This document shows, in pieces, positions 1 through 64,000 of a DNA stretch of 64,000 nucleotides. The translations under genes were made by a program, and so were the position numbers. The notes beneath the pieces were generated by a model. It saw only the letters and a list, made by a program, of their open reading frames with translations. It made no database searches and had not been told where the DNA came from. The stretch comes from Thermoplasmatota archaeon (lineage in GTDB: Archaea > Thermoplasmatota > Penumbrarchaeia > Penumbrarchaeales > Penumbrarchaeaceae). The stretch covers positions 1 through 64,000 of the forward strand of contig CBDDUX010000007.1 in the NCBI GenBank assembly GCA_965234725.1. The letters run 5' to 3'. The first letter of the stretch is position 1. Every line of letters begins with the position of its first letter.

Positions 1-86
1 CCTTGATCAGGGTTCACTTATGCGACTTAAACCCTCCGCGAAAATCGGTGTTTATTAAAAAATTTGACAGATCAATCTTGGACTCT

Positions 87-680
87 CTATTTTTTTCTTG
101 ACCTCAACTGTCTCCGGAGGAATTCAAAGATCTTTGGTCCTAAAGGATCATTGCGTCTGTCCTCATCCTTGTAGATTATAACAACACCATTCCTGATCAG
201 TTCATCTACCGTCTGTTCTTTGACATTGACGTAGGTTACGATTGAACCATTTTTAATGACCAATTTGCTACTATATTTGTAATAGTAGAAATCATGGTCA
301 TTGAGACCGAATCTCTTGCTATTGAATACCTTCTTCACCTTTACCGATCGTTTTGTAACAATGAACACATAGGGTGTGATAAGGACCTCTCTGATCGTTG
401 TGATCAACTCGATCACCGCATCCGAAAAGGCCCATATTCTCCGGGGTTGTGTGTAAAGGAATACAATCAAGAATATGATGAGAACAACTATGAACAATGC
501 CATGCCGCAGCATGTAACTCCAATTATCCCGAACAAACCGGCAGGTGAAATGATACCGAATATCAATATCAATGGGAGAGCAACTACAGCAAGTAACGTG
601 ATGATGATGAATATCAAGAGAAGAATGTAAATTAATTCTATGAAAAATGAATACTTTTTGGTATTGTAGATCCTTTTCAT
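87..680 (-). CDS. Hypothetical membrane protein (two hydrophobic helices, soluble C-terminal part)
   Basis: ORF 87..716 with two long hydrophobic segments; start uncertain (680 or 716); AT-rich. Confidence 0.55.
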   Translation of the reverse strand: MKRIYNTKKYSFFIELIYILLLIFIIITLLAVVALPLILIFGIISPAGLFGIIGVTCCGMALFIVVLIIFLIVFLYTQPRRIWAFSDAVIELITTIREVLITPYVFIVTKRSVKVKKVFNSKRFGLNDHDFYYYKYSSKLVIKNGSIVTYVNVKEQTVDELIRNGVVIIYKDEDRRNDPLGPKIFEFLRRQLRSRKK

Positions 681-936
681 TTGTATCCTCTGCTTGATCG
701 ATAATGAACAAGACATCGATATATCCCCTTTTCCATTTCAACTGAGGACTAATGGATCAACTTGGTTGAATGTTAAATGAATGCAGGAGGATCAGATCTC
801 AAAAAAATTATAATTCAAGTTTCATTGAAAATTATTCTTCTATCTTTTATGTACCCCTCCACGACCACATATTCTTCGATTATTGCGTCATGAATGACAC
901 AATATATTTAAGTTATGTAGTTCCTTATGACCACAT

Positions 937-2205
937 ATGCCTGAAAAGGAAGCTCTCGAGAGATATATCGTGGACAAACGCAACGATATCTCACAACTGG
1001 ATATCAGGAAAAGGGAGATCGAACTATCCCCTTCCAGGGAATTCATACAGGTAATATATGGACCTAGGAGAGCCGGGAAATCGTATGCATTCCTGGACAT
1101 GGTGAGGAACCTGGACTTGGATCGGATCCTATATCTGAATTTCGATGACATTCAACTCAGCGACTGGACCTCTAAGGATATTTTCGATTCCGTGGCCACC
1201 TTCCATGAGATATTCGGCAGGGAACCGGAAACCGTGATCCTCGATGAACCGCAGAGGATAGACGGATGGGAGAAGGCCGTGATATCACTCTACGAGAAGA
1301 AGCGGTTCTTTATATTTCTCACAGGTTCCAGCTCGAAATTGCTTGCAAGTGAGATAGACACCTCGCTCAGGGGAAGGTCCTTGAAACAGGCCCTTTACCC
1401 GTTATCATTCAGGGAATACCTGTCGTTCAAAGGGATCGAGGTCCCGAAACATCCCGGAACAATGGATGTGATCTCAATACGTAGAACATTGGAGGAATAC
1501 CTTAACGACGGATCTTTCCCTGGTATCCTGAAGGACCCCGGATCCAGACACAGATTCTATGAGGATTACGTTGACCTCGTGATTTACAAAGACCTTGTTG
1601 AGAGGTATGGCATCTCTAATCTCGGTCTCCTGCGGTTCCTGATAAGGAATATCATTTCATCCTATTCAAAGGAACTTTCAATAAACAAAGTGTACAATAC
1701 CTGGACATCGATGAGATATGAGGGGGCAAAGAAAACTTTCTATCAGTATCTATCCTTTTTGGAAGACGCGGGATTCGCAATGCCGCTTGGTAAATATTCC
1801 AGATCAGGGAGGACCTCCGATCTTTCAATTCCCAAGGTTTATCTTCCCGACACGGGCCTTGCATCCAATATATCAGGACCACAAATAGGGCGTGAGATGG
1901 AAAATTGTGTTTTCGTTGAACTGATGAGAAGAAACTCAAGGGATACTTCCATGAAGATATTCTACTGGAGGATCAATGGTTACGAGATCGATTTCGTGTT
2001 AACCAACAATAAAGGACCGGTGGAATTGATCCAGGTAACACAGACATTAAATGCAGAAAACATGGACCGTGAGATCATGTCGTTAATAAGGTTCCCCGAG
2101 AGTGGTCCTGAAATAAAGAAAACAATAATAACCTGGACAGGAGAAGAAGAAGGACCCGATGATATGGAGATAATATCGCTGTGGAGGTTCCTTCTGGACG
2201 GATGA
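937..2205 (+). CDS. AAA_14-family ATP-binding protein with DUF4143 C-terminus
   Basis: Walker A GPRRAGKS, Walker B ILDEPQ, TGSSSKLL, KVYLPDTG, ENCVF, YWR..EIDFV. Confidence 0.9.
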   Translation: MPEKEALERYIVDKRNDISQLDIRKREIELSPSREFIQVIYGPRRAGKSYAFLDMVRNLDLDRILYLNFDDIQLSDWTSKDIFDSVATFHEIFGREPETVILDEPQRIDGWEKAVISLYEKKRFFIFLTGSSSKLLASEIDTSLRGRSLKQALYPLSFREYLSFKGIEVPKHPGTMDVISIRRTLEEYLNDGSFPGILKDPGSRHRFYEDYVDLVIYKDLVERYGISNLGLLRFLIRNIISSYSKELSINKVYNTWTSMRYEGAKKTFYQYLSFLEDAGFAMPLGKYSRSGRTSDLSIPKVYLPDTGLASNISGPQIGREMENCVFVELMRRNSRDTSMKIFYWRINGYEIDFVLTNNKGPVELIQVTQTLNAENMDREIMSLIRFPESGPEIKKTIITWTGEEEGPDDMEIISLWRFLLDG

Positions 2206-2426
2206 TCCCTAATGAATCCGATTATGATCCTTCTATCATTTCAAAATAAAAGAAGTATATATACTCCTTTTATCTCAAAGTGAAAGAAATGCATCCTTGA
2301 TCAGGAATTGTTACGTCAATGATATCGAATAAAGATCTTCTTGATGTGGAAGAAGATCCTGTTATTGTGGTTTTTCAAGATAGTCAAACAATTCCAAATA
2401 GTTACAACCGGATTAAGTTTGGGAGA

Positions 2427-2972
2427 ATGATGAAGTTGAGAAGAACAGGATACCCGTTCATTCTTGTATCAATAGCTCTGATCTTGTTACCGAGCGGATG
2501 TCTCGATCCGAACAATGATGATCAGAAGAAAGAGGATGAATTGGAATTGATAACGGACGACATGGTGGTCACCGGCCATATCGATCACTCGGCTCAATCT
2601 TCCCCTATTTCATTCACTGAAGAGGTCCATTTCGAGGTGATGTCGGGGAGTATCACTAGAATTAGAATAAATGTCTCGATAGATGATGGAGATGCGAATA
2701 CGGAGAACGATGTCGTTGATGTGATCAGGATGTGGAGAGAAGCCGGAGGTGATCCTGAAAAGGTAAAGGATGCGAATGGAGGGGCCACTCCTTATCAGAC
2801 ATCTATCGAATTTGAATATAAGGGAGAAGAAACTGAAGCGGACTGGTGGATCGTGGAGATCTCCGCAACGATAAAAGGAAGCGAAGACCAGTGGCCAGGA
2901 CCTTTAATCTGGAGGGGTGTGGCCGATACTGGTTTGGACTACCAGATAGATGCTGATTATGATTACTATTAA
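2427..2972 (+). CDS. Putative lipoprotein
   Basis: Basic N-terminus, hydrophobic helix, lipobox-like LPSGCLD; start moved to ATG 2427. Confidence 0.65.
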   Translation: MMKLRRTGYPFILVSIALILLPSGCLDPNNDDQKKEDELELITDDMVVTGHIDHSAQSSPISFTEEVHFEVMSGSITRIRINVSIDDGDANTENDVVDVIRMWREAGGDPEKVKDANGGATPYQTSIEFEYKGEETEADWWIVEISATIKGSEDQWPGPLIWRGVADTGLDYQIDADYDYY

Positions 2973-3159
2973 AATCTGGCTGATCGTATAAAAAACCATG
3001 AAAAGTCACACCAAAAAAAGGAATCATATTCCGATTCTTAATTAAGGTCCTCAAGGGTGTTGTTAAGAAGTAAAGGGGGCCTTTCCCCTTACCGCCAAAA
3101 AATGGAAAACCTTTTTCCCCATTACAACTATTTATCGGCAAGAATACGGAGGAATACGC

Positions 3160-4275
3160 TTGAAGGAAGAAGCATCCGAGGTCCTCTCCGAGGACCTGAT
3201 GAAGGCTGCAAAGGTAGCCGTGAACGATGTCATGCAGATCAAGAAGGATGAAAGGGTCCTCATAATTACAAATCCCTCAAAGGACGTATCCAGGATATCC
3301 AGGGCCCTCTTCGAGGCATCCATGGAACTGGAGGCCAAACCCGTATTGATGGTGCAGCCTCTTAGATCACAGTTGGATATGGCCAGCGAGGAGGTCCTTG
3401 CCGCTATCAGGACAGAACCTGAGGTCCTCATATCCATATCAGAGGAGAAACTTGGAAAGGATCCATCGGCCATAAAGGACCCTATCACTGTAGGAGATAA
3501 CAGGTACGACCATTATTTTAACTACCTCCTGGGTGAGAATATCTCCAGGTCCTTCTGGTCTCCATCGGTTACCGAGGATATATTCCTTCGAACTGTACCC
3601 CTTGATTATGGTGAGCTGAAAGAAGACTGCAGAAAGCTGAAGGAGATCCTGGACAGGGGTGACAAGGTCCATATCACCGCACCATCTGGAACAGATATCA
3701 TCATCGGGATAAAGGGGAGGATGGCTAAGACCGATGACGGCAGTTTCGGATCACCAGGGGATGGAGGAAATCTCCCTGCAGGTGAGACCTTCATCTCTCC
3801 GGAACTGGGAACATCCAGAGGAAAGATCGTATTCGACGGGTCGATCGCTTCTGATAAGGGTATAATCATCATAGAGGATCCCATCGAATGCGATGTGGAT
3901 GGTGGCATGGTAACGAACATCTGCGGAGGAGAGGAAGCAAGGAAGTTGAGAGAGACCATTTCCAGAGCAAAAGAGACAACCGAGACCTTCGTGAAGGAGG
4001 GAAAGATACCCGAGGAAGACCTGGACCATTACAGGATGAATACGAATAATCTTGGTGAACTGGGGATCGGGCTCAACAGGAAGGCAACCATCATAGGGAA
4101 CATGCTTGAAGATGAGAAGGTCTACGGTACATGCCATATTGCCATCGGAGCAAATTACGATAATGATGCCAGGGCCCTGATCCATCTGGATGGATTGATC
4201 AAGAGACCTACCATTTCGGTTATTGGAGAGAATTTCGATACAATTATAATGTCCGATGGTGAACTTACATCATAG
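3160..4275 (+). CDS. M29-family (aminopeptidase T-like) metallopeptidase
   Basis: GNLPAGETF, GELGIGLN, LEDEKVYGTCHIAIG, IHLDG motifs. Confidence 0.9.
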   Translation: MKEEASEVLSEDLMKAAKVAVNDVMQIKKDERVLIITNPSKDVSRISRALFEASMELEAKPVLMVQPLRSQLDMASEEVLAAIRTEPEVLISISEEKLGKDPSAIKDPITVGDNRYDHYFNYLLGENISRSFWSPSVTEDIFLRTVPLDYGELKEDCRKLKEILDRGDKVHITAPSGTDIIIGIKGRMAKTDDGSFGSPGDGGNLPAGETFISPELGTSRGKIVFDGSIASDKGIIIIEDPIECDVDGGMVTNICGGEEARKLRETISRAKETTETFVKEGKIPEEDLDHYRMNTNNLGELGIGLNRKATIIGNMLEDEKVYGTCHIAIGANYDNDARALIHLDGLIKRPTISVIGENFDTIIMSDGELTS

Positions 4276-4362
4276 TACAACCTTATCATTGATGAACCAG
4301 TAATAACACAGCAACCTTTTTTTACACATCATGTGTAAGGGAATCCAGCAAGGAGGCTGCAG

Positions 4363-5640
4363 ATGTCGTCCACAGAGAACGAGGAAAAGGTAATTACCCC
4401 GGTCCGAAAGAAGGACGATGAAGATGTCATAGAGCTGGAGCTCGATAGTCTCAGGGAGGAATTGAAGATACTCAAAGGGCAGATCAGGTCCATGGAGTAT
4501 ACCGGCAACCTCGAGAGGGAAGCATATAAAAGGGAACTATCGGCAGCCTATGATGAGCTCAATATGGTCAGAAGGGAACGGAACCTTCTGAAAAAGCAGC
4601 TTGATGATGTTATGAAACCCCCTATGCTAATAGGGGAGGTAGTCGAGGTCCTCTCCAACGAGGAGATCATAATCAAGAACGGAACAGGACAAACTTTTAT
4701 CACCACATCATCCGACGATGTTGATTTCTCTCATCTGGACATAGGTGTAAGGGTAGGCCTGGACAGGAACAACCTGGTGATTATGAGGTCCCTCTCGAAA
4801 GGAAAAGATCCTATAATCATGGGATCGGAACTTATTGAAAAACCTTCTGTCACCTATGATGACATAGGAGGCCTTGAAGAGGTGATCAACGAGGTCAAGG
4901 AAACAGTTGAGCTGCCTCTTAAAAAACCTGAGATATTCAAGAGGATCGGTATCGATCCACCCTCTGGTGTTCTGCTCGTAGGAGCTCCTGGAACTGGAAA
5001 GACCCTTCTTGCAAAAGCAGTTGCAAACTCTGCTGACTGCACTTTCATAAGGATCGTGGGTTCCGAGCTGGTTCAGAAGTTCATCGGGGAGGGAGGACGC
5101 CTTGTCCGGGAGTTGTTCCAGCTTGCAAAGGAAAAGAAACCTTGCATCATATTCATTGACGAACTGGATGCCATTGGAGCCAAGAGGCTTGGAATGGATA
5201 CCACAGGTGACAGAGAGGTCCAGAGGACTTTGATGCAGCTTCTGGCCGAGATGGACGGCTTCCATGCATTGTCCGAGATTGGAATAATTGCTGCCACCAA
5301 TAGAAAGGATATCTTGGACGAGGCCTTACTCAGACCCGGTAGATTTGACAGGATAATCAAGGTCCCACTTCCGGATGAGAAGGGTAGGGAAAAGATACTG
5401 AAGATCCATACCAAAGGGATGAGATTATCCAAAGGTATAGACATCAAAGAACTGGCAAAGAAGACCGAGGACCTTTCAGGGGCAGATCTCAGAAGTCTTT
5501 GCACTGAATCGGGAATGTTTGCGATCAGGAAGGACCACAAGACCATCACAAAAGAGGACATCTTCTCGGCATTGGAAAAGATCAAGAATCGCCGGGACCA
5601 GACAGAACAGAGCGAAGCCCCCGAAGGTATGTTCTCCTGA
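4363..5640 (+). CDS. pan: Proteasome-activating nucleotidase
   Basis: Coiled coil, OB fold, GAPGTGKT, ELVQKFIGEG, IFIDELDAIG, DREVQRTLMQLL, LRPGRFDR; C-terminal MFS (HbYX-like); GGAGG RBS. Confidence 0.96.
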   Translation: MSSTENEEKVITPVRKKDDEDVIELELDSLREELKILKGQIRSMEYTGNLEREAYKRELSAAYDELNMVRRERNLLKKQLDDVMKPPMLIGEVVEVLSNEEIIIKNGTGQTFITTSSDDVDFSHLDIGVRVGLDRNNLVIMRSLSKGKDPIIMGSELIEKPSVTYDDIGGLEEVINEVKETVELPLKKPEIFKRIGIDPPSGVLLVGAPGTGKTLLAKAVANSADCTFIRIVGSELVQKFIGEGGRLVRELFQLAKEKKPCIIFIDELDAIGAKRLGMDTTGDREVQRTLMQLLAEMDGFHALSEIGIIAATNRKDILDEALLRPGRFDRIIKVPLPDEKGREKILKIHTKGMRLSKGIDIKELAKKTEDLSGADLRSLCTESGMFAIRKDHKTITKEDIFSALEKIKNRRDQTEQSEAPEGMFS

Positions 5641-5642
5641 GA

Positions 5643-8225
5643 TCAGGATGAATATCTCTTGGCATCCACGAACCTGCCCTTGGATTTCAGCATGGATACT
5701 ATCTCGGTCTTCACTTTTGCATAATAGAAGGGGAGCTTCAGTTCATCAAGGATGGAAAGGGATAGGTCCAGGTCCTCGATCATCTGATTGTATTCCTTCA
5801 TCAACAGATGAAGTCTGCCAAGGTCCAGATGGACCATTGCTATCTTGTACCTCTCTCCTATGCTTGAGAATATCCTCAGGGCCTCTTCGAGGTACTCACC
5901 AGCTGTGTCTGGTTCATTGTCCATGATATATACATGTGCGGCACCTGCAAGAGCGTATGCCTGCAATCTAATATCCCCTGTCTGGCTGCAGAGTTCAATG
6001 GCATCTTCGAAATTGGATATCGCTTTCTCGTACTCCTCTGTAGATGCCTGGACCGTCCCAAGGTTGATCTTCACCCTGGCAAGTTCGATCGCGTTCTCAT
6101 CCCTCTCCAGTGCTTTGATCGCCTTTTCGAACTGATCGATCGCCATTTCCGGCTGGTCCTGATTGGAGTGGATTATGCCGAGGCCCGTATGGGAAACAGC
6201 TTCAAGAGTGGTGTCATCCAATTCAATGGCAATGGTCAGGGCTTCCCTCAAGGACCTCTTACCCTCCCTGAACTCACCTCTTGTGGAATGGAGCTCTCCA
6301 AGAGCCTGTAAGGCCTTTGCCATCTCTACATTGTTCTGGAGTTTCCTGGCGATCTTCAGAGCCTTTTGAAGCCTCTTTTCAGCGGCTTCTTTCTTACCCC
6401 TTCTGGACTCGATCTGACCCAGTCTGAGGTTTGCCCTTCCTGAGATGAGCGGTCTGTTCTCTGCCTCAGCAATAGCTGCGGCCCTTGTCAGGTCAGATTG
6501 GGCCCTGTCCCATCTTCCCATCACCATCTGCAGCTCTCCCTGAAGCAGATGAGTGGTGGCATTGTATTCACGGGTCTCTTCGTTCATCTCCTTCTCTAAA
6601 AGGGAAAGAACCGACGAGAACTGCTCGATAAGACCCTTGGTTATTATCGATTCTCCATAGGTGGAGGCCAACTTCAATGCTTTCAATGGCTGTCCACCCA
6701 TGGTCATGTGGAACATAGCCTCAACAGTTGCCCTCTCATATCCTGTTTCCATGTAGTAGTCCGCCGCTTTCCGGTGGTATTCCAGCTTCTGTTGAGGGGT
6801 CAGCCTGTTGTAGAAGAACTCCTTGATCAGATCATGTGCCTCGTACTCATCGTACGATGTCTCCTGGATCAGATTGGATTCCACTAGCTTGTCCAGTGTG
6901 GTGAAGTCCAGTCCTTCTTCCATGAAGAAAGCCTCGGAAGGTACAGGGTACCTGTATACAGAAGCGATCTGAAGCAATAGGGAGGTTTTTGTATCCAGTT
7001 TCTTGAAGATCTCCTCATAGATATATCGCTTGATATCCTTCTGGTCCTCAAGGTCCTCAGCCGAGAGAATGAGCTGTATGAAGAGGGGATGTCCTTTTGT
7101 GATCTCGTAGACCTTCTCGAACAGTTCCTCCCCCACATCCCTAATCTTTAGCAGACCTCTGCAGCTTTTCCTGTCAAGACCAGTGAGGTTCATTTCCTTG
7201 ACAACACCTTTGACCAGCACGTCGGACCTGTCATAGAACGGGAACACCTGTCTTCCAACCACTATGATCTTGAGGCTCTCCATCTGTGGAACTATCTCCT
7301 TGAGGTTTGAGAAGAGGTCCACGATCTCATCAGCTGCCCTCTGGAAATCATCGAACACCATGAACAGCGGGACATCTCTCAAGGAAGATTCAATGATGGA
7401 GTAGTATTCCTTGCTGTCCAGCCTGGTATTGGAATCCAGGTAGGTCTTGAGTCCGGACCTACCAAGCTGGTCCAGGAACCTTGCCATGGAATAGAGGACA
7501 TTCCTGAGAGAATCCCACCTGTGGAACCTGTACCACATGACATGCATCTTTCCCTCCATGTCCTTGACTGCCTTTGCAGCAAGTGTGGTCTTTCCGATAC
7601 CCGCTATACCGGTTATGGAAAGTATCGAACCTCCAGTATCTTCCAGCCATTGATCTATTAACAAGAGTTCCTCGTCCCTTCCATAGAACCTCTTGGGCAT
7701 GGGGACGTCCTGTATGAAAGAGACAAAACCCTCCGATCCCATTCTTCCCAGTGGTTCCACCTCGCCGGATAGGAAACCCCTTATCTCCTTCTCCGTGACC
7801 AGATCATCATCGTTGACCAGCTGGTGGATATCTATCAGAGGCATGTTGATACTGAGATAGGATGCCAGGTCCTTCATATAGATCTCCTTTATGGATCCGT
7901 CAACAAGCTGCAGGAACACCTTGTGATAGGCTATCTCATCTTTGACCTGCTTTGCATATTCCAACCCTTTATCTGTGAGAAAATAGGCCTTCCTCTTCCG
8001 TGGCAGACCCTTGATCCTCTTGAGGATGTCATTTACAAGGTCCTCCTCCTTGAGTTTCTTCATTGTTCTGGGGATATTGTCCCTTCTAATGGATACGGCC
8101 TCGGCTATCCCATCCTGAACCACGCTCTGAGGAACCTCAAAATCCATCTCGGAGTGTTTTACCTCGTATAGATGTAACAGTATCTTCCTGTCAACGGTAA
8201 GATGAGGGGGACCTTCGACAGTCAT
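5643..8225 (-). CDS. wHTH + STAND-type (NB-ARC-like) ATPase + TPR regulator
   Basis: N-terminal winged helix (RKRKAYFLT), FYGR, Walker A GIAGIGKT, Walker B VFDDF, GHPL motif, multiple TPRs. Confidence 0.85.
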   Translation of the reverse strand: MTVEGPPHLTVDRKILLHLYEVKHSEMDFEVPQSVVQDGIAEAVSIRRDNIPRTMKKLKEEDLVNDILKRIKGLPRKRKAYFLTDKGLEYAKQVKDEIAYHKVFLQLVDGSIKEIYMKDLASYLSINMPLIDIHQLVNDDDLVTEKEIRGFLSGEVEPLGRMGSEGFVSFIQDVPMPKRFYGRDEELLLIDQWLEDTGGSILSITGIAGIGKTTLAAKAVKDMEGKMHVMWYRFHRWDSLRNVLYSMARFLDQLGRSGLKTYLDSNTRLDSKEYYSIIESSLRDVPLFMVFDDFQRAADEIVDLFSNLKEIVPQMESLKIIVVGRQVFPFYDRSDVLVKGVVKEMNLTGLDRKSCRGLLKIRDVGEELFEKVYEITKGHPLFIQLILSAEDLEDQKDIKRYIYEEIFKKLDTKTSLLLQIASVYRYPVPSEAFFMEEGLDFTTLDKLVESNLIQETSYDEYEAHDLIKEFFYNRLTPQQKLEYHRKAADYYMETGYERATVEAMFHMTMGGQPLKALKLASTYGESIITKGLIEQFSSVLSLLEKEMNEETREYNATTHLLQGELQMVMGRWDRAQSDLTRAAAIAEAENRPLISGRANLRLGQIESRRGKKEAAEKRLQKALKIARKLQNNVEMAKALQALGELHSTRGEFREGKRSLREALTIAIELDDTTLEAVSHTGLGIIHSNQDQPEMAIDQFEKAIKALERDENAIELARVKINLGTVQASTEEYEKAISNFEDAIELCSQTGDIRLQAYALAGAAHVYIMDNEPDTAGEYLEEALRIFSSIGERYKIAMVHLDLGRLHLLMKEYNQMIEDLDLSLSILDELKLPFYYAKVKTEIVSMLKSKGRFVDAKRYSS

Positions 8226-8226
8226 C

Positions 8227-8883
8227 TCAGATCACCACTGTTTCGAAACTCTCGGTCAGCTGGACCCTGATCCTCTGTGGTACAGCTTTGTAAGTTGCAG
8301 GGACTATGGCAGAGAAACCTTCCCGGGAGCAGGATTCATCTAACATTCTCAGGAACCTCACGATCCTTGATGTCTCGTTCGAACTTAGTATTTCCTCGAA
8401 ACCGTTCAAGAGGACCACTCCACCTCCTTTTACAGATACAACGATCTCCTGAAGTAACCTGGAAAGATTGGTCGGATTGACAACCACAGTATCATTCTTT
8501 ATTTCGTGGGCAGTGGATCGGTCCAACCAGATGAAATGTGAGTCCCCTTTGAAGGATGAACGGAGCTGGGACGGATCTCGAACAGTGACGACAACGATCC
8601 TTTTCCCCTCCTTGAGTTTGTCCTTCACCGGTTTCAGCCATGGTTTGTTGTTCCCTTTATGCAGGATGATCAGGACCTCACCATCAGGTATGGTAGGTGT
8701 GTCCAGGATGTGGCCACGTTCCCTTCTTTCAGGTGTCCTGGGATACTTGTTCAACTGCAGGATCTCGTTGGCGGAATCCACTATCCGGACTTTCTTCCTG
8801 TAAGTACCGATCCTGTAGATGAGGTAGGCGATCAGGAGCACAAGTCCAGCTCCGCAGAGTAAGAGTATCGTCAATGCTTCCAT
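8227..8883 (-). CDS. Membrane-anchored DUF835 (inactive KaiC/RecA-fold) protein
   Basis: N-terminal TM; WLD, VNPTNL, VVLLNGFEEI pattern typical of DUF835; stop 1 nt before the STAND gene start. Confidence 0.75.
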   Translation of the reverse strand: MEALTILLLCGAGLVLLIAYLIYRIGTYRKKVRIVDSANEILQLNKYPRTPERRERGHILDTPTIPDGEVLIILHKGNNKPWLKPVKDKLKEGKRIVVVTVRDPSQLRSSFKGDSHFIWLDRSTAHEIKNDTVVVNPTNLSRLLQEIVVSVKGGGVVLLNGFEEILSSNETSRIVRFLRMLDESCSREGFSAIVPATYKAVPQRIRVQLTESFETVVI

Positions 8884-8966
8884 TCTTCTTTCCCATCCGT
8901 CTCGATCGAGATGTAATGGAACTTTCGGTATTAATAAGTTGGATTGAAAGTATATCTCCAGGAGAA

Positions 8967-9254
8967 TCAAGATCCCGATCTTTCCCTCCCATAGAATGCC
9001 TTGGCATAGATGAGATAGACTACCAGGACCGTATTGAACATATAGTTCAGGTAAAGCGGATAATGCCTCAGGGATTCTATGAGATCATCAGTAATTATAT
9101 AGACCAGGGTCAGGACCTCGCCGAAGAACCAGAAGAGCAGGAACAACCAGGAGAGATCACCAGCAGATCTCGACCTCCATGTCTTCAAAACCTGTGGTAC
9201 CGCACAGACAGCAAAAAGGAAGGCACCGATCCATCCAAGAACCAAATGGAACAT
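8967..9254 (-). CDS. PQ-loop / SemiSWEET-like small transporter
   Basis: AVPQVLKTWRSRSAGDLS, three TM helices. Confidence 0.85.
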   Translation of the reverse strand: MFHLVLGWIGAFLFAVCAVPQVLKTWRSRSAGDLSWLFLLFWFFGEVLTLVYIITDDLIESLRHYPLYLNYMFNTVLVVYLIYAKAFYGRERSGS

Positions 9255-9335
9255 ACAACATCATGGAGGATCGGGGATATATGTTATCATACCGGAGATC
9301 CATTCCACATCATCTGAAATCCGGAGGGAGAGAAG

Positions 9336-9857
9336 ATGATGGATCTTAAGAAGGGATTGATGAAACAAGTCTGGAGGATACAACAGATAGGAGCGTTATA
9401 CAGCGTTATCATGCTAACGGTTACCATAACTCTTGTGGTCTTTCCATTTATCGAGTGGAGGTTCATATGGGCGTTCGATAAGATAGGGATACCTACCACA
9501 TGGGACCTTCTTATGGTTATCATCATTTTCTCGGTGATCCTGATGGGAGCATTGACCGCGGGATATATCTACGACGGCTACCTGAAGTTATGGAAAACCC
9601 AGAACGAGGTTGCGGTGGAGAGGAATCCCTACGCCAAGAACCTGATGTCCCCGAAGGAATGGATCAACTGGCAGTTCTATTTCATTCCAATGCTCAGATC
9701 CCAAGGCAGGGATGATGAGGCCGACTTCATGGAGAAATGGAACAGGAGATTGATGGAAGAAAACCCCATCCTGAAAAAAGAAGTGGATGATATAGTCAAA
9801 TGGGTGAACGAATACCAACTTGATAAGAATATAAAATACAGTATCGATAAAAGATAA
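9336..9857 (+). CDS. Hypothetical two-TM membrane protein
   Basis: 173-aa ORF with GGAGG RBS, two TM, ERNPY motif. Confidence 0.7.
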   Translation: MMDLKKGLMKQVWRIQQIGALYSVIMLTVTITLVVFPFIEWRFIWAFDKIGIPTTWDLLMVIIIFSVILMGALTAGYIYDGYLKLWKTQNEVAVERNPYAKNLMSPKEWINWQFYFIPMLRSQGRDDEADFMEKWNRRLMEENPILKKEVDDIVKWVNEYQLDKNIKYSIDKR

Positions 9858-9862
9858 TGAAT

Positions 9863-10183
9863 TCAAGTGGACCTGTCATATGATTCAAGCGCGGTCTTCA
9901 AGCCCTTTGTTACACCGTGCCCGGCGGGAGGCAGACCCAGCATGATGGCACTTATTATCTCATCTCTGGTGGCTCCAGCGTCCTTTGCTACTGCAACATG
10001 GAAAGGGAGTCCGCTCTCTGACCCCAAAGCTGCAAGTATCCCTATGTAGACCAAAGAGGTGGTCTTAGGGTCCAGTTTATTGGCCTCTGAAAGGTCTTGT
10101 ATCATCCTTCCCCATGCCCCTGCGTGATCCGGAGCTTCCCTCTGAAATACCTGGAACGCATCACTGATATCATTTTGCGGCAA
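9863..10183 (-). CDS. Carboxymuconolactone decarboxylase (CMD) family protein
   Basis: LDPKTTSLVYIGILAA..GLPFHV..A..AGATRDEI. Confidence 0.88.
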   Translation of the reverse strand: MPQNDISDAFQVFQREAPDHAGAWGRMIQDLSEANKLDPKTTSLVYIGILAALGSESGLPFHVAVAKDAGATRDEIISAIMLGLPPAGHGVTKGLKTALESYDRST

Positions 10184-10367
10184 CGAACTTCCCCCTCAGG
10201 TCATGTACATTGTAGAAACCTTCGAATCCTGTCTCGAGCATCGGACCTCCGCATCCGGGACATGACACGGCCCCTATCATGGTCCTTGCCATGGGCCTTG
10301 TTCCGTGTATACGGATGCGCCATACATCCTCCGCGGAACAGCTGCTGCATTTGTAAAAGAGGTCCAT
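10170..10367 (-). CDS. Small zinc-ribbon protein
   Basis: CSSC ... CPGC pair; overlaps the CMD gene start (coupled). Confidence 0.6.
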   Translation of the reverse strand: MDLFYKCSSCSAEDVWRIRIHGTRPMARTMIGAVSCPGCGGPMLETGFEGFYNVHDLRGKFVAAK

Positions 10368-10506
10368 TTTATCTCCACTGGAAAGATGGGTAGCGTTCCG
10401 TTATAAGACAGAGCCTGGGGGAGGGGACCGAATATCGCAACAATAGGCCCTTGCAAACGGTTAAATAACAACATCACATAGAATGGAAATCCCCGGGTGT
10501 TCTGGT

Positions 10507-11634
10507 ATGAAAGAGAACCGACCCAAGGTCCTGATCGGATCGCCAGTTTATCTCCCGAGGCAGGGAGGGGCCTCTACCTATTTTTCGAATCTAATGGAGA
10601 GGCTCAAGGACAGGGTGGACTTCATCGTTTACTCCTGCAGGAACGACGATGCGGAAAGGATCGAAAGCTCCGGAAACATCACAATATACAGAATACAACC
10701 ATTCCTTCTTGACTCAAATCCGATCATCAGATACCTCATACTTCCCCCTGTCACCTTCCTCCAGCTCATCTGGTTCAGGATGAAGTTCGGAAGAATGATC
10801 ATCCATGCTCATGCTTGCGGAGCCTACGGATACCTGATCTCACTGTTCTCAAAGATAACCGGTCAAGAGATGATAAAAGAGGTCCAGGACATGTCCGACC
10901 CTGCCTACAATATCCACATGGGCAAGGTCTCCAAATTCGTCTCAACCGGGACCTCGATAAGGGACCAGCTCATATCATTTGGTGTGAAGAAGGATAAGGT
11001 CATCACCTACCCCTCATTGAACCCTGAGGTCCCCAAGGATGCATTGAGAGATATCAAGCCCAGACCACATCATCACGATAGGAACATTGAACTGGTCTGC
11101 TTCAGTGCCCTCAGACCTTACAAGGGAGTGGACTACCTGCTCAGATCGATGAAGGTCCTCAAGGATAAGGACCCCTCCATTCATCTCACGATTGTGGGTG
11201 AGGGAGGCATGTGGGACGAACTGCAGGAATATATCAGAGAGAACGATCTCACCAATACAACCCTCAGGGGCTTCCTTCCGAATTATTCCGATGTCCTGAA
11301 GAAGATGGCGGATAGTGACATATTGGTCCTATCCTCGGTGTCCGACGAGGGAAATCCGAGGGTGATACTGGAATCATTCCAGTTCGAGAGGCCAGTCATT
11401 GCCACCGCTGCTGGAGGTACCCCGGAACTCATAGAGGATGGAAAGAACGGCAGGCTTATCCCAATAAAAAGACCGGACCTCTTTGCGGAGGCCATCTTGG
11501 AACTTGCCCACGATCCGGACCTCAGGGAGAAGCTCGGAAAGGGAGGCAGGAGATTCCTGGAATCCCTTCCTACCTGGAACGATCTTGCTCAGGAGATCTA
11601 CAAGGAATACAAGGATATCTGGTCAAGGATGTGA
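10507..11634 (+). CDS. Glycosyltransferase family 4 (GT-B)
   Basis: GGA..Y, KGVDYLL, EGNPRVILES..RPVIAT..GG.PELI; start 10483 or 10507. Confidence 0.92.
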   Translation: MKENRPKVLIGSPVYLPRQGGASTYFSNLMERLKDRVDFIVYSCRNDDAERIESSGNITIYRIQPFLLDSNPIIRYLILPPVTFLQLIWFRMKFGRMIIHAHACGAYGYLISLFSKITGQEMIKEVQDMSDPAYNIHMGKVSKFVSTGTSIRDQLISFGVKKDKVITYPSLNPEVPKDALRDIKPRPHHHDRNIELVCFSALRPYKGVDYLLRSMKVLKDKDPSIHLTIVGEGGMWDELQEYIRENDLTNTTLRGFLPNYSDVLKKMADSDILVLSSVSDEGNPRVILESFQFERPVIATAAGGTPELIEDGKNGRLIPIKRPDLFAEAILELAHDPDLREKLGKGGRRFLESLPTWNDLAQEIYKEYKDIWSRM

Positions 11635-11994
11635 ATCCTTCTTCCTCCATTCCTCCAGGACCGCATCACCTGCCTCCTTGAAGGCACGAGATACACCTCC
11701 CACACCCAGTTTAACACCTCCGAATATCCGAGACACCATCAAACAATGGGATCTTAGATCCTCCCTTCGGAGTATCTCTAAAAGGACCTGGCCGGGATGG
11801 CCCACCTCTCCATCGTTCTTGAAGGATTCCTCCCCATCGATCCTGAATGCAAAGCAGTGGTGGTTGGCTTTCTTGTACTTCCCTCTGTGGGACTTCAACA
11901 GTTCTTCCACCTGGCCGGGATCCTCCACTTCATACAGATGGGAGAAGAACCTGGACTTGTTGACCACCAGTTTGACGGCAGAAAGCTCCTCCAT
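11623..11994 (-). CDS. YigZ/IMPACT family protein (N-terminal domain only)
   Basis: NKSRFF, ANHHCFAFR, NDGE...G, SRIFGGVKLGVGG. Confidence 0.9.
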   Translation of the reverse strand: MEELSAVKLVVNKSRFFSHLYEVEDPGQVEELLKSHRGKYKKANHHCFAFRIDGEESFKNDGEVGHPGQVLLEILRREDLRSHCLMVSRIFGGVKLGVGGVSRAFKEAGDAVLEEWRKKDSHP

Positions 11995-12111
11995 ATGGAT
12001 GAGTAATGGTTATTGATAGAAAACGATTGTCAATGAGCCCATGTACATGTCTCCTATTCTCCCAATTCTTGGAATATATTTATCCATGATAGCTCGATTA
12101 CGGGCTCGGGA

Positions 12112-13908
12112 GTGAACAAGATGGAAGTCAAGGATAGGATCGCTGGCCTAAGGGAATTGATGAAGCAGGAGGGCATTCAAGCCTACCTGGTACCCTCGAC
12201 CGATCCGCACCACAGCGAATATTTGCCGGAATTCTGGAAGAGAAGAGAGTTCATTTCAGGTTTCACAGGGTCTGCCGGAGATGTGATCATAACCATGGAT
12301 GAAGGAGGTCTATGGACCGATGGCAGGTATTTCATACAGGCGGAGGAGCAGCTCAAAGGATCAGGGATCGACCTGTATAGGATGGGGATGCCGGATGTAC
12401 CCAAACTGGAAGATTGGGTTGCTGACAAGCTTTCCGGAGGAGGTATCCTCGGAGTGGATCCCAGACTGCTATCAATGGAATCATCGACCAAGCTCAGCAA
12501 GATCCTGTCGGAAAAAGGAGCTTCGATCAAGTACATCGAAACCAACCTTGTAGATGATATCTGGGATGACAGGCCCTCCCCATCGGAAGCTCCTCTTGAG
12601 GTCCTCTCCCTGGAATTCACAGGGGAGAGCATTGAGGACAAACTGGGAAGGATAAGGAAGAAGATGGGATCAAAGGATTGCACTTCCCATATATTGTGTT
12701 CACTGGACACCATAGCCTGGACATTCAATATGAGAGGGAAGGACATCGATTTCAATCCGGTTTTCATATCATATGCTGTGATCACCAAGGACAAGGCCCA
12801 TCTCTTCATTGATACCCGTAAAGTAACAGAAAAGGTGAAAAAACATCTGGGCGATCTGGTGGAGGTTCACCCATACCGGAATATCGCCTCTTTCCTTGAA
12901 GGGACAGCAAAGGAAGAGGAAAGGATCTGGATCGATCCTAAGACAACGAACAGATGGCTGATGATCCCCCTCGAGGGAAAGGTCAAGCTGCACAAGGATA
13001 GGTCTCCGGTCACCGACCTGAAATCAGTGAAGAACGATACCGAATTGAACGGTTTCAGGACATGCCTCGTCACTGATGGTGTCGCCATGGTCCGTTTCCT
13101 CAAATGGCTGGAAGGAGCTGTTCCAAATGGAGGCGTCACCGAACTATCTGCCTCGGCCAAGCTAGAGGGCTTCAGAAAAGAGGGAAAGGATTTCGTAGGA
13201 CTCTCCTTCACCACCATCGCAGGATATGCGGAACACGGTGCGATAGTACACTATGATCCTACACCCGAATCAGACGTTGAACTGAAACCTCAGGGAATAT
13301 TCCTCCTTGATTCGGGAGCACAGTATCTGACCGGAACCACCGATATCACGAGGACCGTCACATTGGGAGAGCCAACCGATGAGCAGAAGGAGATGTTCAC
13401 CAGGGTCCTCAAAGGCCACATCGGTATTGCAACATTGAAGTTCCCCAAGGGTTTCTGTGGAAAACAGCTGGAACTGCCCGCAAGGAAATCGCTCTGGGAT
13501 GTGGGCAGGAACTACAATCATGGCACTGGCCATGGCGTGGGCCATTACCTGAATGTACACGAAGGACCCATGGGCATCACTCCCAGGGACATCGGGGTGC
13601 CACTCCTTGAGGGGAATGTTCTATCGAACGAACCCGGGTACTACAAGGAAGGCGAGTACGGCATCAGAATAGAGAACCTGATAGTCGTCAGGAAGGATGA
13701 GAAGCTCTCATCTCCGAACCTGGAGTTCCTCGGCTTCGAGACCATAACGTTCTGCCCCATCGACAGGGACCTTATCAAGAGGGAGATAATGACAGAAGAA
13801 GAGGTCCTGTGGCTGAACGATTATCACAGGCAGGTATTCGAGAAACTATCCCCCCATCTGGATGCGGAGCATAAGGAATGGCTCAAGGAGAAGACAGGGG
13901 AGATATGA
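12112..13908 (+). CDS. pepP: Xaa-Pro aminopeptidase (M24B, long form)
   Basis: DPHHSEY, FTGSAG, WTDGRY, DSGAQY..GTTDITRT, HGTGHGVG..LNVHEGP, SNEPGYY, GIRIEN; start 12112 (GTG) or 12121 (ATG). Confidence 0.95.
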   Translation: MNKMEVKDRIAGLRELMKQEGIQAYLVPSTDPHHSEYLPEFWKRREFISGFTGSAGDVIITMDEGGLWTDGRYFIQAEEQLKGSGIDLYRMGMPDVPKLEDWVADKLSGGGILGVDPRLLSMESSTKLSKILSEKGASIKYIETNLVDDIWDDRPSPSEAPLEVLSLEFTGESIEDKLGRIRKKMGSKDCTSHILCSLDTIAWTFNMRGKDIDFNPVFISYAVITKDKAHLFIDTRKVTEKVKKHLGDLVEVHPYRNIASFLEGTAKEEERIWIDPKTTNRWLMIPLEGKVKLHKDRSPVTDLKSVKNDTELNGFRTCLVTDGVAMVRFLKWLEGAVPNGGVTELSASAKLEGFRKEGKDFVGLSFTTIAGYAEHGAIVHYDPTPESDVELKPQGIFLLDSGAQYLTGTTDITRTVTLGEPTDEQKEMFTRVLKGHIGIATLKFPKGFCGKQLELPARKSLWDVGRNYNHGTGHGVGHYLNVHEGPMGITPRDIGVPLLEGNVLSNEPGYYKEGEYGIRIENLIVVRKDEKLSSPNLEFLGFETITFCPIDRDLIKREIMTEEEVLWLNDYHRQVFEKLSPHLDAEHKEWLKEKTGEI

Positions 13909-13909
13909 A

Positions 13910-14143
13910 ATGGAAGAGGGATCCTGGATGGATGACCTCTACAACGAGATCTTCGAATCCAGACTGGAATATCTGTTGAAAAGAAGGGAAAAGGACCCGT
14001 CCTTCACAAGGGAGGATATGGAGAAGATCCTTTCTGCGGAATACTGTAAACAGGACCTTGCCTGGGCCGGCAAGTCACCGGTCCAGGAGATCACAGATTC
14101 CGCTACAATAGCTGCCTATGAGCATTTCCTCACCCAGTGGTGA
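13910..14143 (+). CDS. Small hypothetical protein
   Basis: ATG 1 nt after the pepP stop; helical 77-aa ORF. Confidence 0.6.
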   Translation: MEEGSWMDDLYNEIFESRLEYLLKRREKDPSFTREDMEKILSAEYCKQDLAWAGKSPVQEITDSATIAAYEHFLTQW

Positions 14144-14232
14144 ACCCTGCCAATTAGAATGAAAACAGGATCTCTTCTTTCTTATTTGACCGTGCAAGTC
14201 ATGATCTTGATTTTGTCGTCACGTTCGGGCAA

Positions 14233-14271
14233 CCCCCCCCCCTGCTTCAGCTTATGAAGCAGATTATCGAT
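14233..14271 (+). promoter_or_regulatory. C10 run, 8-bp-arm palindrome CTGCTTCA-N5-TGAAGCAG and TATA-like TTATCGAT upstream of inactive RadA gene
   Basis: C run 14233-14242, arms 14242-14249 and 14255-14262, TTATCGAT 14264-14271, ATG at 14297. Confidence 0.45.
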
Positions 14272-14296
14272 GTTTTGCATCCCCCGAGGTTCAACC

Positions 14297-14983
14297 ATGG
14301 AAAACGCTGAGTCAGATGGCATGCTCTTGACCGGGTTCACCATCTTCGACGATCTTTTCGGACCATTCACTAAAGGCGACATACACCTTCTGGTAGGAAG
14401 GACTGACCTGACCTACAGCCTTATGGACAGATTGATAGTCAATGCTGCCTGGAAAGGGGATGCAGCCTACTACATAGACGGAGGCCACCGTGCCGATCCT
14501 TTCGCCATGGCAAGGGTCCTGAGGATGAAGAGGACCGACCCTCGTGGAATCCTTCAACGGGTGATGATAGCCAGGGCCTTCACAGCCTATCAGATGGATT
14601 CCCTCATCAACGGAAGCCTTATCGAGCTATCCGAGGCCCCTCCTCTCCTCATGATATCAGCTGTTGACAGGCTGTTCTCGGACCCTGAAGTGGAAGCGGA
14701 AGCTGCCAAGGGAATGATGAAGAACTGCTTGGAGACACTGGACAAGATGGCAGCCAGAGGGTCCTGCGTGGTGATAGCTGCTTACGGCGGGAGCAGAGGG
14801 AGTGACCTGATGCCCATGATCACCCCGCACTGCTCAAACTGGGTGTCACTTCGGAACAGGCAGAAGGGGAGGATAAGGATGATAGCAAAGGGAGGCAGGT
14901 GGACGGACATATCCCCCATCCATCCGTACCAGACCATGATAGACGACTTCTGGTCCGGTCAGGTGATGTCGGAGGCGGTATGA
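14297..14983 (+). CDS. Inactivated RadA/RecA-fold protein of the PolB2 cluster (iRadA, ImuA-analogous)
   Basis: TGF..FDDLFG, no Walker A Lys, YIDGG..ADP, IARAFTAYQM, C-terminal QTMIDDF (PIP-like). Confidence 0.82.
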   Translation: MENAESDGMLLTGFTIFDDLFGPFTKGDIHLLVGRTDLTYSLMDRLIVNAAWKGDAAYYIDGGHRADPFAMARVLRMKRTDPRGILQRVMIARAFTAYQMDSLINGSLIELSEAPPLLMISAVDRLFSDPEVEAEAAKGMMKNCLETLDKMAARGSCVVIAAYGGSRGSDLMPMITPHCSNWVSLRNRQKGRIRMIAKGGRWTDISPIHPYQTMIDDFWSGQVMSEAV

Positions 14984-15219
14984 TGGGGAAGACCTGCCCG
15001 ACTTACCGGATGCTCCTTGAAGATGAGATCAGGTCCTGGGAGGCATTCAGGAGAGCTCTGCGGAAGGAGGACCGGGAGGCATTCGATCGGTTGATGAACA
15101 GGGTGAGGATGCATTCCTCCGCTTCCTCGAACGTGGCAAGATTGAATCCGTTCGAGGCCCTCGTGATGGCGGCACTGGTGGACATGATGAGGGACCGGAT
15201 GGACAATGAGATTAGTTGA
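14980..15219 (+). CDS. Small helical PolB2-associated protein (arCOG07300-like)
   Basis: MGKT.PTYR..LE.E...W..FRRALR.EDREAFD.L...R.H signature; ATGA overlap with iRadA; GGAGG RBS. Confidence 0.85.
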   Translation: MMGKTCPTYRMLLEDEIRSWEAFRRALRKEDREAFDRLMNRVRMHSSASSNVARLNPFEALVMAALVDMMRDRMDNEIS

Positions 15220-15628
15220 TATTGTTCACCTGTGATTAGTGAGCAATCCGGACTGAAAGATGCATAGGTTTCGTCACGGGAGAGGACCTCGGAAGTGAAT
15301 CGATCTTGACTGAAAACCTTAAATCCTTATCAAATAATGGGACCTTGGAAATGAAAAGAAATGAAACCCAAAGGGGTGGAATTATATTTCCGAGTATGGA
15401 CGAAGAAGGCAAAGTTGACCCTCGTAACCGTAAGTGTTTTTTCGTAGTTGAATACCTATTATTATTAATCCCTTTCATCCCTCGACTTCTTGTCTTTTCC
15501 TACGTGATATGCACTTGCGGCCTTAATCACATCAGACCTGAGGCACTTCGGAGCAATGATATTACAGATAACCTCTGAAACGATACCTCTGCAATTAGGA
15601 GGTTACACAGACCAGGGAGGAACAACAA

Positions 15629-15943
15629 ATGAAAATATTTGATTTGAAGAATATCCATCGGGGATCAAAAGGTGAAGAGAAGAGTGTTATGCTTTTTCAA
15701 AGGGAGGAAACTAAATTGCGGACAATCATTCTGGGACCAGGAGAGGAGATACCACCCTGCGATATGAAAACATATGTGATATTTCATGTTATCAATGGCA
15801 GTGTGGAGATCACAGTTAACAATGAGACACATTCGCTATCCGAGGGGTTCTGCCTAACAACCGAGCCAGCCACCATCTCGATTCGGTCAGCTAATGGTTC
15901 CAGATTGCTTGGTATACAGATATCGAATCGAGAGATGAAATAA
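15629..15943 (+). CDS. Cupin-domain protein
   Basis: LGPGEEIPP, FHVINGSVEITVN, LLGIQI; GGAGG RBS. Confidence 0.8.
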   Translation: MKIFDLKNIHRGSKGEEKSVMLFQREETKLRTIILGPGEEIPPCDMKTYVIFHVINGSVEITVNNETHSLSEGFCLTTEPATISIRSANGSRLLGIQISNREMK

Positions 15944-16080
15944 TACTTGAAATAAAATCCTCTCGGTCCGAAAGGATTACTACACCACCATCGAGGTAGA
16001 CATGAGAAGAGTGTAAATGGTAAATTAACATGACTAAAAGAGAGAAATGGATTAAAGAAAGTCTAAATGGAGATCTGAAT

Positions 16081-17421
16081 ATGAAACATGGGAGAGGAAC
16101 AATACCGATCATTCTTTTGCTATTGATAATATTTTTAATGACATCACTAACCGAATCCCTTGGAATTCATGACTCTGATTACGGAAGAATTGAACATGTC
16201 GGTTCCATGATACAACCCCGATTTAATCATACAGCCACGACCCTTCAAAACGGAAAGGTACTTGTTACAGGGGGGACAGAAACCGGGTATGATTCTTTGA
16301 ACTCTCCGGAGATGTTCGATCCCAATATCAAAGAATGGTACGCGATCGAGCCCATGCACTACAGCAGAATGAGACACACATCCACACTGCTTCCTTCCGG
16401 CAAGGTTCTGATTGCAGGCGGATACCAGGGCAATGGTATTGGACATCCTTCTGGTTTTTATTCCTACAATGGGCGTGGAAATTTTTCGCTTGATAGGTGC
16501 GAGGTTTTCGATCCGGTATTGGAAACGTTCTCATTGGTCTCCCCTATGAAATTTGGTAGATTCTGGCAGACATCTGTTCTAATGGATGATGGAAGGGTCC
16601 TTATGATTGGTGGTGTGAATGTCACCCATAATGGTCTGACATCTTGTGAAATCTACGATCCAGACAATGACACATGGGAAGATATAGGTTCATTGAACGA
16701 ACCGCGGGCCAGGTTCACTGCGACATTATTGAGCAACGGCTCAGTAATCATTACTGGCGGACATAACGGTACATTCAAGGAACCGCTTTCGACCTGTGAG
16801 GTTTATGTTCCATCCAAGGATAAGTGGTTCAATATCGCTCCAATGAACAATGCCAGGGGATTCCATTCCGCTATCGAACTCCATGATGGTAGAATAATGG
16901 TATCTGGGGGATTTGCAGGACCCAATGTTTCCGATCAATCCGGTGCAGAGATCTACGATCTTGAGACCGATATCTGGACAGTGACCGGATCATTGAACAC
17001 TCCAAGACACAGCCATTTCATGGTACCAATAGGATCGGAGGGTATAATCGCCTATGGCGGTTCTTCTTGCACAGAATTTTATTGCACAGTATCAGGTCTT
17101 GAGTACTATGATTTTAAAACGGAAGAATGGATGGAAACTTATATATTAGTACTTGGAAGGAAATGGCCAGCAGATGCTGTATTATCCGATGGGAATGTAT
17201 TGATCTGCGGAGGACAGACCTGTATCGTGGCCGATGATACTACTGACATATACCATCTACCCGATAGAAGAAATACCGAAGAAAATGATCTCAATTTATC
17301 GTTTGAAGTTGTGGTGATTGGTGTAATCGCGGTTTTTATTCTGATATCGATCCTCATAAGAGTTATAATAACAAGAAAGTTAAAAAAGAGTGGATCTGAA
17401 GATATCGAACATAATAAGTGA
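16081..17421 (+). CDS. Secreted, C-terminally anchored Kelch-repeat beta-propeller
   Basis: About 6-7 repeats of R..HTATLL.GKVLV.GG...E.YDP...W; signal peptide; C-terminal TM; start 16030 or 16081. Confidence 0.88.
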   Translation: MKHGRGTIPIILLLLIIFLMTSLTESLGIHDSDYGRIEHVGSMIQPRFNHTATTLQNGKVLVTGGTETGYDSLNSPEMFDPNIKEWYAIEPMHYSRMRHTSTLLPSGKVLIAGGYQGNGIGHPSGFYSYNGRGNFSLDRCEVFDPVLETFSLVSPMKFGRFWQTSVLMDDGRVLMIGGVNVTHNGLTSCEIYDPDNDTWEDIGSLNEPRARFTATLLSNGSVIITGGHNGTFKEPLSTCEVYVPSKDKWFNIAPMNNARGFHSAIELHDGRIMVSGGFAGPNVSDQSGAEIYDLETDIWTVTGSLNTPRHSHFMVPIGSEGIIAYGGSSCTEFYCTVSGLEYYDFKTEEWMETYILVLGRKWPADAVLSDGNVLICGGQTCIVADDTTDIYHLPDRRNTEENDLNLSFEVVVIGVIAVFILISILIRVIITRKLKKSGSEDIEHNK

Positions 17422-17466
17422 TACCAGCCTGATGCGAAAGGCAGTTCTCAAATGTTCTTAAGGAGC

Positions 17467-18885
17467 TCACCATAATTTAATCCCGAAGAATCTTATTGTA
17501 AATATCATCCCCATCACAATCACGATGATACCGAAAATGATCTTCACAAGATTTCCAGCTTTGACAAATTTCTGTGTCAATCGTGCAGAGAACGATCTTG
17601 TTCCAATTGCAAGTGGTATGAATATCATCCCATGACCGATGCCAAAAACGAAGAAAAGAAATCCTCCCATAATGATCGAGATATCCTGAGAAATGATCCA
17701 TACAACTACCGGCAGGACCAGGGAAACAGCACAAGGTGCCCATCCAAGTGAGAAAAAGATCCCAAGCAGAAATGCCCCTACCATCGGCGACTTTGTAAAT
17801 ACTCCTTTCAATCCCAGTATCGACCTCTCTTTAATGGTCTTCTTTGGTTCATCATCATCAATTTCTTTCCTAGCCTTTCCTTTGATAACATTATCTTTGA
17901 TATCGCCTATTCTATCGGTGAGTGAGAATATATTGTTCAATCCAAGGATAACGAGGATTGCACCGGCACCAAGATCGAAATATCTGGCACCTTGAAGAAA
18001 TACACCGGCCTGTGCAATGAATAGACCAAGGATGAAAAAGATTATGGCCATTCCTAGAACGAATGATACTCCGATCAGGAAACCTTCTTTGGAAGCTTTC
18101 TCCTTCTGGTTCTTCTGCATTTCAGCATTTTCTGATGTATTCCTTGATGAAACGATGAAGGTGAATACCGTAAATAGAAGTGCTATCGAACATGGTGAGA
18201 ATGAGGTGATGATTCCCAGGACAAACATCCCGAGAAATGAACCCCCGCCTATCGAACTCTTCTGTCCCTCAACTCCGACCCATTCATCGTTCCTAATCTT
18301 CTCGGCTTTCTCTATCATCTCCTCTGAAGTTTGTATTCCGTCAACCTTCCCCTTCCCCATTTGATATACATGATAGATGCCAACGATATACTGCTCCTCA
18401 TCCAGGAGAAGAATGGTTGGATTGGCACTTTCAGAGCCGATGCTCCAGAAATCAACGTAATCTCCCGAGATCCTATAGGGTTCATGGTCTTCGATCCATA
18501 TCCATGTAACATTCACGCCCCACCATTCCTTGGCGAGTTCATATCCAGGTTCAGAGTACTGGTTCTTTCTCATGTTGATCGTGATGATAGTGATATTCGA
18601 TTCATCGATAGCCAATTTCCTGATCTCAAGGACCTGTTCCTCTAATTCGACCTCACATTCAAGACAGAGAGGATTTTCGATGCTTGTGAAGTGTAGAATA
18701 ACCGGATCACCTGCCAGATCTCTCAGTGAAGTTGCATTGACATCAGGTATGTCGATTTCGAAATCGGGAGCCATCTCCTTTTCGGTCCTGATATCGGACC
18801 AGAATAGATAACCTGCCAATCCAATAAAGAATACGATCAGAATAGCAACCGCAAGAAAACCGAACATCCTGTTTTTCAATGCCAT
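17467..18885 (-). CDS. Redoxin domain fused to CcdA/DsbD-beta transmembrane electron-transfer domain
   Basis: APDF, CLEC, then FSPCS and WAPCA Cys pair in a 6-7 TM domain. Confidence 0.85.
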   Translation of the reverse strand: MALKNRMFGFLAVAILIVFFIGLAGYLFWSDIRTEKEMAPDFEIDIPDVNATSLRDLAGDPVILHFTSIENPLCLECEVELEEQVLEIRKLAIDESNITIITINMRKNQYSEPGYELAKEWWGVNVTWIWIEDHEPYRISGDYVDFWSIGSESANPTILLLDEEQYIVGIYHVYQMGKGKVDGIQTSEEMIEKAEKIRNDEWVGVEGQKSSIGGGSFLGMFVLGIITSFSPCSIALLFTVFTFIVSSRNTSENAEMQKNQKEKASKEGFLIGVSFVLGMAIIFFILGLFIAQAGVFLQGARYFDLGAGAILVILGLNNIFSLTDRIGDIKDNVIKGKARKEIDDDEPKKTIKERSILGLKGVFTKSPMVGAFLLGIFFSLGWAPCAVSLVLPVVVWIISQDISIIMGGFLFFVFGIGHGMIFIPLAIGTRSFSARLTQKFVKAGNLVKIIFGIIVIVMGMIFTIRFFGIKLW

Positions 18886-18886
18886 G

Positions 18887-19972
18887 CTATGAACTCCATT
18901 CCTCAACGTACTTATCATGATAGAAGATTGCATCCTTCACGTATCTTATGAGCCAATCATCCCCGGTGGCTCCCTCAGCACTGTGCCAGACTATTTGAAT
19001 AGGTGAATTATCTGTCTTAATGATCGTTAGCAGAATTGTTGATGGGATGTGATTTTGAGAATCATTCGGGTCATAGAGCCTCATTATATCATTGGTCCTT
19101 TTGTCCACCCCGGATATAAGGTCAACTATCTGGATCTTTTCACCGTATTCCTGTTCTATCATTTCGACAGATCGTTGCTGCTCGATACAGGGTATGCATC
19201 TTGTGCTATGTCCCAAAATCAAGATGGAACCATTTTCGAGCATGTCAACAAGCCATCTTGGGTGAATGGGAGTGCTTCCATATAGGGAATGTTGTTTTGG
19301 ATATGATGCCCACCATTGATGTTCCAGCTGACCTTCTTCGGAGGAGGGTATATAATCTTCCAACCAATCTTCACTTGGTTCTTCACAGTTGATCGATCTG
19401 ATCTTGTCAATTATTTCTTGATATGAAAGAATGCTCATTTCCGTGCCATTTCCAGGGATTCTCATTTGAAATATGTAGGAGATGTTATGATCCCAATCAA
19501 GAAAGATCAAGGTTTGATCGCCATGTTCAGTCAGAACATCGTAGTAATTCCGACAGTTTTCAGGTATCGAAGCTGACACCGGATTGTCCACCCATGACCA
19601 GGATATATTCAAATCAAATCCATTCTCAATATATTCCTTTCCGGAGGGGATATCCGAATTGTTGAGCCTACAAATTGTAAAGATAACGATATCATCCGCT
19701 TCTGATCCTATCCTGGATAATTCCAGGATCTGTTGGGTATTAACGGATTGTGCGCCATGATCGATCACGTTATCGAGGAACAACAGGTGGATGATTACAG
19801 GAGAACCAATATGATCATCCAATAAGGAGTTTTCAATTTCCTGGTCCTGATCATCATTACCAACCTTGTCTCTAAGAGTAAATGAAATGAGAATTCCTGC
19901 TAGGATCAGCAGGATTAATGCACTTGCAATGATGATCGATATTCGTTTAGATACCAAATCGATCAGCTCCAA
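18887..19972 (-). CDS. Membrane-anchored thioredoxin-like protein (degenerate redoxin domain + CIPC domain)
   Basis: N-terminal TM; HSTRCIPCIEQQ; cis-Pro-like IPST; paralog of the next gene. Confidence 0.75.
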   Translation of the reverse strand: MELIDLVSKRISIIIASALILLILAGILISFTLRDKVGNDDQDQEIENSLLDDHIGSPVIIHLLFLDNVIDHGAQSVNTQQILELSRIGSEADDIVIFTICRLNNSDIPSGKEYIENGFDLNISWSWVDNPVSASIPENCRNYYDVLTEHGDQTLIFLDWDHNISYIFQMRIPGNGTEMSILSYQEIIDKIRSINCEEPSEDWLEDYIPSSEEGQLEHQWWASYPKQHSLYGSTPIHPRWLVDMLENGSILILGHSTRCIPCIEQQRSVEMIEQEYGEKIQIVDLISGVDKRTNDIMRLYDPNDSQNHIPSTILLTIIKTDNSPIQIVWHSAEGATGDDWLIRYVKDAIFYHDKYVEEWSS

Positions 19973-20778
19973 TCTTCAATATTCTGGTGATGGTAATAAA
20001 TTGCATCTTTCACATAATTTGTAAGCCATTCCCCTCCTGTCGCTCCTTCCGTGCCATGCCAACCTATCCTCTCATTTCCGAAGCTGTCCTCAACAATAGT
20101 GATGATTATGGTCAAAGGGATATAATTCGGAGATCCGTTTGGATCGTAGATCTTGAAAACCTCGGAAGCTCTGGCATCGACACCGGATAGATAATCAAAA
20201 AGGTAAATATCATCACCATAGTTCTTCATGATCCCATCCACACTTTCCTGCTGTTCAATGCATGGCATGCAATTATCACTATGGGCGAATACTATGATTG
20301 GTCCATCTGTCAATTTCTCTTTTATCCATGATAGGTGGTTCACCACCACCCCACTATCCGGATTCTGGTTTGGATATGAGGTCCACCAATCATCATCGGA
20401 TGATCCTACACTTTCCTTTGGAGAATAGGTGTCTAACCAGCCTTCGGAGGGTTGTTCAACGTTGGTATCGACATCTCCCTTATCAGAAGTTGTCAGCAAA
20501 TAAATGCCTGACGTGAGTATTACTGCAATAACAACTGCCAAAACCAACAATGGTACCACATCTTTTCTGCCCTTTTCTCTTTTCACCATTTTCACATCGT
20601 GTACCTTTCCCAGATGATTTTCCAGATTGTGTGATTTGAGGTCTTCATGACATTTAGGACATTTGATCCATTCCGTATCCAACAGGCTGGTATCCACTTC
20701 AAAGGTTTCCCTTTTTTTTCGTGATTGGCTCTGTTTCTTTACCTTGTTCGCATATTTGCTCAAGGTTCCCACATCCAT
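19963..20778 (-). CDS. Zinc-finger + TM + thioredoxin-like (CMPC) protein
   Basis: CPKC..L..H...H C2H2 motif, TM, HSDNCMPCIEQQ, YIPLT. Confidence 0.78.
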   Translation of the reverse strand: MDVGTLSKYANKVKKQSQSRKKRETFEVDTSLLDTEWIKCPKCHEDLKSHNLENHLGKVHDVKMVKREKGRKDVVPLLVLAVVIAVILTSGIYLLTTSDKGDVDTNVEQPSEGWLDTYSPKESVGSSDDDWWTSYPNQNPDSGVVVNHLSWIKEKLTDGPIIVFAHSDNCMPCIEQQESVDGIMKNYGDDIYLFDYLSGVDARASEVFKIYDPNGSPNYIPLTIIITIVEDSFGNERIGWHGTEGATGGEWLTNYVKDAIYYHHQNIEDWS

Positions 20779-20781
20779 CTT

Positions 20782-21018
20782 TTAGCTCTTCTTGATGAGT
20801 GCCCTGATCTCATCAACGTTCGATGTCTTACCTGCAAACACGATCTTTCCGTTAATTGCAAGGGCAGGAGTCATCATAACTCCCCTGTTCATAATCTCGG
20901 TGATATCCTCGACCTTCTTCACATCGGCTTTGACCTTCAATTCCTTCACCGCTTTCTGAACGTGCTTTTCCAGCCTCTTGCATTTCGCACATCCGGTTCC
21001 GAATATCTCAATTTTCAT
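20782..21018 (-). CDS. Small redox-active disulfide protein (MTH895/Thioredoxin_3 family)
   Basis: MKIEIFGTGCAKC, GVMMTPALAING. Confidence 0.93.
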   Translation of the reverse strand: MKIEIFGTGCAKCKRLEKHVQKAVKELKVKADVKKVEDITEIMNRGVMMTPALAINGKIVFAGKTSNVDEIRALIKKS

Positions 21019-21074
21019 TTTTTCACCTCAATCTGGAGTCAAGCCCTCCAAAACCTGGCTTGATAAATGCCCAT

Positions 21075-21141
21075 TTCAATTTTTTTTGAACAGATTAACA
21101 GTTGCTAAGATATATTTCTTGTGGTTTCAATTTTTTTTGAA
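21075..21141 (-). promoter_or_regulatory. Double TTCAA-N6-TTGAA operator flanking a TATA-like box (thioredoxin operon)
   Basis: Palindromes at 21075-21090 and 21126-21141; GATATAT between them. Confidence 0.75.
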
Positions 21142-21343
21142 CCAGTAAAGGTAGGTCTTAATACCGTTTTCAATTTTTTATGCTGTTTGAATGTTTTAAT
21201 CTTACTTTTAACTGAACGGGGCTATCCTTCTTTTGAAAATATTTCTCCTAGCAATTGGTGCGATAGTAATTATTTGCGAAGAACATATGAGTGGGGGCAC
21301 ATATAAATATTCATTCACATATGTCTGTGATAAATTGATTCAT

Positions 21344-21640
21344 ATGGATGAAGAACAGTTCTTGAAATGTATTGTTGATAATAATCGACGATCGATCTTA
21401 TTTGCTCTCGAAGATGGTGAGAGATGTGTAAACGACATCATTAAGATCACCAAATTAGAACAGACACTTGTTTCATTCCATTTAAAATCGTTAAAGAATT
21501 GTGGTTTGGTTAGAAGTCAACGTCAGGGAAAAAGGATCATATACAGTGTGAGTGACCTTTCAATTATCGATTTACTGAAAAACATAGGAAAAGTTTCGGA
21601 CAAGATCGAAATGGAGTGTAGAGACCATGGGTGTCAATGA
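21344..21640 (+). CDS. arsR: ArsR/SmtB family regulator
   Basis: R.SIL..L..GERCV.DI...EQTLVSFHL..L...GLV...RQGK..IY; C-terminal Cys pair. Confidence 0.9.
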   Translation: MDEEQFLKCIVDNNRRSILFALEDGERCVNDIIKITKLEQTLVSFHLKSLKNCGLVRSQRQGKRIIYSVSDLSIIDLLKNIGKVSDKIEMECRDHGCQ

Positions 21641-22727
21641 AACAAATTCAAAGAATGTTAATCTCAAAACATTCGAAGGAATTGGATTTTTTGAAAAATA
21701 CTTGACTATGTGGGTGATTCTCTGTATGGGTTTAGGAATCTTGATTGGTAGATATCTCCCGATTGTCCCTGAATTTCTGGAAAAATTCGAATATGCTCAT
21801 GTTTCGTTACCCATTGCATTTCTCATTTGGCTTATGATATATCCCATGATGATGAAAGTTGATTTTGCCAGTATCATGAATATCCGTAAGAATCCGAAAG
21901 GACTGTTTATTACTTGGGTGGTAAATTGGTTGATCAAACCTTTTACAATGTTCGCTATTGCATGGTTTTTCTTCTTTGTAGTATTCAAAACCTTGATATC
22001 GCCTGATCTTGCTAAGGATTATCTAGCAGGTGCAATTCTGTTAGGAGCTGCTCCATGCACTGCAATGGTATTCGTATGGAGTCACCTGACAAATGGTAAT
22101 CCAGCATATACAGTAGTCCAGGTAGCCAGTAATGACCTTATTATTCTTGTTGCATTTGTTCCAATCGTGACATTTCTCTTGGGTATTGGCGGGGTTAATA
22201 TTCCCTGGACAACACTTCTTCTTTCGGTTCTCCTCTTTGTTGTAATACCTCTTGCCGGAGGAATGATAACCCGAGTGAATGTAATCAAACGAAAAGGTCA
22301 GGCTTATTTTGATAATCGTTTCATTCCAAAATTCAACAATATTACTATTGTTGGATTATTGCTAACTCTTGTAATCATCTTTTCTTTTCAGGGCGATATA
22401 ATAATAGAAAACCCTCTTCATATTATTCTGATTGGCATTCCGCTATCCATTCAAACATTTCTAATCTTCTTCATAGCTTATCTTGCTAGCTGGAAGCTGA
22501 AATTGAACCATGACATTGCCGCCCCTGCAGGTATGATCGGTGCATCCAATTTTTTCGAACTGGCAGTAGCTGTGGCAATTTCATTATTCGGTTCATCATC
22601 TCCAGTCGTTCTGGCTACTGTCGTTGGTGTCCTAGTTGAAGTTCCAATAATGCTAACCTTGGTTAAGATCGCTAATCGAACTACTCATTGGTTTCCTAAC
22701 ATGAAAACAAATCAAAATTCAATATAG
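21627..22727 (+). CDS. acr3: Acr3 arsenite efflux transporter
   Basis: FFEKYLT.WV, MIYPMM, NWLIKPF, APCTAMVFVW, SNFFELAVAVAI, GVLVEVP. Confidence 0.96.
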   Translation: MGVNETNSKNVNLKTFEGIGFFEKYLTMWVILCMGLGILIGRYLPIVPEFLEKFEYAHVSLPIAFLIWLMIYPMMMKVDFASIMNIRKNPKGLFITWVVNWLIKPFTMFAIAWFFFFVVFKTLISPDLAKDYLAGAILLGAAPCTAMVFVWSHLTNGNPAYTVVQVASNDLIILVAFVPIVTFLLGIGGVNIPWTTLLLSVLLFVVIPLAGGMITRVNVIKRKGQAYFDNRFIPKFNNITIVGLLLTLVIIFSFQGDIIIENPLHIILIGIPLSIQTFLIFFIAYLASWKLKLNHDIAAPAGMIGASNFFELAVAVAISLFGSSSPVVLATVVGVLVEVPIMLTLVKIANRTTHWFPNMKTNQNSI

Positions 22728-22746
22728 GTGATGATTTTTTTTTATT

Positions 22747-23154
22747 TTGAATGACTTGCCCCTTTATAAAGTAAAAGCCCTTTCTAAATGTATGGATGAA
22801 GACTCTGCAGAAAGGCTTAATACAGCATGTAAATGCTTGGATCTTCCCAAACCCTCAAAGGATGATTGGTTGGAGATGGAAGACAAGAAAATTCAAGAAA
22901 TTTCCTCCCTTTTCAAATCATTGTCCGATCCGATCAGAATAAGGATCATCGAGATATTGTCGAAGGATTCACTATATGTCTGTTTAATCCAGCATCTGCT
23001 TGATGAGATTAAATATTCAAAACTGTCGTATCATCTTGATATCTTGAGGAAAGGAGGGGTTGTGGATTCAGAGAAGCAAGGTAATTTCGTTCTATATTTC
23101 CTGACACCTTTGGGAAAGAGGCTATCTTCGGATATTCTTTTAATCAAGAAATAA
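22747..23154 (+). CDS. Second ArsR/SmtB family regulator
   Basis: FKSLSDPIRIRII, LYVC, SKLSYHL..L, GNFVLY; N-terminal CKC; start uncertain. Confidence 0.88.
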   Translation: MNDLPLYKVKALSKCMDEDSAERLNTACKCLDLPKPSKDDWLEMEDKKIQEISSLFKSLSDPIRIRIIEILSKDSLYVCLIQHLLDEIKYSKLSYHLDILRKGGVVDSEKQGNFVLYFLTPLGKRLSSDILLIKK

Positions 23155-23587
23155 CCAGCTTCTCCAAATCTATATCGAGCAAATGAACCAATTCTGAATC
23201 TATCCAATTGGATATTTCATCCCTAGTTTTTCTGAACAGATCGTATTGTTCATCTTTGGAACCTTTAAAGTCAGACGGATCCTGAAATCCCCTGTGGATG
23301 TACTCTATTGCACCAGGAAAGAAAGGACAGCTTTCCTTGGCATTGTCACAGACAGTGATAACGAGGTCAATTTTCTCATCAATGAATTCTTCAACGCTCT
23401 TTGATCTGTGTGAAGTTATATCGATTCCGATCTCCTTCAAACATTTTATTGCCAGAGGGTGGATCGTTGATGGCTGTGTTCCTGCACTGGCCACATCAAC
23501 CCTATCTCCGTATTTCTTTTTCATCAAACCTTCAGCCAATTGCGATCTTGCCGAGTTGTGAGTACAGAGGAATAGTAATTTCTTCAT
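23144..23587 (-). CDS. arsC: Thioredoxin-dependent arsenate reductase (LMWP fold)
   Basis: P-loop CTHNSARSQ, TVCD..ESCP, DP. Confidence 0.94.
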   Translation of the reverse strand: MKKLLFLCTHNSARSQLAEGLMKKKYGDRVDVASAGTQPSTIHPLAIKCLKEIGIDITSHRSKSVEEFIDEKIDLVITVCDNAKESCPFFPGAIEYIHRGFQDPSDFKGSKDEQYDLFRKTRDEISNWIDSELVHLLDIDLEKLVIS

Positions 23588-23654
23588 TTTATTCAACTCC
23601 CGTTCAATTTGTTTCTTGTTAAGGATTTGAAAGATGGTTATAAACATATATTTA

Positions 23655-24065
23655 TCAACTTGTCGTCATCTTCGATATTATCAGATCCCTGGCTTTTCTT
23701 ATATCATCTTCATCAAGAGCTTCATCGATATTCGTGCCTTTGGATCCAGCAACCCACAGGGATCGTTTTTTAATCCCTGCATCTCTGGTTAGAACGATCG
23801 AATTGGTAATATCAGCACCAGTGCTCTCAACGATCTTTTTAGCGCATTCGAGGTCGCAGCCATCCACGGTAACAACACAATTTGCGTTCTTTGTCATCTG
23901 TTCAACAGATTCTAATCCGGTCGGGAGACCGGACAGGCATCCGATGCAGGCCCTGTCCAATCCGACCTCTCGAACTGCATCAATAGAGGCCAAGGATGTA
24001 ATAACACCAACATTGGAGAAACCTCCGAAGCATGCGAACAGAATCGCTCTTTGTTCCTCTTTCAT
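23655..24065 (-). CDS. DGC-domain putative zinc-binding protein
   Basis: AC.G..SNVG, CL, VDGC..ECAKK. Confidence 0.88.
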   Translation of the reverse strand: MKEEQRAILFACFGGFSNVGVITSLASIDAVREVGLDRACIGCLSGLPTGLESVEQMTKNANCVVTVDGCDLECAKKIVESTGADITNSIVLTRDAGIKKRSLWVAGSKGTNIDEALDEDDIRKARDLIISKMTTS

Positions 24066-24101
24066 ATCATCACCCTAGTTTTAGTCGATTTTCTATATTG
24101 A

Positions 24102-25298
24102 TCAAAATATTGCAAATAAATTGCCGTAAATGAAACCGGCAATTGTGGACAGAACTACAACGACAGCGACATAGACACTTGTCCGCTTTATTCCCATCAC
24201 CTTGGTAATGACTATCATATTTGGGAGTGAGAGGGAAGGGCCTGCAAGAAGAAGAGATAAAGCCGCTCCGGATGACATTGCACCAGAGGAATAACCGAAG
24301 ACTTCACCAATAATTGGGACCTCAAGAAGGGTAGGCATGTACAATATTGCACCGATGATAGAGGCTAAGAAGGTAGAAAAGATGGAATTGCTTCCCATCA
24401 AAGGACTTATAACCTCTGGAGGTATGAAATAGGCAAGTATTCCTGTCCCGAATGTCCCAATCACCAGTATGGGAAAGATCTTCAAAGTGAGATCCCAAGT
24501 CTCGCGCCCCCATGTCCTTACTTCTCTTTTTTGGAATTTGAAAATCAGAACAATCCCAATAATGATAGTGAGTAGGTAAGAGATTATAACTCTGGTCAAC
24601 ATCGGCAGATAGCCGGCAGTTAATATTACCAGGATTCCTACCATAAGTGCAAAGAATAGGACCGTCCAGCCAATGTTTCTCTTGTTTTCCTCTTGGAAGA
24701 GCATCAAATCTCCAGTGCTTTTTTCTTCTTTTCTGAACACAAAGGCCATGGTCAATCCGATTACGACCGACATCAGGACTGCAGAAATTGCTCTTGCAAT
24801 ACCAATATCGTATCCTAATGCACTTGCAGTGTAGAATATTGCTAGGACGTTTATTGCAGGACCTGCAAAAAGGAAAGTTGTTGAAGGTCCGATCCCTGCT
24901 CCTCTTTTGTATATGCCGGTGAATAATGGTATTACCGTACATGAACATACCGCTAGTATCACTCCTGAAACGGAGGCGATGCTATAGGAGATGTACTTCT
25001 TTGTCTGGGCACTGAAGTATTTTAGAACCGATCCCTGGGATATGAATGCAGCAATACCACCAGCTATGAAGAATGCTGGAATCAGGCATGTGACAACATG
25101 ATCGCTCAGGTATGATATTAGTGTGGACACACCGGAATCAACGGATCTTTCGAAGATCGGTGGAGAAAGTGATGTGAGTAGACCAATCAGATAGAGAAGA
25201 ACAACTATCAAGGAAGTCACAAATCCGATGGTGATCCATTTATTTTCGATGAGCCATTCCCTTATTGGGCTTGTATATCTGCCAATCGCTTTGACCAT
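24102..25298 (-). CDS. ArsP/DUF318-type permease
   Basis: HV.TCLIPAFFIAG, AVCSCTVIP, GPAIN, TLLEVP, GPSLSLP. Confidence 0.9.
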   Translation of the reverse strand: MVKAIGRYTSPIREWLIENKWITIGFVTSLIVVLLYLIGLLTSLSPPIFERSVDSGVSTLISYLSDHVVTCLIPAFFIAGGIAAFISQGSVLKYFSAQTKKYISYSIASVSGVILAVCSCTVIPLFTGIYKRGAGIGPSTTFLFAGPAINVLAIFYTASALGYDIGIARAISAVLMSVVIGLTMAFVFRKEEKSTGDLMLFQEENKRNIGWTVLFFALMVGILVILTAGYLPMLTRVIISYLLTIIIGIVLIFKFQKREVRTWGRETWDLTLKIFPILVIGTFGTGILAYFIPPEVISPLMGSNSIFSTFLASIIGAILYMPTLLEVPIIGEVFGYSSGAMSSGAALSLLLAGPSLSLPNMIVITKVMGIKRTSVYVAVVVVLSTIAGFIYGNLFAIF

Positions 25299-25309
25299 CT
25301 TGCCGACTC

Positions 25310-25380
25310 CTGTTTCAACATTTTTTGAAACAGTATCTGTCAGAGGGATATATAATTTGTGGTTTCAAAAAGATTTGAAA
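25310..25380 (-). promoter_or_regulatory. Double TTCAA-N6-TTGAA operator flanking a TATA-like box (permease operon)
   Basis: CTGTTTCAA-N6-TTGAAACAG 25310-25333; TTTCAA-N6-TTGAAA 25363-25380; GATATATAA between them. Confidence 0.78.
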
Positions 25381-25723
25381 TGCTGGTTGCGGAACTCTCA
25401 ATAATGATCTCATTTGAAATAAATGAAAAACTATGGATAACTGTCAGCTATTATGGGTGGGGAGAATATTTCGATCCAATATACATAAAGGAATCCAAAT
25501 ATCAACCAGTATTTGGGTAATCCCCAAACCACCAGAAGAGGCAATTCTTTAATATTCTGAAACAAATAATTCATACGACCACAACCTGGGTCCTATGGTG
25601 TTGAGACCAGCAAGATCGAAAGATCTCCTTTCCGATTCTTACCATTATTTCTTATGATAGTATAGATTTAATAATCTCATATAATGTTTAAATAATCATT
25701 TATTATCATTTGACCTTCTCCCA

Positions 25724-25762
25724 AATGAATTTCCGACTTAAACAGCAAATCGGAAATTCATT
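25724..25762. repeat. Perfect 13-bp inverted repeat with 13-nt spacer
   Basis: AATGAATTTCCGA (25724-25736) / TCGGAAATTCATT (25750-25762) in a long intergenic stretch. Confidence 0.85.
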
Positions 25763-25902
25763 GAGTCTTCATTTCTCAGAAAATGGTCCTCACACGGAGT
25801 AAGAACTGCTTCTGATCTGATCAAAAACAGGAAAGGACCTTCCCAAAGATCGGAGGATCTGGGATTAGGAAATGACATATTATGAAAGAAGACCTGCGGT
25901 CC

Positions 25903-26421
25903 TCACTTCATTTCCAACATGTCATTGAACATGTTGCGAACCATCATCTTCTTGAGGACCGGATAATCATCGGTCGCTTTCATCAGGGAGTTCTTCTCGA
26001 TCCTCTTCCTTTCTTTATCCCAATCCTTCATGACATAGGATAACGTAGTCAATATTGGATCCCTTTCAATTTTATCAAAACCTGTGATTATATCCGTCCT
26101 TGTCCTTACGAATTTCACCCTATCTTCTTCGGAAAGGATGGAAATTGTATCCAAGAGTCCCTTCAAAGCAACCTTTCTCTTCTTACTGTCCATGTTCGCG
26201 ATCTTTGACATTCTCTCGTTAAGATCACGATGTATCGAAGAATCGGGTTTGATCGTAACACCCCGTATCTCTTTCAGATCCTCCTTGAAGCTATCAGCTT
26301 TTTCAAAATATTCTCCACAGGTGTTGCATTCGTTGAGGTGAGTGTTTATGGACCTCTGGTCCTTCATGGCACATACCTCACATTCTTTTGCTAATTCATT
26401 TAGATCCTTTAGTGTTGTCAT
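25903..26421 (-). CDS. Hypothetical protein with N-terminal CxxC..HxxxCxxC zinc motif
   Basis: CEVC ... HLNECNTC followed by a helical domain. Confidence 0.65.
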   Translation of the reverse strand: MTTLKDLNELAKECEVCAMKDQRSINTHLNECNTCGEYFEKADSFKEDLKEIRGVTIKPDSSIHRDLNERMSKIANMDSKKRKVALKGLLDTISILSEEDRVKFVRTRTDIITGFDKIERDPILTTLSYVMKDWDKERKRIEKNSLMKATDDYPVLKKMMVRNMFNDMLEMK

Positions 26422-26556
26422 AAAAATACCGTGTACCATTGTAATAACACTGACCATATCCATATGACCCCTAAAAACTAAAATTAATTCAAATGAGCCA
26501 TATTTCTATCTTTTTTTTAATTCATGGAGATTCCAAAGATATGAATGGGCCCTGAA

Positions 26557-27288
26557 TCATTCGGGTCTGGAGAAAGAGAATGATATCAACTTTCTCGGAC
26601 AGGTGTCAACGCACTTCCCACAGAGTATGCATTCCCTGTTATTCATGTTCCCTTGAGATACCATCTTCTCGACCTCCAGGGACATCAGACAGTTATTCGT
26701 GCACTGCTTGCAGTGAATGCATTTCTCCTTCTCCGCCCTCAAATGCAGCGATGGGATCCTGAACTTATCCTTCATGAGGGTCCCGATTATCATGAAGGGT
26801 GACATCCAGCAGATGGTATGGCAGGACCCTCTCCTGCCGATGAGAATAGCCAGACCTCCGATAAAACCTGCTATCAAGATGAATAGAACAACGGATGGAA
26901 TGCTGTTGATGGAGATCCCGTACCAGGTCATGTAGAATGGAGATATCTTCAATATTCCTCCTGCAGATACGAACATCAGTACGATCACCGAAAGCCAAGG
27001 GACCCATATGAAGAACTTGATGTAGTCCCTCCAACCACCTTTGAACCTCCTGTCCCTGATCTTCATACATACTTCCTGTTCCGCCCCTGCCGGGCAGACC
27101 CAGCCACAGAATCCTCTCCCAAGGAAAAGAGAGGAAAAGAACAGAAGTGAGAAAATGAGGAAACTACCTGATATCACTCCCTCCGAGGCTCCCTGGATTA
27201 TCAGATAGGGTGAGAAGTAGTAGTAAGACAAAGGGAACAATACCAGAGATACCATAAGGATGGTGTTCCTCAATCGCTGTCGTTCCAT
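26557..27288 (-). CDS. Membrane 4Fe-4S binding protein (NapH/YccM-like)
   Basis: GRGFCGWVCPAG, CHTICWM, two CxxCxxCxxxC motifs, TM helices. Confidence 0.9.
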   Translation of the reverse strand: MERQRLRNTILMVSLVLFPLSYYYFSPYLIIQGASEGVISGSFLIFSLLFFSSLFLGRGFCGWVCPAGAEQEVCMKIRDRRFKGGWRDYIKFFIWVPWLSVIVLMFVSAGGILKISPFYMTWYGISINSIPSVVLFILIAGFIGGLAILIGRRGSCHTICWMSPFMIIGTLMKDKFRIPSLHLRAEKEKCIHCKQCTNNCLMSLEVEKMVSQGNMNNRECILCGKCVDTCPRKLISFSFSRPE

Positions 27289-27386
27289 GGTCCTTCAGTT
27301 GATCCTGGGATTTATCGATTGTGCTCACATTCACCGGACCCTCCCCCCCTCTCCCCTTTTTACAGTGGGAGAACAAACTGCATAGC

Positions 27387-29657
27387 ATGAAAGGGTGGGT
27401 CCTCGACGCATACGCCGACCATGAGAGGGACCTGATGGACCTCTGGATAGTGGACGGAAGGGGAGGGAGGTCCATGATAGCCCACAAGTTCCACCCAGAG
27501 ATCAAGGTTGCCGGAAGCGAACTGAAGAAACTGGAAACCTACCTCTCCGATATGGAAGGACTGAAGGAGATCATCAGAGAGAATGGATACCTCGATGTCC
27601 AGGACAGGCATCCCAGGGACCATCTCCGTCTCATAATATCCAGATACTCATTGCTTACCGACATCGCCAAGGATATCGAGGCATTCGGGAACTACAAGAA
27701 CTACTCCCTGTACGACGTTGACCTCCGCCTCCCATCCAGATACATGTACGAGCATGGGATCTTCCCCCTGGCCAGTATCCAGATCGCGAACGAATACAGC
27801 CTTCTCAATAACGGTGACTGGGGTGAAAGCCCTCTCCCCCCTCTGAAAGCCGAGGTCCTCCATGTGATACCGGACCAGGACGGTCCTGTTCCGAAGATGA
27901 CAGACGGGATCCGCTCCGTCAGAATAGGTGATACGGTCCTGGAGAACGAGAAGGAGGACCGGATGATCATGGCGGTGGTCGATGAGCTAAAACTGACAGA
28001 CCCGGACATCCTGATCACTTACGGAGGCGATACCTTCGTTCTTCCATACCTCTACGAGAGAGCCGTCAAGAACGACCTCGCCCCCTACCTGAAGCTGGAC
28101 AGATCCAACAGACCATTTCGCGCTCCCATGAAGACCGGAAAGACCTACTTCTCCTACGGGCAGGCAATGTACAAGCCTCCCTTCTATCCCATGAAGGGGA
28201 GGCTGCATCTGGACATGGAGAACTCATTCCTTCTCAGAGAAGGAGGACTCATAGGAGTGGCTCTCCTTTCAAGGATGTCGCTCCTTCCGGTCCAGACGAT
28301 GGCACGTCTTTCCCCCGGTTCCGCTATTTCCTACATGGAGTGCGTTGAAGCAATGAGGAGGGGAAGATCGGTCAGATGGAAGAAGAATGACCCCGAGGGA
28401 TGGAAGACAGCCATAGAACTCTCCAGATCGGACAGGGGCGGCCACATCTTCGATCCTATAGTGGGAGCATACTCGAACGTTATAGAGATGGACTTCTCCT
28501 CTTTCTACCCGCATATCATGTGGAAGAAGAACCTGTCCGTGGAGACCCTGGACTGCGACTGCTGTATCGAAAACGGAAACCGTGTTCCCGGTCTGAACTA
28601 CAGATTCTGCAGAAATGAGGAAGGCCTGATACCATCGGTAGTGGGAGAGATACTGAAAAGGAGAATGGATTACAAATCAGCATTCAAACAGGAAAGACCA
28701 TCCGGACCTTTCATGGAAGAACAAAGACTGGGACCTATCCGACCACCCTCGGGAAAGGACCGCTACTATCATCTCTCCAACACTCTGAAATGGGTCCTGG
28801 TAACTTGCTTCGGATATACAGGGTACAAGAACGCCAGGTTCGGAAGGATAGAGGTCCATGAATCGATAACGGCATACGCAAGGGACCTTCTCCTGAAAGC
28901 GAAGGAGATCGTGGAAGAGAATGGATTCTCCATACTTCATGGAATAGTGGATTCACTCTGGATCACTGGCCCGAGGGACAGGGCCGAAGAAACCGCTTCC
29001 AGGATCGAAAAGGACCTGGAGATACCGATCGGTGTCGATACCGTCTACAAGTGGCTGGTATTCACCCCCAACAAGACCAATGGTGCCGGAGCCCTGAACC
29101 GATATTACGGCCTCAGGGAGGACGGCACCTTCAAGTTCAGGGGAATAGCAACGAGACAGAGGTCCACACCGTCATTCTTGAAAGAAGCATTGACAGAGAT
29201 GATAGAAGCTCTATCCGGAGCAGGGACAGCTTCCGAGGTCCCGGAGCACCTGCCAAAGGCATTCGAGGTCATAAGGAAGAAGGGTGCCATGATCATTGAC
29301 AGAGAGGTTCCTCCAGGTGACCTTGCGATCACCATCAGGCCCTCAAAAGGACTTGAGGATTACACCACAAGGTCAGAACATGTGGCGGCCATGACCCTTC
29401 TCAAAAGGGAAGGGGAGGATATACAGGGAGGGCAGAAGGTCCGCTTCGTGGTCCTGGACCATTCTTCGAACAGACTGGAGAACAGGGTTGCGCTCCTGAA
29501 AGATGACATGTCCGATATAAGATACGATACCAACCGATACCTGGAGCTCTCCTCAAGGTTCATGGCCCAGGCTCTCGCTGTCTTCGGAGTAGATGAGCCC
29601 ATGGTATTGAGGGCCCTCAAGGGTGTGGAGCAAAGAGGATTGAATGATTTCCCTTGA
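27387..29657 (+). CDS. polB2: Family B DNA polymerase, PolB2 group
   Basis: Motif A DFSSFYP, motif B LKWVLVTCFGYTG, motif C altered to HGIVDS (PolB2 signature), degenerate exonuclease motifs, C-terminal QRGLNDF PIP-like; ATG 27387. Confidence 0.93.
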   Translation: MKGWVLDAYADHERDLMDLWIVDGRGGRSMIAHKFHPEIKVAGSELKKLETYLSDMEGLKEIIRENGYLDVQDRHPRDHLRLIISRYSLLTDIAKDIEAFGNYKNYSLYDVDLRLPSRYMYEHGIFPLASIQIANEYSLLNNGDWGESPLPPLKAEVLHVIPDQDGPVPKMTDGIRSVRIGDTVLENEKEDRMIMAVVDELKLTDPDILITYGGDTFVLPYLYERAVKNDLAPYLKLDRSNRPFRAPMKTGKTYFSYGQAMYKPPFYPMKGRLHLDMENSFLLREGGLIGVALLSRMSLLPVQTMARLSPGSAISYMECVEAMRRGRSVRWKKNDPEGWKTAIELSRSDRGGHIFDPIVGAYSNVIEMDFSSFYPHIMWKKNLSVETLDCDCCIENGNRVPGLNYRFCRNEEGLIPSVVGEILKRRMDYKSAFKQERPSGPFMEEQRLGPIRPPSGKDRYYHLSNTLKWVLVTCFGYTGYKNARFGRIEVHESITAYARDLLLKAKEIVEENGFSILHGIVDSLWITGPRDRAEETASRIEKDLEIPIGVDTVYKWLVFTPNKTNGAGALNRYYGLREDGTFKFRGIATRQRSTPSFLKEALTEMIEALSGAGTASEVPEHLPKAFEVIRKKGAMIIDREVPPGDLAITIRPSKGLEDYTTRSEHVAAMTLLKREGEDIQGGQKVRFVVLDHSSNRLENRVALLKDDMSDIRYDTNRYLELSSRFMAQALAVFGVDEPMVLRALKGVEQRGLNDFP

Positions 29658-29658
29658 C

Positions 29659-32600
29659 TCACTTCTCTTCTTCTGCCGGAACCTCATCCTCTTTCTTCTT
29701 GGTTGGGTCCATTCTCATGAGGAAGAACACCACGAGACCAATGAAGACGATAACACCAATTACGAAGAGGACCCAGTAGATGACATTAGGATCAGAATCT
29801 TCCTTCTCCTTTGATTGTGGATCGGTGCCCTGAAGGAACTCCTTTAGATCGGATATTCCATCTCCGTCAGTATCTTCATCCCTTGAGAATTTTGCCGGGT
29901 CAAGGCCATTATCCCGTTCCCAATCGTCAGGCATGGAATCGCCATCCGTATCGGTGCTCTGTGGGTTCAGGCCTTCGCTGATCTCAGTTCCGCTGGGGAT
30001 CCCATCGCCATCCGGATCGGCGTTCACATCGGTAGCATCATCGGGATTCATGCCATTTTCAAGTTCAATAAGGTCGGGAACACCATCAGAATCCTTGTCA
30101 TTGTCCAATGAAAGAACTGTGATGGTGAAGCTTGTTTCGGCGGTATTACCTGCTTTATCTGCCACTGTCAGCGTCACATCATAGGTCCCGGATGCAATTG
30201 GTATGCCCTGAAGGAGATCCATGACATTCTCGATCGGAGCCCCATCCCAATCATAGGAAACGATCCCTATGTTGTCTGTAGCTTCGGCCTGGACATCTAC
30301 CATTCTCCCGAGATATATGGTAACATCATCCATATCCATGAGGACGGGTGATATCCCATCAAAGACATCGATCGTCTTCTTATCCGTGACAAGCTTGTTA
30401 CCAGAGGGGTCCTCTACCATCAAGATATAGTTGATATCGGAAATTGAGCCAGAGGCCACACTGTATTCGAGGATATAAGATCCGTTCATCAGAACGAGAG
30501 GACTCAGGAAATGCTTTGAGGAACTTCCGGTCCAGTATTCAACCACTGCAGATGCGATCCTGACATTGTCAGTGATCTCGAAGGAGAACATGATCTCCTC
30601 TCCGGTCGTGGCCTCAACAGGGGACATATCAGAGGTAAGCACAGGAAGGTCATTGTCGAGGACCTTTACATCCCTCTGTGAGGTGACAAGGGTGTTACCC
30701 GCTGCATCCATGAAATGGAGGATGTAGTGAAGTGTGCTTGTGGAGCTCGAGGGTATGGGTATTGCAAATTCTCCAGTGCCAAGATCGAAATCGCCTGTTT
30801 GATGTGTCCCGGTCCCGAACCAGAACTCAGCCACAGCTGAGGTTATTCCAACATTGTCAGAATAGGATACCATGAGATCAAGGTCCTCACCTGTTGTGGC
30901 GGATGCTGAGGTCCTGTCAGTGATGAGAATGGGATCATCGTTGTCAACAACAGCAATATCCACCATTGTTGTATTGACCCAATTTCCAGATGTATCTGCA
31001 ACCATGAACATGTAGAACATATCACCGGTCATGGAAGTTGGGATCTGGAATGTATAGGAATAAACACCGCTTCCGGTCATCATGACGGTTGTATGCACAC
31101 CACTGTTGAACCAGAAATCAACATTGACCTCCATCACTTCAATATTGTCCATTACCTCGACGTTGAAGGTGAATTCGTCTCCGGTAGTGCAGGACTCTGA
31201 TGATAGGTCGTCACCCACTACTGGTAGATCATTGTCCATTACCATTACGTTCTTCATCATGGAACTGAACTCATTTCCAGAAGGATCAGAGACGTGGAAA
31301 AGGTAATAGAGTGTATCGTTCGAGTTCAAGGGAACAGGAATGGAGAAGGAATAGGTGCCGCTACCGGTCATCTCCCTGTTCAAATGATAACCCAGACCGA
31401 ACCAGTATTCCACCCTGGCAGAGGAAACGCCTATGTTATCTGTCACGACCACCGAGAAGGTCAGATCCTCACCGGTAGTGGCGGTCATTGGTGTGGAATC
31501 AGCCCCGAAGACCGGATGATCGTTGTCAGTTATCTTCACATCCTCCATATCAACACGGGCCCAGTTGCCAGCGGCATCCACGGACCTGAAAATATAGTAA
31601 AGGGTGTTGAGGGAATCATCAGCAGGTGTGAGATTGTAGTAATACGGCCCGGTTCCGGTCATGCTGACATTCGAATGGGTGCCTGTTCCGAACCAGTATT
31701 CGACATAAACTCCTGTCAAACCTATATTATCCGATATCTCAATGGCCAGGGTAACCTGATCCCCCGTGGTTCCCGAAACATCACTCAGATCATGACCGAA
31801 GAGAGGCCTGTCGTTGTCGAAGATCTGTATCAAGCTCTGTGTTGTCTGCTCCCAATTCCCTGCATTATCCACAGCGTGGAAGACATAGTTGAAGGGGTCG
31901 GTAGACTTCATAGGCACCTGGGTTGTGAAGAAATAGGGACCTGTCCCAGTCATGGACCTGTTCATGATCTTACCTGATCCGAACCAGTATTCAACGAATA
32001 CTCCGACAACCGCCAAGTTATCAGATATCTCGATCTCCAGATCGATGTATTCACCGGTGGTGCACTGTGTAACACTTGAATCTATTCCGAAGATCGGTCT
32101 GTCATTATCCATGATAGGGATATCCATTGGATGAGCGGACTCCATGTTTCCTTCCTCATCGGTGGCATGGAAAATGTAATGGAGTGTATCTATCGAACCT
32201 GAAGGGATGGTGATCGTTTTTGAATAAGGACCAAGCCCAGCCATGACGTCGATGGTATGTAAACCATCACCGAACCAGTATTCAACGCTAACTTCTGTCA
32301 CACCAATATTATCGGATACCTCGATCACAAAGTCGAAGGAATCAGCAGTGGTCCCATACATATCGGTTGTATCCGCTCCAAATATCGGTTTGTCATTGTC
32401 AACAATTGTGACCTGTTCTGTCATTCCAAGATGTGTCCAAAGTCCGGCACTGTCTACGATCTGGATGGTATAATACAGCATATCAATGGAATCGAGTGGA
32501 ACAGTGATCTGGTGGGTGTATGTTCCAGACATCTCGGTCATCGTTGCATTGGTCTGGGATCCTGTCCCGAACCAGTAAAGAACATAAGCATTCCCCATGG

Positions 32601-33387
32601 CGACATTATCCGAAGCATCAATGCTGAAAGTGAAAGGATCACCAGTGGTCCCTGAAGAGGGTGTATCGTCAGAGTCAATTGAGGGCTTATCATTGTCCAT
32701 TATCGTAATATCCACGGTGGTGGTCCTGGCCCAGTTCCCTGAAGTGTCTGCAGTCTGGAAGAAATAGTGGAAGGTCTCATAGGTGTCCTCTCTTAAGTCG
32801 ATCGTGAGGGTGTAGGTCCCCATTGATCCGGACATCATATTGATGGAATGTGATCCTGTACCCCACCAGAACTCCACATAGACCACTATCAATCCGATAT
32901 TGTCGGTGATCCCAATGGAGAAATCGAACTCCTCACCTGTGGTCCCGGAGGTGTCGGAACCATCGGTTCCGAATGTTGGAGGATCGTTATCCTTGACCGC
33001 GATATCCACCTGGGACGTTGAGGTCACATTGGCCAGATCATCCGTTGCCCAGAAGATGTAGTGAAGGGCATCTGTGGAACCCGAAGGAATTGTGATCGTA
33101 AGGGTGTAAGGTCCAGATCCTGACATGGTGTCGTTTGAATGCGACCCGGTCCCGAACCAATATTCAACTGTGACCAATGTTATCGCGCTGTTATCCGTAA
33201 CCACAATGCTGAAATCGAAATCGTCCCCGGTGGTGGCTGTGGTATCACTGCCATCCGTACCAAAAATCGGATCGTTGGGGGGTGCACCATCTACTCCGTA
33301 TGAGTCGTTCAGATAGCCTCCTGCACCCAAAATCAATATCGTTGACAATACAAGCGACAATACTATCATCGTCGTTTTTAACCTCAT
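29659..33387 (-). CDS. Large surface protein with 10 tandem ~100-aa Ig-like repeats, Ca-binding DxDxDG repeats and C-terminal TM
   Basis: Repeats P.FG.D.S...TTG..F...I.DN.....VEYWFG.G.H...Y.F...D..GN...DND; four DxDGDG.D..E...G.DP units; signal peptide. Confidence 0.88.
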   Translation of the reverse strand: MRLKTTMIVLSLVLSTILILGAGGYLNDSYGVDGAPPNDPIFGTDGSDTTATTGDDFDFSIVVTDNSAITLVTVEYWFGTGSHSNDTMSGSGPYTLTITIPSGSTDALHYIFWATDDLANVTSTSQVDIAVKDNDPPTFGTDGSDTSGTTGEEFDFSIGITDNIGLIVVYVEFWWGTGSHSINMMSGSMGTYTLTIDLREDTYETFHYFFQTADTSGNWARTTTVDITIMDNDKPSIDSDDTPSSGTTGDPFTFSIDASDNVAMGNAYVLYWFGTGSQTNATMTEMSGTYTHQITVPLDSIDMLYYTIQIVDSAGLWTHLGMTEQVTIVDNDKPIFGADTTDMYGTTADSFDFVIEVSDNIGVTEVSVEYWFGDGLHTIDVMAGLGPYSKTITIPSGSIDTLHYIFHATDEEGNMESAHPMDIPIMDNDRPIFGIDSSVTQCTTGEYIDLEIEISDNLAVVGVFVEYWFGSGKIMNRSMTGTGPYFFTTQVPMKSTDPFNYVFHAVDNAGNWEQTTQSLIQIFDNDRPLFGHDLSDVSGTTGDQVTLAIEISDNIGLTGVYVEYWFGTGTHSNVSMTGTGPYYYNLTPADDSLNTLYYIFRSVDAAGNWARVDMEDVKITDNDHPVFGADSTPMTATTGEDLTFSVVVTDNIGVSSARVEYWFGLGYHLNREMTGSGTYSFSIPVPLNSNDTLYYLFHVSDPSGNEFSSMMKNVMVMDNDLPVVGDDLSSESCTTGDEFTFNVEVMDNIEVMEVNVDFWFNSGVHTTVMMTGSGVYSYTFQIPTSMTGDMFYMFMVADTSGNWVNTTMVDIAVVDNDDPILITDRTSASATTGEDLDLMVSYSDNVGITSAVAEFWFGTGTHQTGDFDLGTGEFAIPIPSSSTSTLHYILHFMDAAGNTLVTSQRDVKVLDNDLPVLTSDMSPVEATTGEEIMFSFEITDNVRIASAVVEYWTGSSSKHFLSPLVLMNGSYILEYSVASGSISDINYILMVEDPSGNKLVTDKKTIDVFDGISPVLMDMDDVTIYLGRMVDVQAEATDNIGIVSYDWDGAPIENVMDLLQGIPIASGTYDVTLTVADKAGNTAETSFTITVLSLDNDKDSDGVPDLIELENGMNPDDATDVNADPDGDGIPSGTEISEGLNPQSTDTDGDSMPDDWERDNGLDPAKFSRDEDTDGDGISDLKEFLQGTDPQSKEKEDSDPNVIYWVLFVIGVIVFIGLVVFFLMRMDPTKKKEDEVPAEEEK

Positions 33388-33723
33388 AGGAACTTCCCCC
33401 AAGGGACTCTGAAACACGACCGTAAACTACTCTAGGTAGTCTATCATTACGGCCCGTAACCCCTTGTTCCGAGAGTGGTATTCATTCTTTTTAAGGTTAT
33501 CGAGCCTTTCAAGGTGAATTTCTTATACCTGGACCGGACAATCCCCGCATCCCCAGTTTCCGGGACTCTCCTTTATCTGATTGGACTACGTAATAATCAT
33601 CCTGTTTCACCGGGGATCTGATACGGGAAAAACTGATCGGGATCCTCCGTTCCAACGAATTGGATATATGGAAGAAAGCTATTCCCCGAAAACAGAAGAT
33701 TATTCATAAGGATCTAAGGATAG

Positions 33724-34212
33724 GTGATGATTTTGAAGATACTGATTGCATACTATTCCTATGAAGGGAACACCAAGTTGCTTGCAGAGACCATGGCCAA
33801 TGAGATCGGTGCTGACCTTCTTCAGATAATCCCTGAAAAAGAGATGAAAAGCAAAGGATTCATGAAGTTCGTTTGGGGAGGCAAAGAAGCTGTGATGGGA
33901 GAAAAACCACTTATAAAGAAACCTGAAATAGACCCCAAGGTCTATGATATGACCATAATCGGAACTCCTGTATGGGCTGGAAGACCGGCACCTCCAATCA
34001 AGACCTTCATGACCGATCTCCTTCCACCTGGGAAGGATCTCGCTTTCTTCTATTCCTTTGAAGGGGGAGAGGGGAAAACCTTCCAGATAATGGAAAAAAT
34101 GGCAAATGGCGGAAATATTGTCGGGAAGAAGGGATTCATGGCACCATTGAAGAAGGACAGGGAAGCATGTCTTGAAAATGGCAAAACATGGGTATCCTCC
34201 CTGCTGAAGTAA
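33724..34212 (+). CDS. Flavodoxin-like protein
   Basis: YYSYEGNT, GTPVWAG. Confidence 0.9.
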   Translation: MMILKILIAYYSYEGNTKLLAETMANEIGADLLQIIPEKEMKSKGFMKFVWGGKEAVMGEKPLIKKPEIDPKVYDMTIIGTPVWAGRPAPPIKTFMTDLLPPGKDLAFFYSFEGGEGKTFQIMEKMANGGNIVGKKGFMAPLKKDREACLENGKTWVSSLLK

Positions 34213-34259
34213 GAAAAGATCTGATATAAAGTTCCAATTATACATGGCTGGGAATACAA

Positions 34260-34829
34260 ATGGAACTGATGGATGCAATAAATCAAAGAAAGTCATACAG
34301 GGCCCTGGATCCAATTGAGATCACGGATGAGATGGTTGAAGAGTTGATGCAGGCCGCATCAAGAGCCCCTTCCTGTAATAACAATCAACCTTGGAGATTC
34401 ATATTTATCAGGGACCATGAAAGACTGGATAAGATCAAAGGGAAGCTATCCATGGGCAACTACTGGGGAGACCGGGGATCCATGATCATTGCACTGATCT
34501 CCCGGCCTGATCTGGATTGCCAGATAGAGGACAGGGATTACTACCTCCTTGATTCCGGGATGGCAATGGGATTCATACTTCTCAAAGCCACGGAAATGGG
34601 ACTTGCCTCCCATCCTATAGCAGGTTTTGACCAGAATGCCGTCAAAGAGATACTTGAGATACCCGAGGACTATCAGCTCCTTCCCCTGATCATCATAGGA
34701 AAGAGATCAGAAGACCTCGACCTTCTCACTAAGGACTGGCAGAAGGAATCAGAGAACAAGAGGTCCGAAAGAAGACCGCTCGAGGAGGTCATGTCAATGG
34801 ACCGACATGGGTTCAATGATCCACGTTGA
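34260..34829 (+). CDS. Nitroreductase family protein
   Basis: RKSYR, APSCNNNQPWRF, GLASHPIAGF. Confidence 0.93.
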   Translation: MELMDAINQRKSYRALDPIEITDEMVEELMQAASRAPSCNNNQPWRFIFIRDHERLDKIKGKLSMGNYWGDRGSMIIALISRPDLDCQIEDRDYYLLDSGMAMGFILLKATEMGLASHPIAGFDQNAVKEILEIPEDYQLLPLIIIGKRSEDLDLLTKDWQKESENKRSERRPLEEVMSMDRHGFNDPR

Positions 34830-36003
34830 TCCGTTCTTGTATCCTCTTGAGCCTTTCAATCACCGGACCGTCGCCCTCTATGACCCTGGCATGGCCCCTT
34901 TTTATAAGCTCACCATTTACAAAGATCATGTTCTTGAGAAAAACCAGATGGCCGGTGATATTATCATCTTCTTTCAGGGTCACCTCTTTCCCCTGAACAT
35001 ATCTCCTCAGGTAGTTGAGGGCCTCTTTTTTATGGGAGATCAACAACCCGGCCAGATCGATCCTTTGGCCGTCTTGTAGGACGATCGTTAGATCATCATT
35101 GATGGAGGATACCCTGATCAGGTCCCTTTCTGGCTCCATTTCCGTGGGAGGATAAGCATTGGTCAAGCGTGGAATATAAAGATCGTCCCATTCAGGAATG
35201 GACTGATCCACCAGATGGGTTATCTCCATTCCATTCTTACAGGATCTCTTTATCAGATCTATAAAATCCCCGTTGAGTTCGAATCCCATTCCTTTCCTTC
35301 CCAGCTCTAATGAGGCTTTGAGAGTGGTCCCACTTCCAAGGAATGGGTCGAGCACTGTCTCTCCCCTGAATGTGAACATCCTTATCAACCTCGAGGGGAG
35401 CTCCATAGGAAACATGGCCTCGTGAGAGATCTGTCTCTCACCGGGGAAGGTCCAATGTGAGAGATGGAATGTCTTCCATTCCTCCTTTGTCATTTTCGAT
35501 CCTTCCTTCAACTCACTGGACCTTGGTGGGACCTTCCCCGGCTTCCTGAAGATCAGAATATGTTCGTAATCTATCTCCACAATGCCGTTAGGTGGAAAAG
35601 GATAAGATCCCATCACAACAGCCCCGCCGGAAGTGTTCATTGTGGTCCTTTTCCTCCAAATGATGGACCCCATGAAATCCATACCAAGCATTTCCAGCTG
35701 AGAAATGACCTCAGCATGAAGAGGTATCACTTTGTATCTGCCGAAGAGGGATGCTCTGGCAAACTGGTCTCCAATATTGATGCATATTCTCCTACCTGGT
35801 CTAAGGACCCTGATACATTCTTTCCAGACAAGATAAAGGTCCTTCAGGTAGGAATGAAGGTCCTGTCCATGGCCAATTTGAGCTTCGATCCCATAGTCCT
35901 TGATATGCCAGTATGGTGGTGATGTTACAACAAGGTCAACAGAATCATCAGTAAGGATGGACATATCCCTGGAATCTCCGATGAAAGCACTTTGACCGAT
36001 CAC
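34813..36003 (-). CDS. Beta-class N4-C/N6-A DNA methyltransferase fused to an SNase (thermonuclease)-like domain
   Basis: TSPPYW, HEAMFP..LP.RLI, VLDPFLGSGTT; C-terminal V..I....TI.L.DG..I.L.G...G..V.L.....N..LI..G.A. Confidence 0.85.
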   Translation of the reverse strand: MIGQSAFIGDSRDMSILTDDSVDLVVTSPPYWHIKDYGIEAQIGHGQDLHSYLKDLYLVWKECIRVLRPGRRICINIGDQFARASLFGRYKVIPLHAEVISQLEMLGMDFMGSIIWRKRTTMNTSGGAVVMGSYPFPPNGIVEIDYEHILIFRKPGKVPPRSSELKEGSKMTKEEWKTFHLSHWTFPGERQISHEAMFPMELPSRLIRMFTFRGETVLDPFLGSGTTLKASLELGRKGMGFELNGDFIDLIKRSCKNGMEITHLVDQSIPEWDDLYIPRLTNAYPPTEMEPERDLIRVSSINDDLTIVLQDGQRIDLAGLLISHKKEALNYLRRYVQGKEVTLKEDDNITGHLVFLKNMIFVNGELIKRGHARVIEGDGPVIERLKRIQERINVDH

Positions 36004-36099
36004 GCTGACCCAAAAGGAAGGTATTTATTTCAAGGTTGGCACCCTCAGACCATTTATCGGAAACCATCTTTGTGATAAGGGGTCACTTCAATTGACAGG

Positions 36100-36288
36100 T
36101 CACCTTTTAGTCCTTAGATAGTTCTCGACGGACCGGTCATAAGTCGCTTCCGCCTTAGAATCGAAGTAACAAGCAGGAAGCTCTCCTCTTCTCCGGTGAT
36201 ATTCCACACATTCACAGCACTTTCCCCTTCTAGAGCAAGGGTAAGTGCAATTACACCTTTCCAGGTTCTCCTGAATGCTGCATTCCAT
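36100..36288 (-). CDS. Small Cys-rich protein (DUF6485-like)
   Basis: [20 protein letters not shown]...ELPACYF...E.TYDRS. Confidence 0.85.
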
Positions 36289-36669
36289 AGGTCGATATAT
36301 TCGAATGGATAAATATGGGTTCTGGATTGAAACATATCTGCTGTGACCTGCCCTTTTCCCTTTAAATAAAAATAATCCCGATACCATATTAACCTGCCTG
36401 GGGATGTTATTATCCGTTCCCATGACCACAAATGAATACATTAACCAGATCCTGAGTAGAAAGATCGAAGTTCCAGTCCCACCAGAACCCCCCATATTTC
36501 CCTGGGAAAGTGATCATAGAAAAAGGTCAAGGGACCCATGAAATTGAAAACAGCAAGGAGAAGATTGGTCCGCAAAAGGACAGATGTGTGATTCTTTACT
36601 GATCCTCCTTTTTCATGGTCTGCGGGATAATGATTTCTATTCGTTTTCAGATCGGTGTTTGGTGATGAT

Positions 36670-37020
36670 ATGAACAAACGGATAGCTCTTTTCGCTTTCA
36701 ACGGGGACCCTATGTGCTTCATACATGTGCTCCTCAATACGATCGATATGAAGGACAAAGGGTATGATGTCGCCCTGGTCATCGAAGGCAGTGCAACTGG
36801 ATTGATACCTGAGATAAGTAAGGAAGAGCACCCACTGAACCCATTATTCAAGAAGGTAAAGGAAACTGGTCTGATCGATTGTGTTTGCAAAGCCTGCGCC
36901 AACAAGATGGATGTTCTGAAGGAAGTGGAAAAGGAAAACCTTCCATTGTGCGGACCCATGTCAGGCCATCCTTCCATGGCTGAATATATCAACAGGGGTT
37001 ATGATGTGATCTCGTTCTGA
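36670..37020 (+). CDS. DsrE/F-like protein
   Basis: FAFNGDPMCFIHVLLN, EGSA, CVCKAC, GHPS; GGTGA RBS. Confidence 0.85.
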   Translation: MNKRIALFAFNGDPMCFIHVLLNTIDMKDKGYDVALVIEGSATGLIPEISKEEHPLNPLFKKVKETGLIDCVCKACANKMDVLKEVEKENLPLCGPMSGHPSMAEYINRGYDVISF

Positions 37021-37084
37021 AAGAATTTTAAAAAGCATTTTTTCCCATTATGGATACCTATAAATATCCGCCTACCATTGAAAC

Positions 37085-37663
37085 ATGGGTTTCATGTTCT
37101 TCAAAAGGGATTACATCAATGTTCCCAACGCACTTTCAATATCTCGCATAGTACTCCTTCCATTTCTCATTCTGATGGTAATTCAGGGGAAGAATATGAT
37201 CTTCCTCATGTCCTACATTCTCCTTGGTTCCACAGACCTCTTCGACGGTATTGTCGCCAGGAAGTTCGATCAGAAAAGTGAGGTGGGAAAGACCCTTGAT
37301 TCCGTAGCGGACCTGGTCTTCTATCTGGGGTCTCTGTTCTTCATCTATGTGATGTTCCCTCAAGTAGTAAATGGCAATGCTGTCTTCCTGATCATTTTCT
37401 TCATGTTCTTTTCTATGTCGTTCATTGTGAGCACCGTTCGATTTGGAAAACCGATACTTATGCATACTCAATTGCTAAGACTTAATGCGGTGCTGGTCTA
37501 TCTTCTCGTTATTTTCTCCTTCCTATTCGATACAACGTTCATGGGTACCATCATTATCTTCATCTATTACGCAGCATTCACTGAAGAGATCATTATATTC
37601 CTGAAATACGATGACTTCGATAGGGATGCAAAGTCGATCTTCCATCTTATATTGGACAAATGA
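37085..37663 (+). CDS. CDP-alcohol phosphatidyltransferase
   Basis: PN.LS..R and D..DG..AR......G..LD...D signature. Confidence 0.92.
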   Translation: MGFMFFKRDYINVPNALSISRIVLLPFLILMVIQGKNMIFLMSYILLGSTDLFDGIVARKFDQKSEVGKTLDSVADLVFYLGSLFFIYVMFPQVVNGNAVFLIIFFMFFSMSFIVSTVRFGKPILMHTQLLRLNAVLVYLLVIFSFLFDTTFMGTIIIFIYYAAFTEEIIIFLKYDDFDRDAKSIFHLILDK

Positions 37664-37785
37664 GATCACCTGGAATCTTGAAGGTTTATCGGATCAACAC
37701 GGGTAAGAAGGACCTCATGAGGGACCTACGGTTTTATACCAAACAATTTCTATATGAGAACTCGAAGAATATGCCGGGAGATAAT

Positions 37786-40700
37786 ATGAGATGGAATTTG
37801 GTTTCTATTATTGTGATTGCATTAATAGCGGGAGCTGGTCCCCTTGGCCTGATCAATTCATCCGGTATCAAAGAGAACGATGATAGGATCGAGGCCCCTA
37901 TCTCTTCATATGTAGCACATTCCACGATCCGGATCGATAATTCCTCTCATCTGGCCGAGATGGTTCTCCTCGAAGGCTGGGAAGGGAATGGAACAAAAGA
38001 GGACCCTTATATTATCAAGGGACTGGAGATCGATGGTAACAGTTCTAGCTATTGTATCTACATCAGATATACCCAGGAGCATTTGATAATAGAGGATTGC
38101 AGGTTGTTCAATGGTAGTCTGGGGGGATATTATAACAGATATTCTCTTGTAATGGATTATTGTCGAAATGTAACCATCAGGAACTGTGAGATCGATAATA
38201 TGGATTTTCTAGATACGGATAAATTGGTGATATCCAACATCTCCTGGAGGGCAGATGAGAGCGCCAATATAGACCTTCAATACTGCGATAATGTCCATCT
38301 ATCCAACATCGAGATGAGGAACGACACATCCCAGATAGCTTACTGTGGGAATATCATTATTGAAGATTGTCTTATCGAAGGACCTAATGTACTACTGTCC
38401 ATGATCGGTGGATCATGGGATGGAGGAGATTCAATTATCAGGAACTGTACATTCAAGGAAACCTATGGAGGGGGAAATCCCGAAGGGATCCGTATCTCGA
38501 ACAACCCACACATCCATCTCTATAACAATCATTTCATGAAGTCCTACCCTTATGTATATTTCTACGGCAGCCCGGACTTTCTGGAGACCATTTCAATACC
38601 TCCCAACAATACCGTAAACGGCAAACCTCTAATTTCTGTGATCTCAGAGGACCTGGGGTGGGAAGAGGTACCAGATGACGGAAGCTACTACCTATTCCTC
38701 TATTCGAAGAATATAACGGTGAAAGATGTTGTCTTACCCAAAGATTCCATTGGATTCTCGGCTCTGGCTTGTACCGGGATCTCATTCGATGGAGTCTCCA
38801 TCCCTGCTGATTCCCTGAGGGGAATATTCACGGACCAGACAGACATGATCTCGATAAACGATACCACCTTCTCCAATGCTGGTGACGGCATTAGGATGGA
38901 CCAGGTGATCCATTTCTCGATCACGAACAGTACCTTTTCCGGTTGCAACAGAGGTATAATGCTGAACTATGCCTATCAGAGCGGAACCTATCCCTCAGAG
39001 ATCTCCAATTGCAGGTTCAATAAATGTGACTTGGGCTTAAGGGCGAACGATATCGATTCTGTAAAATTACATAACTGCACGTTCAATTCTTCAGGTACAG
39101 GAATGGAGATGGAGAGGTCCTATGGTTGGCAGATATGTGAGAATACTTTCCAGGGATCTAACGGGTCCGCGATCTCCATGCTGAGAGGGTCCTTGGAGAA
39201 CTGGGTCTATTGGAATATTTTCAGAGATAACAACATCTTCAACGGGACCCAACTACCACAGGTTGAGGACACATCCGATCTGACCAGATGGTACAATCCA
39301 GATCTGGAAGAGGGGAATTGGTGGTCGGATCATAGAGGTCCAGACCTCGACAGGGATGGCATAGTCGATAAACCCTATTTGATCGATGAATGGAGGGTCA
39401 CTGATCCGAAACCCCTTGTATCATTTCCAAAAACCTCACAAAAAGCGCCGGAAGGGTTCGAAATATCGGTTGAAAACGCAAAAGTGAAGATCATGTGGAA
39501 CCCTCCATCCGAGGAGAATGTCCCGGTCATAAAGGGTTATCATATCTACAGAACAAAGTCTGGTAACATTACTTTGACAAGGATCGATGTGGAACCCGAT
39601 AGATGGTCTTATACAGACAACTTCGTAGTTTTCGGGGAGGAATACACTTACTGGATGACATCGTATAATCTCAGAGAGGAATCGGAAGGATCAGAGGTTC
39701 TGACAACCTTTGTCTTCGATCGACCGGGGATCGTTAACAACCTTACCTACATGTGCAACAGAACGACCATCAATCTTTCATGGGATCCTCCAGGATTCGA
39801 CGGAGGCTCACCTATTATCGGATATAACATCCACAGGTCCCTATCACCCATAGCCTGGACCATGATCGGGAAGTCAGATCATCCATGGTATCAGGATGAT
39901 GAGATCGAGATCGGCCAGGTCTATTACTACTTCATAACAGCAAGAAATATTGTAGGAGAGGGTGATCTTTCAGGATCATTCATGGTAGAGGCTTTTACCA
40001 CTCCTGATCCCCCCAATGTAAAGGTAGATTCAACCGGTGAGGATTATATCTCGATATCCTGGTCGGAACCTATTTTCACCGGAGGTACCGATCTCGTTTC
40101 GTATAAGATCTTCAGAGGATCAGACAACGATACACTTGTATATCTTGCCACTGTCGATCCCTCAAGTAATAGTTTTAATGATACTGGCCTCTCCGAGGGT
40201 TTGACCTATTACTATGCTGTCTCATCAGTAAACTCCAAGGGAGAATCGATCATAAGCAGGGTCCTGAACGTTACTGTTAATATGATCAGACCGGACCTTC
40301 CCAGACCGAATTCTCTTGATGCGGTTCCGGGAAACGGGAACGTGGTCTTATCGTTCCAACCTCCGGAATTACTGGATGATCTTGTGTTGCTTCATTACCA
40401 TGTTTACCGGAGGGAAGTGGGATACGAGTATGCATTGATCTCCACAACAGTGTCAACAAGATATAGGGATGACACTGTCATCAATGGAATAACTTACGAT
40501 TATAGGGTAACGGCCGTATATGCCAACGGTGAATCCGGTCCCACCCCATCCGTAACTGTAATACCAGAGGCAGGGATCTCCCCATTTGGGCTGCCGAGGG
40601 ATCTCTGGATAAGTGCTGGCAATGGTCATGTGATCCTACGGTGGTTGGAACCAGCAGATAATAGGAACGGATCGATATTGAGATACAATATCTACTCTGG

Positions 40701-41295
40701 TGAATCATCGAACCTATCCGAGATCGTAGGTTCTGCAGATGGAAGCCAGAGGTCTGTGGCCATCAACGACCTTGAAAATGGTGTTACATACAGGTTCTAC
40801 CTCTCAGCTGTCTATTTTCAGGGAGAGTCGGACCTGGCAGGTCCTGTCGAAGCCACACCCCAGGGATCGGATCCGCCTCCAGGGGTGCCAATTGGGTTTA
40901 ATGCCAAACTGAACGGTACTGGGGTCCTGTTGACCTGGACTCCTCCACCTGGACCGGTATCCGGGTTCAGGATCTACAGGTCCGAGGGAGGGGAAGGGTC
41001 CAGGGTGATGATAACCGAGATACTGAATGGAAATGTGACCTTCCGTGATCTGAATATCTCAGAAGGTGCCAGCTATAGATACTCTATTTCGGCTTTCAAC
41101 GATAATGGAGAGGGGCCAAGGACCATTGATGTCCTGATCACCATCCCCATAAGTGAAGATGAGGAACCGGATGTCGAGCAGAGTCTGGACATCTGGATCT
41201 ATATTGCTATTGGAGCTGCTATCCTTCTCTTTTTAGTTCCCCTTATATTCCTCCTTGCAAGGAGGGATCTGAAAGAGGAACCGTTCGAGGAATGA
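37786..41295 (+). CDS. Surface protein: beta-helix (NosD/CASH-like) + six FN3 domains + C-terminal TM
   Basis: G.GT..DPYII, repeated I.N..F, GNWWSD, six W.PP..GY.IYR..Y.D..V..G..Y.Y units; GGAG RBS before ATG 37786. Confidence 0.88.
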   Translation: MRWNLVSIIVIALIAGAGPLGLINSSGIKENDDRIEAPISSYVAHSTIRIDNSSHLAEMVLLEGWEGNGTKEDPYIIKGLEIDGNSSSYCIYIRYTQEHLIIEDCRLFNGSLGGYYNRYSLVMDYCRNVTIRNCEIDNMDFLDTDKLVISNISWRADESANIDLQYCDNVHLSNIEMRNDTSQIAYCGNIIIEDCLIEGPNVLLSMIGGSWDGGDSIIRNCTFKETYGGGNPEGIRISNNPHIHLYNNHFMKSYPYVYFYGSPDFLETISIPPNNTVNGKPLISVISEDLGWEEVPDDGSYYLFLYSKNITVKDVVLPKDSIGFSALACTGISFDGVSIPADSLRGIFTDQTDMISINDTTFSNAGDGIRMDQVIHFSITNSTFSGCNRGIMLNYAYQSGTYPSEISNCRFNKCDLGLRANDIDSVKLHNCTFNSSGTGMEMERSYGWQICENTFQGSNGSAISMLRGSLENWVYWNIFRDNNIFNGTQLPQVEDTSDLTRWYNPDLEEGNWWSDHRGPDLDRDGIVDKPYLIDEWRVTDPKPLVSFPKTSQKAPEGFEISVENAKVKIMWNPPSEENVPVIKGYHIYRTKSGNITLTRIDVEPDRWSYTDNFVVFGEEYTYWMTSYNLREESEGSEVLTTFVFDRPGIVNNLTYMCNRTTINLSWDPPGFDGGSPIIGYNIHRSLSPIAWTMIGKSDHPWYQDDEIEIGQVYYYFITARNIVGEGDLSGSFMVEAFTTPDPPNVKVDSTGEDYISISWSEPIFTGGTDLVSYKIFRGSDNDTLVYLATVDPSSNSFNDTGLSEGLTYYYAVSSVNSKGESIISRVLNVTVNMIRPDLPRPNSLDAVPGNGNVVLSFQPPELLDDLVLLHYHVYRREVGYEYALISTTVSTRYRDDTVINGITYDYRVTAVYANGESGPTPSVTVIPEAGISPFGLPRDLWISAGNGHVILRWLEPADNRNGSILRYNIYSGESSNLSEIVGSADGSQRSVAINDLENGVTYRFYLSAVYFQGESDLAGPVEATPQGSDPPPGVPIGFNAKLNGTGVLLTWTPPPGPVSGFRIYRSEGGEGSRVMITEILNGNVTFRDLNISEGASYRYSISAFNDNGEGPRTIDVLITIPISEDEEPDVEQSLDIWIYIAIGAAILLFLVPLIFLLARRDLKEEPFEE

Positions 41296-41298
41296 TCC

Positions 41299-43365
41299 TC
41301 AGATATGCTCTTTGATGAAATCAAGGATGGTTTTATACCATACCTGGGAGTTTGCCGGTTTCAGGACCCAATGCCCTTCATCAGGGAAGTAAAGGAACCT
41401 TGATGGAACCTTCATCACCTGCAATGCTGTATATAGGGAGACCCCTTCCGAAACAGGACATCTGAAATCCTGCTCCCCTTGAATTACCAGCATAGGGGTT
41501 TTGAAGTTCTGAACGAACATATGAGGGGAGAATCTCAGGAATGTTTCATGACCCTCATGAGGCATACCGCCGTGTTCCCAGATATCGAACCAGAGCTCTT
41601 CGGTCATGTATGACATTGCTTCCTGATTGAAGATCCCATCATGTGAGATAAGGACCTTGAACCTGTCCGAATGACCCGCGATCCAGTTGATCATGAAACC
41701 CCCGAAACTGGCGCCGGCCGCTGCTATCCGGTCACTATCAATGAAATCGAAGTTCTCAAGAACATGGTCCAGTCCTTTCATCAGGTCCTCGTAGCATCTT
41801 CCACCCCAATCTCCTGAGATCTGGTCAGTGAATGTCTGTCCGTAACCTATTGAACCTCTGGGATTGATCTGGACCACCACATAACCTGGAGAAGCGAAAA
41901 GTTGTGGGTTCCATCTGTAATGAAAATGGTCGAAGAAGGCTGACTGCGGTCCACCGTGGATGATGAAGAGCAGAGGATATTTCTTACCCTGTTGGAAATT
42001 GGGGGGTTTAAGAACGAATCCGTGAACTGGATCATCATCAGCTCCCTTATACCAGAAGGGTTCCATTGAGTTCAGGTCTATCTCTTTTTCAAACAGGGAC
42101 CCGTGGTCTGTTACTCTTTTGGTCTCAACATCGAAATGGTCAGGTTTTCCTTCACCTGATGACAGGTCCACTTCCCTGCCATCATTCAATTCAAGCAGAA
42201 ATAGGTCTGAAGGTGAAGTTGCCGATTCCCTTGAAATGAGGAGCCTGTCATTGGGGAGGGATCTCATATTGTTCTGGAAAATCCCTGAGGTATACTGGAT
42301 GATCCTCTTAGGATCTAGATCCAATCCATAAAGGGACATATACCCTCTATCCGGTGCAAGGAAGAGCAGACCTTTCCCATCCCTTTTCCATATAAGTTCT
42401 GACGGGGACCTGTCAAGATCTTCCGTGAGGACAACTGTCTTGCCAGTGGACCTGTCGTAGATCTTGATCCTCAGTCTATCAGCCTCATATCCTGCTTTTT
42501 CTCCACCCAAGTATGCGATATACCTACCATCGGGAGAATACCTGGGATCCATTTCCAATGCATTTGATACGGATATCCTTACCGGGTCCCCTTCAGGGCG
42601 TATTCCCTTCAATTTCTGTGTGAAAAGAGAATTGTTCGTGGAGATCGCCACAACAGGGTCGGGGTTCATTATGTAAGAGATCTCCTTTCCATCCGGAGAG
42701 AAGGCAATATCCTTGGATCCACCCAGGCTTATAGGGGGAACATCTGTATCCCCAGGTGTCAGATCAACTATCTCTTTTGTCTCAGTGTCAACGATATGGA
42801 GATGGGACCTCTTCCTGAATCTCCAATGGTCCCAATGTCTGTAAAGAAGTTCGTCCTCTATGATCGCTGTGGACTTTTCGTTCACTATACCATAGGTCTT
42901 TGCCTTTACGATCTGGTCCTTCTCCTTTTCAGGGATGCCTTCGATATTTCCATCGAAATGAGGGGACACTACGACCTCCCTTGCGAATGCAATGATCCTT
43001 CCATCCGGAGACCAAACCAGATTTGAAGCTCCTCCTTCCCCTTTTGTGATCTGATATGCTTCCCCCCCTTTACTGAACGGTAGGATCCATATCTGCTGGC
43101 CTTCACTCCTGTCAGAGTTGAAAGCTATCCTGGAGCCGTCAGGGCACCACTTCGGGTCGGAATCCTTATGGTTACCCGGAGTAAGGTCCCTCTCTTCACC
43201 TGAAGCCAGGTCCAATAATATGATTGTCTTTGCGACCTTGTTCTCTTTGTGATCATGGATCGACTCCACAAATACCACGAGCTTCCCGTCGGGATGAACA
43301 TCAGGATCGGAGATCCTTCTAACCCTCATCAGGTCCTTGAATTCAATCGGTCTTTTCCCCTTCAT
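41299..43365 (-). CDS. S9 family peptidase (dipeptidyl/acylaminoacyl peptidase)
   Basis: PD40-like propeller repeats, IHGGP, GASFGG (Ser), DFRC (Asp), EGHW (His). Confidence 0.95.
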   Translation of the reverse strand: MKGKRPIEFKDLMRVRRISDPDVHPDGKLVVFVESIHDHKENKVAKTIILLDLASGEERDLTPGNHKDSDPKWCPDGSRIAFNSDRSEGQQIWILPFSKGGEAYQITKGEGGASNLVWSPDGRIIAFAREVVVSPHFDGNIEGIPEKEKDQIVKAKTYGIVNEKSTAIIEDELLYRHWDHWRFRKRSHLHIVDTETKEIVDLTPGDTDVPPISLGGSKDIAFSPDGKEISYIMNPDPVVAISTNNSLFTQKLKGIRPEGDPVRISVSNALEMDPRYSPDGRYIAYLGGEKAGYEADRLRIKIYDRSTGKTVVLTEDLDRSPSELIWKRDGKGLLFLAPDRGYMSLYGLDLDPKRIIQYTSGIFQNNMRSLPNDRLLISRESATSPSDLFLLELNDGREVDLSSGEGKPDHFDVETKRVTDHGSLFEKEIDLNSMEPFWYKGADDDPVHGFVLKPPNFQQGKKYPLLFIIHGGPQSAFFDHFHYRWNPQLFASPGYVVVQINPRGSIGYGQTFTDQISGDWGGRCYEDLMKGLDHVLENFDFIDSDRIAAAGASFGGFMINWIAGHSDRFKVLISHDGIFNQEAMSYMTEELWFDIWEHGGMPHEGHETFLRFSPHMFVQNFKTPMLVIQGEQDFRCPVSEGVSLYTALQVMKVPSRFLYFPDEGHWVLKPANSQVWYKTILDFIKEHI

Positions 43366-43500
43366 TTAAATCTCCGAATGTTCGAAGGTTGCGAGCTTTA
43401 TATTTCTTTGGCATTATATGGTCGAAGCATTTATTTTTCAATGTATCAAGGACAACCCTTTATAACGAACAGATGATAAAATATCAGGAGTTGATGGATC

Positions 43501-44838
43501 TTGGTTCAAGAATTCAATTGGAAGCTTCACCCAAAAAGTGCCAGAATTCTGGAGGGTCTCGTTGATAGATTCCAAAATGAGATGAAGGATATCCATCAAC
43601 TTCAAAAGGAGCTTTATTCGAAGACTTCCACCAGATTGATGGACTGGATAGATCACTTGCTGGTTCCCTGGAGCTGGGTGGATGAGGAATCCCTGAAAGG
43701 ATCCGGATTCAACATAGAGAATGTGACCATCGGTGATCTGGACCTTGTGAAGGCGACGAATGATAATACGGTCCTTTTTCCGCTTTTCTTGACAGATAAG
43801 AACATAGGAAGATTGTATCTTAAGGTCGAAAATATTGAGGATATCGCTTCAATTTACAACAAGACCGACAGCATTGAGGGGAGGAAATGGGCTCCAAGGA
43901 GAAAACTGATGCTTGGAACCTCAAATAACCTGTCATTGGGGGCCATTGAAAGAAGGGGCTATGATGGATATCTCATTCCTGAATGGGATGATGAGGATGA
44001 TTATTCACGATTCCTTGAAAGATTGATGAAAAGAGACAGGGGGGTGGACGTGGAGCAAGCTTACAGCGATCTGGAAATGATGATCGATGATGGTGTCAGG
44101 GTCTTGGGTAAGGACAGAGCTGCCGATGCATTCTTCTTCGCGGAAAGGAGATACTGGGAGTCTAGGAACGAAGCGGGAAGGATACAATTGAATAGGCAGG
44201 ACCAACTTGGATTGGGTTGGGGAAATATCGATCACCATACATTCAGATGTTCAAGAGAAAACTTCGCTAGGACCATTTCCATACTTGAAAGGATAGGGAT
44301 GAGACCCCGGGAACGTTTCTATGCAGGTGAACAGGCGGGATGGGGAGCCCAGGTCATGGAGCAGAAGGTCAATAACATCTCTGTTTTCGCAGACGTGGAC
44401 CTGACACCCGAGGAAAAGGATAATGATTTTGCTCACAAGAGTTTGGAAGGTCTCGATTCTCTGGGCACAGTTGGTCTTTGGGTGGGACTTCACGGTGAAT
44501 CCATCCCTTGCGCAGGTCTCCACCATCTTGCAGCATTGGTAGATTTCTCAAAGATGACTGAGGATTCCGAAATGGTTGGTATCAAGAACATGGCACCGTT
44601 CTCATCATTCCCATATCTTAGACAATGTTTCACAGAGGGAGAAAACTGGAATTGCAATACCGACAAATCGAAGAAACTCTTTCTAGAAGCCTTGATATCT
44701 AAATCCCAGATGGAGAGGTTCAATTTAATAGGTGCCAGAGGTAGTCATCTTGAGTTCATCGAGAGGAATGATGGCTTCAAAGGGTTCAATCAGACATCTG
44801 TCAGCGATATCATATCAAGGACCGATCCGAGGAAATGA
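43501..44838 (+). CDS. Uncharacterised VOC-superfamily protein, HPPD/HglS-like metal triad
   Basis: IDHHTFR, GLHHLA, LEFIER..GFKGF; TTG start after GGAG. Confidence 0.6.
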   Translation: MVQEFNWKLHPKSARILEGLVDRFQNEMKDIHQLQKELYSKTSTRLMDWIDHLLVPWSWVDEESLKGSGFNIENVTIGDLDLVKATNDNTVLFPLFLTDKNIGRLYLKVENIEDIASIYNKTDSIEGRKWAPRRKLMLGTSNNLSLGAIERRGYDGYLIPEWDDEDDYSRFLERLMKRDRGVDVEQAYSDLEMMIDDGVRVLGKDRAADAFFFAERRYWESRNEAGRIQLNRQDQLGLGWGNIDHHTFRCSRENFARTISILERIGMRPRERFYAGEQAGWGAQVMEQKVNNISVFADVDLTPEEKDNDFAHKSLEGLDSLGTVGLWVGLHGESIPCAGLHHLAALVDFSKMTEDSEMVGIKNMAPFSSFPYLRQCFTEGENWNCNTDKSKKLFLEALISKSQMERFNLIGARGSHLEFIERNDGFKGFNQTSVSDIISRTDPRK

Positions 44839-44850
44839 GAGGGAAAATCC

Positions 44851-46335
44851 ATGGAAGGATACGATTGCGAAGCAAGGAATGATGAGGAGACCATAAGGAA
44901 ATTTGCCTTCGATCGAAGTGGATACAGGTTAACACCGAAAGCAGTAGCCTTTCCCAAGGATGAGGATGAGATATTGTGTCTCATTGAAAATTCCAGGGAA
45001 ACGGGAGTTCCGATCATACCCAGAGCAGCAGGTTCAAATCTATCAGGTAATGCTGTGGGTGAAGGGACCATTGTTGTGATGACAGGTATGAATAAGTTGA
45101 TATCTTCTCAGAACGGAAAGTCCAGGATACAGCCAGGTCTTGTCTATGATAGATTGAATGAACTCATGAAAAACGATGGTTTCTTCCTTCCATACCATGT
45201 CTCATCCTCAGCATTTTGCACGATAGGGGGCAATGTTGCAACAAGAGCTTCCGGTCTGCGGTCGATAAAGTACGGAACAGTTGATAATTCGGTTAGAAAT
45301 ATCAGATTCGTATCTCCTGCCTGGGGTGTTGTCGATACTTCAAAGGATCTTCCAAATGAACTTGAAAGGAAGTTGCTTGAGATCAGGGGAAGATTGCTAT
45401 CAGATAAAGAGGCAATGAAAGAGCTGGATCGTAAGAAGGAACTGAAGACCTCTACCGGATACAATCTCAGGTCATTTATCACGTATAATGAACCGTCAGA
45501 GATGCTTGCACATCTCCTCGTAGGTTCAGTTGGGACACTGGGGATCTTTACAGAGATCGAGGTCAGATTGGAGCCGATCCCTGAAAGAAGGGTGATGGTG
45601 GTCTCCTTCTTCGATTCGATTGTATCCGCAGGCAGAGCGGTTCCCGAACTGAGAAAATTGGAACCATCCCTCCTGGAATTGATGGACGGATTCGGAACAT
45701 CCATTGTGAGGGATGATACCGATATCTTGGTCCCTGAGAATGCTGGAGCTACTCTTCTGATAGAGTTCGATTCTGAGATCGATAAAGGTCTTGAGAACCT
45801 CTATCCGATACTTGAGAAGCATGCACTATATCATCATCTTCTTGAAAATGACGAGGACCAGAAGAGATTGTACAAGCTGAGATGGAAGATGCTCATAGAG
45901 ATCAAGAGGAAGAACGAGACACCTGAAATGAAATACCTCTCATTCGTCGATGATCTGGGTGTTCCAATTGAAGAGATCCCTGAATTCATAGAGGAGGTCC
46001 ATAAGATATTCGAAGAGGAGGATATCCAGGCAGTTATCTATGGACATATCGGAGAAGGGAACCTCCATATCAGACCGCTTATAGAGAAGGATAACTGGAA
46101 AGAAACCATGAAAAGAGTGGGTGCAAAATGCTTCAATTGCGCTTTCAAGCATGGTGGTACCGTTGCTGCGGAACATGGTTCCGGAAGGAACAGACTGGGA
46201 CTTATTGAGGAGGAGTGGGGGGAGGTGGTTTTCGGATATTTCAAGGAGATCAAGGACCTCTTCGATCCCGATGATATAATGAATCCAGGCGTTCTCTTCT
46301 CAAAGGGTGATATCACGGACCATCTCGAGTTTTAA
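44851..46335 (+). CDS. FAD-binding 2-hydroxyacid dehydrogenase (GlcD/D-LDH/D-2HGDH family)
   Basis: PRAAGSNLSG, CTIGGNVAT.ASG, TGYNL, GS.GTLG, GHIGEGNLH, AEHGSG, DP..IMNPG. Confidence 0.9.
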   Translation: MEGYDCEARNDEETIRKFAFDRSGYRLTPKAVAFPKDEDEILCLIENSRETGVPIIPRAAGSNLSGNAVGEGTIVVMTGMNKLISSQNGKSRIQPGLVYDRLNELMKNDGFFLPYHVSSSAFCTIGGNVATRASGLRSIKYGTVDNSVRNIRFVSPAWGVVDTSKDLPNELERKLLEIRGRLLSDKEAMKELDRKKELKTSTGYNLRSFITYNEPSEMLAHLLVGSVGTLGIFTEIEVRLEPIPERRVMVVSFFDSIVSAGRAVPELRKLEPSLLELMDGFGTSIVRDDTDILVPENAGATLLIEFDSEIDKGLENLYPILEKHALYHHLLENDEDQKRLYKLRWKMLIEIKRKNETPEMKYLSFVDDLGVPIEEIPEFIEEVHKIFEEEDIQAVIYGHIGEGNLHIRPLIEKDNWKETMKRVGAKCFNCAFKHGGTVAAEHGSGRNRLGLIEEEWGEVVFGYFKEIKDLFDPDDIMNPGVLFSKGDITDHLEF

Positions 46336-46375
46336 AATGAGAATGTTTTTCTCTCATCAGATGTATGGAAGATGG

Positions 46376-46600
46376 ATGACCACAATCCCCATAGTTGGAT
46401 TCAGGGATAAGACAAAGAAGAAAAGGCTGGAGATCGAGGTCATCGAAGCCACCATGAGGACCGAGGACCTTCCCAAGGAATTCGATTACTTATGCCCGGC
46501 ATGCTTCTTTCAGACCAATGATTTCTCGGTCCTCTGTCCGAAATGCGGTCACAAGGGTCTCAAAGAGAGCGGGAAGGACCGGTTCAGAGTCGTCAAATAA
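46376..46600 (+). CDS. Small zinc-ribbon protein
   Basis: CPAC ... CPKCG. Confidence 0.65.
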   Translation: MTTIPIVGFRDKTKKKRLEIEVIEATMRTEDLPKEFDYLCPACFFQTNDFSVLCPKCGHKGLKESGKDRFRVVK

Positions 46601-46618
46601 AATTCAAGGGAATAGTTA

Positions 46619-46744
46619 TCATCGACACATCGAATGAGTAATGGCATCCCTGGGACAAGCATTTACACAGGCACAGCAGGAGATGCATTTTGAAATATCG
46701 ATGCAATCCGACTTTCCATTCTTATCAACTATCAATATCTTCAT
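46619..46744 (-). pseudogene. Duplicated 3' half of the ferredoxin gene (41-codon open frame)
   Basis: Translates MKILIVDKNGKSDCIDISKCISCCACVNACPRDAITHSMCR*. Confidence 0.85.
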
Positions 46745-47147
46745 ACTTACTGCAGATATCTAACAATTCAGAGGCTTTCATTATCCTGATCTCATTCACA
46801 TTCCTCAAAGATAGCAGATGCCTATCACCGATAACAATAATGTTGGCTTTGGATTCGAGAGCGCACTCAATAATAATATTATCCTTCGGATCCTCCAATA
46901 CGATTTCAACTTTTTCCCGGGGAAGAACAACCTCGAATGATGATATGATAATCTCTATGAACTCTTTCACTTCCGTCTCAGTGAAATCGAACTTATTTCT
47001 GGTCGTAACTCCCATGAATTCCTCAATTATCGATGGTGATATAAATCCATGAAGATCCCCATTCAATATCTTCTGCATCAAAAGGTATTCAGGTCCTTTC
47101 CAACCAAGGGAAGAGATTAGAACGTTCGTGTCAAGAACAACTCTCAT
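46725..47147 (-). CDS. vapC: PIN-domain (VapC-like) toxin
   Basis: MRVVLDTNVLIS, EE, DPKDN..IECA, GD.HLL. Confidence 0.93.
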   Translation of the reverse strand: MRVVLDTNVLISSLGWKGPEYLLMQKILNGDLHGFISPSIIEEFMGVTTRNKFDFTETEVKEFIEIIISSFEVVLPREKVEIVLEDPKDNIIIECALESKANIIVIGDRHLLSLRNVNEIRIMKASELLDICSKYEDIDS

Positions 47148-47427
47148 TCTCTTCTTCCCCTTCTTCTTTCATTTCCTTTCTGACCTCTCTGACAGCGTTA
47201 ACAACATCCTCTCTCGTAATTCCATTAACTTTGAACTTTTCACTTATCCTCTCAGCAAGTTGTTCAAAGGCCTCAGAGGGTGCCTTTTTCTGTTTAACTA
47301 TGATCATCTCATCGTTGTAATAGAACTCCAGCACAGACCCTATGTCTATACCGGTTGCTTTCCTTATCTTCTTTGGAACGGTGATCTGCCCCTGTCGGGT
47401 CACGACTCCACTGCCAGCATATTGCAT
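47131..47427 (-). CDS. AbrB/MazE-fold antitoxin
   Basis: VTRQGQITVPKKIR..GI..G..LEF; overlaps the PIN start; GGTGAG RBS. Confidence 0.92.
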   Translation of the reverse strand: MQYAGSGVVTRQGQITVPKKIRKATGIDIGSVLEFYYNDEMIIVKQKKAPSEAFEQLAERISEKFKVNGITREDVVNAVREVRKEMKEEGEEENESCS

Positions 47428-47436
47428 TTACTCACC

Positions 47437-47461
47437 ATACTATTATTAGTAGGAATAGTAT
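47437..47461 (-). promoter_or_regulatory. Palindromic operator upstream of the antitoxin
   Basis: ATACTATT-N9-AATAGTAT directly upstream of the RBS. Confidence 0.65.
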
Positions 47462-47499
47462 TTATTTTTTCTTTACAAAAAAAGAATCTGTGTGATACC

Positions 47500-47715
47500 T
47501 TATGAACACATCGAATGAGTAATGGCATCCCTGGGACAAGCATTCACACAGGCACAGCATGAGATGCATTTTGAAATATCGATGCAATCGGACTTACCAC
47601 TCTTATCCACTATCAAGATCTTCATCGGGCACGCCTGAGCGCATTCTGAGGATCCTGTACATTTCTCAAGGTCCACGGTCCAAGTGACATCTGCATGTGA
47701 ATAGGTCCTGTTCAT
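47500..47715 (-). CDS. Small dicluster ferredoxin
   Basis: CTGSSECAQACP (second Cys replaced by Ser) and CISCCACVNACP. Confidence 0.9.
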   Translation of the reverse strand: MNRTYSHADVTWTVDLEKCTGSSECAQACPMKILIVDKSGKSDCIDISKCISCCACVNACPRDAITHSMCS

Positions 47716-47787
47716 TTCAATTCCCAGATGGATTATGTAGGTCTAACGATAAATAGGTCATGTTCAAGGGTTTGACTATTGGGCTTC

Positions 47788-50289
47788 CTATTCTTCCCAA
47801 TCCATTACCTCTTCTCTTGATCTTCCAACAAGAATAAATGTTAAGATGATCAATGCGATAACGATCACGCTCACAATTATTATCATTGGAAGCAAGATCC
47901 CATTACCCTCATCATCATCTCTTTCCTTGTCATCATCATCGGTTATATCATCATCGGGACCGATATCATCATCTGCTGGTTGTGTGTCATCATCATCCAT
48001 CTCATCGTCATCATCCGTTGTATCATCAGGTCCTGTTGAGTTGTCATCCGGTCCTGTTCCGTTATCATCCGGGTCCTCGGTATTATTTTCAATTTTTGTA
48101 ACATTGATCCCAATGGATCGCGTGATCCAGCTTCCAACTTTATCAGTAACATTCAGGGTTATCAAATGTAAGCCATAGGGCAGAAACACTTCGAGGGAAT
48201 CCGAATACCCGAGGTGACCGCTGATATTGGAGGACCAGTTGAAATCCAGTTCATCTCCATATATCAGATCAGGATCCTTGGCGGATCCGTTCAACCAGAA
48301 TGACCTGTTCTCCATCGGATGATCATCCGATACAATAATTGTAAGGTCCCATGGAGGATCATTTACCGGTAGAACCGTGATCATTATGGTCTGGTATACC
48401 ATCTCCTCTCCAAGGTGGGCAGTGAAGTTGACCATCTCGTAACCACTCCAATTCGAGGCAGGAACGATGAGCGCTGTCAGCTGGATCATATCGAATTCGA
48501 TGGAAATATTTCCCTTTCCTGAAAAGGAATACGATGTAACATCATCATCGATATCCACTACCCATTCGGAGAGGTCCAAAAGATGCGTGGAATCCTCATA
48601 CATCTCAATATTTTCAAGGGCTTCCTGGATAAAGGGTGGATCATCCACACCGAAAACAACAATGGTCAGGTTGACCTCATCATATCCACCATTCTCATCC
48701 GAAACATTGAGGAGGACCCAATACGAGCCAACATCCTCGTTTGATGGAATACCCGAAAGGCTCTGTTCAGTTGAGTTGAATGTCAGCCATGAGGAATTCG
48801 TGATACAATTCCAAAGAGCACCTTCCTCATTATCATGGTCTATTTCAAAATGATATTGCAGATCCTCTACTGCATTCGGAAGTGAGCTTGTGAATATTTC
48901 CGGAGGTGTGTTGTTCACGATCAGTGTAACATTCTCTTCGTCGTATCCACCCATCCCGTCGGTCACATTGACATAGATGAAAAATCGTCCGACATCGATA
49001 TTGGATGGAATACCTGAGAATTCCAATGCCGAGAAATTGACCTCCAACCAGGAAGCGTTCGTCTCTACCTTGAAAAAGATCTCATGACCATCCGGATCCG
49101 ATGCATTGAAATCCAACAAGAATTTGGTATCCTCCCTGGCAAACTGATCCCCAACTTCATCCAATTGAGGAGGTTGATTGATCCACTTTCCTAACAACCA
49201 AGGAACATAGGTGACATTCACCGTAACATTATCACCGGTCCCTGCCGGGTTAGAGATCGGATCATATGGTCCTGTGTGGTTTCCCCACCAGTTGTATGTT
49301 GCATTGATATTGGAAGAGGAAGAACTGCAGTTAATCCCCCATACGGAATTGTTGATGAAGGAGTTGTAATGGACCCTAACATTGTTTATTGTCTGATAGG
49401 AACGGATCCCTTCATTGTTATTCTCGAAGATATTGTTATAGATATGATTTTGGTCCGCTCCCGTGGACAAACCAATTCCGACATCATTTTCTCTGAACGT
49501 GTTATTGTGTATGTTGTTGTTCATTGATGTTCCCATCATTACCCCTGATCTTCCCGGATCAGCATTATAGAAAAGGTTGTGTCCAATATCATAATCATAT
49601 GAGTTGAAAAGGCCCAGATGATATGCATTGTCATTGAACTCATTACGAAGAATGGTCACATACCTGGCTCCTAAATAGAGGATACCGGCGGATGTGCTGG
49701 AATTGAAATAATTATCCAGTATGAAATTCCCATCACTTCCAGCATCCGATCTTATGCCATAGTAATTCAGGTCAAAAGAATTGTTGGATATCTCAATATC
49801 CGGACCTCCTGCGAGGTATATACCGATGTTATTGTCATAGAAAAGATTGCCAAAGATCCTTACCTTTGATGAATATATCCCAATACCCGCGAACTCATGG
49901 TGAGGAGAACCCTCTCTAAATTGAAATCCAGTGACATTGATCCCAATGGAATTGATTCGGAAAAGGTGCTGATGGTCAAGGGTACCATCTCCATCAAGAA
50001 TGGTCCTACCCGTTCCGTTGCCGATAAGAGTGATCGAATTATCGATCCAGACTGCTTCTTTGTAAACTCCATCATAAACCCTTATGGTATCACCATCAGA
50101 TGATGCGTCCACCGCATCCTGGATGGTATTGTGATCACCGGTCCCATCCTTCGCCACCGTGATCACACTACTTCTGGAAGATGATGATGTTTCGATGGAA
50201 TTGGATCCATCCAATGCAATCGCAGAGAAAGACCCCACCGAGATATTCAATCCAATGATCAGGAAGATAACGATCGCTATATCTCTCAT
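47788..50289 (-). CDS. Surface protein: beta-helix + cadherin/Ig-like repeats + acidic linker + TM
   Basis: TIQDAVD..DGD.I.V..G.Y.E, NN..GI repeats, NWWG, N.PP/ED repeats, D-rich linker. Confidence 0.88.
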   Translation of the reverse strand: MRDIAIVIFLIIGLNISVGSFSAIALDGSNSIETSSSSRSSVITVAKDGTGDHNTIQDAVDASSDGDTIRVYDGVYKEAVWIDNSITLIGNGTGRTILDGDGTLDHQHLFRINSIGINVTGFQFREGSPHHEFAGIGIYSSKVRIFGNLFYDNNIGIYLAGGPDIEISNNSFDLNYYGIRSDAGSDGNFILDNYFNSSTSAGILYLGARYVTILRNEFNDNAYHLGLFNSYDYDIGHNLFYNADPGRSGVMMGTSMNNNIHNNTFRENDVGIGLSTGADQNHIYNNIFENNNEGIRSYQTINNVRVHYNSFINNSVWGINCSSSSSNINATYNWWGNHTGPYDPISNPAGTGDNVTVNVTYVPWLLGKWINQPPQLDEVGDQFAREDTKFLLDFNASDPDGHEIFFKVETNASWLEVNFSALEFSGIPSNIDVGRFFIYVNVTDGMGGYDEENVTLIVNNTPPEIFTSSLPNAVEDLQYHFEIDHDNEEGALWNCITNSSWLTFNSTEQSLSGIPSNEDVGSYWVLLNVSDENGGYDEVNLTIVVFGVDDPPFIQEALENIEMYEDSTHLLDLSEWVVDIDDDVTSYSFSGKGNISIEFDMIQLTALIVPASNWSGYEMVNFTAHLGEEMVYQTIMITVLPVNDPPWDLTIIVSDDHPMENRSFWLNGSAKDPDLIYGDELDFNWSSNISGHLGYSDSLEVFLPYGLHLITLNVTDKVGSWITRSIGINVTKIENNTEDPDDNGTGPDDNSTGPDDTTDDDDEMDDDDTQPADDDIGPDDDITDDDDKERDDDEGNGILLPMIIIVSVIVIALIILTFILVGRSREEVMDWEE

Positions 50290-50444
50290 ATTCTACCTCC
50301 AATACTGACTCTCATCCGAAAAAGGTCCTTTCGTGATAAATAAAAAGATTGGTATAACCGGCTTTTAAAATATCATATATGTCAGATCTCCGATATTATT
50401 AGTTCATTGTAGAATATGATCGTACTCATCAAGGTGGGATCCTT

Positions 50445-51215
50445 TCAAACATCCATCTCGTAATAGACCTGAAGAAAGACGGTCTCCATGAAGGTCATCA
50501 TGAACAGAGAGATGACTATCGAAAGTAATGGCACCATGCTGAGTGCCAGAATGAAGATGAGCACAAGAGATCCCAGAGCCAGACAGAAGGTAAAGTTCCT
50601 GAAAACGAACATGTAGGACCTCCGTATACATTCCCAGCTAGAGGCTCCTTCCTTGTATCTGATTATGAATATCAGGTATTGTGTCGGGAGCATTACAATT
50701 GAAATGATCATCAATGACAGATAAAGAACTGCCACTCCGAAGAACATGACAACTGGTGCCACCATCATTACAAGTAGAATCAATCCCCCGATCGTTCCCA
50801 ACACTACTGCATATATCATGAATGAGATAAGCATGTTCAGGAGGACAAGTCCGATATAGCTCCGGAACACGGACCTTCCATATTTGAAGACATCCCCAAA
50901 GGATATCTTTTCGCCCCTGAACTGCTTTTCTACCGCATTTATTACACCTGGATTCAGGAAAGCCGAAAGTAACGTTCCTAAAATGATAAGCACGACATAC
51001 ATTATCCCTATTAGAACGATCAGAATGATTATCCCGAAAGAATCAATGAAGAGAGTGGAAAACATCACTATGAAAAAGATGACTATGGCAAATGGTATGA
51101 TTATTATCTGCGCCACCATCGATATCAGGAATGTCTCAAGAGAGATGATCAGGAATGGGTTGAAATCCGCCTTCCATCTGTCAAATGCAGCCAGTAGCGC
51201 ATCGACCGACCTCAT
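50445..51215 (-). CDS. Hypothetical multi-TM membrane protein
   Basis: About 6 hydrophobic helices. Confidence 0.7.
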   Translation of the reverse strand: MRSVDALLAAFDRWKADFNPFLIISLETFLISMVAQIIIIPFAIVIFFIVMFSTLFIDSFGIIILIVLIGIMYVVLIILGTLLSAFLNPGVINAVEKQFRGEKISFGDVFKYGRSVFRSYIGLVLLNMLISFMIYAVVLGTIGGLILLVMMVAPVVMFFGVAVLYLSLMIISIVMLPTQYLIFIIRYKEGASSWECIRRSYMFVFRNFTFCLALGSLVLIFILALSMVPLLSIVISLFMMTFMETVFLQVYYEMDV

Positions 51216-51321
51216 CTTGCAACACCTCGACCATGATCTCTGTCTGAACAAAGGATAAGGGAATTGAATTCTCCTTTCTACCTTAGGAGAATAACCCTAT
51301 CATAAGATAAAAAGATACCAT

Positions 51322-52116
51322 TCATTTCCTAGGCGTATAATGCCTGGCAAGCCAACAGCATAACCCGTCAAGTCCCGGAAATAGGACCCTTTCGTTGATG
51401 TTGGCCTGATCCAGTTTATCTCGAACCTCCCATTTGATCTCCTTGGGAACAATGACCTTCCTCCAGATATCCGGATATTTGGAAAGGATATCCTCCATCC
51501 TCCTGGTGGAGGATGATGTCACGGAATGCATGGAATACTGATTGATCAATCTGTAATCCATGGATGGGGGATCGAAGAACAGGACGAAATCTTCCTTAGA
51601 TATGTTATCGAATTCCTGAAGCGATGTGGCAACGTTTGCAAGCATCTCAACAGTGAATCCATTGGCACCTTCGTGATCGAGCTCTTTCTTGAAAACTTCC
51701 GGTATCCTCTCATGCATCTTCACATAATCAACCATCCAGATGGCACCATCGACATCATACAGTTCGATATCGCAGGTTGCGAAGTGCATGGCCACAAAGG
51801 GTGAAAACGTCCAGTCCAGAAGTCTTGTCGGAAGTCCGTGATGCTGGGCGATCACGAGCCAGTTCCATGTGGAGAAACCATCGCTCCTTTCCACCCTGGC
51901 ATATTTCTTGAAGTTCCTCATCAAATGGAACTCCAGGTCCTTGTATTGGCCCCCCAGCCTCATCAGTGAGGTCTCAAGGGTATTATCGGAAGATGAGGCT
52001 CCTCTGAATGCGAAACTTGACCTGAACCTGCTTAGATGATCGTCCCAGGAATCGACATAGAGCTCCTCAATGAGTTCGGTCCATGATCCGACTTCGATAC
52101 TGTTATCATCTTTCAA
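51322..52116 (-). CDS. FRG-domain protein
   Basis: FRG, AQHHGLPTRLLDWT.SP.VA.HFA, LFPGLDG. Confidence 0.93.
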   Translation of the reverse strand: MKDDNSIEVGSWTELIEELYVDSWDDHLSRFRSSFAFRGASSSDNTLETSLMRLGGQYKDLEFHLMRNFKKYARVERSDGFSTWNWLVIAQHHGLPTRLLDWTFSPFVAMHFATCDIELYDVDGAIWMVDYVKMHERIPEVFKKELDHEGANGFTVEMLANVATSLQEFDNISKEDFVLFFDPPSMDYRLINQYSMHSVTSSSTRRMEDILSKYPDIWRKVIVPKEIKWEVRDKLDQANINERVLFPGLDGLCCWLARHYTPRK

Positions 52117-52172
52117 AGAGCTTCCTCGATCATGAATATGACATATCCCGAATAAAACCTTTCACATCACAC

Positions 52173-54152
52173 TCAACCATCGAAATGTGACAATACCCGG
52201 GAATATATCTCCTTCTCATTACCCTTTGACCTGGCCTGAAGCTTCCGAAGAATGAGTTCCGGTGTTGACCTGGCATGTTTTCCTATTATGGGACTTCTAT
52301 CAACTATCAGTTCATGCCCCTCGTCAAGACCTCTGGCCTCTATCCCATCGACACGGCAGTCCACGAACCTCATTATCTCTGCTGCCATATGGGTAACAAC
52401 GACGGAATAGGCGTCCCTCAGCCTCAGTTCATCAACGAAGACCCCTATCACTCTAGAGGCAGCCTCTAGTTCGGTCATGGCTTCCAGCTCATCTGCCAAT
52501 ACCATCGAACCCTTGTCAACTTCCAGTACAAGTGGTAGGAGCTCTTTTAAAAAACCTTCAAGACCTCCTGCGTCAAGCCTCCTTTTAGGCCTGTAATAGA
52601 AGAGGTCTCTGATATCCGGAATAAAGGACCTTTCGGCGGGAACAGGGAGGCCCATCCTTGCCATGATCAGAACCTGGGCCATCGTCTCGAGGAGGGTCGT
52701 CTTTCCTCCGGAGTTCGCTCCTGTTAACAAAGCTGTCCTTGATCCTGATCTTTCCCTGAAAGGGAACATGGACCCGGCAAATCCAGGGACCTCGCCCAAA
52801 TGGTAATCCACCAGCTGTCTGTCATCTCTCGCCCTAATCAAAAGATGACATGCCTTGTGGATGCCAAACCATCCGTCAACGACCTTGAATGTATTGAGAT
52901 CATTGTCCTCAACGAAACATCCAAGACCGAATTTGAAATCAAGGTCAAGTGCCCAGGAGATCTCTTCTTCGATATCCTTCCGGAGGGATGCAAGTTTCTC
53001 TGCGATGTCTTGTTTCCTCTCATACCTTTCAGTTTTGACCCCTCCCTCGATCTCCGATATCATCCTTTCAAGGGTCTCTTCATCGGTTCTCAAAGGATAA
53101 CCCATCACAAACAGGTCCTTTCTCTTTCCAATCTTCTCATAGACTAGTTCCGCAGCCTTTTTGGAATGTGATCTGTAGATCTCCCTGAGAGCCGGAGGTT
53201 CCTCTGATGAAAGGATGGACAATGTGTCAGTTCCGGAAAGTGTCAATCCCTCTATGCTTTCCTTCAAAGAACCTTCCACTTCGGTCCTTATACCATCCAC
53301 AACCTCCCTGATCCTATCAGGACCCGGAGCATCTATCGTAAGACCTCTGAACTCTTCCAGAAGGGTAAGGGCTTTCGAAGCTGAACCTTTCTTTCCGAAC
53401 ATCTGCTCCAATCTGGAAAGGGATATCAGCTGTTGCTCCCTTCCACCGAATACTTCAAGTATGGTCTCCGGAACGATCCTTTCAGGCGCGGACTTGTAAT
53501 GGACTGCTCCGACCAGTGGTAAATGTGTCTCATCCAGCTCCCTCCCTGAATAGACCAGTACCATATCTCCTTCAATCCCTGGTTCCAATTCCTCAGGTGA
53601 GACAACCATACATCTACGATCCAATCTGAGTTCGGATATCCTGGCATAAGCTGTCTCGTCCTCCACAAGCAGGATATAGTTCAGTTTGCTGCCTGTTCTT
53701 ATACCTTTTAAAGATCTCCCGATGTTCCGAAGGTGATCGGTCACTTCAGCTCTATCCTTCCCGCTGACGAGGACCTTGAACTTGAAGACCTCTTCCGCTT
53801 CCTGCTCTCTTTTCTTAATATCACCACAAGGGATCAGAAGCGACACCTTATTCCTCCCGGAGGAGGTGTTCATGTAGTCCCTCAGTTCTTCAATGATCGA
53901 TTGATATACCGACCATGAACCCTCGGTCCTCAGCAAGTTGGATGGGTCCTCGCCCCTGAAGGCAAGGATAAGGTCCACTGCTGTCCTTTCAGAAATACGG
54001 TCAAAAGACGATAAAGCGGCCACATCTCCCTTGGAGAGAAGTTCCTCGAGCTTGCCTCTGCCCCCCACAGAGTCTGTTAGAAGCTTTACCCTTCCCTCAC
54101 CGAAACCCTTGACTTGTAGCAGCCTATCGATCCCACCCGTTACCGGGTCCAC
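52173..54152 (-). CDS. Archaeal MutS2/MutS5-like ATPase with N-terminal helix-hairpin-helix
   Basis: VKGFGE HhH, TGANSGGKTTLLE, LADELEAMTE, VVTH, STPELI; no Smr domain. Confidence 0.88.
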   Translation of the reverse strand: MDPVTGGIDRLLQVKGFGEGRVKLLTDSVGGRGKLEELLSKGDVAALSSFDRISERTAVDLILAFRGEDPSNLLRTEGSWSVYQSIIEELRDYMNTSSGRNKVSLLIPCGDIKKREQEAEEVFKFKVLVSGKDRAEVTDHLRNIGRSLKGIRTGSKLNYILLVEDETAYARISELRLDRRCMVVSPEELEPGIEGDMVLVYSGRELDETHLPLVGAVHYKSAPERIVPETILEVFGGREQQLISLSRLEQMFGKKGSASKALTLLEEFRGLTIDAPGPDRIREVVDGIRTEVEGSLKESIEGLTLSGTDTLSILSSEEPPALREIYRSHSKKAAELVYEKIGKRKDLFVMGYPLRTDEETLERMISEIEGGVKTERYERKQDIAEKLASLRKDIEEEISWALDLDFKFGLGCFVEDNDLNTFKVVDGWFGIHKACHLLIRARDDRQLVDYHLGEVPGFAGSMFPFRERSGSRTALLTGANSGGKTTLLETMAQVLIMARMGLPVPAERSFIPDIRDLFYYRPKRRLDAGGLEGFLKELLPLVLEVDKGSMVLADELEAMTELEAASRVIGVFVDELRLRDAYSVVVTHMAAEIMRFVDCRVDGIEARGLDEGHELIVDRSPIIGKHARSTPELILRKLQARSKGNEKEIYSRVLSHFDG

Positions 54153-54748
54153 TCCCCCACCTCCGATTCCATCACCCTTTTACCCTCGTTCCGGGGCCAT
54201 TTAAGAAGGGTAACGGACCTCCTCCCGTCCTCATTCCTCTCGATCTCCATCAAACCATCGGATGTGTAATCCGCGATGTCCGGAAATCTTGTCCCACCCA
54301 GGACCATGGTGGCCATGCCCATATACCTGGCTTTGGAAAGGATATCCTCGAGTCCCTTGAACCATTTGTCGGCACCTCTCATTCCCAGGACCTCGGGTCT
54401 GTCGAGTACCATCCTTCCGACAGCTCCTTCCTCGATCGTTCCCAGGATCATATCAAGGGATCCAAGTTCGGTAGTGTTGAGGAATAGAGGTTCGTCGGTT
54501 ATGAAAAGGGATCTGTAGTTCTCCCTGTCCTTGAGCCTGATCAGATGATTTGTCAATGGAACTGATGTGAAAGACACATACAATCCTGGTTGTCCCAGTT
54601 CAAAACCCCGGGAAATGAACCTCAGAGTTAGATCTGTTTTATCAGAGATCGGGGCCCCCATAATGGCCAGGACCATACCGGAAGGTATACCTCCACCTAA
54701 AAGACCGTCTATAGGACGGATACCCAGATCGAAAACCTCTTCGACCAT
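54140..54748 (-). CDS. RAD55/KaiC-like RecA-fold protein with degenerate Walker A
   Basis: GI..IDGLLGGGIP.G, GAPISDKT, LYVSF, RMVLD, LLKW; overlaps the MutS start. Confidence 0.78.
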   Translation of the reverse strand: MVEEVFDLGIRPIDGLLGGGIPSGMVLAIMGAPISDKTDLTLRFISRGFELGQPGLYVSFTSVPLTNHLIRLKDRENYRSLFITDEPLFLNTTELGSLDMILGTIEEGAVGRMVLDRPEVLGMRGADKWFKGLEDILSKARYMGMATMVLGGTRFPDIADYTSDGLMEIERNEDGRRSVTLLKWPRNEGKRVMESEVGEWTR

Positions 54749-54867
54749 TTGCCTTCCCCTGTATATCCAAGGGGTCGAAGTGTTTCCACCTAGAAAAAGG
54801 TTTACCGAAGGGTAAGTGAAATAATCAACAATATGCAATATCAAACATTAATTATCATCAAAGGACC

Positions 54868-55146
54868 TCATCCTGAAAGACCCTCTTCCTTCAACCTCTC
54901 AAGGATCCTCCGCTCCCTCTCCACTGCCTCCTTTGCATCCCTTTCGAGATTGCCCTCCATCATATCCTTGATCCTCTGCTGTTTCTGGAGCCATTGCTCC
55001 ATGGAGGAACGGATGACTTCCGAAGGATTGTAATGATTCTCTTTACAGAATTGGAAGAAATCCGTTGCAACGTCTTCGAAATTCTGTGTGACCGCGATAT
55101 GTATCTGGTCTCCGGACTTGTATATCTTTGTGGCTCTGCGTCCCAA
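54868..55146 (-). CDS. Small ribbon-helix-helix-like protein
   Basis: Beta-strand then FC..N..NPSEVIR..M..WL; charged tail; GGAGG RBS. Confidence 0.65.
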   Translation of the reverse strand: MGRRATKIYKSGDQIHIAVTQNFEDVATDFFQFCKENHYNPSEVIRSSMEQWLQKQQRIKDMMEGNLERDAKEAVERERRILERLKEEGLSG

Positions 55147-55311
55147 GGGATGCCTCCATGCCCTTTCCGGGTCTGATTTTCTATTCTATGGATGTCTATA
55201 TATGGATTTTGTTCCAAGTTGTTTTCCATGATAATTGAAAATTATCGATTTTGCAGATATTTTTCGGAAACGGATAATAATAATATCAGATGAAACATAC
55301 ATCTGGAACGT

Positions 55312-56778
55312 ATGGAAAACGAGGCAAAGGAGAAGGTAAAAAGAAAGAGGGTAATGAAGAAAGAACAGAGCCCTCACTCCTGGAAGAGGAGGTTCGTTTT
55401 CGAAGTTGGAGCTCCGAGAGAAATCGTGGATCGGATATCTAGTGATTACATTGACCATCTCAGCACTGTTTTCACAGAGAGAGAAGCGGTCAGCTATTGG
55501 AGGAAGGAACTATCACTAAAAGGGTTCAAGGACCTGTCGCGGTCCCGGAAGCTAAAACCAGGTGAAGGTTTCTTCCTCGTCAATAGGGACAAGGGAATCG
55601 TTGCTGGGATCGCAGGGAGAAAAGGACTGACCGAGGGAGCCAATATCATTGTTTCACATCTAGACTCTCCACGACTGGACCTGAAACCGAGGCCTCTTTC
55701 CGGTGACGGTGATACAGGTCTCGGATTCCTCAGGACCCACTATTACGGAGGCATAAAGAAGTACCAGTGGGTGAACATACCTCTGGCCTTGAAAGGGAGG
55801 ATCGTCAGGCAGGATGGAACATTCGTGGATCTGGATATCGGAACCTTACGAAATGACCCGGTCTTGATCGTTCCCGATCTTGAACCACATCTTTCAAAAA
55901 AGGCCCAAAGCTTCAGAAAGCTCGCCAATGGCATATCAGGAGAGGAACTGATAGCTCTTGCTGCATCCTCCTCCAGAAACGAGGAGGATGAGGAACCACA
56001 CCCCGCTGTCAATAAGATGCTGGACCATATTATGAGGGAATACAATGTCACCGAAGAGGACCTGGTGTCAAGCGATCTCTGCCTGGTACCGGCATGGGGA
56101 CCTAGAGATCTGGGACTTGATAGGGGTCTAATTGCATCATATGGCCACGACAACCGGGTCTCATCATTCACTTCTAACACATCCCTGATAGAGATCAAGA
56201 CCTCGAAGAAGATCCCAGAAAGATGGTGCATATCCTACAGTTTCGACAAGGAAGAGATCGGTTCGGATGGACCAACAGGAGCAAAGTCCGCCTTTGTTGA
56301 ACTTTCCCTCTACCGAATGCTAGAGCTGGCAGGATTTAAGGGAAATGGAAGAGAACTAAGATCGACGATGTCGGGGTCGTTTGTGCTCTCCGCCGATGTC
56401 AAATCAGGGGTCAACCCCACGTATCGTTCCGTCCAGGACCACCACAACTCGGCCAGGTTGGGAGCAGGGCTCACCATCACTAAATATACCGGAAAAGGAG
56501 GCAAGGGCGGTGCCAATGATGCTTCGGCGGAAATGGTATCGGCGATCAAGAGATTGTTCAATAAGAATGATATCATCTGGCAGATGCAGGAATCCGGCAG
56601 GGTTGACGAGGGTGGCGGTGGTACAGTTGCCAAGTTCATGGCAGAGAGGAACATGGATGTCCTTGATATCGGAATACCCCTTCTATCAATGCATTCCCCG
56701 CTCGAGGTTTGCTCTAAGGCCGATATCTACATGGCGGTCAAAGGATTCACTGCGTTTTACAAAGACCACCCGATCTAA
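55312..56778 (+). CDS. M18 family (aspartyl) aminopeptidase
   Basis: HLDSPRLD, HYYGGIKKYQW, DNR, EEIGS, SADV, GGGGT, LSMHS; start uncertain. Confidence 0.94.
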   Translation: MENEAKEKVKRKRVMKKEQSPHSWKRRFVFEVGAPREIVDRISSDYIDHLSTVFTEREAVSYWRKELSLKGFKDLSRSRKLKPGEGFFLVNRDKGIVAGIAGRKGLTEGANIIVSHLDSPRLDLKPRPLSGDGDTGLGFLRTHYYGGIKKYQWVNIPLALKGRIVRQDGTFVDLDIGTLRNDPVLIVPDLEPHLSKKAQSFRKLANGISGEELIALAASSSRNEEDEEPHPAVNKMLDHIMREYNVTEEDLVSSDLCLVPAWGPRDLGLDRGLIASYGHDNRVSSFTSNTSLIEIKTSKKIPERWCISYSFDKEEIGSDGPTGAKSAFVELSLYRMLELAGFKGNGRELRSTMSGSFVLSADVKSGVNPTYRSVQDHHNSARLGAGLTITKYTGKGGKGGANDASAEMVSAIKRLFNKNDIIWQMQESGRVDEGGGGTVAKFMAERNMDVLDIGIPLLSMHSPLEVCSKADIYMAVKGFTAFYKDHPI

Positions 56779-56783
56779 TGGTC

Positions 56784-57959
56784 CTATTTCACCTTGTGGA
56801 CCTTCTTAGCGATTATCGGTTTGGGTGTTGATGCTGTCCCATCAGTTTCCTCTGGATCTTGGACCTCATCCTCGTTGAGATCGGACAGAGTATCACTCAA
56901 CATACTCAAAAGGTCATTATCACCATCGATAGCTTCCTCTGAGGGGTCTACAGGTGATGCTGGTTCCGGAACCGAGTTCTCTTCAATGATCTCTCCAGAC
57001 CCCGGATCGTCCTCAACGGGAAGTGCAGGAGAGGGAGGTGTTATGGGTTCCTCCTCACCCCTGGAATATGATCTCTGTTGGGGCATGTCGATCCCGGTAT
57101 CCGATGTTTGATATTGCACCATGAGCTTCTTGTATATCTCTTCCTTGATCAGACCTTTTCGATAGAGGTTCTCGAAATATTCCTTGGACTTTGCACCTAC
57201 CTCACGGTTGATAGGGGATCTATAATATGTTTGAGGAGGAGGATTGTTTTGAAAAACCGGTTTCTTTATTGGGCTCTGAGGAAGGACAGTTGGCTGTGAG
57301 GGTTCCACAGGAGATGGGTCTGACTTTTTGAGAGGTTCCTGACCCTTCTTAACGGAATTATAGAGCTTTTTCTCGCCCTCCATATACATCCAATCGGTCT
57401 TACGGAAGAAATCCTTCAGATTGTTGACCAATTGATCAAGGTTATCCACCCTCTTGTTCATCAACCTCATGAGAAGGTCGGAATCCGATGTGAGAACGGT
57501 GGAAAGATGATATTGGTTACCTGAAGAAAGTATGAAGACATTGACCATTACTCCTACCGAGACGGCTCCTTCCTTCTTCTCGGAACCCATGATCTCTATA
57601 TTGGGGATCTCAAAATACTCCCTGATAGCTGCACCTGGTGACATGTCACCCAATTCGAAACTTGATTCCATGGGAGCGCCCATCGCCCGGGCTTCATCGT
57701 TGTTCCCGATTGCGAACATTCTCTCAGGGATATTGATGAATATCAACCTCTCGTTGGTGAGATATAGATTTCCTTTCGAGGGTTCCAGAAGATAATCCCC
57801 GCCGTAGTATCTCCAGGTCGATTTGAACGAAGGGACCACATTCTCCTCGGTGACCAATGTCTTCTCCCCGGGATGCAGTATTAATTCTCCCTTCTCGTCA
57901 TATATCTCCCGGAATCCATCCTTATCGCCGTACCGCATGGAGTTCAATATCCCCTTCAC
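56784..57959 (-). CDS. Hypothetical protein: PH/GRAM-like N-terminus, SHOCT-like helix, Pro/acidic tail
   Basis: GNLYLTNERLIF; LYRKGLIKEEIY; low-complexity C-terminus. Confidence 0.7.
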   Translation of the reverse strand: MKGILNSMRYGDKDGFREIYDEKGELILHPGEKTLVTEENVVPSFKSTWRYYGGDYLLEPSKGNLYLTNERLIFINIPERMFAIGNNDEARAMGAPMESSFELGDMSPGAAIREYFEIPNIEIMGSEKKEGAVSVGVMVNVFILSSGNQYHLSTVLTSDSDLLMRLMNKRVDNLDQLVNNLKDFFRKTDWMYMEGEKKLYNSVKKGQEPLKKSDPSPVEPSQPTVLPQSPIKKPVFQNNPPPQTYYRSPINREVGAKSKEYFENLYRKGLIKEEIYKKLMVQYQTSDTGIDMPQQRSYSRGEEEPITPPSPALPVEDDPGSGEIIEENSVPEPASPVDPSEEAIDGDNDLLSMLSDTLSDLNEDEVQDPEETDGTASTPKPIIAKKVHKVK

Positions 57960-58032
57960 AATGCTAGAGTATCTGTCAAATCCCAGGTTGATTATTTAAT
58001 ATTTTGTATGAAAGGTTCAATCTGAAAAAACA

Positions 58033-58974
58033 TCATTGAGGAGATGAAGCACCAACTTCTGTTCCCAATGTCGATATCCTGACAATGTAACTTTTTCCCC
58101 CTCTGGCAGATATTGCCTCCGCAACCTTCTCGGGATCATCGGTCAGGGCGATCATCGATCCGCCACCCCCTGCCCCTGTCAGCTTGGCACCATAGGAATA
58201 GGGAAGGGATGCATCCACCAGGGTCTGGAGTTCCTTTGAACTCACTCCAAGGATCGAGAGTAAAGAATGATTCTTGTTCATCAATGCACCGATACTCACC
58301 AGATCGTTCCGCTTCAGAGCCGGAAGGGCATCAGAAACCAGCGAACCGATCTCTTTCACGGTCTCCTTGGCGAATCCTGATCTGTCGAAAAAGGACCTCA
58401 CCTTCGCCACCTGGATATGTGTTACGGAAGGTTTACCTGTGAATCCTACAACCAGGGTCATATCCGGGACGGGTAGATCATGAATGTGCCATGTCCTCTC
58501 ACCCTTCGATATTGACCAAAGATGGTCCTCTCCCTTCTCGAAGTTCACAAGGATACCACCGCCGTGTGATGAACAGGAGGTATCAGTGGGAGAAGCTCCT
58601 CCTTGAACGTTGTATTCTATCTCGAACGCGTCCTTTGCGATCTGACCTGGGGTCGTCTCCATTCCTCTCAAATTTCTCAGAGCACAAGCGACCGAGCAGG
58701 ACAAGGCCGCGGAGGAACCCAATCCGGAAGCCCCCGGAATTGCCGATCTTATTCTGAAATCAAGGGGTTGGCCTTCCCAGAGGTTGTTCATGGCCCACCG
58801 GATGTACCGGTGTCTCCTCATTGTCAATCTTCCGCCATCCACCTTGCTTTCGCTGGACCCTTCGACCTTCACGGTTATCCTTCTATCAAGGGCGACGGCC
58901 ACAGCCGGTTCACCGTAGACAACGGCATGCTCACCGAAGAGGATAGCCTTTGCAGGTGAGGATGCCACGATCAT
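58033..58974 (-). CDS. mvk: Mevalonate kinase
   Basis: PAKAILFGEHAVVYG, P..SGLGSSAA, AS..D, KLTGAGGGG. Confidence 0.95.
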   Translation of the reverse strand: MIVASSPAKAILFGEHAVVYGEPAVAVALDRRITVKVEGSSESKVDGGRLTMRRHRYIRWAMNNLWEGQPLDFRIRSAIPGASGLGSSAALSCSVACALRNLRGMETTPGQIAKDAFEIEYNVQGGASPTDTSCSSHGGGILVNFEKGEDHLWSISKGERTWHIHDLPVPDMTLVVGFTGKPSVTHIQVAKVRSFFDRSGFAKETVKEIGSLVSDALPALKRNDLVSIGALMNKNHSLLSILGVSSKELQTLVDASLPYSYGAKLTGAGGGGSMIALTDDPEKVAEAISARGGKSYIVRISTLGTEVGASSPQ

Positions 58975-59056
58975 GCTCCTCCAAAAGGCCAGGAGTTAAA
59001 TATTGTTTGGGTTGGGCCAAAATCGTTCTATACCGTGATATGCTTTTATTGGTCTG

Positions 59057-62000
59057 TTGAACGATCAAAAAAGAATAACATGGAATGACGGACGGTCCGG
59101 ACCGATCGAGAAGTGCGGTATTGGTAGTTCAAGAGCCTCATCTCTTGAATTCAGGTCCTCAAGACATATCGATAAGGACCTAACCCTGCCCCGACCACCA
59201 TCAAAGATCCATGGCAGGACCGGACCGAAGATACCTTCACTCTTAGCAGTAATGATCCTGGTCCTCATAGCATTGATCAGACCAGGTATCGGCCAGGAAG
59301 GAGTTTCCAGGGGTTCGGTCAGTGCTGACTACGGGATCTTTTCTTCCATAGAGGAACTGTATGGGGAACAGTTGACCAGGGAGGATGATCCCCGTGTCCT
59401 GAATGCTGCAAGATCAGCTCTGGATTCTATCAGATATGAAGAAAGGACCTTTGAAGATGTGGGCACTGACATGCTGACAGAGGAAGAGCTTGAGATCCCG
59501 GAACCTATAACGCAGAGCCCGGTTGTCTTCGATGCTCTGAAACAGAATCCCATTGTAAACAACACAAACATCTTAGACTGGATACTTCCCCCGCCTACCA
59601 GCGAACAGGGGGCCTTGAACTATTTACTGTTCTTCAAGAATGGGGACAGGACCGTTTGGAAATTGGGATCGATAGTACCAAAACTGGGTATTTTCACAGA
59701 TTCCGGGTTGGATAAATGGCTATATATCGATGTGGATGGGGACACGGCCACAGGTGATCTTCAGGGGAACGATATCAGGGCCAGGATGACCTTTGCAAAG
59801 GAACTGCTTGCGAGGGATTGGGATGTTTCCCTCTTTCCCCCTTCCCTTAAATTCAACAATGCTGGGATCAGAATGGAGATTCAGGAGATCGACCCTTCCA
59901 GCAGTGGTACAGACCAAGGTGGTTCCCTCTATTTTATCAAGGGGATCTCCTACAGCGAGAAGAACTATATCTGGTCAGTAGGCGTTGGGCTGGACGAATT
60001 CAAGGGCGACCTTTCAATTAGGGTATCAGCAAGGGAATGGAGGGCTGAACCGAATCTACAACTGATCCGGCAACTTCTTCAGGGAGGGATTCTCAACCTC
60101 GGAGATCTGAATTTCCTTGAGATAGTGGGACCTTTTACTCTCTCCTATGAGTTCGAATCACCTCCACAAGAGATGAACATCTACATCTCAGTAATGAGGC
60201 TAGCTCAGAGGAGTCTTCAAGATATGGCCTATATTAAACTGGACCTATTGGCCGATGATCTACATGATACCATAATCGGTTCGGGATCACTGGTCCTAGG
60301 TGTAAACAATATGGGATCACCTATCGACTCGCTGGAGTGGAAAGCTGGAGATGAGGGTCTTCCCTCGGATTCGATCACCATGGGTATAAGATATGTGGAA
60401 TTCTCAGATGACCTGGTAGATGCCAATATCAGGATCCCATCCATGCCTGGATCCCTTCTAATGGACCTGGAATATTCAACCGACCCATCAGGGAGAAATA
60501 CCACCATTTTGGACCTTTCCGTACCTCAAGGTCTTCCAGAGCTTGAATTCCTTGAGGTCATATATCCCTCATGGGATAATGTTTTAGACCTTGAGGATTG
60601 GAATGCCACCAAACTCAACCTGTATGGTATCCCTGAAAGGATCCATCTTGAGACCACAGCTGCTGTCCCTTTCGATGTAGATAGCACAACGACCCCGAGC
60701 CTTAACATTCTTGATACATTCATGAGTCAGATCGCAGGAAGATTCTACAGGCTTGGAGAGATCCTCAGAGAGATCCCACGGGCAATTTCAGAGATGCCTT
60801 CCCGGAAGGGATCCACACTCCTGGACTGTAAAGGTGGACATATCACCGGACTCAATTATATCTCAACATCAGGAACTTATTATAATGGGACCGGGGACCT
60901 CGTCACATTCTCCGGATCCGAAGGCGAAATGCCATCGATATTCGCCTCACTACATGGAGTGGAATATTACAAGGGAAGTTTCTTTGAATCCGGTAACGAT
61001 ATCACTCTAAGACTCCACAACACTCCGAACATCAAGATCTACGCCCTATCCGGACCCCAGGAGGCTCTACTTGAGATCAGAGGGATGCCCGAACAGATAC
61101 ATCTCAGTACCTCCCAGGATATGATATCCTATGAGGGAACCAGTGGAGGGAATCCCGAAAGGATCGATTCCATAGGTTATAGGTACCGAGATGGTGATCT
61201 AAGGTTCGATGTTAACGTCCAGGACATACCGTCCTCTTTATCCATGATCAGAAGCGAGAACCAGATCGAGGTCGTATCAGGTGCAGGGGCCATCGGTTCA
61301 CTGGAGCTGTTCACATCCAATTCATCGATCTCGGGTCCGATCGATATACCGGAACGGAATTTCGCATCGGTCCTTGTTGAGAAGGACGGAGCTTCCGTGG
61401 GTCTAAGATTGAACAGGTTCAGGTCCTTTGTATACAACAATGGGACAGACGGGTTCATCGAACTTGGAACATTGACAGAAGCGAATTTCTATGGAGTGGT
61501 AAGGGATAATGTCGCATCCCTAGACATAGTGGCAGCCTTTGTTCCGCTACCATCCTTCACCCATCTTGACATGCCCTCCATAGTAGATACGCCTGAGATA
61601 TCCATACCGGACATCGCAGGAGTTAGTGCTATCACGGATTACGGAGGCATGTTGTTCTCTCTCGAATCCCTTGGTCGTGCCCCGATAACAGTGGCTTCCT
61701 CAATATCACAGGGATTGATAGGGGCTATAGGCAGGTATTCTACAGACCTTTCCCTATCATGGGACCTGGCCGAAGAGGGGTCCACATTGGACCTGATAAT
61801 CACATTGAAGAAGAAAGGATTACAGGATGTTCCGGAAGCCAAGTGGACACACGGGATATGGATGGAACAAAAGGGGGAGGGGGAAAACAGTTCCGTGAAC
61901 GGAAAGATCTTCCTCAAGGGAATGCCCACAAAAGGGGAGATCGATATATCTTTCTCGGACCAATTGATCAAGGCTGGTATAGATTTCGGGAATTACTCAC

Positions 62001-63055
62001 CTGAGTTCGATTGGTTGATGATCAGAACCACAGGTGTCCAGGGCAGGGACATCTCGATGTATGTCAAAGGTATACCCAGCGGGATAAATCTGAAACTGGA
62101 TCTGATGATCTTCACCGATCTTTCGATCGGAGGAAGGATGGTCGTCAATATGGATGTCCATGTGGAGGACAGAAAAGGAAATCCTGTTGACCTTGGTACT
62201 ATGATCGCAACCCTGATTAAAGTGGAACCTATCCTTTCCATCAGACAAATGTACCTTCCCAGGGTCCCATCGGATCTGACCCTTTATGCCGATGTGGAAA
62301 GTGGAGTGGTCGCTGACTACTCCTCCTCCAGCTCCCTGGAGTATCTCTATTTCAAGATAACCAAGCGTATAGAGGATAGATGGTCTCAGGTCTATGCGAT
62401 ATTCCACGATCTACCACTGGCTTTTTACATTAACATGACCCCAAACCATGATTTCTCAATTCAGGATCCTTTCATTACACAGGGGCTTCCTACCATCGAT
62501 CTACGTGCTGAGGGTAGGGAAATGGATATCTTCATTGAATATGACGGCTCGGGTTTTGGACAGAGGGGTAAGTTCCAGATCTATATCGATGACATAGGAT
62601 CCACTTCAGCAGGCTACGAAGATGGAGACTATGTCATAGACAGTGATGGGATGGGATTCATTTCTCTTCAGGTAGATAGGCTTCCCATTATGGAACAGTT
62701 CACCCTTTCATCGCTTTCCATCCTTGGAATGGATGTTCAGCATGTAAGGATATCATCCAAAATGGTCTATGGCATCTACCCTCAGATCCTCCTCGAGGAT
62801 ACAGAGGGTGGGTCTTTCCAGATCAAGGTGAGCGGTGATCTCAAACTGGGTGAGGACTCATTCTCTCCTGATATATTCTTTATAACACTCAGGACCTCCG
62901 AATTTGCAGGTTTCAACATTCCAACAGGATTGTTCATCAACAAGGACACATCCGCTCTCAACCTGAACAGTGGTGGAGGTGCAATTGTCCTGCCTGCTCC
63001 ACTTCTGACCAGCTGGTATATGCTGGTATCACCAATATTGGGGGGCGGTGATTGA
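59057..63055 (+). CDS. Very large hypothetical exported beta-rich protein
   Basis: 1332-aa ORF, hydrophobic segment near the N-terminus, recurring [IM]P..[IL].L strands; start uncertain. Confidence 0.75.
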   Translation: MNDQKRITWNDGRSGPIEKCGIGSSRASSLEFRSSRHIDKDLTLPRPPSKIHGRTGPKIPSLLAVMILVLIALIRPGIGQEGVSRGSVSADYGIFSSIEELYGEQLTREDDPRVLNAARSALDSIRYEERTFEDVGTDMLTEEELEIPEPITQSPVVFDALKQNPIVNNTNILDWILPPPTSEQGALNYLLFFKNGDRTVWKLGSIVPKLGIFTDSGLDKWLYIDVDGDTATGDLQGNDIRARMTFAKELLARDWDVSLFPPSLKFNNAGIRMEIQEIDPSSSGTDQGGSLYFIKGISYSEKNYIWSVGVGLDEFKGDLSIRVSAREWRAEPNLQLIRQLLQGGILNLGDLNFLEIVGPFTLSYEFESPPQEMNIYISVMRLAQRSLQDMAYIKLDLLADDLHDTIIGSGSLVLGVNNMGSPIDSLEWKAGDEGLPSDSITMGIRYVEFSDDLVDANIRIPSMPGSLLMDLEYSTDPSGRNTTILDLSVPQGLPELEFLEVIYPSWDNVLDLEDWNATKLNLYGIPERIHLETTAAVPFDVDSTTTPSLNILDTFMSQIAGRFYRLGEILREIPRAISEMPSRKGSTLLDCKGGHITGLNYISTSGTYYNGTGDLVTFSGSEGEMPSIFASLHGVEYYKGSFFESGNDITLRLHNTPNIKIYALSGPQEALLEIRGMPEQIHLSTSQDMISYEGTSGGNPERIDSIGYRYRDGDLRFDVNVQDIPSSLSMIRSENQIEVVSGAGAIGSLELFTSNSSISGPIDIPERNFASVLVEKDGASVGLRLNRFRSFVYNNGTDGFIELGTLTEANFYGVVRDNVASLDIVAAFVPLPSFTHLDMPSIVDTPEISIPDIAGVSAITDYGGMLFSLESLGRAPITVASSISQGLIGAIGRYSTDLSLSWDLAEEGSTLDLIITLKKKGLQDVPEAKWTHGIWMEQKGEGENSSVNGKIFLKGMPTKGEIDISFSDQLIKAGIDFGNYSPEFDWLMIRTTGVQGRDISMYVKGIPSGINLKLDLMIFTDLSIGGRMVVNMDVHVEDRKGNPVDLGTMIATLIKVEPILSIRQMYLPRVPSDLTLYADVESGVVADYSSSSSLEYLYFKITKRIEDRWSQVYAIFHDLPLAFYINMTPNHDFSIQDPFITQGLPTIDLRAEGREMDIFIEYDGSGFGQRGKFQIYIDDIGSTSAGYEDGDYVIDSDGMGFISLQVDRLPIMEQFTLSSLSILGMDVQHVRISSKMVYGIYPQILLEDTEGGSFQIKVSGDLKLGEDSFSPDIFFITLRTSEFAGFNIPTGLFINKDTSALNLNSGGGAIVLPAPLLTSWYMLVSPILGGGD

Positions 63056-63056
63056 G

Positions 63057-63521
63057 ATGGCAATAGTAAAAAGAGAGGGAAGAAGATGGTTCATCCCTCT
63101 GATAGCCATCTCCCTGGTCCTGATAATCTTCGCATCCTACCAGTGGATCATTCCAAGGACCGACCTGGAGGTCAGGACAGTGTATCATGAGAGTCCGAGT
63201 GGAGGAGGAACCGGTGGTGTGATCAATATCAATGTTCTGATGATCAACAAAGGAAACAGGAGGATAACGGGTCTTGATTGCATGGTCATTGTAAGGGACA
63301 TGAACGGAAAGGAGGTGGGCAGGAACATGGTCGAGGAAATGGACATAGGCACCGGAGCAAATACCGAGATCTCCATAACCGTCATTGGCAGTCAATACAA
63401 CAGTTACAGTATCAACATTGATCTGGACTTTGAAACCACAGGGGGATCAAGGGAAAGGTCTATCCAGCATATCACTACAGAGGATGTAATGAACCTGGTG
63501 TTCGTCAATAATATCAGATAG
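63057..63521 (+). CDS. Hypothetical membrane-anchored Ig-like protein
   Basis: N-terminal TM, N.GN...I motif; starts 1 nt after the previous stop. Confidence 0.7.
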   Translation: MAIVKREGRRWFIPLIAISLVLIIFASYQWIIPRTDLEVRTVYHESPSGGGTGGVININVLMINKGNRRITGLDCMVIVRDMNGKEVGRNMVEEMDIGTGANTEISITVIGSQYNSYSINIDLDFETTGGSRERSIQHITTEDVMNLVFVNNIR

Positions 63522-63524
63522 GTA

Positions 63525-64000
63525 TCAACCAAAATACCTGAGTTCATCCTTTCTTTCCTGTTCCTCTGACTCTTCTATATTCTCCTTGATCTTGGATGTT
63601 ATCTCATCTATCTGTTTTGCCTTCTCCTCAAGGGAGGAGAAATCCAATTTGAAATCCAGATACTTACCCAGAACTGTCAGGACCGATCTAGCAGACCTGG
63701 GATCAACGAAATATCCAGATGTCTCACCCATTAAACAGACACCATCCATTTTCTCCAGTTGGCCCAATCCGAGAAGTAGGCCTGAAGCGCCGATGATACC
63801 AGATGAGGGCTCCCCTTTCTTGAATAATACTCCTACTTCCTCAAGGGGGGCTTTTAATGATATATCCGTCACCGCTCCCAGAACCCCTGGTTCTTCTATT
63901 AACTTGATAACACCATATCCACCAAGAGTGAATATCAATGAGACAGATAACTCCTTTGCTAGCTCTATGGATGCCATTGAAAGTTCGTATTGGCCTTCTG
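63525..64000 (-). CDS. PAC2-family proteasome assembly chaperone (5'-truncated by the window edge)
   Basis: IFTLGGY, GIIGASGLLL, CLMGETSGYFVDP.SA, C-terminal YFG. Confidence 0.9.
   Translation of the reverse strand, partial: EGQYELSMASIELAKELSVSLIFTLGGYGVIKLIEEPGVLGAVTDISLKAPLEEVGVLFKKGEPSSGIIGASGLLLGLGQLEKMDGVCLMGETSGYFVDPRSARSVLTVLGKYLDFKLDFSSLEEKAKQIDEITSKIKENIEESEEQERKDELRYFG

Follow-up and report, generated by a model that had tools for sequence, protein, structure and literature searches.

A predicted VOC-fold protein with DUF1338/HglS-like active-site residues encoded next to an FAD-linked dehydrogenase in a Thermoplasmatota archaeon

The window, which is the whole 64,000-nt stretch of DNA analyzed from a Thermoplasmatota archaeon, harbors two adjacent genes, termed ORF A and ORF B (Table 1). 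In the computed models, ORF A is a protein with a vicinal-oxygen-chelate (VOC) fold, and the DUF1338/HglS structures are the closest ones. With roughly even confidence, we favor the reading that ORF A is a remote, duplicated HglS relative that makes a D-2-hydroxyacid, probably by converting 2-oxoadipate to D-2-hydroxyglutarate, which would be oxidized by ORF B. This reading starts from three observations on the ORF A family, namely its fold, its conserved residues in register with DUF1338 and its conserved gene neighborhoods. From these, we infer by analogy the metal and substrate of ORF A, its use of O2 and its product as well as the direction of the ORF B reaction. Against this reading stand, above all, that no terminal oxidase was seen in 24 genomes of the host family and that the host shows no route to 2-oxoadipate. 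The missing sequence matches to DUF1338, the tree position of the lysine-cluster loci, the invariant His and Asp residues beyond the HglS set and the loci with none of the counted neighbors also speak against it.

Gene pair and predicted fold of ORF A

For ORF A, no Pfam match was obtained at E up to 0.1, and none was obtained in NCBIfam or among the PDB sequences. PF07063, the Pfam model of DUF1338, was absent among the Pfam matches of 38 family members at E up to 1. Likewise, the Glyoxalase-type Pfam families of HPPD and hydroxymandelate synthase (HMS) were not matched, and neither phmmer nor the family profile gave a PDB sequence match to solved HPPD/HMS chains. With a limit of E 0.001, at least 6,357 of 8,000 scored candidates belong to the family. 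A count of representative clusters gave 550, and the names given to its members by the sources are all "hypothetical protein." Its hosts are Thermoplasmatota, Micrarchaeota, Bathyarchaeia, Brocadiales, Phycisphaerae, Pirellulales, Patescibacteria and others.

Table 1. Features of the ORF A/ORF B region, with positions in the window
Feature	Position	Strand	Remarks
ORF A, 445 aa	43501..44838	+	TTG start; unannotated VOC-fold protein (predicted), remote DUF1338/HglS relative
ORF A N-terminal domain, residues 1–184	43501..44052	+	first half of the DUF1338 module in degenerate form
ORF A C-terminal catalytic domain (putative), residues 185–445	44053..44835	+	complete DUF1338-like module
His245–Arg249 codons (HHTFR)	44233..44247	+	proposed first metal ligand and distal-carboxylate arginine
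His342 codon	44524..44526	+	proposed second metal ligand; strand 342–346 of the model
Glu418–Arg422 codons (EFIER)	44752..44766	+	proposed carboxylate ligand and conserved arginine at E+4
Spacer ORF A–ORF B, 12 nt, GAGGGAAAATCC	44839..44850	+	TGA stop to ATG; contains GAGG
ORF B, 494 aa	44851..46335	+	ATG start; GlcD / D-lactate / D-2-hydroxyglutarate dehydrogenase group, FAD-linked, without Fe-S domain
2x[4Fe-4S] ferredoxin, 71 aa	47500..47715	-	convergent to ORF B; two Cys clusters

The original prediction had quoted motifs of the 445-aa ORF and an FAD oxidoreductase starting 12 nt downstream, and both were confirmed in the sequence. The motifs are IDHHTFR (residues 243–249), GLHHLA (339–344) and LEFIERNDGFKGF (417–429). 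ORF A and ORF B are likely co-transcribed, and their order with a short gap recurs at the loci L002 (13 nt) and L003 (23 nt) and in 7 of the 11 other Thermoplasmatota carriers.

ORF B contains PF01565 (FAD_binding_4, 7.6e-27) and PF02913 (FAD-oxidase_C, 4.2e-45) and clears no equivalog cut-off in NCBIfam. It reached 231.7 bits against TIGR00387 (GlcD, cut-off 567.9) and 185.5 bits against NF049975 (YdiJ, cut-off 1350). The latter match covers only the profile positions 26–541 of 1018, in agreement with the earlier statement that the dehydrogenase is without the Fe-S tail of YdiJ. The best PDB matches were glycolate oxidase 9qgz (5.9e-41), D-lactate dehydrogenase 8jdc, LctD 7qh2 and D2HGDH 6lpn. 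A nearby ferredoxin had been suggested as electron acceptor. The gene is indeed present and has ferredoxin-type NCBIfam matches, every one below cut-off, but it is convergent, and downstream of the FAD oxidase it is syntenic only in L001, L002 and L003, the three closest relatives among the 80 loci surveyed. A link of the ferredoxin to the gene pair is therefore possible but weak.

The AlphaFold model of full-length ORF A (pLDDT 93.0, pTM 0.92) and a model of its C-domain (residues 180–445, pLDDT 90.0) were used for a structure comparison with 48,161 chains, including four DUF1338/HglS representatives. The full model gave Z-scores of 15.3 for rice HglS/FLO7 6w1k, 15.2 for DUF1338 3iuz, 14.2 for DUF1338 3lho, 13.3 for HMS 2r5v and 11.3 for YdcJ 2rjb. 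For the C-domain, VIA-align gave Z 16.5 for 6w1k (rmsd 3.4, 210 aligned), 16.1 for 3lho (rmsd 2.9, 192 of 254 residues, with approximately residues 193–432 superposed), 15.2 for 3iuz and 12.1 for 2rjb. HMS reached 12.8–13.3 against the ORF A models and by Z stands between YdcJ, which is lower, and the other three DUF1338 representatives, which are higher, while generic VOC proteins did not exceed 9.5. In Foldseek, 3lho was first for the C-domain (E 2.4e-7, TM 0.50/0.52) and 3iuz was also at the top. For the full-length model, HPPD/HMS (2r5v, 1cjx, 1t47) were found at the top with E 4.9e-10; these same matches have TM values of 0.23–0.31 (query) and 0.26–0.40 (target) and an rmsd of ~18–21 Å, which suggests that the domain arrangement of ORF A is different. 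The HPPD/HglS-like fold proposed originally was thus recovered, as the model is a VOC fold with 6w1k, 3lho, 3iuz, 2r5v and 2rjb as best matches. The N-terminal domain starts with a helical pair, followed by the DWIDH strand and a beta-alpha-beta-beta-beta unit, and small VOC proteins match residues 40–154 of the model with Z 5.6–5.9.

Conserved residues in register with DUF1338/HglS

An alignment of 38 sequences, whose members are 42–73% identical to ORF A, revealed that the motif residues are not there by chance. Invariant in all 38 are D244, H245, R249, H341, H342, H416, E418 and R422 as well as G425, G428, F429 and N430, and further His246, His331, Asp298 and Asp300. His52 of the N-terminal domain is nearly invariant only. 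In the model, His245, His342 and Glu418 sit on the strands 243–249, 342–346 and 412–422, respectively.

For comparison, 120 short DUF1338 proteins were used, all of which carry PF07063. Here, hhalign placed the N-domain (residues 1–184) on these proteins with Prob 84.8 and E 6.5e-6, DWIDH being aligned with NDHIAFR. The C-half was aligned in register, but with Prob 1.9 and E 0.025. Of the 200 columns aligned here, 40 reach a conservation of at least 85% in each of the two families, and 20 of these 40 hold the identical residue, including His245, Arg249, His342, Glu418 and Arg422. As a control, 20 shifted registers gave 0–4 identities. Because of these 20 shared conserved identities, the register of the C-half is supported despite the low HH probability. 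For the whole ORF A family, hhalign against YdcJ or small DUF1338 alignments was not significant.

In this register, His245/Arg249, His342 and Glu418/Arg422 of ORF A align with His39/Arg43, His163 and Glu233/Arg237 of the short DUF1338 proteins, and the HglS equivalents of His245, Arg249, His342 and Glu418 are His70, Arg74, His226 and Glu294. The H-x3-R spacing is common to ORF A, YdcJ (His68/Arg72) and HglS (His70/Arg74). The E-x3-R spacing is also present in YdcJ (Glu290/Arg294), of which Glu290 corresponds to HglS Glu294 by alignment. On sequence level, the His/His/Glu triad and the arginine of HglS are kept in ORF A, and the likeness of the triad and the C-terminal E..R seen earlier holds, since these residues and the arginine at H+4 are in register with those of DUF1338. 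The additional His246, His341 and His416 face Ile, Asn and Tyr in short DUF1338. According to the HglS study (PMC7286885), His70, His226 and Glu294 are the metal ligands and an arginine at H+4 is a DUF1338 feature; Arg74 holds 2-oxoadipate by its distal carboxylate and sets the specificity for this substrate, the R74A variant being inactive.

By analogy with HglS, ORF A would be a non-heme Fe(II) enzyme with a VOC fold and an internal duplication, in which His245, His342 and Glu418 may hold the metal. The 2-oxo acid would be bound via its C1 carboxylate and 2-keto oxygens, and Arg249 would hold the distal carboxylate. O2 would drive decarboxylation and hydroxylation, and the resulting D-2-hydroxy acid would have lost one carbon. 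With 2-oxoadipate as the most probable substrate, it would be D-2-hydroxyglutarate. ORF B, as an FAD-dependent D-2-hydroxyacid dehydrogenase, would convert this product to the 2-oxo acid, here 2-oxoglutarate.

Gene neighborhoods, oxygen and alternative readings

The gene neighborhoods were surveyed at 80 homologous loci, all from other genomes. A D-2-hydroxyacid dehydrogenase gene adjoins 24 of them and is of two unrelated types: an FAD-linked oxidase located 5–120 nt away (13 loci) and an NAD-dependent D-isomer-specific 2-hydroxyacid dehydrogenase (11 loci; 0–34 nt away in ten, 930 nt in one). The coupling to a hydroxyacid dehydrogenase proposed originally thus recurs in other genomes. In a quick tree, both types of neighbor are interleaved within a Micrarchaeota clade, a clear non-homologous replacement around one metabolic step.

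At 10 of the 80 loci, lysine-catabolic genes (saccharopine-dehydrogenase-family, piperideine-6-carboxylate dehydrogenase) are the neighbors. The saccharopine-dehydrogenase-family gene is divergent and 134–267 nt away (9 loci). The aldehyde dehydrogenase (ALDH) following it exceeds the NCBIfam equivalog cut-off for L-piperidine-6-carboxylate dehydrogenase at the two loci tested (787.7 and 782.7 bits, cut-off 730), and at 5 further loci the ALDH is 62–75% identical to these two. In five Brocadiales-like loci, a class I/II aminotransferase gene lies 27–649 nt upstream. Combined, these neighbors supply all the steps that surround the HglS step on the way from lysine to 2-oxoglutarate. In the quick tree, drawn with midpoint rooting, the lysine-cluster loci and ORF A lie in opposite halves. 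The original prediction had envisaged a new 2-oxoacid pathway. Its hydroxyacid module is supported, but with the lysine-catabolic neighbors in planctomycetes the pathway is probably the known route from HglS to D-2-hydroxyglutarate dehydrogenase, carried out by an unrecognized sister family. In the host genome, which is 97.65% complete, a six-frame profile search gave no canonical PF07063, and none was found in 5 other carriers either. If the assignment is true, the ORF A family would fill the step from 2-oxoadipate to 2-oxoglutarate in the lysine catabolism of Planctomycetes and others where no canonical DUF1338 was seen.

It seems unlikely that the same chemistry serves another 2-oxo acid in place of 2-oxoadipate, e.g., 2-oxoglutarate (which would yield D-malate), a longer dicarboxylate or a peptide-derived aromatic or branched 2-oxo acid, with ORF B oxidizing the resulting D-2-hydroxyacid. 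Such a substrate would fit the metabolism of the host, in which neither a member of the aldehyde dehydrogenase family (E up to 1e-10) nor a piperideine-6-carboxylate dehydrogenase was found and nothing exceeds the cut-offs for homocitrate synthase and LysX, and therefore no known route to 2-oxoadipate is visible. It would also fit the S9 peptidase gene located divergently upstream of ORF A, the invariant active-site residues beyond the HglS set and the strong fold matches to HMS/HPPD, which come first in the full-length Foldseek search. Furthermore, ORF B stays below the GlcD and YdiJ cut-offs, and the NAD-type neighbors stay below the substrate-specific cut-off of PGDH. However, Arg249 is invariant and is the positional counterpart of the HglS residue responsible for 2-oxoadipate specificity, and the Z-scores of the DUF1338 structures exceed those of HMS and HPPD. 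The lysine-catabolic neighbors also argue for 2-oxoadipate, as does the closeness within the family, since ORF A is 42–46% identical to planctomycete members and 63 columns are invariant in the 38 sequences.

COX1 and cytochrome bd were found neither in the host genome nor in the other 23 sampled genomes of the host family, yet 8 of these 24 genomes, host included, contain an ORF A-family gene. The earlier remark on how notable an O2-using enzyme would be if the host is anaerobic is therefore pertinent. This distribution would suit an O2-independent chemistry on the same scaffold. The metal site would then chelate a 2-oxo or 2-hydroxy dicarboxylate by its vicinal oxygens, and the enzyme, e.g., an isomerase, epimerase/racemase or lyase, would supply ORF B with a D-2-hydroxyacid. 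Within the VOC superfamily, comparable chemistry is carried out by glyoxalase I and methylmalonyl-CoA epimerase, and structures of both kinds reach Z 8.5–9.4 against the C-domain. His246, His331, His341, His416, Asp298 and Asp300 might serve as further ligands or as acid-base groups. Also in line are the label of the sequencing runs holding the stretch, marine sediment metagenome, and the carriers in which a terminal oxidase was not found (Nanoarchaeota, Patescibacteria, Thorarchaeota, a Methanobacteriota MAG). Nevertheless, we consider an O2-independent enzyme doubtful: the full 2-His-1-carboxylate set and the arginine of the O2-dependent HglS are retained, the nearest folds are all O2-dependent 2-oxoacid oxygenases, and exactly the HglS step is required by the planctomycete lysine clusters. 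In addition, at least one terminal oxidase gene is present in 24 of 35 other carriers and was not seen in the remaining 11, and the incompleteness of MAGs weakens all such absences.

We give a small chance to the broader statement that the HglS-fold family with a dehydrogenase partner in oxidase-less archaea and ultra-small lineages represents either O2-independent chemistry or an O2-consuming oxygenase in strict anaerobes. The former could act on 2-oxo/2-hydroxy dicarboxylates via the extra invariant His and Asp, and the latter could, e.g., remove oxygen as a sink linked to the breakdown of amino acids. If true, either would be new for the HglS fold, and the question is posed which role the residues of an obligate O2 user have in lineages without oxygen respiration.

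That the adjacency is incidental, with ORF B acting on its own as a D-lactate or glycolate dehydrogenase and an unrelated role for ORF A, would fit the 41 of 80 loci without any counted pathway neighbor, the 4 of 11 other Thermoplasmatota carriers in which no FAD oxidase was seen (flanks reaching at most 1.5 kb) and the best family matches of ORF B, GlcD and D-lactate dehydrogenase, but it is highly improbable given the 12-nt gap with GAGG, the recurrence of the pairing, with three different arrangements among Thermoplasmatota, Bathyarchaeota, Nanoarchaeota, Micrarchaeota and one planctomycete, and the replacement of the neighbor by an unrelated NAD-dependent enzyme within one clade.

With the HglS relationship as the preferred reading, a large family of hypothetical proteins across many poorly known phyla receives a testable function.

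Comparison with known systems

ORF B shares FAD_binding_4 and FAD-oxidase_C with D2HGDH, YdiJ, GlcD and the D-lactate dehydrogenases (VAO/PCMH flavoproteins). In contrast to YdiJ it is without the Fe-S/C-terminal half, although it aligns over the entire flavin part.

HMS and HPPD resemble the ORF A model in having two domains, of which the N-terminal one is VOC-like and non-catalytic and the C-terminal one is the catalytic barrel. They differ in that ORF A has no sequence match to them and possesses the H+4 arginine of DUF1338. The short DUF1338 proteins (3lho, 3iuz; ~254–320 aa, uncharacterized) are without the extra N-terminal domain and are recognized by Pfam, whereas the ORF A family is not; the whole of 3lho superposes on the ORF A C-domain.

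The nearest known system is HglS/YdcJ/FLO7 (DUF1338, PF07063; 6w1g/h, 2rjb, 6w1k), the 2-oxoadipate dioxygenase/decarboxylase or D-2-hydroxyglutarate synthase. In contrast to it, ORF A is missed by the PF07063 model and by profile comparison, shows ~13–18% identity to DUF1338 in structural alignments and has an extra N-terminal domain that corresponds to a degenerate DUF1338 half. Furthermore, the ORF A family occurs in archaea, DPANN and CPR lineages. The HglS gene of P. putida is located with lysine-catabolic genes, a context that is also found at the planctomycete loci of the ORF A family, and a D-2-hydroxyacid dehydrogenase for the following reaction step is a further likeness. Both have in common a VOC-type central barrel (Z 11.3–16.5 to the ORF A models), H-x3-R on the first strand, the second His in a [N/H]-H-[F/L] strand, E-x3-R on the last strand and a G-F...I...T tail.

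Gene pair and flanking features

ORF A, an unannotated gene, is followed after a spacer of 12 nt (GAGGGAAAATCC) by ORF B, which encodes an FAD-linked oxidoreductase, and an S9 peptidase gene lies upstream of ORF A in divergent orientation. Here, the translation and the spacer sequence confirmed the original prediction with respect to the position of ORF B as well as the motifs of ORF A, which are IDHHTFR (residues 243–249), GLHHLA (339–344) and LEFIERNDGFKGF (417–429). ORF B contains the Pfam domains FAD_binding_4 and FAD-oxidase_C, and among PDB sequences it comes closest to a glycolate oxidase, D-lactate dehydrogenases, LctD and D2HGDH. As judged from its sequence, it belongs to the group of GlcD, D-lactate and D-2-hydroxyglutarate dehydrogenases; none of the NCBIfam equivalog cut-offs is passed. 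Since ORF B aligns with the flavin half of the YdiJ model only, it is devoid of an Fe-S domain, and the predicted lack of the YdiJ Fe-S tail was borne out. A metatranscriptome contig of 247 nt maps with two differences to 45079–45325 within ORF B, where DNA carry-over is possible. None of the metatranscriptome contigs covers ORF A, and they are silent on the expression level, so that they speak neither for nor against expression of the pair.

Features at and around the ORF A/ORF B locus
Feature	Position	Strand	Remarks
Probable surface protein, 1211 aa	37660-41295	+	Right-handed beta-helix/NosD repeats, fibronectin type III domains
ORF A	43501-44838	+	TTG start, 445 aa
ORF B	44851-46335	+	ATG start, 494 aa
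Small ORF after ORF B	46307-46600	+	CPAC...CPKC; weak, sub-cut-off Pfam matches (Zn-ribbon, rubredoxin-like)
120-nt direct repeat, first copy	46625-46744		94% identical to second copy
Toxin-antitoxin cassette	46725-47427	-	Two genes
PIN_3 toxin	46725-47147	-	Cassette
MazE/AbrB-type antitoxin	47131-47427	-	Cassette
Ferredoxin, 2x[4Fe-4S], 71 aa	47500-47715	-	Convergent
120-nt direct repeat, second copy	47506-47625		
Probable surface protein, 833 aa	47788-50289	-	Beta-helix/NosD, He_PIG Ig domain
FRG-domain protein, 264 aa	51322-52116	-	PF08867, 1.5e-26

The nearby ferredoxin had been proposed as acceptor for ORF B. This is possible, but the case is weak, since the gene is convergent and syntenic only in the three closest relatives. 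Through the direct repeat, the 3' end of the ferredoxin gene is present twice, and the two repeat copies flank the toxin-antitoxin cassette, which looks like an insertion with a duplicated target; in the locus of the closest relative (L001) the cassette is absent and the ferredoxin directly follows a small Zn-ribbon ORF. At the position equivalent to the small ORF after ORF B, L001 harbors an ORF of 71 aa. Furthermore, broken genes, either assembly-error frameshifts or pseudogenes, concern L001 (6001–8835) and L103/L107; in L001, the VOC gene is shortened to 409 aa and the FAD oxidase is broken into two overlapping ORFs of 316 and 188 aa. At the same locus of a genome from the host's genus (L100, genome G274), the FAD oxidase and the S9 peptidase are 82% and 70% identical to those of the window, the VOC protein only 50%; while the position stayed fixed, a divergent allele or a transferred copy may have taken the place of its gene. 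The locus is flanked by two large probable surface proteins, and the 833-aa one displays a very acidic tail followed by a C-terminal hydrophobic stretch. The G+C content of the window ranges from 0.39 to 0.52 in 2-kb steps, with 20001–24000 contrasted with 28001–30000.

Modeled fold and putative active-site residues of ORF A

For ORF A, no match was obtained in Pfam at E up to 0.1 nor in NCBIfam, and no chain among the PDB sequences was matched by phmmer or by the family profile. Likewise, 38 members of the window family, i.e., ORF A and its homologues, matched neither PF07063 nor a VOC family in Pfam at E up to 1, and the ESM Atlas returned 'hypothetical protein' clusters only. The family comprises at least 6,357 proteins at E up to 0.001 among 8,000 candidates scored; among the 120 matches listed, no Pfam domain is present and every source name is 'hypothetical protein'. 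When representatives at 50% identity were searched exhaustively, 550 clusters emerged, of which 169 reached E values up to 1e-30. No paper on the family was found in literature coverage consisting chiefly of abstracts and mostly without subscription journals. The alignment of the 38 sequences contains 63 invariant columns, including D244, H245, R249, R252, H331, H341, H342, H416, E418, R422, G428, F429 and N430.

An AlphaFold model of ORF A based on this 38-sequence alignment reached a mean pLDDT of 93.0 and a pTM of 0.92. In Foldseek against the PDB, hydroxymandelate synthase (HMS) and 4-hydroxyphenylpyruvate dioxygenases (HPPD) came on top for the full-length model (E 4.9e-10 and weaker). 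The TM scores of 0.23–0.31 (query) and 0.26–0.40 (target) at an rmsd of about 18–21 Å suggest that the domains of ORF A are arranged differently from those of HMS and HPPD. Structural alignment of the full model to representatives gave Z scores of 15.3 for the rice HglS/FLO7 (6w1k), 15.2 and 14.2 for the DUF1338 structures 3iuz and 3lho, 13.3 for HMS, 11.3 for YdcJ and at most 9.4 for generic VOC proteins. The C-terminal domain modeled alone (residues 180–445, pLDDT 90.0) aligned to 6w1k with a Z score of 16.5, to 3lho with 16.1 (192 of 254 residues, rmsd 2.9) and to 3iuz, HMS and YdcJ with 15.2, 12.8 and 12.1, and Foldseek ranked 3lho and 3iuz first. From these matches, the modeled fold of ORF A is VOC, as had been predicted, and the closest solved structures are DUF1338/HglS proteins.

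According to the HglS study, the metal is ligated by His70, His226 and Glu294, a triad kept in 86% of PF07063 proteins, and Arg74 pairs with the distal carboxylate of 2-oxoadipate, the R74A variant being inactive (PMC7286885). Alignment to HglS places the equivalents in Escherichia coli YdcJ at His68/Arg72 (H-x3-R), His224 within INHL and Glu290/Arg294 (E-x3-R), and short-form DUF1338 proteins from Planctomycetota genomes display NDHIALR, NHFT and YEFARRY...GF. Profile-profile comparison of the window-family alignment A1 was not significant against YdcJ (Prob 0.15), three long DUF1338 proteins (Prob 0.11) or five short ones (Prob 8.9, E 0.0037, N-terminal part only). In a larger hhalign comparison of 196 window-family rows with 120 short DUF1338 proteins, the N-terminal 184 residues of ORF A matched the start of DUF1338 (Prob 84.8, E 6.5e-6), with DWIDH opposite NDHIAFR. 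The C-terminal half aligned end to end in the expected register at a low Prob of 1.9 (E 0.025). Here, H245, R249, H342, E418 and R422 of ORF A pair with H39, R43, H163, E233 and R237, H245, H342 and E418 being the putative metal ligands, and GFKGF...I...T lies opposite LFxGF...I...T. Conservation of at least 85% in each of the two families is found in 40 of the 200 aligned columns, 20 of which carry identical residues, in comparison to 0–4 in 20 shifted registers. This control has some circularity, given that matches of this kind are what hhalign optimises. This register is consistent with the structural-alignment ranges of the full and the C-domain models. We conclude from alignments and models that ORF A is a very remote, internally duplicated relative of DUF1338, in which the N-terminal half-module is degenerate and the C-terminal module is complete and putatively catalytic.

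Gene neighbourhoods, substrate and oxygen

In contigs of one genome per species, 590 stretches encode a relative of ORF A, and neighbourhoods were counted in the best 80 of these. The 80 loci stem from Thermoplasmatota, Micrarchaeota, Bathyarchaeia, Nanoarchaeota, Thorarchaeota, Brocadiales, Phycisphaerales, Tepidisphaerales, Pirellulales, Patescibacteria, Chloroflexota, Aminicenantes, Verrucomicrobiota and Desulfuromonadales, and the closest relatives are encoded in Thermoplasmatota MAGs (83% and 63% identity). In 13 of the 80 loci (three Thermoplasmatota, six Micrarchaeota and one each from Bathyarchaeota, Nanoarchaeota, an unclassified archaeon and a planctomycete), the family gene has an FAD-linked oxidase, a homologue of ORF B, at a distance of 5–120 nt. 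This oxidase lies either upstream or downstream, in the latter case on the same or the opposite strand. One of these 13 loci, L041 (genome G378, unpublished), also accounts for one row of alignment A4, one tree row and one cytochrome bd match. In 11 loci of Micrarchaeota and Marsarchaeota, an NAD-dependent D-isomer-specific 2-hydroxyacid dehydrogenase (PF02826 and PF00389) is present downstream instead, at a distance of 0–34 nt in ten and 930 nt in one; in NCBIfam, it scores best as phosphoglycerate dehydrogenase, with 305.7 bits against a cut-off of 454. Phosphoglycerate dehydrogenases of the SerA type catalyse the interconversion of 2-oxoglutarate and D-2-hydroxyglutarate. In a maximum-likelihood tree computed in quick mode from 79 rows, NAD-type (10) and FAD-type (6) loci are interleaved in one Micrarchaeota clade of 16 rows, which points to a shared role of both neighbours in oxidising or reducing a D-2-hydroxyacid.

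Nine planctomycete loci harbor a divergent saccharopine-dehydrogenase-family gene (PF03435 and PF16653) 134–267 nt away. Behind it, the aldehyde dehydrogenases (ALDH) of the two loci tested score as L-piperidine-6-carboxylate dehydrogenase (787.7 and 782.7 bits vs. a cut-off of 730), and those of five further loci are 62–75% identical to these two; one locus additionally contains a flavoprotein of the sarcosine/N-methyltryptophan-oxidase type. In five Brocadiales-like loci, a class I/II aminotransferase lies 27–649 nt upstream of the family gene. Pooled, the neighbours spell out a route from lysine via piperideine-6-carboxylate, 2-aminoadipate and 2-oxoadipate to a D-2-hydroxyacid and a 2-oxo acid, which is the HglS route; in Pseudomonas putida, hglS likewise clusters with the genes for piperideine-6-carboxylate dehydrogenase and pipecolate oxidase. 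When the tree is drawn with midpoint rooting, the lysine-cluster loci occupy one half and the sequences of archaea, Brocadiales and Patescibacteria the other. Any pathway neighbour is found in 39 of the 80 loci and none in 41, mostly Phycisphaerales, for which no conserved neighbour was found.

Several candidate neighbours were dropped for want of conservation: a PLP decarboxylase, an FkbM methyltransferase and an S10 peptidase (each in one of the 80 loci), as well as isocitrate/isopropylmalate dehydrogenase and a SufS-type class V aminotransferase (four each). A DAO-family gene, also in four loci, scored only 82 bits as L-2-hydroxyglutarate oxidase, for which the cut-off is 299, and two Bathyarchaeota ALDHs 3 kb away were GucD-like and rejected as piperideine-6-carboxylate dehydrogenases.

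The original prediction of a VOC enzyme that resembles HglS and HPPD and is coupled to a 2-hydroxyacid dehydrogenase holds on fold, aligned residues and neighbourhoods. More specifically, ORF A would convert 2-oxoadipate and O2 to D-2-hydroxyglutarate, which ORF B would then oxidise, a scheme to which we give about an even chance.

The gene is present in 12 of 201 genomes sampled from the host's phylum. Eight of these 12, the host counted, are from the host's family, which is represented by 24 genomes, and the host's own gene is single-copy. The FAD oxidase lies immediately downstream in seven of the 11 other carriers, all in the host's family; none was seen in the remaining four, within flanks of at most 1.5 kb. 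From the host genome sequence, we see no route to 2-oxoadipate: an aldehyde-dehydrogenase-family gene and a piperideine-6-carboxylate dehydrogenase were not found, no protein reaches the homocitrate synthase or the LysX cut-off, and no assignment was obtained for the one Sacchrp_dh_C protein. This would fit the same chemistry of ORF A with another 2-oxo acid as substrate, which we nevertheless regard as unlikely.

Chemistry independent of O2 on the ORF A scaffold is likewise regarded as unlikely. In its favour, neither COX1 nor cytochrome bd was found in any of the 24 family genomes, the host's included; in the 201 phylum genomes, COX1 is present in 74 and cytochrome bd in nine. The sequencing runs containing the window stretch are labeled marine sediment metagenome. 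Against it, 24 of 35 carriers from other lineages encode at least one of both oxidases, the bd-like matches of Brocadiales being weak (74–82 bits). The 11 with neither, counted without completeness figures, are two Thermoplasmatota, two Micrarchaeota, two unclassified archaea and one each of Nanoarchaeota, Patescibacteria, Thorarchaeota, a Methanobacteriota MAG and Brocadiales. A merely incidental adjacency of ORF A and ORF B is very improbable, as the predicted linkage of homologues to hydroxyacid dehydrogenases recurs with 13 FAD-type and 11 NAD-type neighbours.

Comparison with canonical DUF1338 proteins

A search for canonical PF07063 was negative in the host genome, which is 97.65% complete, and in five other carriers. 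Of 151 Planctomycetota genomes, nine contain PF07063, 11 the window family and one both; since both families are rare there, this near-exclusion is uninformative and was dropped as evidence of displacement. The one genome with both (G013, C1:8634793–8635911) contains a window-family copy that matches profile positions 8–384 only and is thus without the part bearing the Glu ligand.

In contrast to short DUF1338 proteins, which have Ile, Asn and Tyr at the corresponding positions, the window family displays the invariant His246, His341 and His416, and it differs from DUF1338 further by the invariant His331, Asp298 and Asp300. ORF A stands outside PF07063 as this family is defined, yet most likely works like a PF07063 protein.

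Follow-up and report, generated by a model that had tools for sequence, protein, structure and literature searches.

A toxin–antitoxin cassette inserted at the 3′ end of an archaeal ferredoxin gene, bracketed by a duplicated gene tail and possibly acquired without an integrase

In a Thermoplasmatota archaeon, a compact toxin–antitoxin (TA) operon lies directly behind a ferredoxin gene and is bracketed by two copies of that gene's 3′ end. Comparison with two cassette-free sites indicates that the cassette is an insertion, and that the copy on its far side, an orphan gene tail, runs on into the downstream flank of the host. As the best explanation we tentatively favor, at a little under an even chance, that the cassette came in without an integrase, by one-sided homology, on DNA from an allele already occupied by it. 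The features are compiled in Table 1; coordinates refer to the 64,000-nt window, i.e. the whole stretch of DNA analyzed, on the forward strand of contig CBDDUX010000007.1 (assembly GCA_965234725.1).

Table 1. Annotated features of the ferredoxin locus and its cassette, in window coordinates
Feature	Position	Strand	Description
Ferredoxin, working copy	47500..47715	-	complete, 71 aa, two Fe-S cluster motifs, ends MCS*; Fer4 E=2.8e-10
Proximal repeat copy	47506..47625	-	codons 31–70 of the 71-codon working ferredoxin
Cassette leader	47428..47499	-	between ferredoxin stop and antitoxin ATG; functional labels putative
AbrB/MazE antitoxin (predicted)	47131..47427	-	98 aa; PF04014 E=5.6e-10
PIN_3 toxin (predicted)	46725..47147	-	140 aa; PF13470 E=4.5e-18
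Distal repeat copy (orphan ferredoxin tail)	46625..46744	-	codons 31–70; Fer4 E=2.4e-6
Orphan tail ORF (distal copy plus 46619–46624)	46619..46744	-	41 aa, ATG start, ends MCR*
Stretch without counterpart in empty sites	46745..47505	-	761 nt, by alignment to congener G004
Convergent neighbor, small zinc-ribbon-like protein	46307..46600	+	Zn_ribbon_NOB1 E=0.0015, weak, below the Pfam cut-off

The direct repeat described in the initial annotation is real: its two copies are identical at 113 of 120 bases (94%), start 881 nt apart and are the only ones in the 3.5-Mb genome, with exact runs of 39, 14, 29, 5, 3, 7, 8, and 8 nt between the mismatches. A repeat of this length is beyond chance, as the best score among 340 cross-locus control pairs of comparable flanks did not exceed 16. 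The working ferredoxin, which also matches dicluster families in Pfam, shares 95.7% amino acid identity with the sole ferredoxin of the congener G004. As the annotation also stated, six of the seven differences between the copies are synonymous and one is an N/S replacement, a clear synonymous excess (23.3 synonymous versus 96.7 nonsynonymous sites; Fisher p=1.7e-4). It had concluded that both copies look like once-working alleles; this conclusion is weakened when the changes are polarized with G004. About three changes are then assigned to the working copy, every one of them synonymous, and about three to the orphan, two synonymous plus the N/S replacement, so that divergence after an in-place duplication may explain the differences.

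The two tails differ from each other at 7 nt and each from G004 at 13 nt, which points to a second tail derived from the same species complex, and they appear close enough for homologous recombination. Their ends differ in the last codon and stop. As in G004, the orphan runs through CGA TGA, and an 18-nt spacer then leads to the zinc-ribbon gene; the orphan's stop lies 18 nt from the stop of that convergent gene, the proximity from which this copy had been proposed to be the original host tail. In the working copy, TCA TAA is followed at once by a T-run and cassette DNA. Ferredoxins of the genus end one residue after MC, followed by the stop (MCR in G004, MCV in G003, MCS in G001). Given this genus-typical end and the T-run, the end of the working copy resembles the genuine ferredoxin end of another allele rather than a random insert. 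The insert contributed at the very least a new final codon and stop to the working gene.

Between the repeats we find what had been reported there: a leader with a putative operator and ribosome-binding site, an AbrB antitoxin gene, and a PIN toxin gene, with no recombinase ORF. The arrangement is that of type II TA systems, with the antitoxin first, both genes on the same strand and an overlap of 17 nt, and both proteins score above the Pfam cut-offs of their families. The antitoxin combines an N-terminal AbrB/SpoVT-MazE fold (DNA-binding) with an acidic C-terminus. From its domain content the cassette is thus a self-contained, VapBC-like type II TA operon, with toxicity and neutralization both predicted. 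Read on the minus strand, the leader opens with a run of seven T directly after the ferredoxin stop and contains a TATA-like box rich in A and T (AAAAAATAAATA), a palindrome (ATACTATT-9 nt-AATAGTAT) as candidate operator, and GGTGA 5 nt ahead of the antitoxin ATG. The segment from ATAAATACT to the ATG is conserved in the AbrB–PIN loci of two other genomes (G008 and G034), and the cassette appears to have its own promoter and operator in common with these loci. The 761-nt stretch without counterpart thus holds the new last codon and stop, the leader, the antitoxin gene, and the toxin gene minus its stop; together with either repeat copy it makes up the 881-nt insertion. Its GC content is 39.2%, compared with 45.4% for the genome, at the 10th percentile among 761-nt windows.

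A single ferredoxin ending in MCR* next to the zinc-ribbon gene had been predicted for an empty site in relatives, and exactly this arrangement is present in G004 (~85% nucleotide identity to the locus). A second empty site lies on a 925-nt contig of an independent metagenome (X3, ~93% identity), which links position 46608 to position 47505 with 15 other letters in between. Each empty site corresponds to the absence of exactly 881 nt. Another population (X2, ~95% identical) carries the cassette with ~4.7% divergence over 729 nt, its ferredoxin and most of its orphan tail lying outside the cover; it seems to share the junction between PIN gene and tail, which suggests that the insertion event is old. 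At the same spot, G001 has an FG-GAP gene and an MNT-HEPN pair, and G003 a DUF7948-Fic/DOC ORF. The zinc-ribbon gene, with orthologues in G004, G003, and G001, forms the other edge of this variable spot; the interval between the two genes is therefore a gene-turnover spot, filled in G001 and G003 and empty in G004 and X3. Neither of these other occupied sites, in G001 and G003, shows a tail duplication.

Close relatives of the cassette were absent at the DNA level from its own genome and from 41 relatives. The nearest protein matches reach at most 43% amino acid identity in a genome contig collection (12 loci), at most 46% in a metagenome contig collection (36 loci), and 50% among all 24 genomes of the family, and a collection of 5.8 billion proteins returned the cassette protein itself and a next best match of 50%. 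By these comparisons the cassette is unique across all collections searched. Nor did the 41 relatives, the 24 family genomes, and the collections contain a possible donor allele, that is, a ferredoxin ending in MCS* with the cassette directly behind it.

The initial annotation had suggested looking for the PIN/AbrB pair beside ferredoxin halves or other duplicated gene tails. Ferredoxin pieces were found near none of 50 related PIN loci; the same layout does, however, recur at other genes. Bracketing repeats scoring above all 340 cross-locus null pairs occur at 6 of 39 non-redundant loci (5 of 38 without the window), compared with 1 of 65 shifted control windows (Fisher p=0.011, or 0.025 without the window). 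In the five other cases, direct repeats of 18–43 nt tightly flank the cassette, several of them exact or near-exact (18/18, 30/30, and 42/43 nt), and the repeat copies the end of the adjacent gene in at least four of the five. In at least five of the six bracketed cases, one repeat edge lies between ~6 nt ahead of the end of the target's stop codon and 13 nt past it; the non-repeat inserts measure ~712–809 nt in all six. For example, in G016, a member of the same archaeal family, a homologous cassette is bracketed by a 43-nt copy of the tail of the prolyl-tRNA synthetase gene (ProRS), ending at the stop; its congeners G007 and G012 have a single ProRS tail and no cassette, providing two empty sites. 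The metagenome locus L064 carries three cassettes with interleaved repeats in the order a-A-b-a-B-b, as expected from tandem joining of two alternative occupied alleles, and its repeats illustrate that a gene head or an earlier junction can also be copied. Related cassettes of DPANN archaea share 65–89% DNA identity over ~720–730 nt, from the TATA box to the PIN stop, with unrelated flanks; across seven related cassettes no att-like shared end was found, this TATA-to-stop segment being all that is common.

Searches for further parallels returned several candidates that we set aside. A genome-wide scan for short repeats 450–1600 nt apart yielded mostly internal repeats of large surface-protein genes and a single candidate of note. 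On contig C74 of the same genome, an orphan zinc-ADH tail has diverged from its working copy with a dN/dS of 0.26 (p=0.0016), implying that the orphan was once a working allele; it is not a clean parallel, since G004 also has the intervening methyltransferase beside its ADH gene. The repeats that flank an AbiEi/AbiEii pair on C106 are members of a multi-copy family, and those on C109 are a 122-nt palindromic repeat with six copies. Among the loci of related cassettes, the repeats turned out to be paralogous flanking genes (L034 and L060), elements inside tRNA tails (L040), internal repeats of an AAA gene (L068), or a hairpin with three local copies more like an attC array (L082).

The acquisition that we tentatively favor would have started in a related lineage carrying the cassette directly behind its own ferredoxin, one ending in MCS*. 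A donor fragment that began inside that ferredoxin tail and stopped where the PIN gene ends would have recombined with a cassette-free chromosome, sharing homology on one side only, in the ferredoxin tail. It could have circularized and then integrated through a single crossover, or homologous recombination could have attached one of its ends and an illegitimate join the other. Either route would yield, in order, the ferredoxin 5′ part, a tail and behind it donor DNA, the cassette, the displaced resident tail, and the resident flank. The working ferredoxin would stay intact, the PIN gene would lose its own stop and borrow one inside the orphan tail, and no element-encoded enzyme would be required. 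The observed boundaries fit, in that the tails are homologous and the PIN 3′ end meets ferredoxin codon 31 without homology. Recombination between the two tails would be expected to remove the cassette cleanly, with one ferredoxin gene restored, and toxin activity after antitoxin loss would select against such a loss.

Homology-facilitated illegitimate recombination, raised as an alternative in the initial annotation, lies close to this best explanation. As described, it combines homologous entry at one end with an illegitimate join at the other (PMC3240628), and alternative pairing of a donor fragment is described as a source of transformation-induced tandem duplications (PMC3784515). Both processes likewise dispense with an element-encoded enzyme. 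They were observed in bacterial experiments, whereas we infer the mechanism of a natural event in an uncultured archaeon, with a small duplication that preserves the target gene as the outcome. Homologous recombination at the core genes that flank them has also been proposed as the way in which compact TA islets spread (Belot et al, 2026; PMC13617665).

Several observations sit less easily with acquisition by one-sided homology. The closest relatives of the cassette are only 50% identical in protein, and the first landing of the cassette just behind a stop codon is pushed back rather than answered. The repeats of 18, 30, and 43 nt at other loci are short for homologous recombination and fit target duplication at insertion at least equally well. 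Moreover, with the G004 polarization, all seven differences in the window could be later divergence.

A duplicative illegitimate insertion, in which fill-in would make two identical 120-nt target copies and the seven differences would arise later, seems unlikely. The polarized changes of about three per copy fit such later divergence, and the timing is compatible, the 5.8% divergence of the tails falling between that of X2 (with cassette, ~4.7%) and X3 (empty, ~7%). With target duplications of variable length, the same route would cover the other bracketed cassettes, whose repeats are in several cases exact or nearly so, copy whatever sits at the site (including the gene head or earlier junction at L064), and surround cassettes without conserved ends, TIRs, or att sites. 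Against this, a random insert would have had to supply exactly one codon and a stop, then a T-run, and a random staggered break would not be expected to place repeat edges so consistently near stop codons. The orphan ADH tail on C74, for its part, diverged under purifying selection. We also know of no mechanism for target duplications spanning 18 to 120 nt.

The cassette might instead be a miniature integrative element mobilized in trans by a tyrosine recombinase, moving as an 881-nt circle with the ferredoxin tail as attP, which we regard as rather improbable. Cis-mobilizable elements offer a model: they lack an integrase and share their att sites with a helper element that encodes one. The resemblance lies in direct repeats of the attL/attR kind that occupy a conserved gene's 3′ end, one edge coinciding with the end of the gene, and in the restoration of that gene; archaeal elements in 3′-distal gene parts have such repeats as well. 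In the Thaumarchaeota, 14 of 68 integrated elements are listed as using 3′-distal parts of protein genes, and repeats of 29 to 69 bp are given for crenarchaeal integrated elements (PMC6563490). One related cassette lies between repeats resembling a tRNA 3′ half and adjoins tRNA-Val, and a search for tyrosine recombinases elsewhere in the genome, as had been recommended, returned seven PF00589 matches, all on other contigs. However, this contig carries no integrase, nor do the flanks (up to 3 kb) of the other bracketed cassettes, and no helper with a shared att site was found here, in contrast to cis-mobilizable elements. The G001 and G003 inserts lack a tail duplication, and no integrase-bearing element at that spot uses the ferredoxin tail. 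The related cassettes share only the promoter-to-stop segment, hence no attP, and their targets vary from case to case. Viral contigs contained no relative of the ferredoxin or the PIN gene, and no repeats with 1–4 kb spacing bracket the related cassettes apart from one paralogous gene pair. The mini-element reading of the initial annotation, an integrase-free element that targets the ferredoxin, thus stands as regards the insertion and the absence of an integrase in or next to the cassette. For its targeting part we see no evidence, the cassette being unique and 0 of 50 related loci having ferredoxin pieces, although recurrence at other genes lends the reading some indirect support.

That the cassette is the remnant of a larger plasmid or virus once integrated in the ferredoxin tail and later reduced to its addictive TA pair seems highly improbable. 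A stepwise model from mobile-element acquisition through streamlining to TA-only islets has been put forward (PMC13617665), and deletion would be expected to spare the TA pair. The deletions, however, would have had to end no more than ~40 nt from the promoter on one side and among the final PIN codons on the other, and a like tightness recurs in all six bracketed cases, with no intermediate sizes seen. The lack of bracketing repeats 1–4 kb apart likewise gives no sign of larger decaying elements.

We see only a very slim chance that the locus is an assembly artefact, either an empty site and a separate 881-nt circle or two strain alleles chained wrongly. The copies share an exact 39-nt stretch, at which the likely source run's contigs (X1), assembled from 31-letter words, break. 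In that run, three unique contigs have depths of 2155, 2411, and 2446, and the shared 39-nt piece about double (5000). Two strain alleles would split the depth, so the near-equal values argue against the two-strain mis-assembly that the initial annotation had named as its refutation. At the level of 31-letter words, integrated form and empty site plus circle use the same words and look alike in depth; the integrated order rests on the equal depths and on the assembler, which placed the repeat in a 127-kb contig, as reads and words longer than 39 nt resolve it. A circle without a replicon at exactly one copy per chromosome is, moreover, unlikely.

It is barely credible that the TA pair once had a tandem ferredoxin duplicate around it that has since decayed. 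The orphan does keep an ATG, its reading frame is open, and its CxxCxxCxxxCP motif is complete. The two complete tandem ferredoxins that had been named as a refuting arrangement, however, occur in no relative examined, all eight related loci have one ferredoxin each (tblastn), and nothing of a ferredoxin 5′ half remains upstream of the orphan, which the PIN 3′ end abuts directly. We also rejected an integron gene cassette, as the repeat is a coding gene tail whose single-strand folds, examined for attC-like structure, are no better than shuffles (z −0.84 and −0.39); a search of RNA/structure families with the repeat gave zero matches. A transposon or IS was set aside in the same way, with no transposase ORF, no inverted-repeat pair at the cassette ends (0 of 8), and repeats without a fixed short length (120 nt here, 18–43 nt in related cases).

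Known systems share individual features with the locus. At rhs and cdiA loci, a new gene end with a companion gene displaces the old end, which is left downstream as an orphan; there, the displaced part is a toxic tip with its immunity gene, not the tail of a housekeeping gene. The pdif modules of Acinetobacter plasmids are small modules, TA pairs included, that are moved without a recombinase of their own, but their boundaries are Xer sites of fixed sequence, and this locus has none. The prophage e14 (like phage 21) inserts into the 3′ part of a protein gene, icd of E. coli, and supplies its working end, and the displaced original tail is described as remaining as a 163-bp pseudo-icd′ (PMC6379469), compared with 120 nt here. 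It differs in being a multi-gene prophage with its own integrase and site-specific excision, whereas this insert is a 0.76-kb TA operon without recombinase. The compact TA islets of Belot et al (2026; PMC13617665) also consist of TA genes only, lack mobility genes, and occupy spots whose content varies among congeners; they concern bacteria. The searched text of that paper does not use the term "direct repeat" and mentions "duplication" once, for near-identical TA copies. No published TA cassette with a duplicated gene tail was found in a literature search whose scope left aside subscription journals and supplements.

How TA pairs integrate is described as still unclear (PMC13617665, 2026), and their entry into chromosomes without a visible mobile element is the open question on which this locus bears: its cargo is minimal, the occupied site can be set against two empty ones, and the displaced gene tail is still in place. 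That distant archaea have the same scar at related cassettes hints that such cassettes spread without a mobility enzyme of their own. Archaeal TA operons may more generally move by an integrase-free route that inserts at gene 3′ ends and duplicates the gene end, a generalization we consider distinctly doubtful. If it holds, bracketing repeats would let a cassette loop out and re-enter related genomes by host recombination only, other one- or two-gene cassettes would perhaps use the same route, and the ferredoxin case would be a well-preserved example of an unrecognized class of tail-carrying mini-elements. In a bolder version, the insertion would be initiated by breakage where transcribed genes have their 3′ ends, or else by the PIN nuclease.

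The locus also holds two traps for annotation. The orphan tail is an open 41-codon ORF with an Fe-S motif, and the C-terminus of the toxin is encoded by ferredoxin DNA in another frame: the last six PIN codons and the stop belong to the orphan tail. As the initial annotation had pointed out, the PIN frame has no stop of its own ahead of the repeat and terminates 20 nt inside it (…YEDIDS*), and joined to the other repeat copy it would read …YEDLDSG*. Among PIN homologues the median length is 134 aa, and their C-termini lie 3–8 residues past an ELL(D/N) motif.

On the minus strand at 46619-47715, four features share one orientation: a complete ferredoxin gene, a leader, a toxin-antitoxin (TA) pair whose genes overlap by 17 nt, and an orphan copy of the ferredoxin tail (see table). 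The orphan matches the tail of the complete, working ferredoxin at 113 of 120 positions, with a start-to-start spacing of 881 nt, and the whole genome (3.5 Mb, 114 contigs searched) contains only these two copies of the repeat. Of the seven differences, one is an N/S replacement and the other six are synonymous (S = 23.3, N = 96.7; Fisher p = 1.7e-4). The ferredoxin tail shows no attC-like folding. Together with the next six bases (46619-46744), the orphan tail forms an ORF of 41 codons ending in MCR*, which starts with an ATG inside the last PIN codons, carries the full CxxCxxCxxxCP motif and could give rise to a mini Fe-S peptide.

Features of the ferredoxin locus and its toxin-antitoxin cassette
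Feature	Position	Strand	Basis
Ferredoxin, complete, 71 codons	47500-47715	-	Fer4 E=2.8e-10; ends MCS*
Leader, 72 nt, between ferredoxin and antitoxin genes		-	sequence
AbrB/MazE-type antitoxin gene	47131-47427	-	PF04014 E=5.6e-10
PIN_3 toxin gene	46725-47147	-	PF13470 E=4.5e-18
Orphan copy, ferredoxin codons 31-70	46625-46744	-	sequence match to working ferredoxin

The PIN reading frame lacks its own stop and terminates 20 nt into the orphan tail, giving a product of 140 aa compared with a homologue median of 134 aa. Homologues terminate 3-8 residues past an ELL(D/N) motif, and these lengths and end positions place the PIN-to-tail junction at the natural toxin end, or a few codons earlier. Directly behind the ferredoxin stop, the leader opens with a T-run; a TATA-like box and an 8-nt palindrome pair follow, and GGTGA precedes the ATG. 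Two related genomes (G008 and G034) conserve the part reaching from the TATA-like box to the ATG in their AbrB-PIN loci, which indicates that the cassette brings a control region with it. The GC content of the cassette is 39.2%, compared with 45.4% for the genome (10th percentile among same-size windows).

Searching 41 related genomes with the DNA of the cassette locus, we found in the congener G004 two matching blocks whose overlap is precisely the 120-nt repeat; the alignment is colinear for the orphan with its downstream flank and also for the working copy with the ferredoxin 5' half. The gene order in G004 (FAD oxidase, zinc-ribbon gene, single ferredoxin ending in MCR*, beta-helix gene, no intervening content) is the empty site predicted in the initial annotation. 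Likewise, in an independent metagenome (X3, ~93% identical), a 925-nt contig links 46608 to 47505 via 15 other letters, and exactly 881 nt of the window are absent. Two complete ferredoxins, previously named as an arrangement that would speak against insertion, occur in none of the relatives examined. The empty sites in G004 and X3 prove that the cassette is an insertion.

From the zinc-ribbon gene to the ferredoxin stop, the content of the interval varies between genomes. It is empty in G004 and X3, and in two further congeners it holds a 525-aa FG-GAP protein with a nucleotidyltransferase-HEPN pair (G001; E=4.9e-9, 3.1e-11) or a 344-aa ORF that combines DUF7948 with a Fic/DOC match (G003; E=2.2e-5), with no second ferredoxin tail at either occupied spot. 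Other genera of the family carry a pirin-like gene (read from sequence) between oxidase and ferredoxin. The gene content of the window is archaeal-type (family B DNA polymerase, a mainly archaeal ATPase family, DUF835, many peptidases), and the runs containing its DNA carry the label marine sediment. Downstream of the beta-helix gene, 50445-54844 encodes an FRG-domain protein, a MutS-domain-V-like protein and a KaiC-like ATPase fragment, and 5643-8225 encodes a STAND-type ATPase with TPR repeats; these genes may be defence-type.

The cassette also occurs at ~95% identity (34 differences in 729 nt) in a population from another study (X2). One X2 contig extends 15 nt beyond the PIN-to-tail junction with no loose end, and a second one extends from the antitoxin across the leader as far as ...CCTTATGA. 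The same structure seems to be present in this diverged relative, which suggests that the insertion event is not recent.

Searches of the genome itself, the 41 relatives and all 24 genomes of the family, of collections of genome and metagenome contigs, of 5.8 billion proteins and of viral contigs gave no match to the cassette above 50% protein identity, and a ferredoxin piece lies near 0 of 50 related PIN loci. This uniqueness and the 0/50 count give no evidence for a family of elements that seeks out ferredoxin. Related cassettes of DPANN archaea are 65-89% identical in DNA across ~720-730 nt, from TATA box to PIN stop; their flanks are unrelated, and they have no terminal sequence in common. 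The mobile unit is the operon itself.

To score bracketing repeats, the sequence immediately 5' of a cassette was compared without gaps with that around its PIN stop and the best match taken, using 53 non-redundant loci (both flanks present in 39) and a null of 340 cross-locus pairs (99th percentile 13, maximum 16). Six of the 39 loci exceeded the null maximum (5/38 without the window), compared with 1/65 for control windows shifted by 1.3 or 2.6 kb at the same loci (Fisher p=0.011; 0.025 without the window). The repeats span 120 nt in the window, 43 nt in L080, 30 nt in L055/L064, 28-41 nt in L050/L045/L026, 18 nt in L038/L037 and 26-30 nt in L063/L062, the last being tRNA-3'-half-like and adjoining tRNA-Val. 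At all six loci, the left repeat stops just 5' of the cassette promoter, the right one begins at -19 to +17 relative to the PIN stop end, and the insert minus repeats measures ~712-809 nt. For at least four of the five loci other than the window, the end of the adjacent gene serves as the repeat, with one edge a few bases from its stop codon; bracketed cassettes are either co-oriented with the target gene or convergent. In the best case, from a genome of the same archaeal family (G016), a homologous cassette is bracketed by the terminal 43 nt of the prolyl-tRNA synthetase gene, up to the synthetase stop, and its PIN stop lies inside a repeat, as in the window; two congeners (G007, G012) have a single synthetase tail and lack the cassette. 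At L064, three consecutive cassettes carry interleaved repeats (a-A-b-a-B-b). Gene-tail-duplicating integration and TA islets are both known already, and the window locus is a variant of both; what makes it valuable is how clean the scar is, and that related cassettes are flanked by the same kind of scar.

We tentatively favour, at somewhat less than an even chance, one-sided homologous acquisition from an allele already carrying the cassette behind the same gene. Homology to the recipient would end where the donor has its cassette and, given tiny intergenic spacers, one repeat edge would fall at the gene end. The far end of the cargo would be cut at the last PIN codons, whereas a fragment reaching shared downstream DNA would leave a scar-free clean replacement. 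The end of the working copy would derive from the donor allele and thus be a natural ferredoxin end (MC plus one residue, stop, T-run; compare G001, G003 and G004), and tails from different alleles would yield diverged repeats with a purifying-selection pattern (6/7 synonymous here; dN/dS 0.26 for a second orphan tail of this genome, on contig C74). Such acquisition would also explain the interleaved arrays, and no enzyme gene would need to accompany the cassette. It matches the spread of compact TA islets by recombination at flanking core genes, as proposed in PMC13617665, as well as homology-facilitated illegitimate recombination (PMC3240628). A donor allele was not found in the 41 relatives, the 24 family genomes or the sequence collections searched, and the first landing behind a stop codon is left unexplained. 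The initial annotation is partly supported: the structure it describes (repeats, orphan tail) is correct, and the mechanisms it names, an integrase-free mini-element or illegitimate recombination, are candidates.

Target-duplicating insertion is rather unlikely, and the short exact repeats of the other cases fit it at least as well as one-sided acquisition. Polarised by G004, about three of the seven tail differences fall on the working copy and about three on the orphan; given this split and the evident age of the event, all seven could represent later divergence, which is compatible with target duplication. A helper integrase using the ferredoxin tail as att site is doubtful: it has a precedent in e14/icd (PMC6379469), and archaeal elements habitually use 3'-distal parts of protein genes (PMC6563490), but the loci examined revealed neither an integrase link nor a conserved attP. 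That the cassette is a streamlined remnant of a larger element is improbable, since no repeats 1-4 kb apart bracket these cassettes, bar one paralogous gene pair, which speaks against slow decay of larger elements.

The metagenome-run contigs compared here were built from 31-letter words, and those of the likely source run (X1) break at a 39-nt exact stretch common to both tails, which is compatible with the integrated order and equally with an empty site plus an 881-nt circle. The X1 depths are 2155, 2411 and 2446 for the three unique pieces and about double, 5000, for the shared piece; therefore, each tail is present once per genome, and the mis-assembly of two strain alleles raised beforehand is contradicted. 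An artefact of wrongly chained alleles, or of an empty site with a separate circle at one copy per chromosome, is highly improbable, as such a circle is unlikely for a unit without a replication gene and reads longer than 39 nt would probably have let the assembler resolve the repeat.

The same genome contains a second orphan tail (dN/dS 0.26, p=0.0016) on contig C74 (4750-6082; L092 1751-3083), where a zinc-type alcohol-dehydrogenase-like (ADH) gene and a SAM methyltransferase gene precede an orphan 52-codon copy of the dehydrogenase C-terminal tail (22/138 nt differ). G004 has both genes as at C74 without a matching orphan; C74 was rejected as a clean parallel to the window, as the G004 methyltransferase also adjoins the ADH gene. 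On C82, a gene for a histidine-kinase-like ATPase and one for a DUF4325 (STAS-like) protein are enclosed by a two-copy 90-nt direct repeat (21201-21290 / 23106-23195; L071; 98% identical); in G003, this gene pair is found at 76% identity on a different contig from the flank. On C106, 93%-identical 100-nt repeats (12167-12266 / 14052-14151; L072) surround an AbiEi/AbiEii toxin-antitoxin pair; they comprise promoter-like sequence and a gene start of 12 codons, and the repeat family has matches on at least nine contigs of the genome. A 122-nt repeat with long inverted ends (C109 29742-29863; also on C108, C22 and C64; six copies, four identical) resembles a miniature inverted-repeat element. In a related genome (G006, contig C25; L082), a 78-nt exact repeat with a long-hairpin fold, in three local copies (66-143, 929-1006, 1323-1347), separates a PIN_2 toxin pair and a small membrane ORF, with the PIN_3 pair adjoining, similar to an attC-type cassette array with no integrase in view. 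Finally, in L040 two related 97-nt elements (639-735 / 1453-1549) each adjoin the 3' end of a tRNA gene, and beyond each element the tail of the respective tRNA is present a second time.
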